DNA of 64,000 nucleotides, from assembly GCA_000165425.1 (NCBI GenBank), contig CT867986.1, positions 434,001-498,000 of the forward strand. Direction: 5' to 3'. The number at the start of each line of letters is the position of its first letter. Positions within the stretch are counted from its first letter, which is position 1. This stretch comes from Paramecium tetraurelia (Eukaryota). This document shows positions 1 to 64,000 of the stretch, one piece after another. A program made the position numbers and the translations under genes. The notes under the pieces were generated by a model. That model was not told where the DNA came from and searched no databases. It worked only from the letters and a program-made list of their open reading frames with translations.

Positions 1-1842
1 TTTCTTATATAAATTGATTTAAATTATCTAAATCTCTGTTATCAAATTCATTAGCTGAAATGTATTCATAAATCTCTTTGTTTAATTACCAATTGAATTA
101 ATTTGTTGTATAATACAATTCAGGGGTTTTACCTGATTGCAGCACACCCAAAAAGTTAGTCAATAGTTGTTTATCTTCAGTGTTTATTGATGAGGAATTA
201 ATTTGCTTTTAATCATATTATGAAAGGGTCTTAAGTATTGATAAAATACTAATTGTAGCCTCAGTTTTAGTATGTTTATCTGTAATATTCATATTTACAC
301 CTTCCTTAGAAACCAATGAGACTATAAACTTGAACCATTCAGTTCTACATAAATATTTCCAAAGCTATTCCTAGAAGAAATACCCTAATTAATAATAGTC
401 TATCTTAATATTAATGATACCTAGATATCATATATAAATACTCTCTAAAATTTAGGTTATCATAGAATTATAGATGTAGAGGCTCAATGAAAAATAAAGA
501 TTTAAATCTACTATTTATACTACACTTAACTTTGGTTGTCTCATTAATGTAACTTCAATGAGTTTTGCAACATGATTAAGATTCATATTATGGTTTTAAT
601 CATTAATAAATTCATAAACTCCATTAACTAAACGATCTAAATATTATTTTACAGATTTGAATGACATTTTATTTAACAAATTCATCAAAAAATTAAAAGT
701 TGTCCTCCTTAATCAAAACTTAAAGGGCCTTATATGAACGTATGGTTTCTTCTTGCTTCAAAGATTTTCCAATCAATTTATAATAAGTAGGATCATCATT
801 TTACATATTTACAGTAGAGTATTGAGCCTAATATTATGTTGGTATTTACCCATATTTTATGGAGTTCCACTTTTTCAGGTTAAGTAATGAATTTTAGAAT
901 TTCATCAAAATTTTCTGGTTTATTGAAAATCTCCTCTCTCTCAAGTATGTCATATGTGTTAGTTTCACAAAGCCATTTTTAAATTTAGATATCAATTTTC
1001 TCCTCTTGACTATCATCACTATCATAGTTTAAGGGATCATCAATCACTTAAAAAGTTATTTTAGAGTTTTTCTCTTGAGCGAAATCGGGTAATTTACTTG
1101 GACTTAATACATGATTTTATAAAAAGACTAATTTATAATTAGTTAATTACATTAGTCTATCTCTTCATAATATGTAGCTACCCATTAGCGATTTCCAAAA
1201 ATATCATTTTTACATTCGTCAAATATAGATATAATTTTTAATCTAAATTCTTGATCTTTTGTATTGATAATTAATATTTTGAATATCCTTGCCATCTTTT
1301 CTAAGTCCATTTTTAATTCGTTTGCCTATAAAAATAATTGTTTTAAGTATCGAGTACTAAACTTTTTGGCCATCAGTAATTTTTCTATTACTGCTTTTGC
1401 AAAAGACACATTTTGTGAACTCTTTCGTGAATCTACAGATGTATTTTACCTAGGATTATCAATTTTATTACATATTTGTAAGTCGTGATGATTTAAGAGA
1501 GAGTGATCTTTAACTTAATAGAGCTCTTTGTTCTTAGAGTTAAGCCACTTCAGAGCAAGCTTAGTGAAATGCAGAAATAAATTATCCATCCTTAAATCTA
1601 TCAAAGAGAATTGAAATAAGTAATTCCACACTGTGTTGTTAAAATGGATAAGCGCATATTACTTAGAATACTTTATTATATATATACATAACTTCAATGT
1701 CGAAATGTCTTTAAATTGTTTTTAATTAGGTAAAATCTGTGTGATCTCTTTTATTGCTATTGATAATTTCTATAATCTTATATATTCATCGTCTTCATTC
1801 AGCTACATTTGAATCAATAATTACAGCATGTTCTAAGTGCAT
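1..1842 (-). CDS. SAPS/PP6 regulatory subunit-like protein, paralog 1 (3' part runs off the window start)
   Basis: Code-6 ORF MHLEHA|LNEDDEYIRLQKL with a 22-nt intron. Contains NMNLNHVAKLIEVTLMRQPK...YIYNS (~460-600), homologous to blocks in the next two genes. SAPS assignment is by-eye similarity only. Confidence 0.55.
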
Positions 1843-1907
1843 TAGACAGGATTTATATTTGTGATTAAAATTATATATTATTATAATCAACAAATCTATC
1901 TACCAAA

Positions 1908-4900
1908 TCAAATTAATTTCCTTTAAGTTAATTCTGCCCTAGATGTTTGAACCCCTGGGTTAGTATTGGGTTCGCTTGTTTTTCTAAAATTACAAGATGC
2001 AAGCATACTTTTTTAAGGATACCAGCGAATTAACTTTATGATTTATTTAACTTTTTATTTTGATCAATTTTAAGTTCTTCTCTTCACTTTTCTTGACTAC
2101 TACTTTTTCCACTTGTTTTGGCTATTCTAAGTTGATCACTTAATCTGCATTTTTCAAAGCCATTTTGTTTTCAAATGGTTGAGCTGATTCAAGTTATTAC
2201 CACGAATCTAGTATACTTAGAGCACTTTGTAGATCACTTAAATTTCTCACTCTTATTGCATTTCGTATAATGTAGTTTATCAATAGAATATAAAAAAAAA
2301 TACCCTCTACATATGAAGTATCCTTTATTTCATTCTAATAAAGTTTTGTATATGCATTATACAAGGAACTCACTAGCCCTAATTTGAAGATAATATTCGA
2401 TAGGTAGGGCATAGGAGCTCCTGCAAAAAATATGCTAATAAATTTAGTAAAAACCTGTTAGTAGATTGTGTTCTGTTAACTATCCGAAAACCATATAATT
2501 ATTATATGAAGCATAGTGTCTGTTAAATTCCTGAAAACACTTCGAAAGACTTTATCTACCTTGATCATATAATTCTATCTATCATATAGTTGTAATCCAT
2601 TTGTCATTATAGAAACTAAAATATACTATTTAAAAGCGAAGGATGCTGAATCTATTTTAGATCTAATTGAGTTTAGCTTAACTATGCATTTAACTAAGTA
2701 ATCAATTATTAATTAAAACTGGTTTTTCAACAAATCCTTGTGGTTGTCGAAGATTTAGATATTTTTAACCTTTAAATAAAGATTATTTAATGAAAGTCCT
2801 GATTCAACAGATATTGAAGTTGGGTTATGAGGAATTTCCAAAATTGAGTACAAAAATACTTTAAATAAGTAATAAATATTCTTCTCTGTTATTATTGAGT
2901 ATGTTAGTTTATCAATATTGAAAATTTAAGTTTTAGACTATCTTTTTTAAATTTCTTATTGCTTTTCTGCAAAGTCAACTAATTAATTAAGCAGAAGAAT
3001 TAAAGTTCTTAAATGATTTTCAGACATATCATTATAATTAAAAACTGATTTTTCTCTTTCAAACTCTGATAAAAATATAATTGACTTAGTTGTAGGGTAG
3101 ATTTAAACGAGTTTACTACTTGGAAAACCATCATTTGAATATAAATCAATATCTTGTTCAGTTTTGATTCTTGTTTTAGATAAATGATAAGAAGCTTTAT
3201 TTCTTAGTCTCATAAATGTTTGTGTTTTAATGTTTCCAGAGCTTAATAAGTTATCTATATTTTAACTATAATTAATCTATTTATTGTCCACATCTTAACA
3301 AGAAATATTTGATTAAATTTTTGGTAAGTAAAAGATATTAGATTTTCTTTTGTAAAATACCTGAACTTTGCAAGTATTTTAGTTGATTGATATAGATGAT
3401 TGTCTTCTTAACAAATCATCTTCTCCTCTTATTAGCTATTCTTTCTTTTCATTTTAAAACACTTCTAAATTATCATAATCATTTCTAGACTGAATAGTAG
3501 GCTATTCTTAAATTTCTAAAGTCTCCTATCTCAACAACTTTTTTTACAGTTTCTATGGATCATAGATTGATAGAGCTTTAATAACTTAAAATGTCTCTTA
3601 GTATGCCTTTCATAAGTATTAATATTACTGCTTAATCAGGTGTTGGCGTATCTTAAACCAATTATGCATCAAATGAATAATTAGAAAGTAATTACAAAAA
3701 ATTAATTTAATGCAAGTAGGACCATAACTAGTCTAAATAATAAATTCCTAATTTGATAGCATCTTCGTTAACATTGATAATCTCAATCAATAGTTAATTT
3801 ATTGACGGATTATACAACATTTCTAAAAGTTTAGGAAATATTTTGAACTCAATAATTTATTTAACACAAAACTTGGGTTACAAATTGATTAAAAATTTTA
3901 ACAATATGGCCAGATGATGTAAATTGATGTTTTTTGTATCATCAAATAGGTTAATATGAATGAAGGCAACTAATTATTAATGATTTATTTACATATTTTT
4001 GTAAATATTTATGAATATTAAACCAATAATTTGTTAAAGTTATCCAAGTTTGTGAGTATTAATAGGGCTTTATAAGATCGAAGCACCTGATATTTGCTTA
4101 ATTGATAACTTGATCTTTATTTGAATATATTTTTATCCTTATCTATTATATCAGGCAAATTTGGATAGTTTTCAACCTATGCTGATCGAAATATAGATTA
4201 CCCAAAGAGAAGCTATTGAAATTTGAGCTGGATCTAAAACAAACTAAATCAAAATGTCTATATTATCAACTTCTTGAAAAACTGAACTATGTTATAATGG
4301 TTATTCTGGATCTTATGTAAAACATAAATTTTATAAATATAGACTAGGATCTTATTCATTTGAAATATAGGACCTTCTTCTATTTTATTGTTAATTTACT
4401 ATGATTTAGGTTTAACTGACAATCTCTGAATCAGAATCTTCTACAACTACAACTATTTGATATTTGGTGTAAGATGGAAATAATTTTGGACTGTTATTAA
4501 AAACTAAATCTATAAAAGTAACTTTACATGTAACTATTTCTTAACTAAATTAATTAACCCAATCACATTTGGAAAATATTGTGAATCTTAGGTCTTAAAA
4601 GCAATCCATCACATTTTCAAGCAATTTTTGATTAGATGAATTTTGAATAAGATTCTTAAACATTAGACAATAAAGTTAAAAGTCTAAGTGCAATTGATTA
4701 GCCAACTCAAAAAACTTCTTCAGGTAACTTACAGCAAACAGTTTAATTGTAATTATTTCCTGATTTACAGCTTAACTGAATTATTATCCCTCATTATTAT
4801 CCTTTGTTTTGCTTTGAAATTATGATTATTAAATACTTATTTAACCGTGATAACATAGTAATTCTTTACTTGAGTGTTTGAGTACTTGTTTCTTGAAGCA

Positions 4901-5262
4901 GAGAAATATTTGAAGCGGAAGCAAAGAAATTATTAATGAAACCAAAATCCTTAAAATGTTCAAAGCATGCAGAAATCAAAGATTCTATATTAGATTTTTA
5001 AAAGGGATATAAGCACATTACTAATATATTATTGAAATTTTGTTTACATTAAAACAAGAGTTTTGGATTAGCAAATGTTTTGGCTTAGGGTAAATTTTAG
5101 GTTATATATTTTATACCTTCTGTTATTTTTAATAACCTCAAGTACTCATCAGTTGCAATAAGCTAAAATATATAAACTAAGACATACAGCTTAGTCAAAC
5201 ACCAATGCTATGTTTGAATCTGGAACCAACTTTAAAGTTTAATCCCAATTAAAGCTTGTCAT
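1908..5262 (-). CDS. SAPS/PP6 regulatory subunit-like protein, paralog 2
   Basis: MTSFNWDQ...FDQA|LIATDEYLRLLKI. Blocks NINLHHLAILLKFLINLQPK...LYNPSI and RFSILRFQIV...IIWFSDSQQNTIYQQVFTKF resemble SAPS blocks (LGxxRxxIV; LFFxYxWNNFLH). Stop at 1908 assumes the 25-nt intron 1984-2008. Confidence 0.6.
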
Positions 5263-5529
5263 TTTATAAATTAAATATTTAATATATCATGAGACAAACG
5301 TTGTCATCTAGCAAAATTCAATCTATCATTTCGAAGAAATAATGCCAAAATTTTCAAAATATTTTTTAAGTTTATAAATTAAAAATTCTACACTTGTATC
5401 TAAGATGTCGATCTGTATGATATTTTTGAGATAAATATATTAATTTTATAAATTAAATAGATTATAATAGATAAATTCTAAATTAGATTTTTAAGTGATT
5501 ATTATAAACTTAGAATGACTAATATATGA

Positions 5530-8500
5530 TCAATTATCGGATTTTAGACTTGGTCTATTTCTTAACGACCTTTGGCTCAATTTATTTGACATTTTTTTTC
5601 CTTATTAAAGCACTTTAGGTGTAAAGGATTGCTTTTACTTTTCTAATTAAGCCTATTCAAATTATTTGATCTCCTTTAATTTACTATCAAAACAATCAAC
5701 AGTCAATTAAGATTTTAATTTTTCGAGTTTAGTTTTCTTTAATTAAATCTTTCTGATTGGGGTTTGTCCTGTTTTTAGCAGTTCTTACAATTCAATCATA
5801 TAATTGGAATCTTCATCAGGAATTAGTTTCTTAACGCCTTTCCAAGATTCTAAGGGTTGCAAATATTCTTATAAAATAATCATATTTCGATGATTAAGTG
5901 ACTTGTTTATCACATATACGATCATTCTTATATAAAAATAGACCCCTGGCTCAAAACAAGTGCTCTTCATGCCATTGACCCATAATGATTAAACAGCATT
6001 ATATATCGAATTTATTAATCCAATATTGAACAAAATATTGGTTAATGATGGCACTGGAGCCTTTGCAAATAAAATAGTTAAAAATTTAGTAAAGAAGTAC
6101 TAGTAGCAATTATTTTATTGACTATCAAAAAACCATATGATAAAGATATGCATTACAGTTTCATTTAAATGCTTAAAAATATTAGATGTGCTTGGTAACT
6201 ATGTATGGATGCTAAACAAATTGAATCCAAAAAAGTATGTTTATAATAGTAGTTATAATTAACACTTATTTACAAATTTTGATGACAATCTGATTTATTT
6301 ATTAATGGCCACTATTGCTCTCGTTAGATTATCTACATTAGCTAGAAACAAAGTTCTCAACTGCTCTCTTAATAATTAAAATAGTTCAATATGATGACTT
6401 TTGTAATATATTTAATTAATGAGTTGTCCACAAAGTTCTCCTATTTTTTACTGTTATACATTTTAATCAATTAAACTAGACAAATAAATTTCAAAGATGA
6501 AATTCAAAAAATTCATACTTAATATTTGTTGAATAAGAATTTATTCATTTAATTATTACAAATTTGTCTTATTAGGCTACTAAAAATAATCTAGTATTGT
6601 TCTGAGGATTTCACTAAAAAATCGTAAACAACTTTCAACCATGATTTAGTCTTATCGTTACACAGACTTTGATTATTCAAATTTAATTTATGCTTGTTTG
6701 GATGGATATATTGTTATCAGCCTACTACTAGAGAATCCATCATTTGATTAAATATAATTCATACCAATATCTTCACTTTCGGTTTTGAGTCTTCTTTAAC
6801 TAGCTAATACAAGTTTACTATTTTTAGGAGTTTATCCAAAACTACTTATATTTTTCGTATTAATTTCCCCTTAAGAACTAAAACTTTAGGCTACATTAAA
6901 TTTGGATTCAGAGTATTAATTGCTTGTATATATCGATGGTAATTTAATTGAACGGCTACTATTTGGCTAACTATCGCTTTAACTTTAAAATGAGGAGTTG
7001 TAGAATAAAAATTTGGAGTTAGACTTTGGTGATTATTAATGCATACTATTTGTTTAGGACATTCGAACTCTTGAAGATCTTTTTAATTGTATATTATCAA
7101 TCTAGATTTATATTTCTTATGAGATCTTTGTTTCCAATTATTATTTATACATTGAATCTCTCTGTTTAGTAAATTCCATGAGATTATCAAAATCTTAAGC
7201 CTTAAATTCATCCATTGTTAAGTGTTCTTTTATTTTTGAGTTCAATTTCCAATTTTCATAATCTTTGGTATTTTATTTCATCAAACTTTTGCCAGCTTAA
7301 AGAGATCCTAATAATTATGTTAATTTAATTTTATTTTCATCTGAATTTTTTGGTTTAGATATTTTCAGTTCTTTCTTAGACAATTCTTTGAGACTTTTTA
7401 CTATGAATTCCTAGAATAAATATTTATTATTACTATGTTTTCACTTTTCACTTAATACTCTAATTACTTTAAATCATTTTCTTTTTCGTATAATAGGTTT
7501 TATACCCACATAAACCAATCAGTAAAGAGTTAGTATTTCCAAATTTATTCAGTAAAAGGGAGTCCAAAATTATATTTATTGATTTAGATCTGATGGATGT
7601 CAATCAATAAACCCATGACTAAAGGATTATAAATATATCTTGACAATGTAAACAGTAGTTAGTTTTCTAAAATCAAAGCCATTGAACTTTTAGGAAAGAC
7701 AGTTAAAAAGGAATCTATCGCTAATGCTAAATGATTCAAATTTAAATTTCTATTTTTAATTTGAAATGCTTCTGAGGTTTACTTAACTAATTAATATTTA
7801 TTAATATTACAAAACATCTATAGGAAAATCTAATTATATAATTGCAGCTTTTCTAAATTCTACCTATGATGAAACATCTGAGCAGTTTTGAAGGATCTCA
7901 CTATGGCATGGAATTCAATTTTCTGATTTCTTATCTTTAAAGAAACTCCATCATCATTGATCTCTTCAATTGGATATTGATCTTTCTAAAAATATTAAAT
8001 TAAATAACCCAAAAGTCATCTAATATTTCTTCACTTGGATTTAGGAGAAAACTTATTAAAAGTAGTAAATTTTCATATTTAGATAAGATCTCTAATTGTT
8101 ATTATTCTATGATAAATTATTTTTATGCTATCCATTTTTATATCAACTCCTCCTCATCCATTAAAGATTACTTTCCACTAGCAGAATTTGAGTTAGACGA
8201 CAGATGTTATTATGATTCAGAATCTTTATCCTCTTCTGATTCGCTACCTGATGAATTTTACTCAATTTAACGATGCTTCTCTTGCTTTTCTATGTAATGA
8301 GGCACTAAGATATTGTGTTAAGCGCAATCTAAATGTCAAAAATTTAAATACATTATTCAATTTCATGATCAAAACGAACTACCCAACTTTAATCTCTTAG
8401 TTCAAATTATTTTAATTCGTCAAATGTGTTGATTAATAGGATTATAAAATGATGATCTCTAGTATTGACTACAAAATCCTTTATTATGTAGACTCTTTCT

Positions 8501-9354
8501 TTGATGTCTTAATTCAAAGATTTTGCCAATATTATGTATTTTTTAATAAAAGTAGCTGCAAACCTTTTTGCCACTGTCAATTACTCAATTACTGGTTTGG
8601 CAAATGGAATAGAACTTTATTTAAGTTGTTCGTTTCGTATATTCATATTATTATAACTAACTTCTAATTTAAATTACTACTTTTGCTGAAGTACACCAAT
8701 TCTAAGGGATGAAGATCGAGAGCTTAGAAACACTCTTTGCTCTTTCAATTAAGCTATTTCCAGTAAAGCTTTTTCAAAGGTGTTAAGAAAATCAATATCT
8801 TAAAAATAGTCGAAGATCGTATTCATCAATAATTATATTACTTCTTGCTAAAAGGGATAAGAACAAATCACTAAATAAATGATTAAGGTATTTTTACTGT
8901 ATTTCAAGATCTGCCAATTATTAAAAGTTTTAATCCTCATTATAGTCCCAGCTACCAATTTGATTGCATCACTAATTTTTGTTAATCTTTGATATTCATC
9001 TTCTTCTCCAAGCTATTAATTATATTACCAAATTTATATACTGCTTCTTCAAATAATAAAGGGTTCATCTCGATGATATGATAAAATACTTACTAAAATT
9101 ATTTATTATAACTTAATTACTAAAGTAATAATAAATTAATATGAAAAGATAATTACAAAACACCTTATGCTAACAATTACATTTAAGAAGAAATGATATT
9201 TTAAGAATGTTTATTTTTTGAATCCATGACTCTAATGAATTCTAATTGATTACAATCAATTTGTATAACTTTACTATGTTTGATAGCTTAGTGCATCCTC
9301 CTCTTTCAATTCTTGATTATTATTAATTTTTTGGTTTTACTTGGAATCAACCAT
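5530..9354 (-). CDS. SAPS/PP6 regulatory subunit-like protein, paralog 3
   Basis: MVDSKQNQKI start. Blocks NLNLNHLALAIDSFLTVFPK...YIYNPLV and FIIWFFDSQQNNCYQYFFTKFLTILFAKAPVPSLTNILFNIGL align with paralog 2. TGA at 5530-5532. Confidence 0.6.
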
Positions 9355-9430
9355 TATTGGTAACTTTTAAATTTTGTGACAAAATATTCAAGCTTATAAA
9401 AATTTTGAGTAAGAAATATAAATATTATAA

Positions 9431-10207
9431 ATGCAAATAGCTAAGCCAATTATTTATGGAACAATAGCAACTTGGCTTGGAAGAAGATCGGATGAAAAGA
9501 AAACACACTCATGGATTTGCTATGTTAGGGGGGCTAATAATGAGGACTTATCCTATTTCATTGATAAAGTGATATTTGTATTACATAGTTCATTTGAAAA
9601 TACAAACAGAGGTAAAATATATAATATTCATTTTAGTTGTATCTCAACATCCATTTGTAATTGCTGAAACAGGTTGGGGCTAATTTGATATCATAATAAA
9701 AGTATATTTGAAAGGAGATTATGATCAACCATTGATTGCAGTGCATCCATTAAAATTATATTAAAACTAAACACAAAATATCCCATTAACAAAAAAACCT
9801 GTTGTAAGTGAATAATACGATGAAATTGTCTTTATTAACCCTAAGGTAATGGATCAAAACTATCATAGCCTGAACTCTTAGAAATATTAAATGCCAAGCC
9901 TAACTAAGAAAATAATTAAGTAGAAGAGGAAGTTCAAGTTGATTAAAAAGAGCCTGATTTTGAACAAATGACTCCTGCTTAAATATTAAAATACAATCAA
10001 CCCAATTTCACAGTGTTTGACATAAATGAATCTAAGGCAACAATTGAAAAGGCTATTTAAATTGTAAGTCAAGACATATTAGCTGATTATAAAAGAAAAG
10101 TATCATAAATATTAATTAATTAGAATCATCAATTAGACACAGAAATCTAAGAATTGTAAATTGAATATGAAAATTTGCAAAACAAATTATCCCAAACACA
10201 ATAATGA
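9431..10207 (+). CDS. YAF9: YEATS-domain protein (Yaf9/GAS41 family)
   Basis: KPIIYG...THSWICYVRG...DLSYFIDKVIFVLHSSF...HPFVIAETGWGQFDI, C-terminal coiled coil, three tiny introns. Confidence 0.9.
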
Positions 10208-10659
10208 GTTTTATTTTTATATAATCATTCTGTTGATTATCATTGCAAAAATTTCATCTTTTTTAAATATAATATAATAATAATGATAGCTTCAATTATT
10301 TTCAATTTGCTTATAAATCCTTACTAAAAACTATATATTGTAATGAAGTTAGTGTGAATAAAGTTCATATATTTCTCATATTTATTTATTATACCTTCTC
10401 TCAATATTTTTCTTTCTTAATCTACATTATTTAGAGTAGCATTTATATAAATTCTAAAATTGAGTGTTTAATTGATTTTACTTTTTTCTTTATCATTATA
10501 ATTCAAATTTCTTACATCTTAGAACACAATCACAAGAGTTCTGTGAAGAATGTGTATGTTATTCTTAATTTAAAAATGAAATACATAAATACAGATTATT
10601 ATTTAAAATTAATAATCTATGGGGTTTTATAACATTTTATTTTATTTATGATATGACTC

Positions 10660-12084
<1,425 letters not shown>

Positions 12085-12645
12085 TTAAAAAGATATTTTT
12101 AATCTATATATATAAAATTTATGTATATTAATTTCTCAACACTCCTATTACAATAAGATTTTATTCTAAAATTTAGATATTGTATATATTTATTATTAAC
12201 TCTAAACTTTATATTCTTAATAAATGCATTCCTTTTATTTTATAGGTTTTCAACCTTCCTACAACATTATCAATCAACTTAAATTTATTTTGAATTATGT
12301 GTTTACATTCCTTCTTATATATCAAACATTCTCAAATAAATTGAATATCAAATTTTATTAGTATTAACTTCAGTATTTAAAGAGGACTTAAAATTAGTTG
12401 AAAAAACTTAATACTACTATACTAATACACGATATAATATTGTTATTTTACAAGATAACAAACTATATTCATTTTTAACAAAAATAGTGCTCAATAATGT
12501 TTCTCCTAATTTTTTACTTTTTCAATATATTAAGGTCGATTATTAAGAGAGAAAAAGATTGATTTTGAAAGAGTGTAGAATTTATAAATATTCCAATACT
12601 ATGTGTTAGTAGTGTGACATTTTTTGCAGTTAATTTAATTACTTT

Positions 12646-13360
12646 ATGAATTAATGTATCAATAAATTATTAGGGTCTCTTGATCACTTATACGAAGCCT
12701 TGTTTCAGAAAATAATTGAATTATTTGCCAGGCGAGGAATCATTAGACCATTAATTAGAAGACCAGCAGTGCCAGTCATAGAACTATAACCAATTGATCA
12801 TTCATTAAGATAACCATTAGTTTTACACTCTTGTACTTCAACACCTGTGTTCACTTAAAGCTAGACTATTTATCGTAGAGCAGAATCAGAGAAGGATTTT
12901 AGAAAATGCATGATACCGAAGTATATAATTGAATTAATCAAGTCTAGGCGACACAATATATAAAGTGGATTCCTATTCTAGAGATGTCAGTTTGTTAAAT
13001 TTGTTTGAGGATAAACAGGAACAATGTTAAACTTTGAATCTATAGGATAACCATTAAAAAGGTCACAAATTGTAAACAATAATTGAGGAAAATAAAATTT
13101 AATAAAATAGCCATGAAGGATGTCAAAGTCAAAATTAATCATAATAATTCATAAAACACTAGCAATAGTAATAAGATTGGGCGCTTTAAAATGAAAAATA
13201 ATAGTTACCAATTGCAAATCTTTAAGATTAAGATGAAAATGAGTAGTTTTACTCGATAATTGAAAATCCAGTCAAAATTACGCAGTCAGAATAATATTTT
13301 AGTATTATAGATAGAAGTTCATTTCGAAACAGTTTTAATAATTAGTATACTAGGAAGTGA
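12646..13360 (+). CDS. Hypothetical low-complexity Q/N-rich protein
   Basis: Code-6 ORF MNQCINKLLGSLDHLYEALF...QYTRK* with one ~22-nt intron; no recognisable domain. Confidence 0.45.
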
Positions 13361-13884
13361 CTCAATTAGTTTATATTTATATTGTTAAATAAATAATTTT
13401 GATAACTAATGAATAGATTTAGTTCAAGGTTCAGTTTAAAAATCATTAAAACTATCATATTAATCATTTAAATGAAGAAATGCTGTACTCCTTAATGATA
13501 GAAAACTTAAGTCTAGTCAAATGTACAGCATTTTGAGTAGTATTAATAAACCTACTCATCTAATAACTATTACTCTGATAATAGGATTGATAATCCCCAA
13601 TGATGAGGCAATGTGATATTAAACTATAACAAAAAATTCAAACTTCTTAATATAATGGTATCGATAAAGTATTTCAATTTAGATTTCGAAAAATAATATG
13701 TTGAGAATAAGTTATTATGTGTATATTGTAATATGATTATGAAGATTAAATAAATGAGTGGAAGCCTCAGTATGAATTAAAATTAATTATTTATATAAAA
13801 TGTAGGAAAAGGTGAATCACAATAAAATTTAAATTTTGTAATTCTTATTCTTTCATCACTAAAATTAAATGAGATATTATTTAT

Positions 13885-16618
13885 ATGTAATAACATTTTA
13901 ATTACGCACGATTATTAAGATATCCATTTTCCAACTATAAGAATTATGGCTAGTTAACCTAAGTGAAGCTTGATAAAAGCTTATTAGAAAATATAGAGAA
14001 TAAGCAATATCATTTCATTTAGTACTTTAGATAAAATGGACATTTGGTTGCCTAATTGGATCCATTACAATTGATAGAGAGGTAAAAATAGATGTGATTC
14101 ATAACTAGCCAATAGAAAGAGATGCCAGGAGTATTGGATTTCGGAATCAAATACAACGATGATATCAAGGTGAGCAATATATTGAAGAAGGATGTGAAGA
14201 GTGTGGAAGAATTGGAAGAATATATAAACAAATTGTACGCATAGAGTGTAGGAGTGGAATTTGAATAAATAGAGGATCCAGAGGAGAAGTAATGGCTGCA
14301 TGAAAACTATGAAAAGTTTATGAATGAGGAAATTACATAAGCCGACAGAGTTAGTATTCACAACTTGTTGGTGCAAATGGAAGCTATAGATCATTACTAT
14401 CATAAGAAGTTCACCACTTTTAAAAGGTATGCTGGAGAAGGAGGAGAAGGTGTGATTGTGGCTTTGAGAGCAATTTACGGCTAAGCTGTGGAATTGGGAG
14501 TCACCGACGTCGTATAATCAATGGCACATAGAGGAAGATTCCCATTGATGAGTAGTTTGTTAGATTTCCCCCCCAGCGATATTTTTAGAAAAATTATGGG
14601 GGAAAACGATTTACCCTAAGAATACACTTTTGGTGTCGATGATGTAGTTCATCACTTGTCAACATCAAATAAAAAGAAGTTTAATAACAAAGACTTAACA
14701 ATAACCGTTGTCCATAATCCATCTCATTTGGAGGCTGCTAATCCCGTTAGTTAGGGTAAGGCAAAAGCTAAGTAAGATGATTACGGTAATATTGATTAAG
14801 TTTTAAATTTATAATTACATGGGGATGCAGCTTTTGCAGGTTAAGGAATTGTTTATGAAAGCATGTTGCTTTCTGGATTAGACAACTATTCCAATGGGGG
14901 TACTGTTCACATCATCCAAAACAATTAGATTGGTTATACAACCAATATAAAGGATTCTCGATTTTCAAGATATAGTTCAGATCTCCTATTGGCCTACAGA
15001 TACCCAATTCTTCATGTCAATGGAGAGGATGTGGAAACCCTCCACAAGGTCTCTAAATTTGCAGTTGAATACAGACAGAAATTTAAAAAGGACATTCTGA
15101 TTGACATTGTAACCTACAGAAAATACGGTCATAATGAAGTCGATGAGCCTTCCTTTACTTAGCCAAACATGTATGAAAAAGTCAGAAAAGCCAAGTCTTT
15201 ACCTGTGAAATACAATTAACAACATTTCAGATAGGAGGACTATGAAAAAATCAGATAGAAAGTGTTTGCTTATTTGGATTCAGAATATGAAAAGGCTAAA
15301 ACTCTGAAGTAGACATTGGCCAAAGTGACAGATGAAAAATCAAAGGGATCGAAAGCATTTACATAGAAATGGAATAAGATGAAATTCAGTCAGTTTTGTG
15401 GATAGGATGCAAAGACTGGATTAAATAAGGAGTATTTAGTTAATTTAGCTAAGTAATCAGTTGTTATTAAACCAAACTTTAATTTACATCCTAGATTATA
15501 GAAATATTTCATAGATGATCGTTTAGATTAGATTCAAAAGAATTCTATAGATTGGGCAACCTGTGAAACTATTGCTGTTGGATCCTTATTGGAAGAAGGA
15601 TTCAATGTAAGATTGAGTGGAGAAGATGTTGAAAGAGGAACCTTTAGTTAAAGACATTGGGCATTTGTCGATTAGAAAACAGAAGAAAAATGGATTCCTA
15701 TGTAGAACTTTGCAGAAGCCAAAATGCAAGGAAGACTCCAAGTTGCCAATAGTCCTTTGGCTGAGGCTTCAGTGATGGGCTATGAATTCGGTTACTCTTT
15801 AGAAAACCCTAACAATTTGGTTATGTGGGAGGCTCAATTCGGAGATTTTTACAATACTGGATAGCATATGTCTGATACCTTTATAACATGTGCAGAAGAA
15901 AAATGGATGAGACAAAGTAGTTTGGTGTTGCTTTTGCCCCATGGATATGATGGTGCAGGTCCAGAGCATTCAAGTTCCAGAATGGAAAGATGGTTATAAT
16001 AAGGAGTCCAAAATTAAAACTTCTAATTTGCAATTCCATCCAGTCCTAGTTCCATATTCCACATTTTGAGAAGATAAATGCATAGACAATTTAGAAAGCC
16101 TTTAGTGATTGCCAATGCCAAATCATGTAAATAATATTGTTATATTTTTAGTATTGAGATCAAACAAGGCGAAGTGCACATTTGAAGACTTAGGTGAAGA
16201 TAAATCCTTCTAAAGAATAATTACCCATAAATAAGGGGATCGTCCTAATAAAGTGATATTTACATATGGAAAATTTGTTTATGACTTGTTAGAATAATTG
16301 GAGAAGAAGAATGCCAGCAATTATGTGACTTTTACATTTGAATAATTGTTGCCATTCCCTAAACAGGAATTAGAATTAGGATTAAAATAATTAGATAAGG
16401 ATGTTAAATTCTATTTTGTTCAAGAGGAACCTCAGAATCAAGGTGGTCTTAATTATTGTCAATTACAAATCGATCAAGTTTTGACCTCTTTACAATTTAC
16501 CAATAAATCTTTGAATTATATAGGCAGACCTGAATGTCCGAGTGTCGCAGTTGGAGCAACTGTTCTACATAAATAAGAATTACAAAACATTGTTAAATAA
16601 ATTGATAGTATATTATGA
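13885..16618 (+). CDS. DHTKD1: 2-oxoadipate/2-oxoglutarate dehydrogenase E1, DHTKD1-like, mitochondrial
   Basis: [26 protein letters not shown] motif [62 protein letters not shown]; presequence-like [16 protein letters not shown]. Confidence 0.9.
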
Positions 16619-16642
16619 TAAATTATTAAAAAATTTATTTTT

Positions 16643-17366
16643 ATGCAAGCAGAATTCGATGTAGAAAGACCTTCTTATTAATAATTAAATGAAGAAACAC
16701 CAAAATCAACTTGCTTGTATTATTAAGATGATCCAATAACGTTGTATAATTAAGTAAACTATGATTTAATTGTTATAGTTTATCAGATTATACAATTAAG
16801 ACATCAATCAAGTAAATGGAATTAGATTAGAGGAGATGAAGTCTAGCAAGGTTGTGCAATTTATTCACAATTATTTACGCAATTTTGTTGGTTCATTTGT
16901 TTTATTGATAATCTTATTCATTCCTTTATTGAACATTGGTTTTTACATTCTGATTTTGTTCGCTGCTATAAGTTTGAATTAGAATTATTTGATATTCAGG
17001 AACAATATAAGTAAATGTTAAATCGATTACATAGGTTTGGTTTTAGACCCTTTTGGCAACATGGTAGAAAATTAAGACATATGTGTGATGATGAAAAAAA
17101 ATTATTTGGTTTTTAAACTTGATATTAAAGAAACAGAGGGACTTCATTTTTCCAAAAATGTCAAGGAGATGATCAAAAATAGATCCAGTGGGACTGGTGA
17201 CAATAAAATCGAATTTACTATTTATAACCAAAATTTGAAGTAAGATTATTATGGATTTCCAAATTATCGATGCAGCTATTTAGTATGGAGTCTTAGTGGC
17301 TGCCTCATAATTATTGCAGAATGTGTTTTTCTTATAATCTTAATAAAAATGGTAGACCACGAGTGA
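16643..17366 (+). CDS. Hypothetical multi-pass membrane protein
   Basis: Code-6 ORF with hydrophobic stretches FVGSFVLLIILFIPLLNIGFYILILFAAISL and LVWSLSGCLIIIAECVFLIILI; one intron. Confidence 0.55.
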
Positions 17367-17416
17367 AATTATGTTTTATGTGTATTAAGTAAATAATTGA
17401 ATGAACAAATGTCATT

Positions 17417-18718
17417 TCAATATACATCTTTTAATATGAATCTCAGAATGTCTGAAATTGTAATTATGGCTTGAATTTATCTGTTTGAAGACAAACATAT
17501 CAAAGCTGAGCTATCTGATAAAACCAGATTTTCAACAACCTTATAAGACGAATTTTGTTACTTCTTTTATGGTTTAATCCATACTAAAGAATTGTTTAGA
17601 ATAGTATTAATAGGCTGGTATTCTTGCTTTTTCAGTTTGCAAGAAAACTAACAATTAGGAAGCTGTCTAGGAAAACTATTGTTGTATTGATGTAAGTTTA
17701 CCAACTCAAATAAACCGTTTTTGATTATCAAGATGATGTCTCTTCTGTTGATTTATCCCACATACTCCTCATTGTTGTTAACGATCGGGATGATATAAGA
17801 CTTATGATTGTGCATCATAGTATAAAATACTCTTGTTTAAAATTCAATAGATACTAATAGACAGTTTCATTCTCCTTACAAGTTACAATTTCCTTTTGTC
17901 GATTGTAATTAGAGAAAAACACTTTGATGCTGACTTAATGTTAAGATAGAATATTATTTTGTTATTTTAGGATCGTCCCTAAATATTGAGTAAAGCCCTT
18001 GATTAAAAATGACAATATGTCCTTTTAATGAATCACTCCTTGAAACATCAGTGTTTCTGGATCAACGACGAAAAGTCGACTGGTCCCAGACTTCACTATC
18101 TTCACACAAGCATCATATAATCTTTCATCATTTCTCCCCTGAACAAATCCAATTTGAGATTCCAACTATTTTGAATTAAGAGTGAGCAATTACATCGTCC
18201 TTCAATATGCGATTCCATTGTCTGATGGAAATAGTTTTCATCTCATAAATTAATCTTAGTTTTTAATCGTCGTTCAATTCCCTCGGCTACTATTTCTGAG
18301 ACTGACTCTTCTAGGTGCTTTCTTCCTGGTCTTCGCTTTCCTCCTCAATTACATTGAATAAGGGGCCAGACTGTTATACTTAATTAAATTTAATATTATA
18401 CATGAAGATTTATTGTTAAATGCATTTTCGTATAATTTCAACAGCACCTTTATCAAATCTGAGTGCGTGAATACTCCATCATAATTGGAAATGTCTGAAC
18501 TCCAAAACAACGTTTCTTCCAAGTTCTCCTCAACAAAAATCTAAAATACTTCCCAACAAGTGAACGTCTAATCCAATACAATCAGCTTGTAATTATTATC
18601 ACACCCATACCTAATTGTGATGAGCCAAACAATCGTAGAGAGTATTGTCTTTTAGAAATTAAGTAATCGTGTCTTTGTATTTGCTAATTTCTTAAGTTGA
18701 GATTTATAATTAATTCAT
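17417..18718 (-). CDS. AMP-activated protein kinase gamma subunit-like (CBS domains)
   Basis: FLKDNTLYDCL..LIVLDQ..LFWSS..YDGVFTHSDLIKVL and LYDACVKIV..RLFVVDPET..IHQKDILSFL and ITISDILRFI parallel AMPK-gamma CBS1, CBS2 and CBS4. Confidence 0.8.
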
Positions 18719-19522
18719 AATATAAATTTTATATCATTAATTGAGCTCTTTGCTTATTGAATCAATGAATCCTAAATTCTACATTTAACTCATTGATAAT
18801 CCCTCTACTCAAGCACAATAAATACTGCGACATCTCACTTCTAAAGGATCATAATAGTTTACTAATGGCATATGTTTATTTTAAATTAATTTAATATAGT
18901 CTTATTACTCTTGTTAAGATATTCTTAATAAATTAAATTGATTAAAAGCATATATTTAAATCATAAACTAATCCTATTGTTTCTATTAGCTTTATATGGT
19001 TTAAAATTAATAACATATATCTTTCTCAGATTTCAGATTTATTTAAAATACTCTAGTAATTAATTTTATACCACTAGCTTATTATTATTTATAACTCTTT
19101 AAAAATGCACTCTCTTCATAGATACAAAAGAAATTTCAATTTATTATAAATTAATCTTAGGGAGATATAGATATAAGCATAGGAAATTTAATTAAATCCT
19201 GCTGCTTTCCAATATTATTATATATCTTGATTGATATTCTAATTTAATTGAATATTTTATATTATATCTATTCTTAATACCGATAGATTGCTAAATTTAA
19301 AACATAGATATATAATATTTTTAACCAATTTTAGATATTCAATTGATCTCTTAATCATAATTGAATTTATTTGCTTTTGAATTATAAATAGATCTTTATC
19401 TAAATATTATTCTTGATTGACTTGAATTTGTTCAGTTTGTACCGTTTGTTCATTCTCATTAACAGAATTATTTAAATATTGATATTTTTCAATGGTGAAA
19501 AAATTCTAAAAATTAAAAATAA

Positions 19523-21209
19523 TCATTTTGGCTCTTTTAATTGGCCTAGCCATTATAATATAATAGTCATATCTTCAAATACTCCCTCTGAGGATATCCA
19601 ACTAGATTTACATTACTTATACAAGGATTCGCAAGCAGATTAAATATCACTCAGAGAAAAGCCACTTAAATGATTCTTAACATCGTCATCAACTTGATAG
19701 GCAAAGGTAGGTGATGTAGTTAGTACTAAAAAGACATCCTAATTAGTTATGTCATATTCTCGAAAATTAGGTTCTGATAATACACCTATGTCATGGGCTA
19801 TCAAATCGCCTATGCTTCTGGACACATGTAATTGGGGATACAATCTTCCTCTAACAAAGATATATTCTTCTCCCTAAGGATTCTTCCTCACTTCTCCTCC
19901 ACTATTAAAAATCCTAGTTTTTTCAGAATGGTCACTAGGTGAATGAGTTGGCAATATTTAGGTGATGTTCTTAATTTGTTTGCCATTATGAATATGCTCT
20001 TTTTGGATGTAGACTCTATTGTCTCCGATTTATGCACAATACAATTTGGAATCTCTTTAGATGATAACTAAACATAAGCATTTTCATAGTACCTGTTAGA
20101 ACACAGCCACTGAGCAATATGTTATGAGTGTCATCTAGTTTCTTTTTCTCAATGTACAATTTTAATTTGTCTTATAACTTTTTAAATAGAATCTCTAGTC
20201 CTTTCATGGGATGTGAATAAAATTTAGGAGTTCTGATTAAGTAATGGAATACCAATCTATAGGTCAAATTGCTAATTTATTCTCCAAATTTTCCATGTCC
20301 ATTACTTAAAATGAAAATCTTCTGATAACTATCATTGTAGATCAAATAATCTGAGGTCAAGGGAGTTGTATCATTTTTGTTTCCTTTTTTACTAGTGATT
20401 GCTATTCCGATTTGGTTTAATAATTGTTCAGGAGAGTAATCAGTTTATAGTTCTGATTTAGACATATCTCTATGATCATCTCTATAGGATAGTTCTGATT
20501 CTTGTTCGTCTAGACTTTATTATCTACATGCCAATTTGACTAGTTTGTCCTTTCCTGGCTGCAATTACTATTCACTATTTATAGTTCTTATATATAATTG
20601 ATTTACAGGATAATGATGAGGTAGGGGTTATTTAACTAATTGTATAGTTTGATTGATATCATTTATGTTAAGATTGGCTAAAAATTATTAATCAGCATTA
20701 GAATTAATACTGCTTTTTCTTGAAGTTACGGCTTCTTCAGCCTATAAGATGCATTATTTTATTAATTTAGTGTCATTGTCTCTCTCATCTTAAGAATCAT
20801 CACTTTAGAAATTATAGAATTTGCTTGATCTTTTATTATTGCATAATTATTTTTCTTCAATGTCGCTTTCTTCGTCACTGTCCGTAAAATTCTTTTTCTT
20901 TTAATTTGAAATATGCATATTACTTGATTTAACTGATGAGCTAGGAGATCTTGATATTTGTTCAATATCATCAGAGAAGACAATTGAAGAATTTTAATCT
21001 TATTAAAGAGGTTATTTAAAGCTTTTATTCTAGATTTGTGATTCCATAAAGTTCTTAGTCTCTAAATTTTTGAGGATGGTCATCTTGCTCATCCACTTTC
21101 TGGACAATTGTGATTATTCAATTCCAATGCCTTCTTCAATGAATATGTCATTCTGAGCTTATGACTTTTGATGCTTGTATTCTTGTTCTACACTTGCACC
21201 ACTTCCCAT
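19523..21209 (-). CDS. PP2C/PPM-fold protein, N-myristoylation-type start, catalytic Asp residues missing
   Basis: MGSGAS start; NGHG, SGCVLT, CAQIGDNR, EKTRIFNSGGEV, VSRSIGD, EPNF, EDMTII; ends QWLGQLKEPK*. Confidence 0.8.
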
Positions 21210-21281
21210 AGATTTGATTCGATTATAATTTTATAATATGTTATTACCAATAAATAACTTATAAATGATATTGATTACATT

Positions 21282-22670
21282 TCAGATTTGCTTTAAGGAA
21301 GACTACTTGGCTGCATCGCCAATTAAAACATTCGGTAATCTCCAAGCCTTACTAATATATGAATGTGATACTCTAATATATCTGTCCTCTCCCCCCGTTA
21401 ATAGCAAGTTCTCGTTCTCAAAATTCCTTATCTTACTAACACTATTAATGTGGGCATTTATTATAACTAAATACATCACGAATAGCTTACACAAAGACGA
21501 AAAGTCAGAACTATCATATGCCGTGACTGAGCCATCCTTATTACCAACATAAATCATCTGTCTACTCTCTGAGTGACTAATTTCTTTACTCTCTCATAAT
21601 TAATTTATTATCTTACTTACACTTTCCCTTTCCCCTTCTGCAAAACCGTGTACGTTTCCGTTTCCAAGATAAGTATTACCCCATTTTGATTCACACAGTA
21701 TAATTTGTAGTTGCATTTTGCAATTCCCTTGATATTCTCCAATTGAGTATCAAATTTCAGTAGAAGGGACATTTTTTAATTCTGCAGTTCATAAACAAAG
21801 ATGGCTCCAACCAAGTCATAAACATATGCCTTTTCATCGCTTATCAACATTCCTTACAGATCTTTAAGAGTCTAATTAACTAAGAAAATATTTTTATTCA
21901 TCGAGAAAACTCTTAAATGTATAGCATAATTCATACTTGAATTCAGATTCGCTTACAGAACATAAGCACCCATTTATCAAATGAACAGCTAGCACTTTTG
22001 ATGAATGTTAGTTGTATTCCTTAAATGACGCTATTTCATTTTATTGATTCAATAGGAATAAAGTAAGTGTGCCATCTATGAATCCAACCACAACCGTATT
22101 CTCAAGATGATGAAAACAAGTAGTTTACTTAGTGAATGAGTGGGTCCATTCTTTCTTGAACACTTCTTCTTTTTAAAGCCAACATTCTAAAGTTCCCAAT
22201 GCTTATGAATTCTGATTGACTTTATTAAAGATGGAAGGCACGCTCTTCTTCTCGCTTCCCAAGACGAGCATCAGACCCATGTCAAAATTAATTGAAAAGT
22301 CTTTGATTGGTTGGCTAAGGCCTTCGAATTCATAAATCATTTGGATAGATTGGGCCAATCCTAAAAATGATTGAAATTGGTAAGATTTGACTATTCGAGG
22401 GTTCTTGTACAGCTCTTTGATGTAGATGTCAAGAGCCTTTTGTCGTTTTTCTAATTGCTCGATAGACTTGCCAATAAGCACAGTCACATATTATTTGGGT
22501 GGTAAGTTGGGCAAAGGAAAGTAGGGCAGCAAAGACTGATGGAGTTCCTCGAATTGAGAGAATCTATGACTCTAAAGTAATCAATACCTTTTTTGTAGAA
22601 CAGTATTCTCAAATTACACAACATAGTATATAACATTATTTTGATTTTCATAGCCCACAACAGAAATCAT
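21282..22670 (-). CDS. PX-domain + WD40-repeat protein
   Basis: YYVV..KRFSQFEELHQSL..LPNLPPK..LEKRQKAL..Y is a PX domain. Downstream VVGFIDGTL, IYVGNKDGSV, AHINSV..LLTGGEDRYI are WD40-like. Confidence 0.8.
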
Positions 22671-22743
22671 AAATTAATTACAATTTCAATAGTAACACAC
22701 ACATATAGTCATCGTCTGTTATTTTTCTTAATAAAATTATAAT

Positions 22744-24874
22744 ATGTAAAATTTTCAAGAGGAAACTCTAGTTCGCTCTCTCATTTCCAATATCTGCAGA
22801 CCTATAGTTGAAAAGTAATCAAAGCATCGTAATATAGAATTGAAAATATTCAGAAGGAAGTCGAATGCATCCAGTTTTCCATACATCAGCACGACAGAAA
22901 GATAGATATTTTGTCAGATAAATCAGATCAATTAGCATATGACATGTAGTGCACTCCCATTTATAGTAGCAAACTCAATAACGATGCAATTAGCAATCTC
23001 AGAATGAATATCCAAGATGATGAACAAAAAGTGTTTGATCTGGAAAGGCATTTCAACTTGGAGTTCAATAAAACCAGATTGGAATAGGGGGCTATAAAAT
23101 TGGAATAAGAAAACCAAAAGAAGGAAATCAAAATCTTAGGAGATATACAACAGAGCTTAACTGAGAGAGTTGAAATTTACAATAACTATCTAAGTCAGAA
23201 GTTGTATCAACAAGAATTTTCAATTAACAATGTTGACACTTCCAATTCGAAAGTAGTCAAGCAGTTAACAGAAACTAATCTCAAAGTATCTAATCCCCAA
23301 TATCATTAGAATCAAGAAGAAATATCCTCTCTAAACACATAAACAAAAGATCTCTTATCCAAAATTTAGTACAATGAATAAGAGATCCTTAAAATTTAAT
23401 GTAGCAAATAATGGATGCAAGATATGATCGTAGAATTAAGATAAAAATCCTAATTCTTTTTGACTATCGATCAAATAGATGTGGTCTAGCAGTCATAAAC
23501 ACCCATAAGAATACAACATATTAATAATACTTCAACTATCTAAAAGTATTAATCACATTTTTATTAGTTAAGTTGATTTAGAAAAGATTTAAGAAATTAT
23601 TGATGATAAGTTTCTAGAACTAACAAATGTGATTAATGCTTAAATTCAATAATAATAATAATAATCTCAAGAATAACTTAAAAGTTAATTAGATGAATTC
23701 AAAATAACATTAGTTAAACTTAAAAATGAAAGTGCTAAAAATAGTTAATCTATCAATTCCTATTTAAAGGATTCAAATGAAAAAATATAAAATGCCATAA
23801 ATGTTGCCTAAGATTCAAAAATAAAGTCAAAATAGCAAATCAACCAACTCGATGAATTAATCTAAAAACAACTCCAAAAAATTACTTAAGATATTTAAAC
23901 TATCTAAATCAATATAACTGGACTGGATCTTAGAATGGCTGAAACACATATTAAAGTAGTTAATGTATAAGAAAAACAACATGAAATTCAAGTGCATCAA
24001 ACATCATTTTCATATTTGAACAATCAAAATGAAGTTCTAAATTTTATGCCCATGAAACAAGATTCATTGTGTTCTGATTCCTTTCTAAACAACAATGTTG
24101 CTACCTAAAAAATGACGAAAACAGAGGAAACTATTTAAGCTTAACTTGCATAATAAGTTTAAATGAAAAAAAAAGTAGAAATCTAAATTTAGGACACAGA
24201 ATAAATGCCAATAATTATGTAAAATTTAGATGAATAGGACATTTATATAAAGAACTTACCCAAAATTCAAAATGATATTATTAAACTTAAATCAGACTTT
24301 TTTAATGAATAACAATACAATTAGAATCAAATGACTAAATTATTGAAATCAAAATCAATCACTGATTAATCAATCAAGGATATCGATTAATAATTAAGAT
24401 AGTTTAATTAATATTTCAATGTGATTTTCTCATTGATTTTACATAATGAATTAATAGGAACAGATAATCAAGCAAAAGTCATAGGAAATGGATTTAAATT
24501 TGAATTCATACCATTTCAATAAGACGAAAAAACAATCATGACTTATTAAAACAACAAGATTGCTAAGGTGGACCTACTTATGAAAACTATCACCAGTAGC
24601 CATTCCATTATTAAAAAACAAAGATAAAACACATTCGATTTCTAGTAGGATAATAAAAAGAGGCTTGAAACTGAGACAAGTCGAGAATTAAAAAGTATGA
24701 TTTATGCATATGATTGTAGCTATGTATAGCAACAAGAAGTATAGATTATGGGATGACAAATAAATCACTTAGACTGAGAGACTCAATTTATCTGTGGATG
24801 CTACTGCATATTAACAATTACCAAAGTAGAAAGTAAAGAGGGTTCTAGTAAAGTATAAGAGATTATTAAGTTGA
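22744..24874 (+). CDS. Hypothetical coiled-coil protein
   Basis: Long Q/K/E/N-rich code-6 ORF with tiny introns; no recognisable domain. Confidence 0.55.
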
Positions 24875-24908
24875 TTTATTAATTTATATTATATTATTAA
24901 GGATTGAC

Positions 24909-26431
24909 ATGGAAAATTAATTAATAGCATTTGTGGGTGATCCTGCAGTTGGGAAGACTTCGATTATTAAATATTTAAAGGGATTGGAATTCGAAGAAGA
25001 TTATAGTCCAACTGAATAAATAGAGACCACAGATGTCACAATTCAAAATAATGAAACAATTACAATTTATGATACTCCAGGAAATGCGGCAGAAAGAAAA
25101 TAGGTAATTGAGATGCTAAAGAGTATCCAAGTAGTGTTTGTGTGTTTTGATGTTGAAAATATTGATTCATTTGATTCAACATTATAATGGTTAGATGATA
25201 TCAAAAAATAAATAAACAATTCAATGTAAGTATGTCTGGTGGCTTGTAAAATTGATTCTGATAGCAGATAGATTTCTCAAGAGCAGGCATTTGAATTTAT
25301 TAATGATTATCCTAATGTCGAATATTTAGAAGTGAGTGTGAAGACAGGAGAAAACATGGACATGCTTATAGATGTAACTCAAATTAATTATACCTCAGAA
25401 AATACCTGTGACTACACCTTAAGGCGATGGAGATTTATAATAGTCGTATAGAACCCAACAATCAAATAAACAATCTGAAAAACCTGCTCACAGTCCTGAA
25501 AGACAATCATAGACTTACAAATCCCAAACTAGTTTGTTAAATAAGGAGGAACCCTTGTGGAAAGTCTATGACTTTTTATTTCCAACTGGGAGAGTGGCTA
25601 AATTAGTAAAGATATCAGATGTCGATGCCAAAAATTTGTCCATTTAAGATATTTTGTTTAAATTGCAATTGAATTAAAGTTATCCAGTTGTAAATTTGAT
25701 TGGAGCCAAGGAAACCAATAAGGGGAAATTCTATGCAGGGATTGCTAGGGCCTGTTTTAATACTGTATCCAATTTGTCTTATTTGAATTTAGGATGCTGT
25801 CATTGTAGATAGTGGAATCTCAACTGGCATTGAAAAATACGCGATCAGAAGAGGAGTCAAATTGATTGGAGTGGCTCCGGAATAGGAAGTCAAATATCCG
25901 AATTAAAGTACTGGATTCATTGATCCTTATGAGATTAGTAACGGACATACACATATATTTCTGCTAAGTAATTATGATGAAATTATGAGTTTAGATAACA
26001 AAGAGAAGATGATGGTTTTTGGATTGGAAGGAGTTTTCAAGATAAATTTGTGCAAAAAGTAGAACATTGAGTTTATTTTTAATTTAGATTGGCTGAAGGG
26101 AGGTTGGCAAAAAATGGTCAGAGGGAGAGTATGAAGGTGGTGCACATTCTTTTGGGGGAGCAGGAAGGGTTTTTGAATGAATTGTAGTAGGCAGTTATGG
26201 CCAATCAGCCGATCATAGTGATCAAGGGGTCTCCTTTGTGTGATTAATACTTTTAAAATTATAATAACCCTCATGCGAATTATTCAAATGCAAGTAAGGG
26301 GTGTTTGCATTTATAAAATAGGTTTTGGATAATTGGTGAGGAAGGGCCATTTTTATGGACTAAACAGTTTGGATTCGGAAGATATTGCCCAATATGTCCA
26401 CTTCTTTTTGACAGTGACTCCATATAATTGA
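24909..26431 (+). CDS. Rab/Ras-like small GTPase fused to a SLOG (LSDAT/TRPM N-terminal-like) domain
   Basis: G1 GDPAVGKT, G3 DTPG, G4 CKID, G5 SVK. After intron 25374-25398 and a linker: PVVNLIGA, AVIVDSGISTG, LIGVAP, HTHIFLL, FGLE, PIIVIKGS. Confidence 0.8.
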
Positions 26432-26443
26432 TTAATTATTCTT

Positions 26444-28240
26444 ATGAATTGTAAATTTACGAAATCATATTTTGATGATTCAAAGCCTGCTGATTCATTT
26501 TGGATCAAGCAGCCTCTCGTGATTGAGGAATCCAAAATAGATTATTAATGTCTATTGTTCAAGAAAAGCTATAAAACGGGGTTTTGGGTGAGTAGAAATT
26601 ACTTAATCTACGATTCTAAACTCATCAAGGTCAAAGTAATTCTCATCTTGCTATCTTAGCCAAACATAAGACAATGTCATATTGTAAATCTGAACTTGTC
26701 TAGAATTCAAAAGTTAAAGTACGAAAATAAACAAGAAAAGGAGAGCTTCAATAAGGTTAAAGTGCCTATTCAATTTTTTAGAAGAAATATGGGTTTCGTA
26801 TCATCCGAAATAATCAGTACAGGGAGCTCTACAGTAGATCAAAAGAACTGAATTAATAACTGTGGGAACATTTAAGAAAGTGTGCTATTCTCACTCAATT
26901 CAAAGAGGATTACTCGTTGGAGAAGATGGTCGGCAAGGGGAACTTCGCGAAGGTGTATCAGACTATAAACAAGGAAACCAAAAAATTATATGCTGTAAAA
27001 GTATTTGAAAAATCCAAAATAAAAAATTCTGAAACTGACCGATTAGCCCTGGTAAAGGAAATGACCATAATGAGAAAGTTAGACCACAAGGGTTTAATTA
27101 AAATGTATGAAGTTTATGAAGATGATTCTAATGTCTTCTTTATTTTAGAGTATTTGGAAGGAGGAGAATTACATAATCACATTTAAAAAAATTAAAAATT
27201 CCCTGAAAAAGTAGTTGCCAAAATTCTAGCTACAGTTTTGGATTCATTAGATTACTTATAAAAGTCAAATGTGTTGCATAGAGATTTGAAACCCGATAAT
27301 TTAATCCTAAGGAACAAAGGAATCTTAGATGATGTAGTTATCACTGATTTTGGATTGGCTGACATTTATTCTTCTACTGGAAATTATATGTTCTCAAGAT
27401 GTGGCACTCCAGGATTTGTGGCTCCAGAAGTATTATAGGATAAACTATACGATTTCAAAATCGATATATTTAGTGTCGGTTGTTTAATGTACTTGCTTTT
27501 AACCCACAAGTAAGCCTTTAGAGGAACTAATTATGATGAAATAGTCATGAAAAACTATCATTGTAAAGTGGATTATTAATCAATTGAGAACGAAATATCA
27601 GCTGATGCTATGTCATTATTGAAATAACTTCTTCATCCAAAATCGTAATGCAGACCTTCAGCAAGACTAGCACTTAAGCACAAGTGGTTTTAAACGAATC
27701 TAGATGAAGTTCGATTTAAATAATTAAATTGTGATCTCTCTGAAACTAAAGACTCTACAATGAAGTCGAGTTTAAGTGATATCCCTTTTTTATATCTGAA
27801 TAAGAGTTAAAATTCTAAATTAAATTTCTCGACTCCTCAATAACGTCAAATTATTTAGAAAAACTAAGAATCGTAATTATTCACTCCTTAAGCAATGCTA
27901 CAAATTGATGAGTCTTTAAATGATAACATCAATTCCCTTAAAATTTTGGATGATACTATTACGGATATTCAGGTGGAAGACGAATCTCCATAATCCCATC
28001 TTCTACCTCAATATCAACTTATAAGCAAAATGAAATTAGTTGTGGACTCAAAAGCCTCATCACTCTATGGGTCTCCAATGATTTTGGTAATTATAGATTC
28101 CAATTATAATATAGAATACTCCAGATGTGACTGCAAGGAAGCTAATATAAGGTAATTAGAAAGATGAGATTGCTCAGATTCAACCTCAAAAAAGAGCTAA
28201 TAAAGTAATGAATAATTTAAGAAGTCTTGAATCTTAATGA
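26444..28240 (+). CDS. Ser/Thr protein kinase (CAMK-like) with N-terminal PH-like region
   Basis: GKGNFAKV, YAVKVFEK, HRDLKPDN, DFGLA, CGTPGFVAPE, DIFSVG; N-terminal KKSYKTGFWVSRNY...LWEHL is PH-like. Confidence 0.92.
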
Positions 28241-28301
28241 TGATTATATATTGTTTCTATGAGATTTATAAATTAATTGAATAAAAAGTACGTCATTATT
28301 A

Positions 28302-29668
28302 ATGTTAAATAAAATCCTAAGATCAATAAACAAGTTTTCAACTGTGTATCCAAAAAGGAATTTCAACATCGATTACTTGTAGGACGTAGAAATCATCACA
28401 AGAGATTATTATGGTAGTTTAAGGAATATCTTAAAGTCATTCTCAAATCATAAGATCAATCTCTATGATATCGAAACCCTAAAGTTGAATAGAACAACTA
28501 AGTATTCTTTAACTACTATAAAAGAGGCTAGAAGATAGTGGTAAAACTCACCTTTGAGAAAGTTGAAGATTATAAATTTAATGAGTTGGTTTTTGACTTG
28601 TAGTAGAGATATGACGAAGTAGTCATTAATAACGATTCCTAAATTCCAACAGTTCCTTGGTACCCTAGAAATGATGAAGACTTAAAAACAAGTACTTTTT
28701 ATAATCATATAATAAGTTGGGCTAATCATGTAGGTAAATGAAGAAAACAATTAAGATCACCCTTAATTCAAAGATTAGGAATATAGAAAAAGAAGAGAAG
28801 AAATAGCAAAGATATCATAGGCTCATATGGTGGGAGAGCCAGTGCCCTATATAAATTACACATAAGAAGAAGAAGAAACGTGGAAAAAGATATACACAAT
28901 TTTAAGAGGAAAGGTTGAACAAGTGATGTCTCAAAGATATCTAAGAAATCTAGCCAAAATAGAAAATGCTTTGGGATTTAAATATAAAATTCCTTAGTTG
29001 AGAGATATTGATTCCTATCTGAAGGCAGAAACTGGATTTAGGATAAAAGCAACTCATGGAATTTTAAGTCAAAGAGAATTTTTAAATTCTCTAGGACACA
29101 GAGTATTCTGTTGTACTCAATACATGAGACATCATTCCACACCAGAATATACTCCAGAACCAGATATTGTTCATGAATTAGTGGTATTTAAAGAGTTTAA
29201 TTTATTAGGGTCATGTACCATTATTTGCAGATAAAGAAGTAGCCGACTTATCTTAAGAGATTGGCATTCTCTCATGTGGAGCAGAGCAAAAGGATTTATC
29301 AAGACTAGGAACCTTGTATTGGTTTACACTTGAATTTGGAGCCTGTAAAGAAAATGGACAAATTAAAGGATATGGTGCAGGAATCGCTAGTTCTATTGGA
29401 GAATGTGAAGTAAGAGATCGCTTATATCATATAGCATTTCCCAAAAGCTAAATATGAAAAATTTGATCCTTTCATACATGCAGACAGGGCCTACCCTATA
29501 CAAACTGTATAGCCGACTTATATGTATACTGAAAACTTTGATGAAGCTATGCAAAATTTGATTATCTTCGGTAAAAGTCTATAAAAGCCTTTTGGATTGT
29601 ACTACGATCATATCGAGAAAGAATTAAAGGCCACAAGAAGGATTAAAACTCATCTTAATAGTCAATGA
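28302..29668 (+). CDS. PAH: Phenylalanine 4-hydroxylase (biopterin-dependent aromatic amino acid hydroxylase) with ACT-like domain
   Basis: VPWYPR, DHPQFKDQEYRKRR, FCCTQYMRH, YTPEPDIVHELV|GHVPLF, LYWFTLEFG, YGAGIASS; His/His/Glu iron ligands present. Confidence 0.92.
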
Positions 29669-29795
29669 ATGTTTCTGTATTCAAAATATAATACATATAA
29701 TTTATTTGTATTAAATATCAAATTTCAGTAAGAATGTAGATTTCTTATTGTAATTATTAATGGGTTGAAATACTTAAATAAATATATGAATTATG

Positions 29796-30907
29796 TCAAT
29801 TTTGCTTGATAAAAGTAAATTTTTGATCAGAAGGGTTAATGAGGTACTTCAAAACAGATTCTTCTGGCTTAAAATTATAATGAGACATAAAATTATATCT
29901 GTTTGAGAATATTTTAAATATTTCCTTTATTTTAAAACTGCTACTTCCAATATCATGGTCAGGATCTTATGGACTGATCAAAGAGAATTTATCATCAGGT
30001 GTAGGCTTATTAACAATGCTCCCTCCATTAACCATCAAAATTCGCTTTTTTTGGTAATCGAATTTCGAGCCATAAAATTCTAGGAACCTCAAAATATATT
30101 CTCCAAGGGTAATATTTTTTAGTTGTTCTTATTTCTTATTAGCAAAGGCTTCCTTTCTTACTTCTCTTAGGAATGCTAAAATCATTTGGAAAAGTAAGAA
30201 GGAACCTATTCCACCACTATAGGTTTCATTGAGGTCACGTTGTTTCAATATACATTTTAATATCATTATTAGGTATTTGAATTCGGGGTAAATTGTAAAG
30301 GCTTTTTGAATTTCATCGATTTACCTAATGCCATCCATTTAATTGAAGGAGATATCAAATTGATATGAGGATTCAATTTCAAAGAATTTTATGATTGGTA
30401 CTTTAGCTTTGGCAATTAAATTCACATTTTCAAATTTATCACTTTTCATCAAATTTTAAGCTACTTTTTTATATAATTCCTTTGCAGACATGTTTTTGTC
30501 AATCATTACAACATCGATATCTGCATTAGGTAAATTAAAGTTTTGTCTTAAAACTACCGAATGCCTAGATATCTACTTCTGAAACACACTCCTTTTATAA
30601 ACGTTTCAACTCTCATGAATGCCTACTCTCTTTTTCTGTGCTCTTCAATCGTAGGAGAGATGTAATCATAAAACTCGATGATCTCATTGTGAAATCTAAT
30701 TGTTGGATGTTTAATAGAGGCTGTCTTTTGACTAAACCATGGAGTAATCTCACTGTCAAATTAGTTATCATTTTACTTTATTTACTTTTAACTAAATTTA
30801 AAAAATCAAACTTACATTTTTGGTTCATCATCATCAATGATTATGGCTTGATTTTTGTTTTCAAAATTCTTTATTCTCAAAGAAAAATGTTTGTGCTTTT
30901 CTGACAT
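29796..30907 (-). CDS. Trf4/Trf5 (PAP2/TENT4)-like non-canonical poly(A) polymerase; two apparent +1 bases
   Basis: AFGSFKTKL(Y)LPNADIDV, AKVPIIKF, FDISFN, RDLNETYSGGIGSF, DPDHDIGSSSF. Confidence 0.88.
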
Positions 30908-31602
30908 ATTGAAGCAAAATTAAATTAATTTATATATAAAATATTTAACCACTCTATATAAAATTAAGTTTCGGTATATTGATTATTCTTTATTGTAATC
31001 AATAATAAGGATACATTAATTAGCAGAATCTGAAAAAAGCATTATTTTAACAACTTTGCAACTAATTTACAGATTAAAATATTTCAATTTATAGATCACT
31101 CTTAAAAATACAAATTAATAATTAAAAAGCAACTTTTGGCATGATTCTCTGTTGTAAAACATATAAATTTAAATAGTATAAAAACATTAGAAAACCATTT
31201 TTTATATCTTGACTTTATTTCTAATTATGAATATGAAAAAGGGACAACTTTATATAATTAAAAACAATGAATTAAATTGTAAATGTCAATCCTATTAATA
31301 CAAAGACTGTTTCCATGTTTATATTAAATAACAAAATTTGTACATAACACAAAGCTTATTTTTTAATAAATTTAATACCAATTATATTTTGTGAACTATC
31401 TTCTATCTCATATGATTTTTAATCATTTCTCTATATTTAATCTCTACTTCTCATACATGATGCCAATTTACTTGACTTAATATATAAAAAATTATAGACA
31501 TGGAATTTTCTTTTCGATTTTACCAACAGCACAAAGGTGTATAAAATGCACAATTAAATTGATGTGTTGATTAATACTTATATATATATTGCAAATTTTA
31601 AA

Positions 31603-32072
31603 TCAAAGAACTGAACCAGCAGCTGATGCTATCTTTGGCCATAAATCAGCAGCTTCCTTTCCAACTGGGCCTGTAATTGCAGATCCTTTCATTTCACCCT
31701 TTGGATTGATAATAACTCCAGCATTATCTAACAATTAGTTTCATAATTAACCTTCAAAGTAGATGTAATATCCTTCTCGACGTCTGTATGGTTTTCTTTG
31801 TCTTACAACAACAGCTTACATGACTAAGATTAAATTAATCAATTACCCTTCTTTCTAAGTGCTGGCTTACCCTATTTGACAGAGCACAAAACCATATCAC
31901 CAATGGAAGCAGATGGTAATCTGCTCAAATGTCCCTTAATTCCGAATGTTGAAATCACGTAGATATTTTTTGCTCCTGAGTTATCAGCGCAATTGAGAAC
32001 AGCACCGACATTACAAGCAAGTGTAATTCTCAATTTGATACCAACTTGACCTCCTCTTCCTCTCTTTGACAT
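31603..32072 (-). CDS. RPL23: 60S ribosomal protein L23 (uL14)
   Basis: [64 protein letters not shown]; two tiny introns. Confidence 0.98.
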
Positions 32073-32509
32073 TGATAATTTTTATTAATTTTTAAAATAG
32101 ATTTGTGAATAATTTAAGTCTTAATAATCTATAGATCAAATACATATAATAAAACCAATAAATTTACTATTGAAGAAGGAATTGAATATAGAAGTCAGGC
32201 TAAAAGGTGATCAAGCACAGGGATTATGAGAATTTATTAAACTCTTAAAATGTTAGTTTAAGAAAGATTAACAATGCAATATCATATAAGATAATTGTGT
32301 TATAAGCTGAGATAATTGCAACTGATTGATCTATATATTAATTCCTACCTCCTTAAAGAGTAGAATTAGTTTATATTCAATTTCAATCAATATGAAACTA
32401 CTTCATTATAAATACATAAGGTTAAATTAGACTAGTAAGATCTATAAGAAGAGAATGATGAATTTCTTTATAAGTTTATTTCTGAAATTTTTAATGTTTA
32501 TTTCATTTG

Positions 32510-33867
32510 ATGAAATAATTATAGTAATTATAATCATAAGAGGAGAAGACATGCAAAAGGTTTTTGGTGGCTAAAAGTGTTTCTTAAGAACATAGAATTA
32601 AAAGCAATGACAGTAGACCTAATAACATCTTTATGCCAACTTATGATGAGTATCTGTTATAAAATGGGCCAAAATTTACAGAAAATGGGGACTTGGTTTA
32701 ACATTCAATTGTAGGTAAGAGCGAGTGGTTTAATAAACAAAAACTTGGGAAAAGACTTCAATTTGATGATTTGGCCTCTAAGCAATTACCATTTCATAAA
32801 GGAATAATTAGATAGGACACAGCAGATAAAGGATCTGCACCAAAGAGTGAGTAAAAAAGCACAAAATTTGGGAGTAGTACGAAGTTAAAGAAAAATCATA
32901 ATAACAATTTAACAACAAAAAATCAACTAATTGAAGAATTGAATAATATTATGTAGAGAATAAAAACCAATTCAGATGTAGAAAAAGGGAAAGTAGAGTA
33001 GGTATGCTTTTGAATTAATTAAGTTGGAACCGTAATTGAAAAGGGTGTTGACAAAAGAAACTAGAGTTTTAAGTAAACATGAGGAGACCGAAAAATACTG
33101 GAACTACTTTACTGAAAGACAGGCTTGTTTATTAAATAGGGATAGGATTAGTTCTCAATTGTTGCAGGCAGAAAAATACAAATTAAAAAATGATACTGCA
33201 TAAGTATTTAATGTACTCAATACTGAATACGAAAGAATTGCAGTCAATAATTGGTAAAAAACGTTGAGGAAATTTGAAAATTCTAAATCCAAGAAAATCA
33301 AAGTAAGAGGAAAAGAAATGATTATTGAAAAGGAATAAAAAGAAGATTTTATAGTTGTATAAATGATTCAATAAATAGGGTTCTGATTTGCCTAGAGCTT
33401 TTAGTGAACAGTCCTTAGTGGGTAGTCGTTTAGAATATATATAAAAGCCAGAGGTTAAAGTTATAAATGACCCATTGGCTTTTAAGAGTTTCAAGAGCAA
33501 TAAGTACTTACTTCAGAGATTGGATGAAACTCAAGATTATTTTTAAAATTCTTATATGATATCTCCGGATAAAAGAAATGATTTCGATAAACTAATTATT
33601 TTAGGCAAGAGTTAGTTTGAAATTGAGAAGGAAATGCTCTTGAATGATGGTGGAGACAGTACGGGTGTGTATCGTAAAGACATTGATAAACCTCCAGATG
33701 AATATACAAAAGAGTAAATTTATGAACAACAATATGCAAATAAAGTTAAGTTAATTCTACCATAATTAGGAAAGTGGAAATCTAAAAAGTTAGGCCCATT
33801 AACAAATTAGAGTGAGAAATCTGAATTGAGTGATGAGTGGGTTGCTGATGATATCCTTAAAATCTGA
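32510..33867 (+). CDS. Hypothetical protein, possibly MYCBPAP/FAP147 N-terminal-like
   Basis: Code-6 ORF with FLVAK, GPKFTENGDLVQHSIVG and YWNYFTERQACLLNR..AEKYK; resemblance is from memory, not computed. Confidence 0.4.
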
Positions 33868-33904
33868 TAATTTATATATATATATAGATATATTATTAAT
33901 AAAT

Positions 33905-35791
33905 TCATCCAAATTAAATTGCAATACTACCAGGCATAGATCTGTGGATCATCACTTCATTCTCTTCAATCATCATACTCTTAAATTCTTATCCGAAGTA
34001 AGCATCCTTATTTTCATTAGTAAAACAAGCTTTTTATCCTTCAAGTTTTGGTTCTTTAAATAAGCATATTCTCAATTAAGCTGAATTTGGGTATCTAATG
34101 TCTAACAAAGCAATCTAATAATTTATATATATATAATTACTTCACACTTTCCCATAGATCCTAACAACTCAAATTATGCATTCATAAAATCCATTTGATT
34201 GCATATTACTGATGTGAAATAAAACACTTCTCCTTCACAAGCATTCCATAATAGTACTACAACACATTTGGCTGTATCAGTTAAATAAATAGGATATTCA
34301 GCTGATGCAGACATTCCTTAATTTATTAAGCATATCTCTGGCTTATCTAAGAATAAATAATCATTATGAAATGAGGCAATAACTATATCTTGATTTTTAT
34401 CTCTTTTGAATTTACTAACTCCTAATATAACAGTTTTATCGCTGTGAAATTTAACTGAATTAGCTTAAACATCAGGTAAGTCCATTCCAATTTTTTATAT
34501 TGGATTTTTATTCCCACAAATTTATGTACTTGCACCACTCCAATCACAATCTTTAAGGAAATTCAAACAAACTTTCCTTTATTCAACCCATTAACCTATT
34601 TCCCTTTTATTTGTTTCACATTTTCCATTCCTTTCTCCCTATAATTACAATAAATTGCAATAATCTGTTAAGGCCTTTCTATGTCAATTAATACAAATAA
34701 TTACTTTAAATTTTATCCGATTTTTTAATATTCCTTGACTGATGATAATTATCCTTTTCCTTCCGATACTAATTCGCTTATACTTTTTAATGTATATCTA
34801 ATAGGAGTTGGTTCCAATTCAGTTTCTCTTAGCCAATCTTTAGGTGTATTCTCTGTACTCTAGGGTCCAATTTCAATCGTGAAACTTTGAGTACTTAGTT
34901 TAGACACATCACTATATGCCTTGGCTTCTTGTTCCTTTGGTAATATTTATTACCCTATCACGCCTTTTAGAAGGGCAGATGTGATTGTAGCTGCTTATTT
35001 TAGATCGATTTCTTTAAACTTCTTTTAATCAAAATCATCGACGATGGCAGGTGGTAGAGTATATACATAACCTACTTTAGATCCAAGGATTATATCAGTT
35101 GCATAATGTGTTCCAAAATTACTGAGAAATTCCAAATATTAAGGTGCTGAATATTCAACAGGTAGAGCAGATAATTGGTCGATAAAACTTTGATGAAATT
35201 CTGCTAATTCAGGAACTTGAGTAATTTGAGCTATTTAACAGGTCGCCATAGAAATCACAAAGGTGGCAGATGTTTACTCTATTTTTTATTGCATGTGGTT
35301 GAATTCAGAGGAAGCTGTGAATGCCCATGGAGTAATATCAATATTAGACACTAAATTTACTCTATATTGTTAGAGATAACATACCCAATAAAAGAACTCA
35401 TATAGTTTTGAATTTGCTCTGTATTTTTGATAACAAATGACTCGAAGTTGTATTTGCACCCTTTCTTTGTTATGACATTTAAATTGTCTGGAATTTTATG
35501 TCTTCCATCTGAAGTTACTTATTTTTTGCTATACGAAGTCAGAAAGATGTTTCTCCCTGTGAATCCTGGGTCTGAAGTTTCTCTCCAGGTTATTGGATTG
35601 CCCAAGAATAAATTATACCCACTAAAAATGAAATCAATATTTGCAATGGCCTTAGGATCTGCAGCTTAAAAATTACCTCCGTCGTGGATTTCTTGCATCA
35701 ATAAATGTTATAGATTCTTCTACTATTTCTCGTTTATTTCTAAGAATCCGCTTGCTATAACAATAACAATGAGAAGTAATGCAGTTCTCAT
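33905..35791 (-). CDS. Secreted MACPF (perforin-like) protein with Cys-rich beta-rich C-terminal domain
   Basis: Signal peptide MRTALLLIVIVIASG; SGYNLFLGNP..DPGF; MACPF signature FGTHYATDIILGS; W..EPTPIRYTL; ALTDYC; three tiny introns. Confidence 0.88.
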
Positions 35792-35824
35792 AAATAAAAA
35801 CGTATTATAAATTAATAATATAAA

Positions 35825-36508
35825 ATGGACTAGATGGATAATTAGTTTTAGGAAAAATTCTAATAGTTGTTAAAACTCAAAGAAATCTATACTACCAGAA
35901 ATGTCTTACCTGAAAGACTGCAAAGATTGAAACTGGTAGATATCAATTTCTAACTCAAATACATCCGATAAAAACAATAAAATAGATTTAACCTCATTCT
36001 TAACAATTCAATCGCTTCTCAAAATATACCAAAAAAACAAGCAACCGAAAGAAGTTTCTCCAATTAATTGAGTCATCTGAATATTGCTGATTAATAAAAT
36101 ATTTGTTTAAGTTGCGATAAGTATATTTTTGAAAAGAAAGTAAAATTACTTTGCCAAAACAAATCTAGTCACAACTACCATTCAAATTGCTTAGCTAATA
36201 TTATGAAACAGCAACTGGCTAATTAGTGTATAAGTTTCTAATGCTTATGTAAAAGTTAAATAAATAATGGATAAATCACAAGATAAAAAATATTAGAATT
36301 AGAAGTTTACATAAATAGATTAATGATTAATTAGTTAAATTATTTAAAAACCCATTACTAGTTTATCAAATAATGTGCAAATAAAGATTGTGATTTTTTT
36401 TGGATCTATAAATAACAGCAAAGGCAAATCAGATCACGTTCTAACTCCCCCGTTAAATCTTACAAAATCACTTATGCTAATTATTGTCCAGATTGTAGAT
36501 TTTTATGA
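35825..36508 (+). CDS. RING-like + IBR-like zinc-finger protein
   Basis: CLSC..LC..HNYHSNCL..CLC followed by CANKDC...YCPDC*. Confidence 0.6.
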
Positions 36509-36545
36509 TTTGAAGTAATTAATATATTATATATAAATTATTTAT

Positions 36546-38806
36546 TCAACAAACATATTTTGGAACTTATTAATTCCAGTTCCATGGATTTTAATTGCAT
36601 CTATTTTTAATGTATGGATTGGCTCCATTTTCTAATAGTATATCGGCTACACGATAGTATCCTAAAGCAACTGCATAATGAAGTGCAGTGTTTCCATCTA
36701 ACTAATTTTTAACTAACTCCTTACATCCTTATTGTTGACTTGCACATTTAAACTCATCATGTACTACACCAACTCGGCATTCCCAGATTGCGCTGCAAGC
36801 ATAATATATGGTTTTCCTGCTATATTTCTTTAGTTTAAAGAAAAATTTGGATGCGATCTCAAGAATTCTTTCAACTCATCAAATAGATTATGTTCAATCA
36901 TCATTTAAACCAATTGTGTTTAAGAACTTTCCTTTTTAATAATTTGCTCAAATAACTACAAATTCTATAATCTCAATTATTATTTATATTTAATAGTCTA
37001 AATTATATGTAAATTTACCTTCAAGTTGAAATCTTTTATTATACTATCCATTTATAAACTTTTATTAATATCTTATACATCTTCAAAAATTTGATCTGAG
37101 TTTAAATTATGCATTGATTTACTCATTCTTCTCTATATAATTTTATTAGGAACATTTAAGACTACATTATTTGAATTTTGATTTGACAAAAGAAAAATAT
37201 TAGAAAATTATTAAGGTTCTTGATTTTCAAATAAATGTGATCTTCTTCCCTAAATTTTTGCCTCTCTTGTTTTTCTTCGCAAATTCAATAGCATGGCTTT
37301 CTTGTCCAAATTTGGGGGAATCAATTATTATTGCTATTCAAAATAATTGTTATCTTCAAGATCAGTTAACTGATCTAAATTAATATAACCTCCTATTAAA
37401 ATGTCTGAGTAGTATTAATAGTAAAGGGCAGATACAAATCTTTTCACTTGAGAATTTTCTGATTGAATCTATGGTATAGACTCTTCAATGTTGTTTTTAT
37501 AAATCAATTAATCTAAATCAGTATAATCAACTGATAAAAGGGCATTTTTTGTTTAGTTATCCAATATTGATATTATAGGATCAATGTGATAGCTAGTTTA
37601 GCAGCTCGATAGATAAGTTGTGAAATACTCTACTTATTTTATTTTAGGCTCTTCTTATTCTTATTCTGATTCTGAAATATCATTTATTTCATCTACCTAA
37701 ATTTCACTTAAAATATCTATCCTAATCTAAAAAATATAAAATATATACATCCCAAATGATTTTATATCCTATTTATACCTAAATTTCTGATCATATATCT
37801 CAGTTTGAACACACTTCAATTTGTGATTCTTTATATACATTTTTCTTTACTCATGAATTAATTGATTTTTTTTCTTTTTAGCTTTTTCATTTTATTGTTT
37901 TATCCACTCAAGGGTTTCAAGTATATACTAATAAATTATATGTTTATTTAATAATTTTTCAATAAATTAATTAAAATAGAGCTTAAATTATTAAGAAGAT
38001 TTCCTATATTGTTATTAATCTTAAAATTAAGTTGAAGAGAAATTTTCTTTCCAAATTTAAGAAAATTTTCTTAAGAGCTGCTTTGATTCTGATTTTTCGT
38101 TTTGATAATCTTTTATATTCTTTAATACTTTGGAGAGAAATATTTATTATTTTTAATTATTTTATTATTTATTTCTTATTTTAACTTTTGACATTTTTTA
38201 ATAAGTTGAATAATTAGTAGTCATAAAAATAGATTTTCTGATATTACCACCTTGTTTAAATTGAATGGGAGTATTATCTACCATTTCCTCTTCAATTTGA
38301 TTCAACTTTATTAATTCCCCCATCATTGAATTGATCCTAGTCTTCGATCTGTATTAAAAAGGACTCAATCCTTACACATCATTTACTAATTCATTTTTAA
38401 ATGGCTAAGGATTTAAAGTTGTAAGTTAATAAAGCGATACAACTCTATTTGTTTTTGGTAAACGATTAGTGATAAGTTCTGAAGATAGTATGCTAGCCGA
38501 TTATTGCCTTTCTGTATTAATCCCATATGATTATTACTCAATATTTTGAGATAATTATCCCTTTGTGTGAGTTGGAATTGTTGACAGACTTCTGTAATCA
38601 ACAGTAGTTTAAGCTCTTGATTCGGAATAAGTTTATTAATTCTGTATTTTTTAGATGTCTAGCTTTTTGTAATTAAGTAACTTGATTGACCTATCGCTGT
38701 TAGTTTAAACTAATTTTCTGGTGATGTAGAATGTTGATTTTGGAGAAGCATATGTTTGGACAACATCTTATTTGGGAGATTTTAGTTTCACATTGTGTTT
38801 AATCAT
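36546..38806 (-). CDS. C-terminal ankyrin-repeat protein (5' extent uncertain; may include indels or be two genes)
   Basis: GKPYIMLAAQSGN..VNNKD|LDGNTALHYAVALG..LLENGANPYIKN..PW. The upstream low-complexity part needs frame corrections. Confidence 0.6.
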
Positions 38807-39091
38807 CTTTAATAAATAAACCTAATACTTAAATATATATTAAACTTTTTATGATTAAGAATGATAAATTGGAAAAGTCTAATTTATCCTCTAAAGTTAC
38901 TGACTAAAATGTGATGAGAACTTCGATTGAGATAATAATGTTGGTTTTTATTTGTTACATAGATTTCAATTATTTATTATATGTTCATTCTGAATAAAAT
39001 GACTGAAAAACAAAGTAAATATGTAATTATATATATACACAAAACTTAAGTAAATAATGTGATATGATATTGTAATTTTCTTGTTATAATA

Positions 39092-41100
39092 TCATTGATC
39101 TTCCAAGAACTTCTCTAATTTTGGTGGACAACACAAAGCAACTCCTTTTCCATTTTGTTTCTCCATTTCCTCATCCATTACGAAGACAATCAGTATTGCA
39201 TCACAAGCGACTCCATAGATTGACATGAATAATGATCCAACCACTAAACCTATGGCACCACATAAGAGTGCAGGTGCTTCTGGATAAGTAACATTATATT
39301 TGAACTTTTCAGTTCTAGTTATAATAAAATAGCAAAATAGACCAGTTAACAAGGCAATAAAACCTCTTCCCAAAGCAATAAATATTTCTCCAAATCCTCC
39401 AACTGTTGCGAATCTAAGAGGATTTCTTGCAATCAAGAAAACTGCTTCTTTGGCTGAATGGAAGAAACCTTTGCCTGTCATGTTACTAACTACATAGGCA
39501 TTTTTGTTGATATATTGAACACATTTCTCAAAACACCACATACAACACATCAAGCATTTAAATAAGTATTCAAAGAACTTGTTTTTCTTAATTAATTCTT
39601 CTTATTATTTATAAAGGAAAGCTAACCAAATTCTAATGAATTCAATTATAGCTAGAATTAATGATCCAAAAGCAACTGTTCCTAAATGATATCTAAAGAA
39701 TCTTCCAATAGCAGTTGGTAAAGGAATAGGACCGCCTTCTTATGCTCTTGGTCCTTATTAGAAATACCAAATGCAGACAGATCCAGCAATTATGAATTCA
39801 ACTGATGCTATGATAAAGGAAGAATTCCATAGTAAACCAAATAGGTGAAGGTTGGCAAATATTTTTTGATTTTAAGTAAATGAAAACTATCCAAAAGGTA
39901 ATTGTTTGGGCTTATTTGTAACTTCTCCAGAACTATATAAGTACAAAGCAACAACAAACCAATAGATGAAGTAAAGAAGCATAATGAAAAATGTTACAAA
40001 TGGAAGGATAACAACTGAAAAATTGGCTTAAACGTAGTCGCATGCAGTCTATAAATTATTATGTTAATTAATACTTCAAGTATAGCAATCGCAAGCCGAA
40101 TTCTCGAATACATACAGCAAACAACTAGTAATATCAATCCAGCTAAGGAAAATAATGTAATTCCAATATATAGATAGTTTTTAGGATTAACGTTATTTGC
40201 TTAAGCTTATTCTTACAGAGTTTGGGCATCAATTTCAGCCTAAGCTGAAGCTGGTAATTTTGAAGGATCAGTCAATGCATAGTAGTAACCAGTAGTGTAG
40301 ACTCCTCCAGCTATTAATACACTGAAAAGCAAAAAGAGCAGTGTCCAAATAACACATCCAGCTAAAGTTTCGATAAGGAACAAAAATATAAATCCAAGTA
40401 CTAAAGAAATACCAATGGAACCAAATATAAGCCATTTGGTTGTGATCATATCATTCGATACTTTTTCCATAGTTTCAACGTCAATTTTATCTTTTACTGT
40501 TTCATAATATTATTTGGTTGTTGGCAAGCATACAGTTTTCATAACTTAAATAAATTTTATTTATGTACATAATTCAGTATTGTAAATTACTACAACCTCT
40601 TCTGGATTAGTACTCAACATATTTTATTTACAACTCTTAACAATGGAATTTGGTTAACACTTTAATTCGCTTGGTAATTTTGAGTTTGTCTTAGCTTCTT
40701 CCAGATGAGATATTTTAGTATGTCTGGCTGTTGGTGCAGGCTCGCTCTCCTCTTCTACAGACTAGATTATAAAACTTACATGGACATTCAGATACACAGG
40801 TTGTCACATAAAGATACTTTGGATTTGTTGGGTTAGCAAAATAAATGTAGGGATAATCAGCTACATCTTCATCAACTCCGCACGCCCGATCTTAATATTA
40901 ATTGAAATTTTACGATCAGGATCATACGGTTAGGCGATTCTATGGGGATCCCCGTTTTTGAAAGCATAGCCACTTATGTAGAACATGCCAAAAGTGAAGA
41001 CAATAAAAAGCAATAAACAAAAAATATCAGTGCATTCTCTTTCTACGACTGGACCATTTCTTAATTTTGGATCTGTTCCTTCGCCTTTCTCACTAGACAT
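39092..41100 (-). CDS. Choline transporter-like protein (CTL/SLC44 family)
   Basis: GPVVERECTDIFCLLLF, multiple TM helices, RYHLGTVAFGS, CCMWCFEKCVQYINKNAY, DAILIVFVMDEE. Confidence 0.93.
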
Positions 41101-41141
41101 TAAATCTTTATTTGCAAATAAAAAAATATATAAATATAAAA

Positions 41142-42338
41142 ATGCTATTTATTTAAGAAGAGGAGGAAGAGTTTGTAGATGATATTAACGAAAACAGTCA
41201 CATTCATCAATAGTTTTGGACTACCAATGCAATTAATATACTAGGAGTTTAAAATTAGAACCCACCTGCTGTTGATCCTCCCGATCAAAATTCTTAAAGG
41301 AAAAAAAGACTTAAAGAGTTTTCTAACTCGCTAATCAAAGAAAATCCAAAATATATTGCTGATAATTTATATGCAATTTAAATAGTCCAAGTCTTAACTA
41401 ATGCTGGACTATGCAAAATCTCAAATTTTGTGAATGGTCATTACTAGGCTTAGTTAGAATAAATTATCAAATATGATAAACACATTTAAGATTCAAGATA
41501 GGATTCATCACTTTACAAACAAATCTTTTTTATCAATGTAAACCCTGTGCAGATCAGTTTCTAAGATGGATGCTTAGTGTTTAAATAAAGTATTTTTTCA
41601 TTTTATTTACTAGATCCTCCCACACTAGATATTAATCCAAGCCTCAAAAAAAAATATCAATATCTATTCGAGGTCATCAATCTGACTATGAGACTTTTGG
41701 ACACTTATTTCAAGAAGGATTTTTAAAGCATAATTGATCATTACATTAACATGAAAGAAAACAAATATTCTAATAATAGAATTATAGAATTCTTATAAAA
41801 CGAAATCGAAAAAAATGCTGAAAATTATACTTATGTATCCAAATGGTTAGAGATAAAATCCAAAATTAAGCCTGTTTTAGTTATCTATAAATAAATCAAA
41901 ATTTTAGAAAAAAAAGATGAACTTTGTGGTAGAAAATCTTTAAAGGTTCTCTCCAAACACATTAAAAAAATTGATAAATTGTAGAAACGCTTGTATTAAG
42001 AATAGATTCTTTCTCCTCTAGAATTTTTATTGACAAATCTATTCGATATTTTTGATTCAATTCTAAAATTCTATGAAGAAAATTATGAAAAAGATGTCTA
42101 ATTTAAACCATAAGTAGTATCTAAAAAAAATGAAAAACATAAACAAAAATAACTAAAACCACAAATCTAAGAAGCTTCTGTATAAGAGTGCGAATAGGAA
42201 TAATTTCAGTATTATTTTTAGAAAAAATAACTTAAATAACAAGAACACATTGTTGAGTAATTTGATTGTCAATTGGATGTTTTAAGTGGCCAATCTTAAT
42301 CCCCTAGAAAAAAAGTTAAAGATCAAAAATCGGAATGA
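41142..42338 (+). CDS. Hypothetical protein
   Basis: Code-6 ORF MLFIQEEEEEF...DQKSE* with at least one tiny intron. Confidence 0.45.
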
Positions 42339-42385
42339 CTATTTTATATAAAATATATAAACATAAATCTATATATTATTCATAA

Positions 42386-43022
42386 ATGTTAGATTCCGTA
42401 TTAACCAGGCATTTTAAATTTAATGATCATAAATACGATACGAAAAAACAAACCATGTACTTTACAAAAAGAAGAAATTCCCATAACAATTCATTTGATT
42501 TATAATCCAGTAGAGATTAATCTTATGGATACTTCAATCAACAACTAAAATATGTACATTATATATTATGCCAAGTGTGCAGTTGATTATTATGATGTTG
42601 CGATGCCCAAATACTCTTAGAAAGGTTATTCAACTCCTGTAAGAAAACTCAAACAATCTCCTAAAAGGATTAATTCATATCATTTCCATTCACATCCAAA
42701 ACCAACTTGTCAAACTCTTAAATTTGAAGGCTATATTTCCAGAGAATCCCCCTTCAGAAACTGGATAGGAAACATGAAGGCGTAGTCAGCATCCAGAGTA
42801 TCTCAAATTTAACGAATTCATGTAAATTTCATATACATAATACAGAATTAAGTAAAAATTATAGAAAAAAACCAAAAAAGCGAATCATATCAACTTTAAG
42901 AATATTTGAATGCAGTTAATGATAGGATTTAATGGAACTCACTTCCTAAGGTCTTCAATTATCAAAGATGTTAAACCCCAGACATTTTAAAAGGAGCTAG
43001 AGAACGAGCAAAAAGATTTTGA
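42386..43022 (+). CDS. Hypothetical basic low-complexity protein
   Basis: Code-6 ORF with S/P/K-rich composition; no domain recognised. Confidence 0.35.
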
Positions 43023-43287
43023 TAATAGGTAATCATTGATTTGTTTATAAATTTCATTTTCATATTTGATAAATAAATTAACAGTTTTTATCTACGATTT
43101 GGTAAAAATTCTCTTTGGATGTGAAATTTTATAAATCCTATAAAATTTACTTTATATTTAATTAATTTATTTGAATTGTTCAATAATTTATTTGAATCTA
43201 TTATATAAGAATTTCTTTTAATTTCTATTACTTTTATAATCCTGTTGATATTAATAATAATATAAGATTTTCTATAAAATATATTCA

Positions 43288-44009
43288 ATGATGGATATCC
43301 GAATGTAATTTAGAAATAAAAAAGGTAAGGCTTTATGAATATTAGTATTTAGCTAATGCAGATCTATAGAATAAAAAGTAAAATTTTCATTTAGGTGTTG
43401 AAATCAATCTTTAGGTAAATATTGATTAATAATTACAGAGATAGGGTTATTTTGAATAACTTTTATCTAAAGTTTATTTTGATATAATGGCAGAAGATTT
43501 TTAATATAAGGTATATCCTGTTACGACGGATTGCGAAGTAATTTTCTAATGTTGGACATTTGAATTTATGGGTTAAAAAAATTTTGAGGGTAGATCTATT
43601 AAAGGTATTGGTAGTATTTGGTAATAACAGGTGTTTTAAAGTTCCAACCAGATTATCCAAAGGGTGGTCCAAGTTTCTATTTGGATCCAGTAATTACAGA
43701 CAAAGGAGCTGAAGTACTAACGCATCCATGCATTTATGGAGGTATGATAAGATTAAATATCTCATAGATCATTATTTGTGTGTTCATTTATTTACATTTT
43801 GGGGGCAAATGAAATGTAAAATAGATGATGAAAGTAGAATAAGAGAAATTGAAATTTTATAAGCTATTGAATACATTTTTAATAACCCTAACATCCTAGA
43901 AGGTGATTCATGCCCAAATCCATCGTTTGCATCAGAAAGCCCTGAAAGATAATAAGAAATCCAAAAAAGGCAGGCTGAGTTCTTACCATTTTTCAATAAA
44001 GATACTTGA
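43288..44009 (+). CDS. Divergent ubiquitin/Ubl-conjugating enzyme (E2, UBC fold)
   Basis: After four tiny introns: WTFEFMG..FEG..LKFQPDYPKGGP..HPCIYG|DHYLCVHL..ILQAIEYIFNNPN. Confidence 0.7.
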
Positions 44010-44463
44010 TATTTATATTAATGGTTCTTATTTAATAATGATAAATTTGAAAATATTTAGATAATCTTTACCTAAATTTGGTTAATACCTAAAAGTGATA
44101 TAATGGAAAGCAAGCCTATAATTATTTCTTAAAATTTTTTATGACAGTCATGGAGAAATCGAATTAATTTAAAAAAAATCGATTATTTGACTTATATTGA
44201 TATTTATATAATTTATGAGCATAGTTTAAATTAATTATCATAATCTGCTAAAAACAATTTATTATACATTTTATTTATTGAATTACTACAGATTAATTTT
44301 TTCCAAAATCATATTGAGTATCTAAATTGTTTACCTCTCAATAATAAATTTAATGAAATCAGTTAAACTTTAATTAGATTATCACAAACTAGATCTGTGC
44401 CAAATAACTAGATTTTTTTTAAAGTCGTTTTAAATTATTATAATTATAAATTAATTACAAAAT

Positions 44464-44473
44464 AAAAAAAAAA
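44464..44473 (-). terminator. RNA polymerase III oligo-T terminator
   Basis: Run of about 10 T on the minus strand immediately 3' of tRNA-Tyr. Confidence 0.7.
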
Positions 44474-44474
44474 C

Positions 44475-44560
44475 TCCGAAAAGGCGGATTTGAACCACCG
44501 ACCTGGGGATAACTGGATTAACACTACAGTCCCTCGCTCTACCAACTGAGCTATTTTCGG
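44475..44560 (-). tRNA. tRNA-Tyr(GUA) with 13-nt intron (44511-44523)
   Basis: CCGAAAA/TTTTCGG acceptor stem, TAGCTCAGTTGGTAGAGC D arm, CT-GTA-G then intron at 37/38, GGTTCAAATCC T loop. Confidence 0.96.
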
Positions 44561-44899
44561 ATGTTAAATAATCTGAGATTATCTATTTTATATATGATTG
44601 GATAATCGATTATTTTCTAATATAATTCATATTACAATTACTAATAATAAATATAATTTTACTTATAATAAAGTTCATCTTACAAATCAATAAATAGAAA
44701 GACCCTTCCAATAATGATACTAAAGAGTAATATTAATTAAAATTATAATCCATTTGTTTTAATATTAATTATCATTTATTAATTTCATAGTAAAAGTAAC
44801 AAATTTCTTATTCTAACACAATTATTAATTCTTAGCTAAATAGAAATAGCACAATCTCTAAATAATAAGAATAAACCATGCAACTTAAAAAATATTATT

Positions 44900-45333
44900 T
44901 CAAATAAATAATTAATCAATTAAGTCTTTCATTTCAATAATCTATGTTTTCAATTAAGAGCCTTCACTTTATACAATTGATGCAGCAACAACAGGTCTGC
45001 TAATACCACAAGCTCGACCTAAACTTGCCTAGGTTGAGACAAAACAATATGAGACATTCTAATTTATATTCCTTAATTACCTTCTCTTCGCATTTAATTG
45101 GTATATTTGCTACTATTTCTATAGGATCACAATCAGCTGCCAAAATCACCAATTCGCATATTCCTTTATCAAGACTAGTTAAATGTAGGATGATACTTTT
45201 TTAAGACCTCATTAGCTCCTTTTTTTAATTGCTTATAATTTAATGCCTAACGAAGAAGATCTAATATTTTAGTCTATAATTTTGCATCAGCAATAGGAGA
45301 TGGCTTAATTCTGGGTGCTTCTACCTTCTACAT
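44900..45333 (-). CDS. SNU13: SNU13/15.5K (L7Ae family; U4 snRNP and box C/D snoRNP protein)
   Basis: PIADAKLQTKILDL..NYKQLKKGANE..ILAADCDPIEI..CEEK|NVSYCFV..LGRACGISRPVVAASI..EGSQL. Confidence 0.93.
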
Positions 45334-45360
45334 ATAAAAATAATTTAGTATTAAAATAAT

Positions 45361-47648
45361 TCATAATTAAAATAATTCAAATTAGTGAATTTCAGAAAGT
45401 TTAGAATGTTCACTAAATTTAGTAGTAAACCTTAGTAAATATTCTAATGTCCATTAATCAAATCTTTATTTTAAATAGTTTATAGATGATGGCATTAAAG
45501 TAATCTAACAGGTTGATTCACCCTAGTCTATACTTTCTAAATCCTTATAAAAAAATGATTCTTATTTTATTGAACTTTGTTGTTCTTAGAGAATCTCACA
45601 TTAGAAGGAATAGTCTTCAACAATTTGGATAAATATCTCTTAAATCGATTGATCTCTCAATTAATTCACTACATTAATCTGGAAATTTAATTTGAGTAAA
45701 ATTATTAAAATTTCTTCCTTTTTTAATAAATTATCATTTAATATATATTCACTTTTAATTGATAATGATTAAATATATACTTGTAGTAGGCTTCTGCTAT
45801 CTGCCTAATTTATGAATTTTCTCTGCGGCTTTCTTTTTCAGTGATAGTATTAGATTATATGCATAGTTTTGGAGCATTCATTTCGTTATTGCAGTCATAT
45901 CTACTCCAATTAACAGGCTATAATCCTTTAGTTTCCTCATGGGAATCAATTGAACTGTCTAAATATTCGATATGATCATTATCTCCTTCCTTAAGTAAAG
46001 GTGCATCCTAGATTGAAAAATAGTCTTTTCTCTATCTACTCATCGTAAACTAATTAGGTAAATTAATTTTCATAAACGAAGCATTCAATTACTTTGTTAA
46101 ATTTAAACAACAAGCATGTTTGCTTTTTCGTTCTTACAATTATTCTCCGGATTAATTTAACGTATTTCCAGACTTTTAAAAATATTCAACAAAAATATGT
46201 CTATTGTGTTTTACAATAAGTTTCCATAAACAACAATAAGTTATAGGTTTGCATCTGATATAATATTAACAATATCGTAAAAGGGAAAAACACATTTAGA
46301 CTTGATTTGATTGCATGCAAATATCAAAAACGCTAAACTTTTCTTTACCTGTAACTTAAGTAATATCAAAAGGATGCGAACATCTATCACAAATTTCAAG
46401 TTATCCTTTATATTCTAATGCAAATTAAACCGCTTAAATATAACCACATTTCACTCCTATATGTAATGGACTGAGCCCTTATTTATTTAATATAAGAGGG
46501 CATGCACTATTAAATATACAAAGACAATACCCTTATTATAGAAGAAGAGCAGCATATTTTTCAGGAAATTAAAAAGTTGGCCACTTGTTGATCAAATAAT
46601 GTAAGGCTGTATTTCCTTCTTTGTCCTATTCATTTGGATCTGTTCCATGTTATAAAAATCCTTGCATCAAATTTATTTGTTATTTAATCAGAGATATTAT
46701 CACTAAATTTTGCTAGAATAAAGATATTTTTACTGAATTTAGATTAACGTTTAAAGATAATAAACATTTAACACTTTGATATTTATCTGAAAACAACGCT
46801 AGTTAGATTGGAGATTGTTTCTGGTTATTTAATGAATTTTTATCAATAACACTACTACAACCCAAAATAACCCCTAAATGTTGTTTTAGAGCTGCCTAAT
46901 GTAGAATTGTGTTTCCATTCTAATCAGAATTTTTATAATTAAACTATTCGCCTAAGAAATGTTTTATCATATTCTAGAATGTTGCTTGATTCTCTTTCGA
47001 CATCCAATTCTGAAATTATTACAATTAATTCCCTTTGATTCTTTCGCTCCATCCCAAATAAATTACCCAGTCAATACTGAACTCTTTTAATTCAGATAAA
47101 TATTTTAATTCATAGATTGGGTTTCCTGAAAGTAGCAAAATTTAGATTGAATTTTACAGATTCTATGGGAATTAGTGTATCTGATTATATTCAATATTTA
47201 ATTAAATTAGTTCATCTGGCATTTAAGGCAAAGTACTGAGATTATTATGTGAGATGTATAAATTCTATAATTGGGGATGAAATTTGTTAAACTAAAATCA
47301 AATCATAAACATTACATTTAAAGGTAAAATTTTAACATAATTATTTGATATGTCTAATATTCTTAAATTTTATAATATCTTAAATTCATTGCCATATTAT
47401 TGTATGCAATTATGAGACAAATCTAATTTAATGATCCATATATTATTGATTTTTTCTTATTTTATCTCCATTAAACCTTAGTTGCTTAAGTCGAGTTCTT
47501 CAATCCTTTTGCAGAATTACAGTTGTCTTTTATTATATTGAGGAGGACTTAATATGACCTCTAATTCATTCTTATTTTAATTCAAATGCTATTTCTTTAA
47601 CGGATTTTCCATAAAAATTGCTAACTTCGTGCTATTGATCTCACTCAT
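45361..47648 (-). CDS. Ankyrin-repeat protein
   Basis: DGNTILHQAA, NNQKQSPIQLA, DKEGNTALHYL, NKQGLSPLHIG repeats. Confidence 0.75.
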
Positions 47649-48754
47649 AAAATATTATATTTTAAATAATAAATGATAATAAATTACTCTGCTTCCTTAG
47701 GGCAATTATTCATTTAAATTAACCTTAGCTTCATACAAAAGCCAATTCATAATAAATTATGTTTTAAAAGTTTAAAAGAATAGTAAATTTCCAATGTCAA
47801 AATGTGCCTTTGAAAATAAATTAATTCTGGAGGATAGCTTTATTAATTTGATTTTTCTATTAAAAATTGAACTCTCTTGGATACTTTTAGAATCAAAAGA
47901 AAATCCAGAGAAAGTTTAATCGAAGTTGTAATAAATATAAAATAAAAAGTTAAATAAACATCTCTATTGATTTAACATATGTGATATTTATTTTTGGTAA
48001 TTACTCTAATTTAAAATCTTTTCAAATTTTAATTATTGTATGGTAATAAAATGGCATATAAAAGGTCAATAAATTTATAGGATCCAAGAATAAGTATAAT
48101 ATAATTAATTTAAACTAAGGCGAGAAGAATTATTAAATTAGTATTTTGAGAAACATATATTGATAATAGATTATAATTATTCATTTTATATAGATATATT
48201 TTATTATGTATAGTTGATATGAGATGATTGAAATCAATATTTTTAAAGAACCATTTTTAATAAAAAGCTTTTAATATAATTCATAAAACTTTGTAATTTA
48301 GAAAGAATATAAAATAATAATAGGTACTCTCTAACTAAATAAGCTTAGCGAAGATTTTTTCGTTTGATTCAAATAATTTAATGGTTATTAAATTTATCTA
48401 ATAAAGTAGTGAAAATATTATTAATAATTATTATTATAAATAAAGGAGTTCTATGAGCATAACCTATATTGAATTCTAAGTTTTGGATTCTATATGAATA
48501 AACTGTGGAGAATTTAAAATCCAAATTATTCTCCTTTAAAATATCTCTCAAATGTTATATAATTTTTAGAGCTTGATAACTATAAATTTTAACAGAAATG
48601 CAATTTTTAACTATTTTAGCTTTTTTTTCCTCCTAGCTGTGTCGAAAGAGTTCTTTTTTTCATAATTTTTATTATTTATGAGAAAGAGTTGAATGAAATA
48701 TATTCAAATAATTTATATATTCTTTTTGTAATAAATTGGTTTTCCCACTTTTTA

Positions 48755-49399
48755 TCAAGATATTGAATTTTGTCTTTTGGATGATCCTGAATCTGAGGGT
48801 GATCGTCTAGGACTAATACTTCGCTTTTTTTGTCTTCCATCTCTTCTTGGACTTCTGCTGTGTCTCTTTCTTCTGTTTTGATATCTTCTTCTTCTAGATC
48901 TAGATGATGAGTGTGACGAGTATGATCTGGAATCAGATCTTCTATGACGCCTCCTAATTTAAATAGCATTGCATACTTTGAACGTGAATTGGATCTTCTT
49001 CGACTTCTTCTTGGTGATCTTCCATTTGGACCAATTAACGAGCCCTAAAGAATATACCGAATTTACTTACCAATGGCCACCTTTACTGCATTTGAAACAT
49101 TTATCTTCGTCATTTGGCCCGCTCTTTCTTCCCTTCCTGTTGTCAACAACATCGACTTTTAATTTCTATCCATTATAGGTTTGGCCATTGGTAGCCTTCA
49201 AGGCATCCAATGCTTCTTGCTCACTACTAAAAGTCTTAAATTTGAATCAACTTCATACTACAAAAGAGTAAGATCCCTTATATGCCACTTCTTTAATCGT
49301 TCCATACTTTTTGAAGATATCCTTTACATCCTTATCGCCAGATACTTTGCTACGACTGTACCCTGCGACAAACAGCTGATTCGGGACTATATCACCCAT
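48755..49399 (-). CDS. SR splicing factor, RRM + CCHC zinc knuckle + RS domain (9G8/SRSF7/RSZ-like)
   Basis: LFVAGY, KGSYSFV|TF RRM; CFKCSKGGHW(AR.C) knuckle; RS-rich tail; two apparent extra bases near 49030-49038. Confidence 0.88.
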
Positions 49400-49463
49400 T
49401 TAATTAAATTTATGAACTAAAAATCCTGATTAAAAATTGAACTATATTTATTAATTTATTTCA

Positions 49464-50099
49464 ATGAATAAGGAACAATTAAAAATTTGTTTAGAAAGCA
49501 TTGATGAATACGTGAGAGGGTAAAAGAGATTAGAAAGAAAAAATAAGATATTGGCTTAATCTAATAAATTGAAAACAATTCAAAACTAAAAAAATTCAAC
49601 TAAAATTTAAGAAGAAAATATTACAACTAAAGTAAAAAAATAAGTTAAAAAAAGTGAAAAAGAGAATCAAAAAAAAATATAACCAGAAATTTAACAGCAA
49701 GTACAGAAAGTTATCAAACAAAAATCAAAGATTCAACAATTTTTAGAGGAAGGGCATGTTAAAATATTACCTTTCAATAATATTTGTGAATAAATTGAAA
49801 TGTTTTTTTAGTTTAAGAATAAGGTAATAGAAGAGAGTGCGTATAATTCAAATTAACCCTGTATTTATGAGCCTATTTGTAAAACAAAATCAGTGAAAGC
49901 AATTAAAACTAGAGCTAGCATTAGTCCAATTAGCACTAAATAAACTGTTTCTATCAGAAATAAACAAAACAAAAAAAATCCACTCGACTTTTTCTCCTTT
50001 AATAGCAAATTTAAAAAATTAACATTGTATTAAGAGGATATTTCAGAAACTTGCGAACTGGTGAATGGAATAAGAATATTATATCTAAATAAGTAGTGA
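49464..50099 (+). CDS. Hypothetical K/Q-rich protein
   Basis: Code-6 ORF MNKEQLKICLESIDEYVRG...; no domain. Confidence 0.4.
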
Positions 50100-52459
50100 T
50101 TCCATTATTTTTGATAAATTTATGAATTAAAATCTTAGATTGTTATTTGTTAAATCTAATATTTTTAATTGTATAATTCCTGTTGAAGCATATGGATAGA
50201 TTGTGTAAAATTCATATGACTATTGATTATTTTTAGTTCGTTTTATTTTTTTACTTGTTTTGTAGTATAATTCTATAATTTTAATAAAAAGAATTATGTT
50301 TTATCATTATTTAATGTTAATCATTCATTGTGTTTAGATTATACTTTCATCAATGAAACTGTAATTTAATTCCTCTGGATAGGAACTATATGTTGTTTCA
50401 ATGTCCTCTAGGCTAAAGTAAGTAGTTTCTAATTCCTTTTAATTTATCAGCTGTAATGCGTGTATTTAAGTGGTGCAATTTGATTCACTTAATTCCCTTT
50501 CAAATTGTGGGATGACAATTATTCGTTATTGATTATTCTTTTAAACTATGATAATAAGTATGAAATTTACTAAAATCTGTGAGTCCTCCTTCTTAAACTT
50601 AGGTAATTTCTTAATTTTATCTGTTAATTATTTATTATCTGGCCATTTCCCTTAAATAATGTCTAGCTTAATAAAAATGAATACTGGTGCACTTTGATAT
50701 AGATTGTTGAATTATCCATAACCAGGCTTTAATTTGATATTGGAGTGATTTTAGTACTCCAGACAAGAGATGTTAATGGAAGATATTTCTCCACAACATG
50801 TTATCTTAAGAATTGATTAATTTTTTCACACAACTTAGGCATTTAAATTAAAAATAATTATACTAAAATTCTCCTTATGAATAACTTATCTATTAAAGAA
50901 TTAGGTTTGCACCAGATTATGTTATCAGAAGGGTCATCAAATTAATTTCTGAATTAATAGATAATATCTTTCAATTCAAATAATACATAATCTCATAATG
51001 TTGATGTAAGTCTTTTAACATTTTATGATGATTGACAATGGTCACAAATTAAAAAGCTAATATCAGTTATTTTTTAATAAAATATCAAAAATAAGCATTA
51101 AATAAAAAGTAAATGACTGATTGCAGTTTTTCCAAGATTTTCTAATGTGGATGAAGTTAGCACTGTCTGCCAATCTATGCGTTGTAAGGATCCAGTTATT
51201 TACATATTTACGATGAGGTTTGCAGGATAAGTGAGAAATCAATTTAAACTGAAAATATATAAATAAATGTGCCTTGAATTATTTATTATATAAATCTTTT
51301 GATATTCATTTTAGTATTGATCTTCATTCGCTTTAAGAACTTCTTAATGAATCAAAAAAATCATTAAAATTTAAATTATTTATATTTTATGTCAGAAATA
51401 GAGGAAATAAATTTAGAGTAAAGTACTCCAAAGAATAGATAATCCAGACAACAAACTAAAACAGGAAATACAAGAAAACCCATAAGGAAATTCAGAAGAT
51501 AGAATAATTCTTTTTAAAATCGAAATAGAGACAGAGATCGACCAAGATAAAAAGAATGGAAATAATAATAATAGAATAATGGAAATACTCCGGAATTATA
51601 CGAAATCGACATCTATAATTTTTTAGCTAAGAACTAGATTTCAGATCTAATTGTAATAGATTGGTTAATTTTAGAGCGATATAAAGTCAAGATGTGGTGA
51701 ATTAGTAAAACTTCATATTGTAGCAAATAACATATAAGAAAATGAGGCTGAGACGAGAGTATAATTTAATAATATAATCAGATTATTCTAAAAGCTTTTT
51801 TTAAGGATTAAAAATCTGCTGATGAATGTTATTTTTAATATAGTGATGCCACTCTAGATAAATTGCTTTTAAGGACAGAGCGTAAATATTGATGTAAAAT
51901 TAATATATATAAAAATAAGAGATTAATATCAATTATTCAAATCTATAAGTTAGCCGCTTATTCCTTAAGAAATAATAAATCCTCAATAAAATCAATTTAC
52001 TCCTCATAAAATTATTTCAATTCTTTGATAAGTAAATATTCGGAGGATTAGAAATCATTTACTTTTACATGATATCTTGATGTTCTAAGGCATCGGAAGA
52101 GTTCTCCTAAGAAATACCTGTATATCCTTTGACTACTCTATTCATTCTTTTGAAGACAGTTACAAAAAACTTATAATAATCTATCTTAGATACCTAAATA
52201 ACTCTCTGAAACAGGATTAATTACCGAAAATTATTTATCTATCAATTTATTATATTAAAACTAACAACAAAAAATATAAGAGGGATACAATATGGTTTGT
52301 AATCTAGTTGATGTCTTGTTTACTTGATAAGCCACTTTATATTTTGGTTTCCTTGGATATGATAATAAATGCTCTCAACTAAATCAGTATATAAATATTA
52401 TGTAAAGTTAACATTACATAATATCTCAATTTTTTACATTTAATATTTTTTTCAAATTT

Positions 52460-53600
52460 ATGGGAAATGTTTGTTTTCGAGAAGAATTCGTCTAAAACGA
52501 TATAGTTAAACTGAAATTTGATGAAGATGATCTCCACGCAACTGCTATAAGTATCTAAGGGAGGGAAACAAAATAATTGGCATAATTATCTGATTTTAAG
52601 AAATTAAAGTTACTTGGAAAAGGGGCGTATGGAAGAGTCATGTTAGTTGAATACGATAAAAATGGGAAATAGAAGTTTTATGCGATGAAGATATTAGAGA
52701 AGAAGAATATTAGAAAGGAATCTCAAATTAGACATGTTTTGGATGAAAGAAAAATATTGGAGAAGTCTAATTCCAATTTTGTTGTTAAGTAATGCTCTTA
52801 TATAAATGTCTAGACTCAGGTATGCATTTTAAAATCATGCTCGGTTGTATTTTATAGTGGATTATATGGAAGGAGGGGACTTATATTATCATATCAAATC
52901 ATAGCCTACATTTCCTGATAAGTTTATTAGGTTTTACGCTGCTGAAATACTGTTTGGATTATAGCATTTGCATTCTTTGAATGTAATATACAGAGATCTC
53001 AAACCAGAGAACATTCTCTTGAGTCAATCTGGACATATCAAATTATCTGATTTTGGGCTCTCTAAGATTCTTGATGATTTCAATGACAAGGCTGATACAT
53101 GCTGTGGAACAATAGATTATTTGGCTCCAGAAGTATTAGGCAATGAAGGATATTCATTTGCGTGTGATTTCTATAGTTTAGGTTGTCTAATCTACGAGAT
53201 GTATTTTGGAATGCCTCCTTTTTACAGTAAAAACAAAAGATTAATGATTTAAAATAGAAGTATTAGATTGGTTCCTTTTTCGGAATAGTGTCCTTAAGAT
53301 GCAAGAGATTTATTGACAAGGCTCCTTGAGGTGGATGTATGATATTTATGATGAAATAAGCCCAAAAAAAGACTAGGAAGAAAAGGAGCTGAATAAATAT
53401 TAAATCATGCATATTTTCTTGAATTAGATCTATAAAAGATGAAGGAATTGTAGATATAGGCACCCATTACAATAGTGAATTCAGATTACATCGATCTAAA
53501 AATGTTTAGGGAAAAAGTTCCATAAACACCTTAAAATAAAGGAACTCTAAAGATCTTTGAAGGGTTTACTTATTTGCAAAAGGAAAGTCAAGATTATTGA
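52460..53600 (+). CDS. AGC-family Ser/Thr kinase (PKB/SGK/S6K-like) with N-terminal acylation motif
   Basis: MGNVC start; [42 protein letters not shown]-terminal hydrophobic motif FEGFTY. Confidence 0.93.
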
Positions 53601-53652
53601 TAGTTTGTTTTCTCAGATCTGTAATTATATAAACGGTATTATAATAATAATT

Positions 53653-55933
53653 ATGTTACCAAAATAAAATGCATCTTCTTACATTATGGTTCTTCCAAGC
53701 AGTAATTAGTCATACATATCTACCGAATAGCCATTCGTTAAAAAATCAACAGTGCTGCCTGAATCCAGGAGTAAACTGATAATCCCTTACAATATGACTC
53801 CATTAGTAAAGGTATAGCAATCATCTGAATTTAGTTGTTTGAACCTATCAAGACTAAATTCATTCCAAGAGATACAATAAACCAATCAATTCAATACTTT
53901 AATGAACCTGCTGAATACTCTTAAGCTGAAATTGATTTGCTTGATTAATCACCAGATAAATCAATTTAGTAGCATCATCAAGAAAACTACAATCCTCTAT
54001 AACCAATTCAAATGCCATAATAACTAGATATTATATCATATCTATTATATCATATTCGTAGCTGTTTGTTGAAACCCCCATTTTAATTCCCTACTTTATG
54101 GATTATATCAATTGGGATTTGAATAAAATGAAGAGTATAGTTAGAACTGAGAGGATGATACTACTAAATATATGAATTTTTATAGATACTTTAAATTCCT
54201 AACTACTAAGATTTAGCAGAAGTATTATGCTGCCAAATCCCTAATCGCAATGTTGATTGAGAAATATTAAATAGTGCAGCGTTTGAATGAATTATAATTG
54301 GAGTTACAATATCATTTAGACAATTAAGTAGGAGATTTGGCTCATCAAAGTCTTGAGTAACTCAAGAAACATGAATGGGTTCAATAGGAGAGGGATTTGA
54401 AATATTAAGACAAAAGATATATCAAATACGTAGGGAAAGGTTTGAAGTATTAATGCTTACAGAACATGTTGAGGATTGTGCCTTATAAGAGACTTCTTTT
54501 ACAGATTAATTAAATTAATTAAGGGCAGAATTGGATCATTCTTATGACTTATTCGAAGAATAAATACTAATCTACATTTTCCATGATGTGGCTGGAGTGG
54601 AAGTATGCATGAATTATTAATTGATGATATCATGAACGAAGAAATCGAAGAATTGATATTTTTTAATTCTATCCCAAACTTCATCAAAGACTTAGACAAT
54701 TTTGGGGTAGAATTAAGACACCTAGTCAAACATCTGAGATTGATTATCAAATCATTGGCAGATAAGACTAATTAAAATCATATAGAGTTAAACAAAGCAC
54801 ATAGATCTTTGGAAATAGAAGTTAAAAAGATAATAGAACTCTTCAATGAGATCCCAGCCATGGTTACAAAGATGTAGCTTAGTATTAATAAAGCAAGGAT
54901 TATATTATAAAGGATAAAACTTCCACATAATAATTATAGATCTGAGAACTAAGAAATTTATGATGAATATTTATAATTATAAGGGGAAAATTCAAGACTT
55001 GAATAGTTAATATAGAGACGTATCAATAAAGCTGCAATCATTAGTCAAGTGTGTGAGGAGTAGAAGAATATTTTACAATTTGAAATAACATAATTAAAAG
55101 AGGATAATAAGAAGATAATTGAGCTTTATCAATTATTATAAGGAATATAAGAAAAGGAATTTTTATTGTCTAAGATATAATCATAAAGACAAGAGATATG
55201 GCATTAAATGAAATAGGTGAAATCAGAAGAAATATAATAATTAAATTATATTGAGTTGAAGCAACTAGAATAGAAATGCATTGATATCATTCGATATATA
55301 TCATCGTATTTTGGTTAGAATAGAATGCCTCATTAATTTATTGGATTAAAACTATGGGCAGAATCTGAGTTGATGGCTCTTAAAATAAAGTTTGATGTTC
55401 CTAAGGTAAACCTTAATCTTTGGACTCTTCTTTAAAATTAAGAATTGAGAAATTCGTAAAATGGGAATATAGTGAGGAATAAAATGAGGAACAGAATGTT
55501 TCATAATATCCAATACTTCCACAATCTGAATCAAGATATCAGTGTTTAATAGCCTGATGTTGAAATAGAGTTGGATAACTAATTTGAGTAGCTAATGAAG
55601 AGTTACTTTAATTAAATGAAACTTATACTATTTAGAAAAACATGTAGACAGCTGCAATATATTTAAATGACGATTACATGTAGGGTCTGCTTTCGTCGCA
55701 TGACTAAGATCGTCTGGTAAAGTTCAGGAGAAATGTGTCTCATTTGTAAATATTCTTTAAGCTAATGAAACAGAATTAGTATGTGGGGTATGTGGATGAG
55801 GTTGAATAATTGGCAGATCTGCTAATTCAAGGGAGGAAGTTGGATGCTAAATCTTTTATTAGGTCCTCTAGGTTTATTCTTAAAAATTACAGAGAGAATT
55901 TACTAAGTGCATTTTGAAATATTGAATGAATGA
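53653..55933 (+). CDS. Hypothetical coiled-coil protein
   Basis: Long code-6 ORF with tiny introns ending HFEILNE*; no domain recognised. Confidence 0.5.
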
Positions 55934-55957
55934 CTTGATTTTTTAATTAATTATTTT

Positions 55958-58900
55958 ATGAATTTCAGATAAGATCAAATTGATTATAAGGATCTGGTGC
56001 GAAGGAGAGAGGAGAAACGCCTGGTCATTGGAAAGAAGAAGAATCAATTTGCTACAAGTATCAAGCTTATTAACAACGTAGATTCACTTTCAAATAATGA
56101 AGAGGTGTACAAACAGTTATATCGCTTTGATCCAGAGGTATGGAAGTTTTCAAATAAAATAGAGAGAATTATTGAGCGAGTACAGTCTAGCTAAGAATGA
56201 GGAACAGCCTATCTAATAAGCAGGGCCCATAGAACAGTCACAAGAGGAGCCAATAGAGAGGTAGGAGCAAGTATTGATTGGATAATAAAATTAGGCTTAG
56301 CCAGACAATGTCACATATACAGGAATGGTGAAGGGATTATTTAAGGAGAAGGTGCAAGTATCTAAAATACAAAAAGCCAATTACATAGATGCTACTGTCT
56401 TCCATTAATATTAGAAATTAATTTAAACTGGGGAAGATGCCATCAAATTTTTTGCCAAGTACGGAAACACTACTCCAATTAAATTCATTAATTGTGTGAG
56501 CAAGGCTGGATTCATTGAACTCTAATGCGAAGCTTACAATAAGAAAGACAAATTGAGACGTCAAAATAACACTGAGGGCGCTGAACTTGAGTTGCCTATG
56601 GAATTCAATAAAAGTAAAGAACCCTTCCGACCTTATGACCTGATTGTTGTCAAAACAAGGGAAAACCAAAAGGAATAGACATTAAGAGAATATTATACCA
56701 TATCTGCCCATGGAATTGTCCATGTTTATACTGATAAAGGGAAGAAGAGAATGCAAGGTGATTCTAGCACTGAAGTCATCTCACTTTCTGATTGGATGCA
56801 TGAGAGTACTATGTTCAATATTATCACCAATATTTAATTTTTCAAAAATTATGCCATAAGTAATAACTTTATATAATTCTAGCCAAAATCTTTAATATTT
56901 GGAAATCCAACGTCAGATACAATCTATTTAGTAAGACCAGAAAAAGGTTGATACATGAATCCTTTGTAGCCAAAGCCAGCCTTTGCTCAGCACTTGATGG
57001 ACATCAATCAAATGATGTATGAGTTACAACTCCAGAAAACCCTAAGCAACAGCATTCAATAAGCCAATAAAACTTGGGAAGCTGATGATTTCTTCAAAGG
57101 AGATCAAAAGAAAGCCAGATCAAGATGCCTCTAAGCATTATGATTCTGTGATTGACAAAGTCTTATAAAAATTAGACACTGTCTGTAAAGAAGTTATTGA
57201 TAGAACAAACCAAAACAATTAATAAGAAAATGAAGAAGCCAGATTTGGATAATAAGTCAAATAGAAACCTATGAATGAGGAGAGGAAGGAAAAGGAGGAA
57301 AATGCCTTACTTTTACAATTGGCAGAAAAAGACAAAGGCAGATTACATTTGTTCATCAAATTGGTCGATTATATGACAGTCGAAACACTTGTGTCTATCA
57401 ATTAGACATCTATGAGCATGTTATTAGAGGAAATGAAAAAGGAACGTAAAAATGGATTGTTCAATACAGCAGTGAATTTTGATGTTTAAATATTCACACC
57501 TGACGAAAAAGAAATCTCAGAACATCTGAAATGCTTATTAGATGACATGATTGTGGTTATGAGAAATACTGCTAGAGTAATATCTCATTAAAGTATGATT
57601 GGATACATAAAGAACACTAAATTAGGAGAATTGCTATCTGAATAAAAAGAAAATAAGGATTGCATAGCTGATGTCCAAGGTATCATTACTGATAGCATTG
57701 AATATTAAAATATCAAAAATGAAATATTTGAAAAAGTAACTAGTGATTTTCAAGCTGCAGAAGTCTATGTCAATACAAACTACATGAGATGTAAACCCAT
57801 TTATGAATTTTTAAATACTTGGAATTAAGGAGATTTTGAAAATAAGGAACACACCCTCGATATCATTAAATCTCATGTTATGGAACTTAAAAAATGGTTG
57901 GCTGATATCAACTTTTATATTAAGGATATTGCTAAAGGAATTCTTAATGTGGATGGCAAGAAAATTAAAAACAAACTCTAACCATAGGTTGTTACCAAAT
58001 TAGAGAATTTTAAGGATTACCTCTACAAATTGATGTAAAAGAAAGCCAATCAAACTTTAACTACATTATAGACATACACCTCTAATTTATCTAAGAATCC
58101 CTAAAATCTCAAAGAGTATGCTGAATTTATAGAAGCTATCCAAGAGGCTGAATAAAATATCAAAGGACTCGAAACAGCAAAAATAGAAGTTGAAGCTATG
58201 CATTCTCTATTAAAATCTAAATTTGATTTGAATCCTTTGAAGAACTCTGACATCGTTATGATGGACGACATTCAAGCTGAATATTTGAGACTGACTTTGA
58301 AAATCAAAGAAGCTGAAGAATTATGTAAAGAAAGAAAATAAGAAATGATGAAGAAGCATGAAGCTGAATTCATTAAATTCATTACCAATATTCAAAATAC
58401 AACTTCATCAGTCAATAAAGGAAAATTAATATTAGAAGAAACATAACCTGCAGATGCATTACAATAATTAAATGAAATTAAGACCAGATCTTTAGACAGA
58501 TTCAAAGAATTAGATAAGAACTATTAGCACTATGCCAAATTGATGGGATTGAGTGTTACAACAAATAAGGATTTACAAGAATTGGAAGCTACTTATAATG
58601 ATCGAAGAATGCTTTGGACTCATTCTGATAAATTCAACAAGTTATATGAAGATTTGTAAAAAAACATATTTACCACCTTGAATGTAGAAGAAATAGAAAA
58701 AGAAATGAAAAGTTATGAAATTGGAATTTTGAAGTTAAGATAAAACATTAATAATCTATCAAAGGAAGGAAGAGATAAAGTATTAGATCAACATGCTAAT
58801 AGAGTCGGTAATGTTTCATAATTTATGCCCGTTATACAAGCATTAGGAAATAAGGATCTAAGACCTAGACATTGGAAGAAAATATTTGAAGATCTAGGAT

Positions 58901-61900
58901 CTGCTTGGTAACCAGGAAAAACATTTACACTCTAAGAATTGATAGCTGATGGCGTCATGAATAAGAAGGATAAGATAGAAGAAATATCAGCCAAGGCATC
59001 AGGTGAAGCTAGTATTGAAGCACAAATTGAAGATATTAAGTCAAAGTGGTCTTAATTATCATTCATAGTCAATCATTATAGAGAAGCTAAGGATAAATTT
59101 ATTATTGGTTCTTTAGATGATATTATTGCAGCATTGGATGACCATTAATTAAAAGTTTAAACAAAGTTGGGAACTAGATTTGTTGCTGAAATTAGACCCA
59201 GTTGTTGAGGAATGGGAAAGAAAGTTAGTTCTCATTTCAGATATCATTGATGAATGGCTATCATGTCAAAGATAATGGATGTATTTAGAAAACATTTTCA
59301 GTGCTGATGATATTTAAAAATAATTACCTTAAGAAACAACTAAATTTATGGGGGTTGATAAATTTTGGAGAGACATTATGATGAAAACATTCAAAAGACC
59401 ATTAGTATAAGATTGTTGTAATTCTGAAGAATTATTAAAGAAGTTTTAGATTAATAATAAAATACTGGAAGATATTTAAAAAAGCTTAGATAATTACCTA
59501 GAAACAAAGAGATAAGCCTTTCCAAGATTTTACTTTTTGTCAAATGATGAGTTATTGGAAATTTTATCATAAACTCGTAATCCTCATGCAGTTTAAGCTC
59601 ATTTAAGAAAGTGTTTTGATAACATAAATAGAATAAAATTCTCTGATATTGAAGATTCAACTGAAATTATTGCAATGTAATCAGCAGAACCAGAGACAAT
59701 GCCTGAATTAGTTCCATTTTCAACAATAGTTATGGCTTAAGGTCCAGTAGAACATTGGCTATTGAGAATTCAAAATATGATGGTTAAATCATTATATGAT
59801 ATTACTAAGAAGGCATATTTAGCATATCCATAAAAGGAATTAGAGAGAGATGAGTGGTTATTCGACTACCCAGCATAACCAGTTTTGACAGTTGATTTGA
59901 TAAAATGGACAGAAGGATGTACAACAGCAATTGAGAGAATGGGCATGGGTAGAAAGACATCATTATCATAATATTACGATTTTATGGTCTAATTATTGAA
60001 TAGGGAAGTATCAATTGTGAGAGGAGATCTGAATACTCTTCAAAGAACATTGATGGGTGCTTTGATTGTGTTGGATGTACATGCTAGAGATGTTGTTGCA
60101 ACTATGGTTGATAAGAATGTAGCATCTTTGAATGATTTTGAATGGGCTAAACAATTGAGATATTATTGGGAGGCAGATGTAGACAATTGTGTAGTCAGAT
60201 AAACCAATACAAGATTCATTTATGGTTATGAATACTTGGGTAATGGACCAAGATTAGTTATTACTCCACTTACTGATAAATGTTATATGACATTGACCGG
60301 AGCATTACATTTAAATTTTGGAGGTGCTCCTGCAGGACCTGCTGGTACTGGTAAAACTGAGACAACCAAGGATTTGGCTAAAGCATTAGCTGTTCAATGT
60401 GTGGTGTTTAATTGTTCTGATGGTTTGGATTTCAAAACTATGGGTAGATTCTTTTCAGGATTAGCATAATGTGGAGCTTGGGCATGTTTCGATGAATTTA
60501 ATCGTATAGACATTGAAGTCTTGTCAGTCATAGCCTAATAAATATTGACTATATAATAGGCTATTAGGTAGAAAGTGGATCAATTTGATTTTGAATCTCG
60601 TACAATTCCTTTGAATAGAAGATTTGGAGTATTTATTACAATGAATCCAGGATATGCAGGTAGAACTGAATTACCAGATAATCTTAAAGCTTTATTCAGA
60701 CCAGTAGCTATGATGATTCCCGATTATGCTATGATTGCAGAAATCATTCTATTTTCAGAAGGATTTGAAGGTGGTAGAATATTAGCTCGTAAGATGGTTA
60801 ATTTATATTCATTATCATCTGAACAATTAAGTAAACAAGATCATTATGATTTTGGTATGAGAGCAGTCAAATCAGTATTGGTTATGGCAGGTGCCTTACG
60901 TAGAAAGAATGCAAATAAACCTGAGAATGAAGTGCTTATCAAAGCAATGAAGGATAGCAATGTACCAAAGTTTCTTGAGCATGATCTACCATTATTCAAT
61001 GGAATCATCAAAGATTTATTCCCAGAAGTGGATATGAAAGAAGAAATCGATAAATAATTAGTTGATGCTATTACAAATTAACTCAAATTAATTCACTATG
61101 ATGATCCAGCTGCATATAAAAAGAAGATCTGCTAATTGATGGAAACCATTTAAGTGAGACACGGAGTCATGGTTGTTGGTCTAACTGGTACTGGTAAGAC
61201 TACATTAATACATACTCTTGCAAGAGCTATGGAATAATTAAACAAAGAAGGATCTTAAGATTATTATCATAAAGTTGTGTAAAAGTAAACATTGAATCCA
61301 AAATCAGTTACAATGAATGAATTGTTTGGTTATACTAATGTGTTAACAAATGAATGGACAGATGGTATTGTTGCTAGTATAGTAAGAACTGCAGTTACAG
61401 ATACAACTGATCAGAAGAAGTGGATCATTTTCGATGGTCCTGTAGATGCACTTTGGATTGAAAATATGAATACAGTGTTGGATGATAATAAGATGTTATG
61501 TTTAAACAATGGTCAGAGAATTAAGTTGCCTGCAACATTCACTATGATGTTTGAAGTATAAGATTTGGCAGTTGCATCTCCAGCTACAGTAAGTAGATGT
61601 GGTATGGTTTATATGGAACCACATCATCTAGGATGGGAACCATTAGTAAAGACTTGGGGAGTCTAATTGAGAGAATAATATATGAAAGACGATAAGGTTC
61701 CAACATATGTAGATACTCTAATTGATAAGATTGAGCATTTCTTTAAAGATAACTTGAAGGTTGTGAGAGAAGAATTCAAAGAGAAAATTCCAACTACTGT
61801 TAACAATATCTTGAAATCACTACTAAATTTGGCTTAAATCAATCTTAAATTATTGACTGATACAGTTGTTCTAGAGAAGTTGAACAAATTTGATATGGAA

Positions 61901-64000
61901 TCTCATATTGCAATGGTATTGATTTTCAGTTACATCTGGAGTGCTGGAGCAAATCTACATGATTCTAGTAGATCTTAATTTAGTTAGTATTTGAAAGGAA
62001 AGATCATTTCACTATTCAGTGGATTCCCATTTGAAGGAGATGTCTATGATTACTATTGTGATTACAAAACTAAGGAATTTAAACCTTGGACTGAGAAAAT
62101 CTCAGAGTTTAAATATGATTCAAGCATACCTTATTTCAATATCCTTGTACCAACAAGTGACACAGTCAAATTCAAATATTTGATCACTCAATTGATTGAA
62201 GGAGGATTCAATATTCTTCTATCAGGAGAAACTGGTACTGGAAAAACTGTTATTATAAATGAATACTTGTATAGTTTAGAATCAGAAAGGTTTGTGTTCT
62301 CTACACTGAACTTCTCTGCATAAACTAGTGCCAAGAACTTATAAGATCTATTTATGGATAAAGATAAGTTCATGAAAAAGAAGAAAGATCTGTTAGGTCC
62401 ACCAGCTGGTCGTAAAATGATCCTCTTTATTGATGATGTTAACATGCCTGCATTGGAAAAGTATGGTGCACAACCACCAAATGAATTGTTTAGATAAATC
62501 ATCGATTAAGGTGGATTCTATGATCTCAAGAAGTTGTACTTCATGTATGTTAAGGATTGTCAATTCATTACAGCCTGTGCACCTCCTGGAGGTGGACGTA
62601 ACCCTGTTACTCCTCGTCTATTCAGGCATTTCAACCAAACCTGGTGTCCTGATCTCTCTTAAAGTTTCCTGGAAGTCATTTTCACTGCTATTCTTAAAGG
62701 ATTTCTTATGGAATAAAATAAAGGATTGGACAAATTTGCATCTTACATTGTCAAATCAAGTGTCGAAATCTACTTTAAAATTACCAAGGAGTTGTTACCT
62801 ACTCCAACCAAGTCTCATTATACTTTCAACTTGAGAGATCTCAGCAAAGTTATCTAAGGAATTTTATAAATTAGATATGAAAACTTAACTAATAAGGAAA
62901 TGCTCATTTAATTGTGGACACATGAATCACAAAGGGTATTCTAAGATAGATTGGTTGATGACAAAGATAGAGATTGGTTTTTGACTCTTTTATTGGGACA
63001 CACTCAGAGAGTCTTTGAATTTGAATGGGAAAAACCTCAAGTTTAGAATCTACTCTTTGGTGATTATAGCAACGCTAATAAGGATTATATTAGAATTGAT
63101 AATCCATAAGAATTGCCACGTAAATTCTAAGACATCTTAAATATGTATAATGCATCTCAAAAGCAAATGAATCTTGTGTTTTTCACTGATGCCATCATGC
63201 ATCTTAGTAGATTATGCAGAATTCTGAGATAACCTAGAGGAAATGCACTTCTGATTGGTGTTGGTGGTTCAGGAAGACAATCACTGACCAAATTATCTGC
63301 TTAAACAAGAGGGTAAACTGTATTTAGCATAGAAATCACCAAGAATTATAGAGAGCAATCATGGAAGGACGATCTTAAGAAACTATTAAAATAAGCAGGA
63401 GCTAAGGACTAACCTGTAGTATTCTTGTTCTCTGATACTTAAGTTGTTAGAGAATCATTTTTAGAAGATATCAACAACGTTCTTAATACTGGTGAAGTAC
63501 CTAATTTATGGGCATCTGAAGACATTGAAGAAATTATCAATGATGTCAGGCCATTGGCAAAGGAATAGGGATTATACGATTCCAGAGATGTTTTGCTTAA
63601 ATTCTTTGTAAGTAGAGTAAGAGAGAATTTGCATATTGTCTTAGCATTCTCACCTGTCGGAGAAAAGTTGAGAAACAGATGCAGATAGTTCCCTTCAATT
63701 ATTAATTGTTGTACCATTGATTGGTTTGATAAATGGCCAGATGAGGCACTTAATAGTGTTGCAATGAAAGATTTGGGAGGTTAGGAACATTTGGGTATTG
63801 GAGATTTTGTAGACAGTTTGGCTAGCATGTCTGTCATCATCCATTCAGACGTGAAAACATATAGTGAAAGATTTTATGATGAATTAAGAAGAAAGAACTA
63901 TGTTACACCTACAAGTTATTTGGAATTATTGAAATTGTACATTGACATGATGAAGGTGTAATCTAATATATTACCTTAAAAAATAAAGAAATATACTGTT
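55958..64000 (+). CDS. Axonemal inner-arm dynein heavy chain, DNAH6-like (5' part; continues past the window end)
   Basis: [19 protein letters not shown]1 [40 protein letters not shown]2 GLTGTGKT, P3 GETGTGKT, P4 GVGGSGRQS. The short tail with [11 protein letters not shown] suggests the single-headed DNAH6 class. Three apparent +1 bases. Confidence 0.95.

Follow-up and report, generated by a model that had tools for sequence, protein, structure and literature searches.

A single coding span running from ATG to TGA on the forward strand, at positions 24909–26431 of the 64,000-nucleotide stretch of Paramecium tetraurelia DNA analyzed here (the window), encodes a small GTPase fused to an LSDAT domain. 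Once four GT..AG introns (25, 28, 29 and 28 nt) are removed the frame is open over 470 amino acids in the ciliate code, and the spliced code-6 translation of the five exons is letter-for-letter identical to the public P. tetraurelia protein GSPATT00004495001 (XP_001423799.1; A0BCY4; P0012), confirming the original prediction that the two domains are joined in frame. Exon 1 (24909–25373) encodes the G domain, amino acids 1–155, as defined by the Pfam Ras profile and by PDB matches to Rab6A/B, and contains the P-loop GDPAVGKT (24936–24959), DTPGN (25071–25085) and CKID (25245–25256). Intron 1 (25374–25398, 25 nt, GTA..CAG) separates the G domain from the linker and its removal keeps the frame. 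The linker itself (25399–25548, amino acids 156–205) is rich in Q, S, T, P and K and is predicted to be disordered on the basis of pLDDT. The remainder of exon 2 (25549–25764) encodes the start of the SLOG/LSDAT domain (the DFLFP strand, PVVNLIGA and GIARA), recognized by alignment to chain 6A of PDB entry 9nw3 and by pLDDT values of 84–97. After intron 2 (25765–25792, 28 nt, GTA..TAG), exon 3 (25793–26058) encodes the SLOG core, identified by Pfam LSDAT_prok and motif alignment, with AVIVDSGISTG at 25796–25828, GHTH at 25943–25954, F353 at 26018–26020 and K360 at 26039–26041. Intron 3 (26059–26087, 29 nt, GTA..TAG) is followed by exon 4 (26088–26293), which encodes the second half of the SLOG domain (HILLGEQ, PIIVIKGSPLCD and P415 at 26233–26235) and also matches LSDAT_prok, and intron 4 (26294–26321, 28 nt, GTA..TAG) by exon 5 (26322–26431), in which a ciliate-specific C-terminal motif, GHFYGL...SEDIAQYVHFFLTVTPYN, precedes the TGA stop at 26429–26431. 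This motif is common to the ciliate homologues and 9nw3 chain 6A. Long open reading frames are common under a code with one stop, and those on the minus strand over the gene (for example 25615–26283) were rejected as by-products of that code; the Pfam E-values of both halves of the fusion are far beyond chance regardless. Literature searches by gene and UniProt identifiers found no mention of the Paramecium fusion gene.

The segment 25968–25994 on the same strand (27 nt, GTA..TAG, in frame and free of TGA), which is kept as coding in the public P. tetraurelia model, was picked out by alignments and pLDDT as a candidate fifth intron. The nine residues that it encodes are missing from all seven other fusion proteins, the HMMER gap against 9nw3 chain 6A falls exactly at its product, and mean pLDDT drops to 35 in the block 341–350. 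These comparisons and the structure model suggest that the segment is likely an intron, the removal of which would give a protein of 461 amino acids.

The G domain is missing in other ciliate members of the family, as would be expected if a small GTPase gene and a SPIKE1-like gene had been falsely merged in annotation over a bogus 25-nt intron. We consider such an artefact extremely improbable. The halves lie just 25 nt apart, an interval into which a terminator and a promoter would not fit. Were intron 1 retained, the G-domain frame would meet a TGA at 25476–25478 and stop 35 codons on, in unconserved sequence, and the intron is spliced in all eight public fusion models. No Met, and hence no in-frame ATG, occurs between amino acids 152 and 342, so that a complete SLOG domain is unable to start by itself and its independent translation could be ruled out. 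The linker, with pLDDT below 50 for residues 140–204, is nevertheless kept in frame across eight models from four species and two ohnologues, the P. tetraurelia pair being GSPATT00004495001 and GSPATT00019201001, with a mean identity of 92.1% compared with 94.5% for the G domain and 96.9% for the SLOG domain.

Exon 1 alone matched the Pfam Ras family (PF00071) with an E-value of 1.3e-24 and 87.1 bits, above the curated threshold of 21.6, over profile positions 3–151 of 162. The best PDB matches of the G domain were Rab6A/B (E 1.8e-16 to 3e-15), with 148 residues aligned and G1–G5 in register, and by sequence the domain is a member of the Ras superfamily closest to Rab6. Its motifs follow the predicted order, GDPAVGKT (amino acids 10–17), DTPGN (55–59), CKID (113–116) and SVK (143–145); in the alignment T35 corresponds to the switch-I Thr of Rab6, and DTPG occupies 55–58. 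As predicted, the switches are non-canonical: N59 stands in place of the catalytic Gln, and NKxD reads CKID, which falls short of the full motif with Lys and Asp retained. DTPGN and (A/G)CKID are unchanged in all eight fusion proteins, in which SAK likewise reads SVK. The likeness to Rab6/Ypt6, the best sequence match of the G domain (E about 1e-16 over 148 residues), is limited to about 30% identity or less, and the fusion differs further from these proteins in the substituted Gln, in CKID and in its degraded switch segments (TEQIET for TIGIDF, GNAAERKQ for GQERFRSL). It also has neither the hypervariable tail nor the prenyl Cys, its G domain being joined to the SLOG domain instead; the last 10 residues are free of Cys, as expected, and the C-terminus reads TVTPYN. 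The absence of a prenylation Cys and the degraded Rab switch segments indicate a Rab-like protein rather than a Rab proper. The G half of the structure model is of low confidence (pLDDT 33–66).

These substitutions raise the question of whether the domain still switches. The replacement of Gln by Asn, of the NKxD Asn by Cys and of SAK by SVK in 8/8 fusion proteins, like the decay of the switch segments relative to Rab6, is what would be seen in a pseudo-GTPase-like module for interactions, either fixed in a single state or devoid of nucleotide, that forms with a purely structural SLOG domain a static building block. However, all the fusion proteins retain without variation an intact P-loop, switch-I Thr and DxxG as well as the Lys and Asp of NKxD, which does not fit a decayed site, and guanine nucleotide is probably still bound. 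TBC-type Rab GAPs provide a Gln in trans, so a Gln in cis is not indispensable, which also counts against a pseudo-GTPase, and we regard this reading as quite improbable. For a domain that remains a GTP switch, Asn in place of the catalytic Gln and Cys in place of the NKxD Asn would be expected to bring slow hydrolysis, fast exchange or both.

In the C-terminal half, exon 3 alone matched LSDAT_prok (PF18171) with an E-value of 2.3e-11 and 43.8 bits, where the curated threshold is 25.4, and exon 4 alone matched the same family (E 5.6e-5), bearing out the assignment to LSDAT. PF18171 is also precomputed on both clusters that contain the fusion (P0001 and P0002), and PF18139 on P0001 only. Every one of the SLOG motifs predicted for this half was found, in order, between residues 251 and 414: PVVNLIGA (251–258), AVIVDSGISTG (279–289), LIGVAP (301–306), NGHTHIFLL (327–335), FGLE (353–356) and PIIVIKGS (407–414). 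The SLOG half of the structure model has pLDDT values of 84–97 outside one loop, and superposition on MHR1/2 of TRPM channels, suggested as a check, revealed a shared fold (VIA Z 18.4–20.2, rmsd 2.9–6.0 Å and mostly 3–4 Å, 230–264 residues aligned, at ranks 2–50; Foldseek E about 1e-8). The resemblance to TRPM MHR1/2 (LSDAT_euk; TRPM2, TRPM4 and TRPM8) thus extends over the whole domain, with about 250 residues aligned and the motif order shared (profile E 9e-5 to 1e-2), at an identity of just 14–19%. Unlike TRPM, the fusion is without MHR3/4, transmembrane and TRP domains. The highest 19-residue Kyte-Doolittle mean over the product is 1.15, so no transmembrane segment is present, and neither a channel Pfam match nor a six-transmembrane pore nor a TRP helix was found, the protein ending with the SLOG domain; the channel-less character originally proposed is therefore upheld.

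A much closer relative of the SLOG half is chain 6A of 9nw3, an entry described as 'Ciliary tip central pair'. The two are 52–54% identical over about 260 residues. The phmmer match has an E-value of 2.7e-86 and 293 bits, Foldseek gives an E-value of 3.8e-30 with a TM score of 0.93 at 52% identity, and VIA aligns 252 of 256 residues with Z 37.4, an rmsd of 1.6 Å and 54% identity. Chain 6A is the only sequence in 9nw3 to match the LSDAT profile. Although deposited as 'Cation channel family protein', we infer that it is very probably the Tetrahymena protein SPIKE1 (TTHERM_000686039). In the accessible portion of the preprint on the Tetrahymena ciliary tip, in which placeholder PDB codes are printed, a spike density is assigned to the LSDAT protein SPIKE1, which is located at the tip by GFP and held between elements of the TLP2 scaffold with an 8 nm repeat (bioRxiv 10.1101/2024.12.02.626492). 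The function of the tip spike is given by its authors as unknown, and no ligand is described for SPIKE1 in that portion of the text (bioRxiv 10.1101/2024.12.02.626492). A literature search on the term '9NW3' returned nothing relevant among the matches listed. Chain 6A and the Paramecium fusion are alike as soluble, channel-less LSDAT proteins and share the ciliate-specific N-terminal DFLFP strand and the C-terminal SEDIAQY(V/I)HFFLT(V/F)TPY motif. They differ at the N-terminus, where the Tetrahymena protein (346 amino acids) has a short segment that cannot be aligned to the G domain and the Paramecium protein has the 155-residue G domain and the linker; tip localization and TLP2 binding are known for the Tetrahymena protein only. 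Of the Paramecium lineages the fusion comes closest to chain 6A, scoring 293 bits compared with 266 for the LSDAT-only paralogue; Pseudocohnilembus P0005 reached 286 bits and T. utriculariae P0020 reached 258. In a quick tree that leaves out the 9nw3 sequence and does not resolve four subclades, the fusion is nested in a clade of 14 ciliate rows (SH-aLRT 96); the close kinship to the SPIKE1 chain need not be one-to-one orthology.

Channel-less soluble LSDAT proteins are spread across ciliates, and the GTPase-LSDAT fusion was found only in four species of the P. aurelia complex (eight proteins) in collections from which P. caudatum-type genomes may be missing. Where the fusion bears its G domain, the N-termini of other family members are low-complexity only. 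Word-based searches returned proteins with both Ras and LSDAT in 2/7, 2/8 and 2/2 matches, always the same two aurelia clusters, and no cluster combining the two domains was found in the ESM Atlas. The nearest relative outside the aurelia clusters, P0003 (168 amino acids), is a fragment beginning in the linker. When 1.84 billion representatives were searched exhaustively with a profile, 369 matches at E <= 1e-3 were obtained, and 34 proteins among the 150 matches listed, chosen for having room for an extra domain, were scanned with Pfam. LSDAT_prok was present in 31 of the 34 and no domain in the remaining three, and a Ras domain in none. The window's own fusion is not a full-length representative in this library, so that the search leaves room for further fusions.

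The best Pfam score of the SLOG half being to LSDAT_prok, the fusion also resembles bacterial conflict proteins of LSDAT_prok-DUF4231-SLATT_1 architecture, with which it shares the D..G, LIGVAP, H(S/T)H and (W/F)GxE motifs. In the 34 scanned proteins the bacterial LSDAT domain is combined with 2TM SLATT effectors (8/34) or a STAND NTPase (1/34), and it keeps both GG loops. In the alignment the first loop reads DGG in 9 of 10 bacterial rows compared with none of the eight ciliate rows, and the second contains GG in all 10 bacterial rows and again in no ciliate row. The fusion protein has DSG in the first and LLGEQ in the second, so that the divergence of the Gly-rich loops noted at the outset is real. 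Relative to TRPM, TGG has become DSG, GG has become GE and GSGR has become GS-P, with loss of the equivalent of the Arg that binds ADPR phosphate. In published work on human TRPM2, the MHR1/2 side chains named for ADPR binding are Y295, R302 and R358 (PMC6759353). A two-step alignment through P0157 and the zebrafish 7aov chain, based on sequence rather than coordinates, maps these to F353 (aromatic kept), K360 (basic kept) and P415 (Arg lost), respectively, and the GSG(R) loop is shorter than in TRPM2 by one residue. The phosphate Arg is itself variable, being found in only four of the 10 bacterial rows. The change of this Arg to Pro and the clade-wide loss of the GG loops make an intact TRPM2-type ADPR site in the fusion protein doubtful.

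These observations bear on whether the SLOG domain acts as a cytosolic sensor of a small nucleotide, NAD-derived or other, the ligand of which would allosterically set the nucleotide state of the GTPase or its access to effectors, an arrangement compatible with a docked location. The domain shares its fold with TRPM MHR1/2, the region through which TRPM2 binds ADPR (PMC6759353), and a review of SLOG domains describes them as nucleotide sensors or processors. The pairing with SLATT effectors in bacterial relatives is the architecture of ligand-triggered systems, and the residues corresponding to Y295 and R302 are still aromatic and basic, respectively. At least 90% of 34 sequences, from bacteria to ciliates, moreover have R272, D283, E291, H329, H331 and E356 in common, and near-invariant polar residues of this kind are typical of a working pocket, which argues for a domain that is more than a passive dock. 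Against this, GG is gone from both loops in 8/8 ciliate rows, the shortened GSG(R) loop carries Pro at the phosphate position (where, as noted, Arg is not general), and the closest relative with a solved structure is a structural component of the Tetrahymena ciliary-tip central pair rather than a ligand-gated module. No signal-making partner enzyme is evident, the neighbours being a kinase and an unassigned ORF, although neighbours carry little weight in eukaryotes. On balance a sensor role of this kind appears rather unlikely.

The reading that we favour, tentatively and at a probability a little short of even, is that of a soluble three-part protein in which a Rab6-like GTPase with no prenyl group is tethered, through the disordered linker of approximately 50 residues, to a SLOG domain that docks on a scaffold. 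The data establish the gene structure, the two folds and the close relationship to the 9nw3 chain; we infer localization, docking and GTP cycling for the Paramecium protein as follows. By analogy with SPIKE1 on TLP2, the SLOG domain would be mainly a docking module seating the protein on a microtubule-bound scaffold, and would replace the localizing role of the prenyl tail in ordinary Rabs. The G domain, suspended from this module, would act as a GTP switch anchored in place and recruit partners at the docking site. A more specific proposal, which we hold to be unlikely as it stands, is that the 8-nm-periodic central-pair tip spike in Paramecium bears this tethered Rab-like GTPase, so that the SLOG domain, in place of a lipid anchor, would hold many GTP switches in an array on the microtubules at the turnaround site of intraflagellar transport trains, perhaps with a further nucleotide input through the SLOG pocket.

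Both domains, the protein itself (public under an automatic name) and the SLOG family, with its solved ciliary-tip member, were already known. What is new is the connection of these facts, a lineage-restricted natural fusion that places a GTPase on a SPIKE1-type module and opens a concrete way into what the tip spike does. It also offers an example of a small GTPase that would be localized by a protein domain rather than by a prenyl group. RNAi and GFP tagging are routine in Paramecium, so that the idea is directly testable there. For the evolution of TRPM and SLOG proteins, these data document an LSDAT clade that extends across the ciliates, has no channel and shows a remodelled nucleotide pocket, and if the tip spike of Paramecium does bear a GTPase, a spike so far without a function would gain a role in signalling.

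Five open segments were identified on the + strand at 24909–26431 under NCBI translation table 6, in a window that is AT-rich throughout (24–35% GC in 2-kb steps) and has the character of ciliate DNA. Removal of four GT..AG introns of 25, 28, 29 and 28 nt gave a CDS of 1413 nt (470 codons plus TGA), the product of which is identical at every letter to the public P. tetraurelia protein P0012 (GSPATT00004495001, XP_001423799.1, A0BCY4), automatically named 'LSDAT prokaryote domain-containing protein'. The gene coordinates, the intron at 25374–25398 and the list of motifs given in the original prediction were all correct as judged by the spliced translation and a motif check. A 25-nt intron is the sole separation between the G and SLOG halves, and its retention brings the frame to a stop 35 codons on. 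There is no Met at residues 152–342, so that a complete SLOG domain could not be translated by itself, and eight public fusion proteins, two each from P. tetraurelia, P. octaurelia, P. pentaurelia and P. sonneborni, carry G domain, linker and SLOG domain in frame. Together these observations argue strongly, at the level of sequence, that the two halves form one protein; an artefact in which separate genes were merged ranks last among the readings and is very improbable. Pairwise identities within this set of eight average 94.5% over the G domain, 92.1% over the linker and 96.9% over the SLOG domain, and neither DTPGN nor (A/G)CKID varies. A Ser/Thr protein kinase frame lies downstream (26527–28167, + strand; Pfam Pkinase 1.4e-68, complete domain at residues 129–388 of the stop-to-stop frame), starting about 100–250 nt past the fusion gene stop. 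Upstream, a Q/K/N-rich frame of 430 codons (23464–24756, + strand), which looks coiled-coil and had no Pfam match at E ≤ 1e-3, ends 152 nt before the fusion gene ATG.

Exon 1 by itself matched Pfam Ras (1.3e-24, 87.1 bits against a cutoff of 21.6), confirming the predicted Ras-type G domain. Its best PDB sequence matches were Rab6A/B and Ypt6 (E 1.8e-16 to 1.2e-12), and Foldseek matched the G half of the fusion model to Rab8a and Rab6. On alignment to Rab6, G1 (GDPAVGKT) and the switch-I Thr were in register, as were G3 (DTPGN opposite DTAGQ), G4 (ACKID opposite GNKTD) and G5 (SVK opposite SAK), with the Rab-specific switch segments degraded. The C-terminal Cys is absent; this feature, DTPGN and CKID had all been predicted and were seen in the alignment and motif check. 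Judged by its motifs, the G domain is probably competent to bind nucleotide. Substitution of Ras Q61 or N116 leads to slow hydrolysis and/or fast exchange, and the same behaviour would be expected of the Paramecium domain. A non-cycling G domain serving as a structural module was ranked third and is considered unlikely.

LSDAT_prok was matched by single exons (Pfam; exon 3 2.3e-11, exon 4 5.6e-5). An AlphaFold2 model built from a 34-row alignment was confident in the SLOG half (10-residue pLDDT blocks mostly 84–97), disordered at residues 140–204, linker included, and poor in the G half (pLDDT 33–66), where coverage consisted of near-identical sequences only. VIA-align superposed the model on the N-terminal MHR1/2 of TRPM2, 3, 4, 5, 7 and 8 with Z 18.4–20.2 (roughly 230–264 residues aligned, 14–19% identity), Foldseek E values to TRPMs were about 1e-8 to 1e-7, and a ciliate LSDAT profile picked up sequences of TRPM8, TRPM2 and TRPM7 (E 9e-5 to 1.6e-2). 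The Pfam match and these superpositions bear out the LSDAT/SLOG assignment, and the predicted lack of TM segments agrees with a hydropathy scan of the fusion protein, which found none (19-residue maximum 1.15). An in-frame 27-nt GTA..TAG segment at 25968–25994 is translated in the public P. tetraurelia model (SNYDEIMSL region). The nine residues it encodes are absent from the seven other fusion proteins (ohnologue and orthologues), fall in an alignment gap against the Tetrahymena ciliary-tip structure 9nw3 and form the sole low-confidence loop of the SLOG model (pLDDT about 35). The segment is probably an unannotated 3n intron without a stop, the fifth of the gene, and the mature protein is therefore likely to be 461 aa. 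Such a stop-less 3n segment, if retained, would be invisible to nonsense-mediated decay.

In several ciliates the SLOG half has named relatives that lack a G domain, comprising a Paramecium LSDAT-only paralogue of about 310 aa (aurelia species and P. bursaria) and proteins of Pseudocohnilembus, Tetrahymena utriculariae, Ichthyophthirius and Stentor. When 1.84 billion representatives were searched with a profile, just 369 proteins were returned at E ≤ 1e-3, and 34 longer proteins chosen among the 150 of these matches listed were scanned with Pfam. Within this sample LSDAT_prok was found in 31 and no Pfam match at all in 3; SLATT_1 2TM effector domains were present in 8, of which seven also had DUF4231 at E under 1e-3 (the bacterial conflict-system form), a STAND NTPase was added in one, and a Ras domain was present in none. 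Ciliate-like matches with long N-termini had low-complexity sequence in that stretch. G-domain-seeded searches returned two aurelia fusion clusters and nothing else, and the Atlas held no cluster with both domains. In a quick ML tree (27 rows, SH-aLRT support only) the fusions and the fragment P0003 formed a clade (support 99) nested in a 14-row clade (support 96), with no branching order among its four subclades: fusions, Paramecium LSDAT-only, Pseudocohnilembus plus fragment, and Tetrahymena plus Ichthyophthirius. Leaving the aurelia clusters aside, the SLOG half of the fusion has its nearest relative in P0003 (168 aa; 69% identical across exon 3), which starts inside linker-like sequence. 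The animal-type proteins P0106 (Octopus sinensis, 1272 aa) and P0125 (989 aa) have three to four tandem LSDAT_euk matches and nothing else reported from Pfam at E ≤ 1e-3; they appear to be channel-less multi-SLOG proteins.

The top PDB match of the whole fusion protein was not a TRPM but 9nw3 chain 6A, a 346-aa 'Cation channel family protein' (E 2.7e-86, 293 bits, fusion residues 175–469). Foldseek likewise matched 9nw3, 'Ciliary tip central pair' (released 2025-07-30), at E 3.8e-30 (TM 0.93 by target, 52% identity), and VIA-align gave Z 37.4 and rmsd 1.6 Å over 252/256 residues (54% identity). According to a preprint (bioRxiv 10.1101/2024.12.02.626492; PMC11642885), the 'spike' density of the Tetrahymena tip central pair is the LSDAT-domain protein TTHERM_000686039 (SPIKE1), held between helices of the TLP2 scaffold and its TPPP-like domain; GFP-tagged SPIKE1 occupies the distal ~0.87 µm of cilia, every identified tip protein has an 8-nm repeat, and the authors describe SPIKE1 function as unknown. 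In a later preprint, Spike1 and Spike2 appear on the list of known tip proteins. Since the first preprint carries placeholder PDB codes, we infer that chain 6A is SPIKE1 from the entry title and from its being the sole sequence within 9nw3 to match the LSDAT profile. By bit score to this chain (fusion 293, Pseudocohnilembus 286, Paramecium LSDAT-only paralogue 266, T. utriculariae 258), the fusion stands nearest to the solved tip protein among Paramecium lineages, as a relative and not necessarily a one-to-one orthologue. In the first-ranked reading, given slightly less than an even chance, the SLOG domain would seat the protein on a microtubule-bound scaffold, by analogy with the Tetrahymena spike, and this docking would stand in for the prenyl anchor of ordinary Rabs, while the G domain, tethered by ~50 residues, would swing as a GTP switch acting locally.

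Such a docked location is also compatible with the ligand-gated GTPase of the original prediction, a soluble nucleotide sensor coupled to the switch, which ranks second and is possible but doubtful. Alignment of 8 ciliate, 10 bacterial and 2 animal LSDAT domains upheld the divergent Gly-rich loops noted there: bacterial DGG (9/10 rows vs 0/8 ciliate) is D(S/N)(G/S) throughout the ciliate clade, and GG (10/10 vs 0/8) is (G/A)(D/E/N). In the same clade GH(T/S)H takes the place of NH(S/T)H, and GSG(R) corresponds to a GS-x loop with one residue fewer. The P. pentaurelia fusion protein P0002 (452 aa), one of a pair from that species, lacks nine residues near S-LKVVHILLG, spanning the strand that bears the second, degenerate Gly loop; their absence reflects either a false intron in the gene model or damage to this copy. 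In human TRPM2, as described in PMC6759353, ADPR is sandwiched by Y295 and a loop, R302 contacts the adenosine ribose, and R358 and a helix N-terminus bind the phosphates. The Y, +7 R, +56 R pattern was recovered when the bacterial protein P0157 was aligned with the zebrafish TRPM2 domain (7aov), and these positions, carried over via P0157 and the 20-domain alignment, become F353, K360 and P415. Judged from the alignments, the Paramecium protein lacks an intact ADPR site of the TRPM2 kind. The phosphate-Arg position is R in just 4/10 bacterial rows, which weakens the lost-Arg argument without abolishing it. At least 90% of 34 sequences, bacterial to ciliate, share R272, D283, E291, H329, H331 and E356, and this conservation counts against a dead pocket.

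No mention of the fusion gene was found in the literature searched, nor of a ciliate GTPase-LSDAT fusion in the portions of the SLOG, LSDAT and GTPase literature covered, a scope outside which Burroughs et al. 2015, a possible source, lies. The protein is already in public databases, as are its Pfam domains, and one member of the family is solved and named; the fusion provides a testable clue to what the ciliary-tip spike does.

Follow-up and report, generated by a model that had tools for sequence, protein, structure and literature searches.

A predicted secreted MACPF protein of Paramecium tetraurelia with an unclassified C-terminal module

Perforin-like proteins (PLPs) have key roles in egress and cell traversal by Toxoplasma and Plasmodium. 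In the wider MACPF family, MPEG1 combines a P2 domain with a transmembrane anchor, and some members are non-lytic. In apicomplexan PLPs (TgPLP1 and PvPLP2), the APC-beta domain is described as a C-terminal membrane-targeting domain: it binds lipids of the membrane, and in the pore formed by PvPLP2 it sits on the bilayer (PMC5943054, PMC6294395, PMC13529673). In other MACPF proteins, the C-terminal membrane-targeting domain is described as a C2 or MABP domain (PMC2881412). Our search of the full-text literature, with ParameciumDB and subscription journals outside its scope, returned no publication on a MACPF protein from Paramecium or any other ciliate.

Here, we analyze a MACPF gene of the free-living ciliate Paramecium tetraurelia. 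The window comprises 64,000 nucleotides of macronuclear DNA (GenBank assembly GCA_000165425.1, contig CT867986.1, positions 434,001 to 498,000 of the forward strand) and has a G+C content of 24-35%. Read with the bacterial code, the gene site lacks a long open reading frame. Read with the ciliate nuclear code (NCBI table 6, in which TAA and TAG encode Q and TGA is the stop), it shows three long frames on the minus strand, extending from 35791 to 33905. We listed every combination of 15-119-nt GT..AG introns whose removal leaves a single open frame, 1530 in all. Among these, one set of three 23-26-nt GTA...TAG introns yields 603 residues. Tiny GTA...TAG introns are typical of Paramecium. The spliced product is letter-for-letter identical to a public 603-aa protein (P0003), which carries the names [quoted passage not shown] and "MACPF domain-containing protein". 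The coordinates given in a preliminary description of this DNA thus correspond exactly to one annotated minus-strand gene (Table 1). The gene is therefore already present in public databases, and it is ordinary for its family.

Table 1. Features of the Paramecium tetraurelia MACPF gene. Positions are those of the window; residues are those of the spliced product.
Feature	Positions	Strand	Details
MACPF gene, whole CDS	33905..35791	minus	4 exons, 603 codons + TGA stop; product is public protein P0003
Signal-peptide-like leader, residues 1-17 (MRTALLLIVIVIASGFL)	35741..35791	minus	hydropathy
N-terminal entry motif FSGYNLFLGNPITWRETSDPGF, residues 56-77	35561..35626	minus	read directly
Intron 1	35362..35384	minus	23 nt, GTATG...ATAG; sole short GT..AG intron joining both frames and yielding P0003
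Pfam MACPF match, residues 149-361	34660..35324	minus	PF01823; spans intron 2
Signature variant FGTHYATDIILGS, residues 218-230	35079..35117	minus	F for Y/W, G-S for G-G
Intron 2	34679..34704	minus	26 nt; loose read ends at 34678 and 34705
Linker after MACPF core, residues 356-375 (KALTDYC...GKC)	34618..34677	minus	holds Cys362 and Cys375
C-terminal module, residues 376-603	33908..34617	minus	228 residues; ten conserved Cys; spans intron 3
Intron 3	34115..34140	minus	26 nt; loose read ends at 34114 and 34141

Relatives of the protein are few. Word-indexed searches returned a Paramecium bursaria orthologue (P0004; 54-58% identity) and a truncated, degenerate Paramecium sonneborni sequence (P0005), and no others. 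We also scanned metagenomes with N-terminal patterns, where 484 pattern matches led to three loci. The first, L001, is ~85% identical to the P. tetraurelia protein, has the same three intron positions, and encodes a complete C-terminal module. The second, L002, also encodes a complete module, is 38-50% identical, and has six tiny introns. The third, L003, is more distant, its MACPF domain being 27% identical over residues 49-357. Since the DNA of L003 has a GC content of 40%, this locus comes from a different organism.

We find that the gene is transcribed and spliced. Three oligo-dT (poly-A) RNA-seq runs with the same species label (X20, X21, and X22) were mapped to positions 33700-36000. In all three, RNA covers approximately 33931-35778, with depth near zero beyond, and first mates fall on the plus strand only. 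This restriction of first mates indicates one transcript strand, which is the minus strand because the open reading frame lies there. At intron 3, reads ending at 34114 (5, 5, and 3 in X20, X21, and X22, respectively) run on into the 13 letters after 34141, and four reads at 34141 in X22 show the reverse jump. Removal of this intron is proven, since reads on both sides carry sequence from across it. At intron 2, three reads at each edge in X21 continue into the sequence on the other side of the intron, with an exact match before 34705 and two differing letters behind 34678. For intron 1, RNA depth dips in the corresponding bin, no split reads are listed, and L001 has an intron at the same place. 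Thus, this is a genuine, transcribed, and spliced P. tetraurelia gene, with two of its three introns (2 and 3) confirmed by RNA. L001 was also considered as the source of minor alternative bases in the reads and was rejected (5 of 18 match).

The product has a complete MACPF domain. The Pfam MACPF profile is covered in its entirety (PF01823; profile positions 2-214 of 214) at E 1.2e-40, with 140.4 bits against a cut-off of 21.5, and exon 2 alone gives almost the same result (E 4.9e-40, 138.4 bits). In a single-sequence search of PDB chains, all matches are MACPF proteins and all lie within residues 80-335. An orthologue profile recovers 25 distinct MACPF chains at E<=0.01. The best of these is the MACPF domain of Toxoplasma TgPLP1 (5oup_A; E 3.4e-13), in which profile positions 37-328 align to chain positions 5-325, nearly the whole domain. 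C9, perforin-1, C6, and C8 follow. Exon 1 alone has no PDB match at E<=10.

The preliminary description had noted an apicomplexan-PLP-style entry motif (GY..GNP..DPGF) near the N-terminus. This motif is present as FSGYNLFLGNPITWRETSDPGF and is kept in every relative recovered (P0004, L001, L002, and the distant L003). It also falls within the part of the orthologue profile that aligns to the TgPLP1 MACPF domain. Because this profile ranks TgPLP1 first among solved structures, the apicomplexan look of the N-terminal entry has support.

The MACPF signature is present in a variant form (FGTHYATDIILGS), again as had been noted. The published consensus is Y/W-G-T/S-H-F/Y-X6-G-G, and another MACPF protein is reported to begin this motif with F (PMC3667788). 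With F-G-T-H-Y-X6-G-S, five of the seven specified positions fit a motif that is a consensus and not a rule. The G-S form is common to P0004 from P. bursaria, L001, and L002, which argues for a clade-wide trait rather than damage; L003 has G-A. A full-length AlphaFold model (16 alignment rows) has a mean pLDDT of 44.4, too low to interpret with regard to the MACPF fold, a bent central beta-sheet between two helical clusters. In a scan of the beta-amphipathic moment, the two expected hairpin regions (TMH1/TMH2) are not clearly marked.

We find that the N-terminus carries a hydrophobic leader, signal-peptide-like by hydropathy, in agreement with the signal peptide first proposed. Nowhere else in the protein does the mean hydropathy of a 19-mer exceed 1.6, and the leader's 12-mer LLLIVIVIASGF has a mean Kyte-Doolittle value of 3.06, the maximum of the protein. 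The P. bursaria orthologue starts with a similar leader. The hydropathy scan of the whole protein detected no second transmembrane-like segment. Since the leader is the only strongly hydrophobic segment, the sequence fits a protein that is secreted, soluble, and without any other membrane anchor. Together, the Pfam match, the profile search, and the leader support the initial view of a secreted, perforin-like MACPF protein in a free-living bacterivorous ciliate.

The best explanation for this protein is probably a secreted MACPF pore-former, with a C-terminal targeting module, that acts on microbial membranes. Judging by the family, the secreted protein would dock on its target membrane through the module, which might recognize a surface glycan or the head group of a lipid. 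Arcs or rings of laterally assembled MACPF monomers would follow, and in each monomer two helical clusters would refold to beta-hairpins and insert as a large beta-barrel pore. Going only by the biology of the organism, the target would most likely be the envelope of ingested or surrounding microbes, either in the lumen of the food vacuole or in the medium. Prey killing and extrusome defence, the roles suggested in the preliminary description, would be speculative.

Alternatively, the protein might not make pores at all and instead serve in adhesion or signaling, or as a structural or secretory-granule component. Replacement of the second glycine of the signature G-G, kept across the clade, is consistent with such a role, and the non-lytic astrotactin-2 is among the profile matches (E 1e-6). 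However, the best matches (TgPLP1, C9, and perforin-1; E 1e-11 to 3e-13) are all lytic, and the full Pfam profile is covered. Furthermore, a secreted, anchor-less layout with a C-terminal accessory domain is that described for lytic members (PMC2881412, PMC13529673). We therefore regard a non-lytic role as unlikely.

The region that follows the MACPF core comprises 248 aa with 12 cysteines, all of which are kept in L001 and L002. The four Cys-flanked strings quoted in the preliminary description are all found here. Module conservation among P0004, L001, and L002 ranges from 38 to 91% identity; L001 is 88-91% identical, while the divergent L002 is 38-49% identical and nevertheless keeps every cysteine. 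The module is predicted to be beta-rich. Database searches give it no classification: no Pfam family matches residues 356-603 at E<=10, and a C-terminal orthologue profile has no sequence match in the PDB at E<=10. An AlphaFold2 model of residues 356-603 (9 alignment rows) has a pLDDT of 46.6, too low to interpret. Foldseek comparison of this low-confidence C-terminal model with the PDB returned nothing at E<=0.001 (best E 0.12, TM <0.2). The ESM Atlas gave no usable match, and contains no model, for P0003 385-603 or P0004 345-570.

The extent of the module is clarified by L003. This protein shares the KKAL-x2-YC...C linker after its MACPF domain, but the stretch beyond the linker matches Ricin_B_lectin (PF00652) above the cut-off, at E 3.6e-9. 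When the Paramecium and L003 C-termini are compared with hhalign, 25 linker columns align, weakly (E 0.093), and nothing further does. Because only the linker aligns, we set the module boundary at residue 376. The same alignment led us to reject the idea that the Paramecium module is a ricin-B trefoil, related to that of L003 but diverged. The presence of a lectin at the same junction in L003 points to this position being that of an exchangeable targeting domain.

The module itself has a narrow distribution. The exon-3 translation was searched with HMMER against 1.84 billion representative proteins and gave six matches, of which three are genuine. These three are pieces of true relatives, 55-92 residues long, and are evidently exon-sized open reading frames from unspliced ciliate DNA. 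The other three (P0007, P0010, and P0011) were set aside on reading as repetitive, low-complexity artefacts. Scans with the C-terminal alignment gave 67 pattern matches in prokaryotic genome contigs and 72 in viral contigs, none of which was confirmed in either set. As far as these searches reach, the module appears almost confined to Paramecium and close relatives, making it almost an orphan.

The preliminary description read the module as a set of beta/gamma-crystallin-type Greek-key motifs forming a Ca2+-dependent or receptor-binding domain. Each crystallin Greek key is described as having the features Y-x4-Y/F-x-G and N/D-N/D-x-x-S/T-S, and divergent members may keep the signature only in highly degenerate form (PMC3551895). 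Some features of the module are in keeping with this reading. Two stretches fit a relaxed hairpin pattern with a Ser ~20-26 residues further on (LKDCDWSG...ANSVKF and FKEPKLEG...FKSMMI). The Gly of the first is kept in three of four orthologues, and that of the second in all four. The divergent L002 has one strict signature, FETCDYQG, at whose place the fragment P0008 reads FENCDYTG. The low-confidence models, for their part, suggest a beta-rich module.

The proposed Greek-key fit holds in part. The last unit does fit F-x4-L-x-G (FKEPKLEG, residue 553). The first fits as L-x4-W-x-G when counted from Leu396, whereas from the residue originally named, F395, the gap is five residues and not four. 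The two middle units have no Gly. The strict Y-x4-Y/F-x-G signature is absent from P0003, P0004, and L001 and occurs once in L002. In the 248-aa C-terminus, the relaxed pattern is seen twice, where 2000 shuffles give an expectation of 0.97 (P 0.26), a frequency compatible with chance.

Broader evidence also stands against a crystallin identity. There is no Crystall-type Pfam match in P0003, P0004, four exon pieces, or pieces of L002 at thresholds of E<=1 to 10, in searches whose HMMER filters drop most matches above about 0.1, and the C-terminal orthologue profile finds no crystallin, or any other chain, in the PDB at E<=10. Internal repeats are not detected: in pairwise comparison of three ~80-residue segments, the scores are reached by 412, 175, and 407 of 500 shuffles. 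Comparison of alignment slices with hhalign gives probabilities of 0.1-0.7%. Since the profile is shallow (Neff about 1.3), this lack of repeats is weak evidence. The Ca2+ motif N/D-N/D-x-x-S/T-S is absent from all four orthologues. Not every crystallin domain binds Ca2+, so this absence bears mainly on the proposed Ca2+ binding, which finds no support in it. Thus, the crystallin label finds no backing at the level of sequence, and we consider it improbable.

[quoted passage not shown] The combination of MACPF domain and Cys-rich prism would then date from the common ancestor of ciliates and apicomplexans, both of which are alveolates. The MACPF part of the protein is, among solved structures, closest to TgPLP1, and the module is joined to it by a short linker, as is described for PLPs. 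The dimensions are also similar: 248 aa with 12 conserved cysteines, compared with ~263 aa and three sets of four cysteines reported for APC-beta (PMC5943054, PMC6294395). In addition, a [VI]CL motif is found at residues 391, 470, and 550; the intervals, 79 and 80 residues, resemble the ~80-residue repeats described for APC-beta.

Against this reading, the C-terminal profile matched nothing in the PDB although the bank included the 1120-aa PvPLP2 chain 9XDA, in whose structure APC-beta is modeled (PMC13529673). The orthologue profile matched 9XDA through its MACPF part only. Neither pairwise comparison nor hhalign detected a three-fold repeat in the module, whereas the repeats of APC-beta are described as plain in sequence. 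The cysteine spacing is irregular, 2 of the 12 cysteines lie in the linker that is common to the ricin-lectin-bearing L003, and the third "80-residue" unit would have only 54 residues. The original statement that the C-terminus is unlike APC-beta therefore holds as regards sequence similarity. We consider a diverged APC-beta domain somewhat more attractive than a crystallin, but still doubtful.

If the APC-beta reading were true, the complete PLP architecture, a MACPF domain with a disulfide-stapled membrane-binding prism, would already have been present in a free-living alveolate ancestor. Its ancestral use would probably have been as a weapon against prey or as a digestive tool, and the parasites would later have adapted PLPs for egress and cell traversal. 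The default, however, is another or a new beta-rich fold, and we prefer to call the module an unclassified accessory targeting domain rather than a beta/gamma-crystallin. As it has no recognizable relatives, its structure and ligand would extend the list of membrane-targeting domains.

Compared with known systems, the Paramecium protein shows nothing surprising for the MACPF family; its accessory domain is uncharacterized. The module resembles beta/gamma-crystallins (Protein S, spherulin 3a, and lens gamma-crystallins) in its predicted beta-rich content and its two relaxed hairpin stretches. It differs from them in having ten cysteines, with no Pfam or PDB match, Ca2+ motif, or repeat symmetry detected. 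With the C2 domain of perforin and the MABP beta-prism of Plu-MACPF it shares its position and its presumed job, C-terminal membrane targeting (PMC2881412), but the Paramecium C-terminus has no Pfam C2 or MABP match at E<=10.

For a role in the food vacuole, the most plausible analogue would be Perforin-2/MPEG1, a bactericidal protein of phagocytes that attacks engulfed bacteria in the phagocytic pathway. The sequence match to MPEG1 is weak (E 3.7e-5); the Paramecium protein is much closer to PLP1, C9, and perforin-1 and, unlike MPEG1, is without a second hydrophobic segment. L003 is alike in its homologous MACPF domain, its GY..GNP..DPGF entry motif, and its KKAL-x2-YC linker, but it carries a Ricin_B_lectin beta-trefoil where Paramecium has its orphan module.

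The apicomplexan PLPs (TgPLP1 and Plasmodium PLP1-5) have in common with the Paramecium protein an alveolate origin and a layout of signal peptide, MACPF domain, short link, and Cys-rich C-terminal region of ~250 aa, beta-rich by prediction in Paramecium. In contrast to them, the Paramecium protein is without a long N-terminal domain, and its module is without detectable APC-beta similarity or three direct repeats. Because Paramecium is free-living, egress or cell traversal cannot be the role of its protein. Related MACPF cores are thus joined to different C-terminal modules: an orphan in Paramecium, a ricin lectin in L003, and APC-beta in the parasites. A free-living ciliate with an expressed, TgPLP1-like MACPF protein is a tractable non-parasitic system, with RNAi by feeding and easy microscopy, in which one can ask what such pore-formers did before parasitism.

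Between positions 33947 and 35124 of the window, inside the MACPF gene, we find 18 positions with minor alternative bases, each carried by approximately 10-60% of reads; these come from RNA reads and from one DNA contig set. RNA depth is low across window positions 34316-34469. Only 5 of the 18 alternative bases match L001, a metagenome locus that encodes MACPF together with the full C-terminal module. The alternative bases could represent a second, closer copy, or strain heterogeneity in the sampled material. In addition, four reads of X21, an oligo-dT RNA-seq run, end at window position 35039 and are followed by 10 unplaced letters (AACTACTCCA). These read ends may derive from the same putative second copy.

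The MACPF gene has transcribed neighbors on the opposite strand. Only ~38 bases separate the end of the downstream neighbor ORF from the MACPF stop codon, indicating very tight gene packing in the P. tetraurelia genome. A further ORF in the window may encode the ribosomal protein named in the table.

ORFs neighboring the MACPF gene, and one further ORF (window coordinates)
Feature	Position	Strand	Orientation to MACPF gene	Observation
Neighbor ORF	33367-33867	+	opposite	transcribed; reads with first mate on minus strand at 33700-33853
Neighbor ORF	35705-36508	+	opposite	transcribed; reads with first mate on minus strand at 35856-36000
ORF	31839-32135	-		resembles ribosomal protein uL14 (L23)

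The Paramecium sonneborni entry (P0005, 344 aa) lacks both the signal peptide and the GY..GNP..DPGF entry motif, has a damaged signature (FETHY...), is divergent in the TMH2 region, and stops soon after the linker. Either this is a pseudogene or its gene model is poor. The C-terminus of the P. bursaria orthologue (P0004) is ~40 residues short, with an unrelated tail (…KVYIQEHDDRGA) directly following ICLFKETKMGG. This early end looks like an annotation that misses the last intron or exon, rather than a real truncation.

In L003:1-1465, an environmental relative with 40% GC, the sequence coding for a MACPF domain precedes that for a Ricin_B_lectin domain. Each domain is read in its own frame, and the frame changes near 918-930 at a seven-A run (ttgaaaaaaagc). 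This switch is probably an assembly indel, although a real frameshift or an intron at the same site is also conceivable.

In the divergent metagenome orthologue L002:491-2345, an acidic low-complexity tail lies downstream of the module and extends past the contig end. This gene has six tiny introns (~17-29 nt), compared with three in P. tetraurelia.
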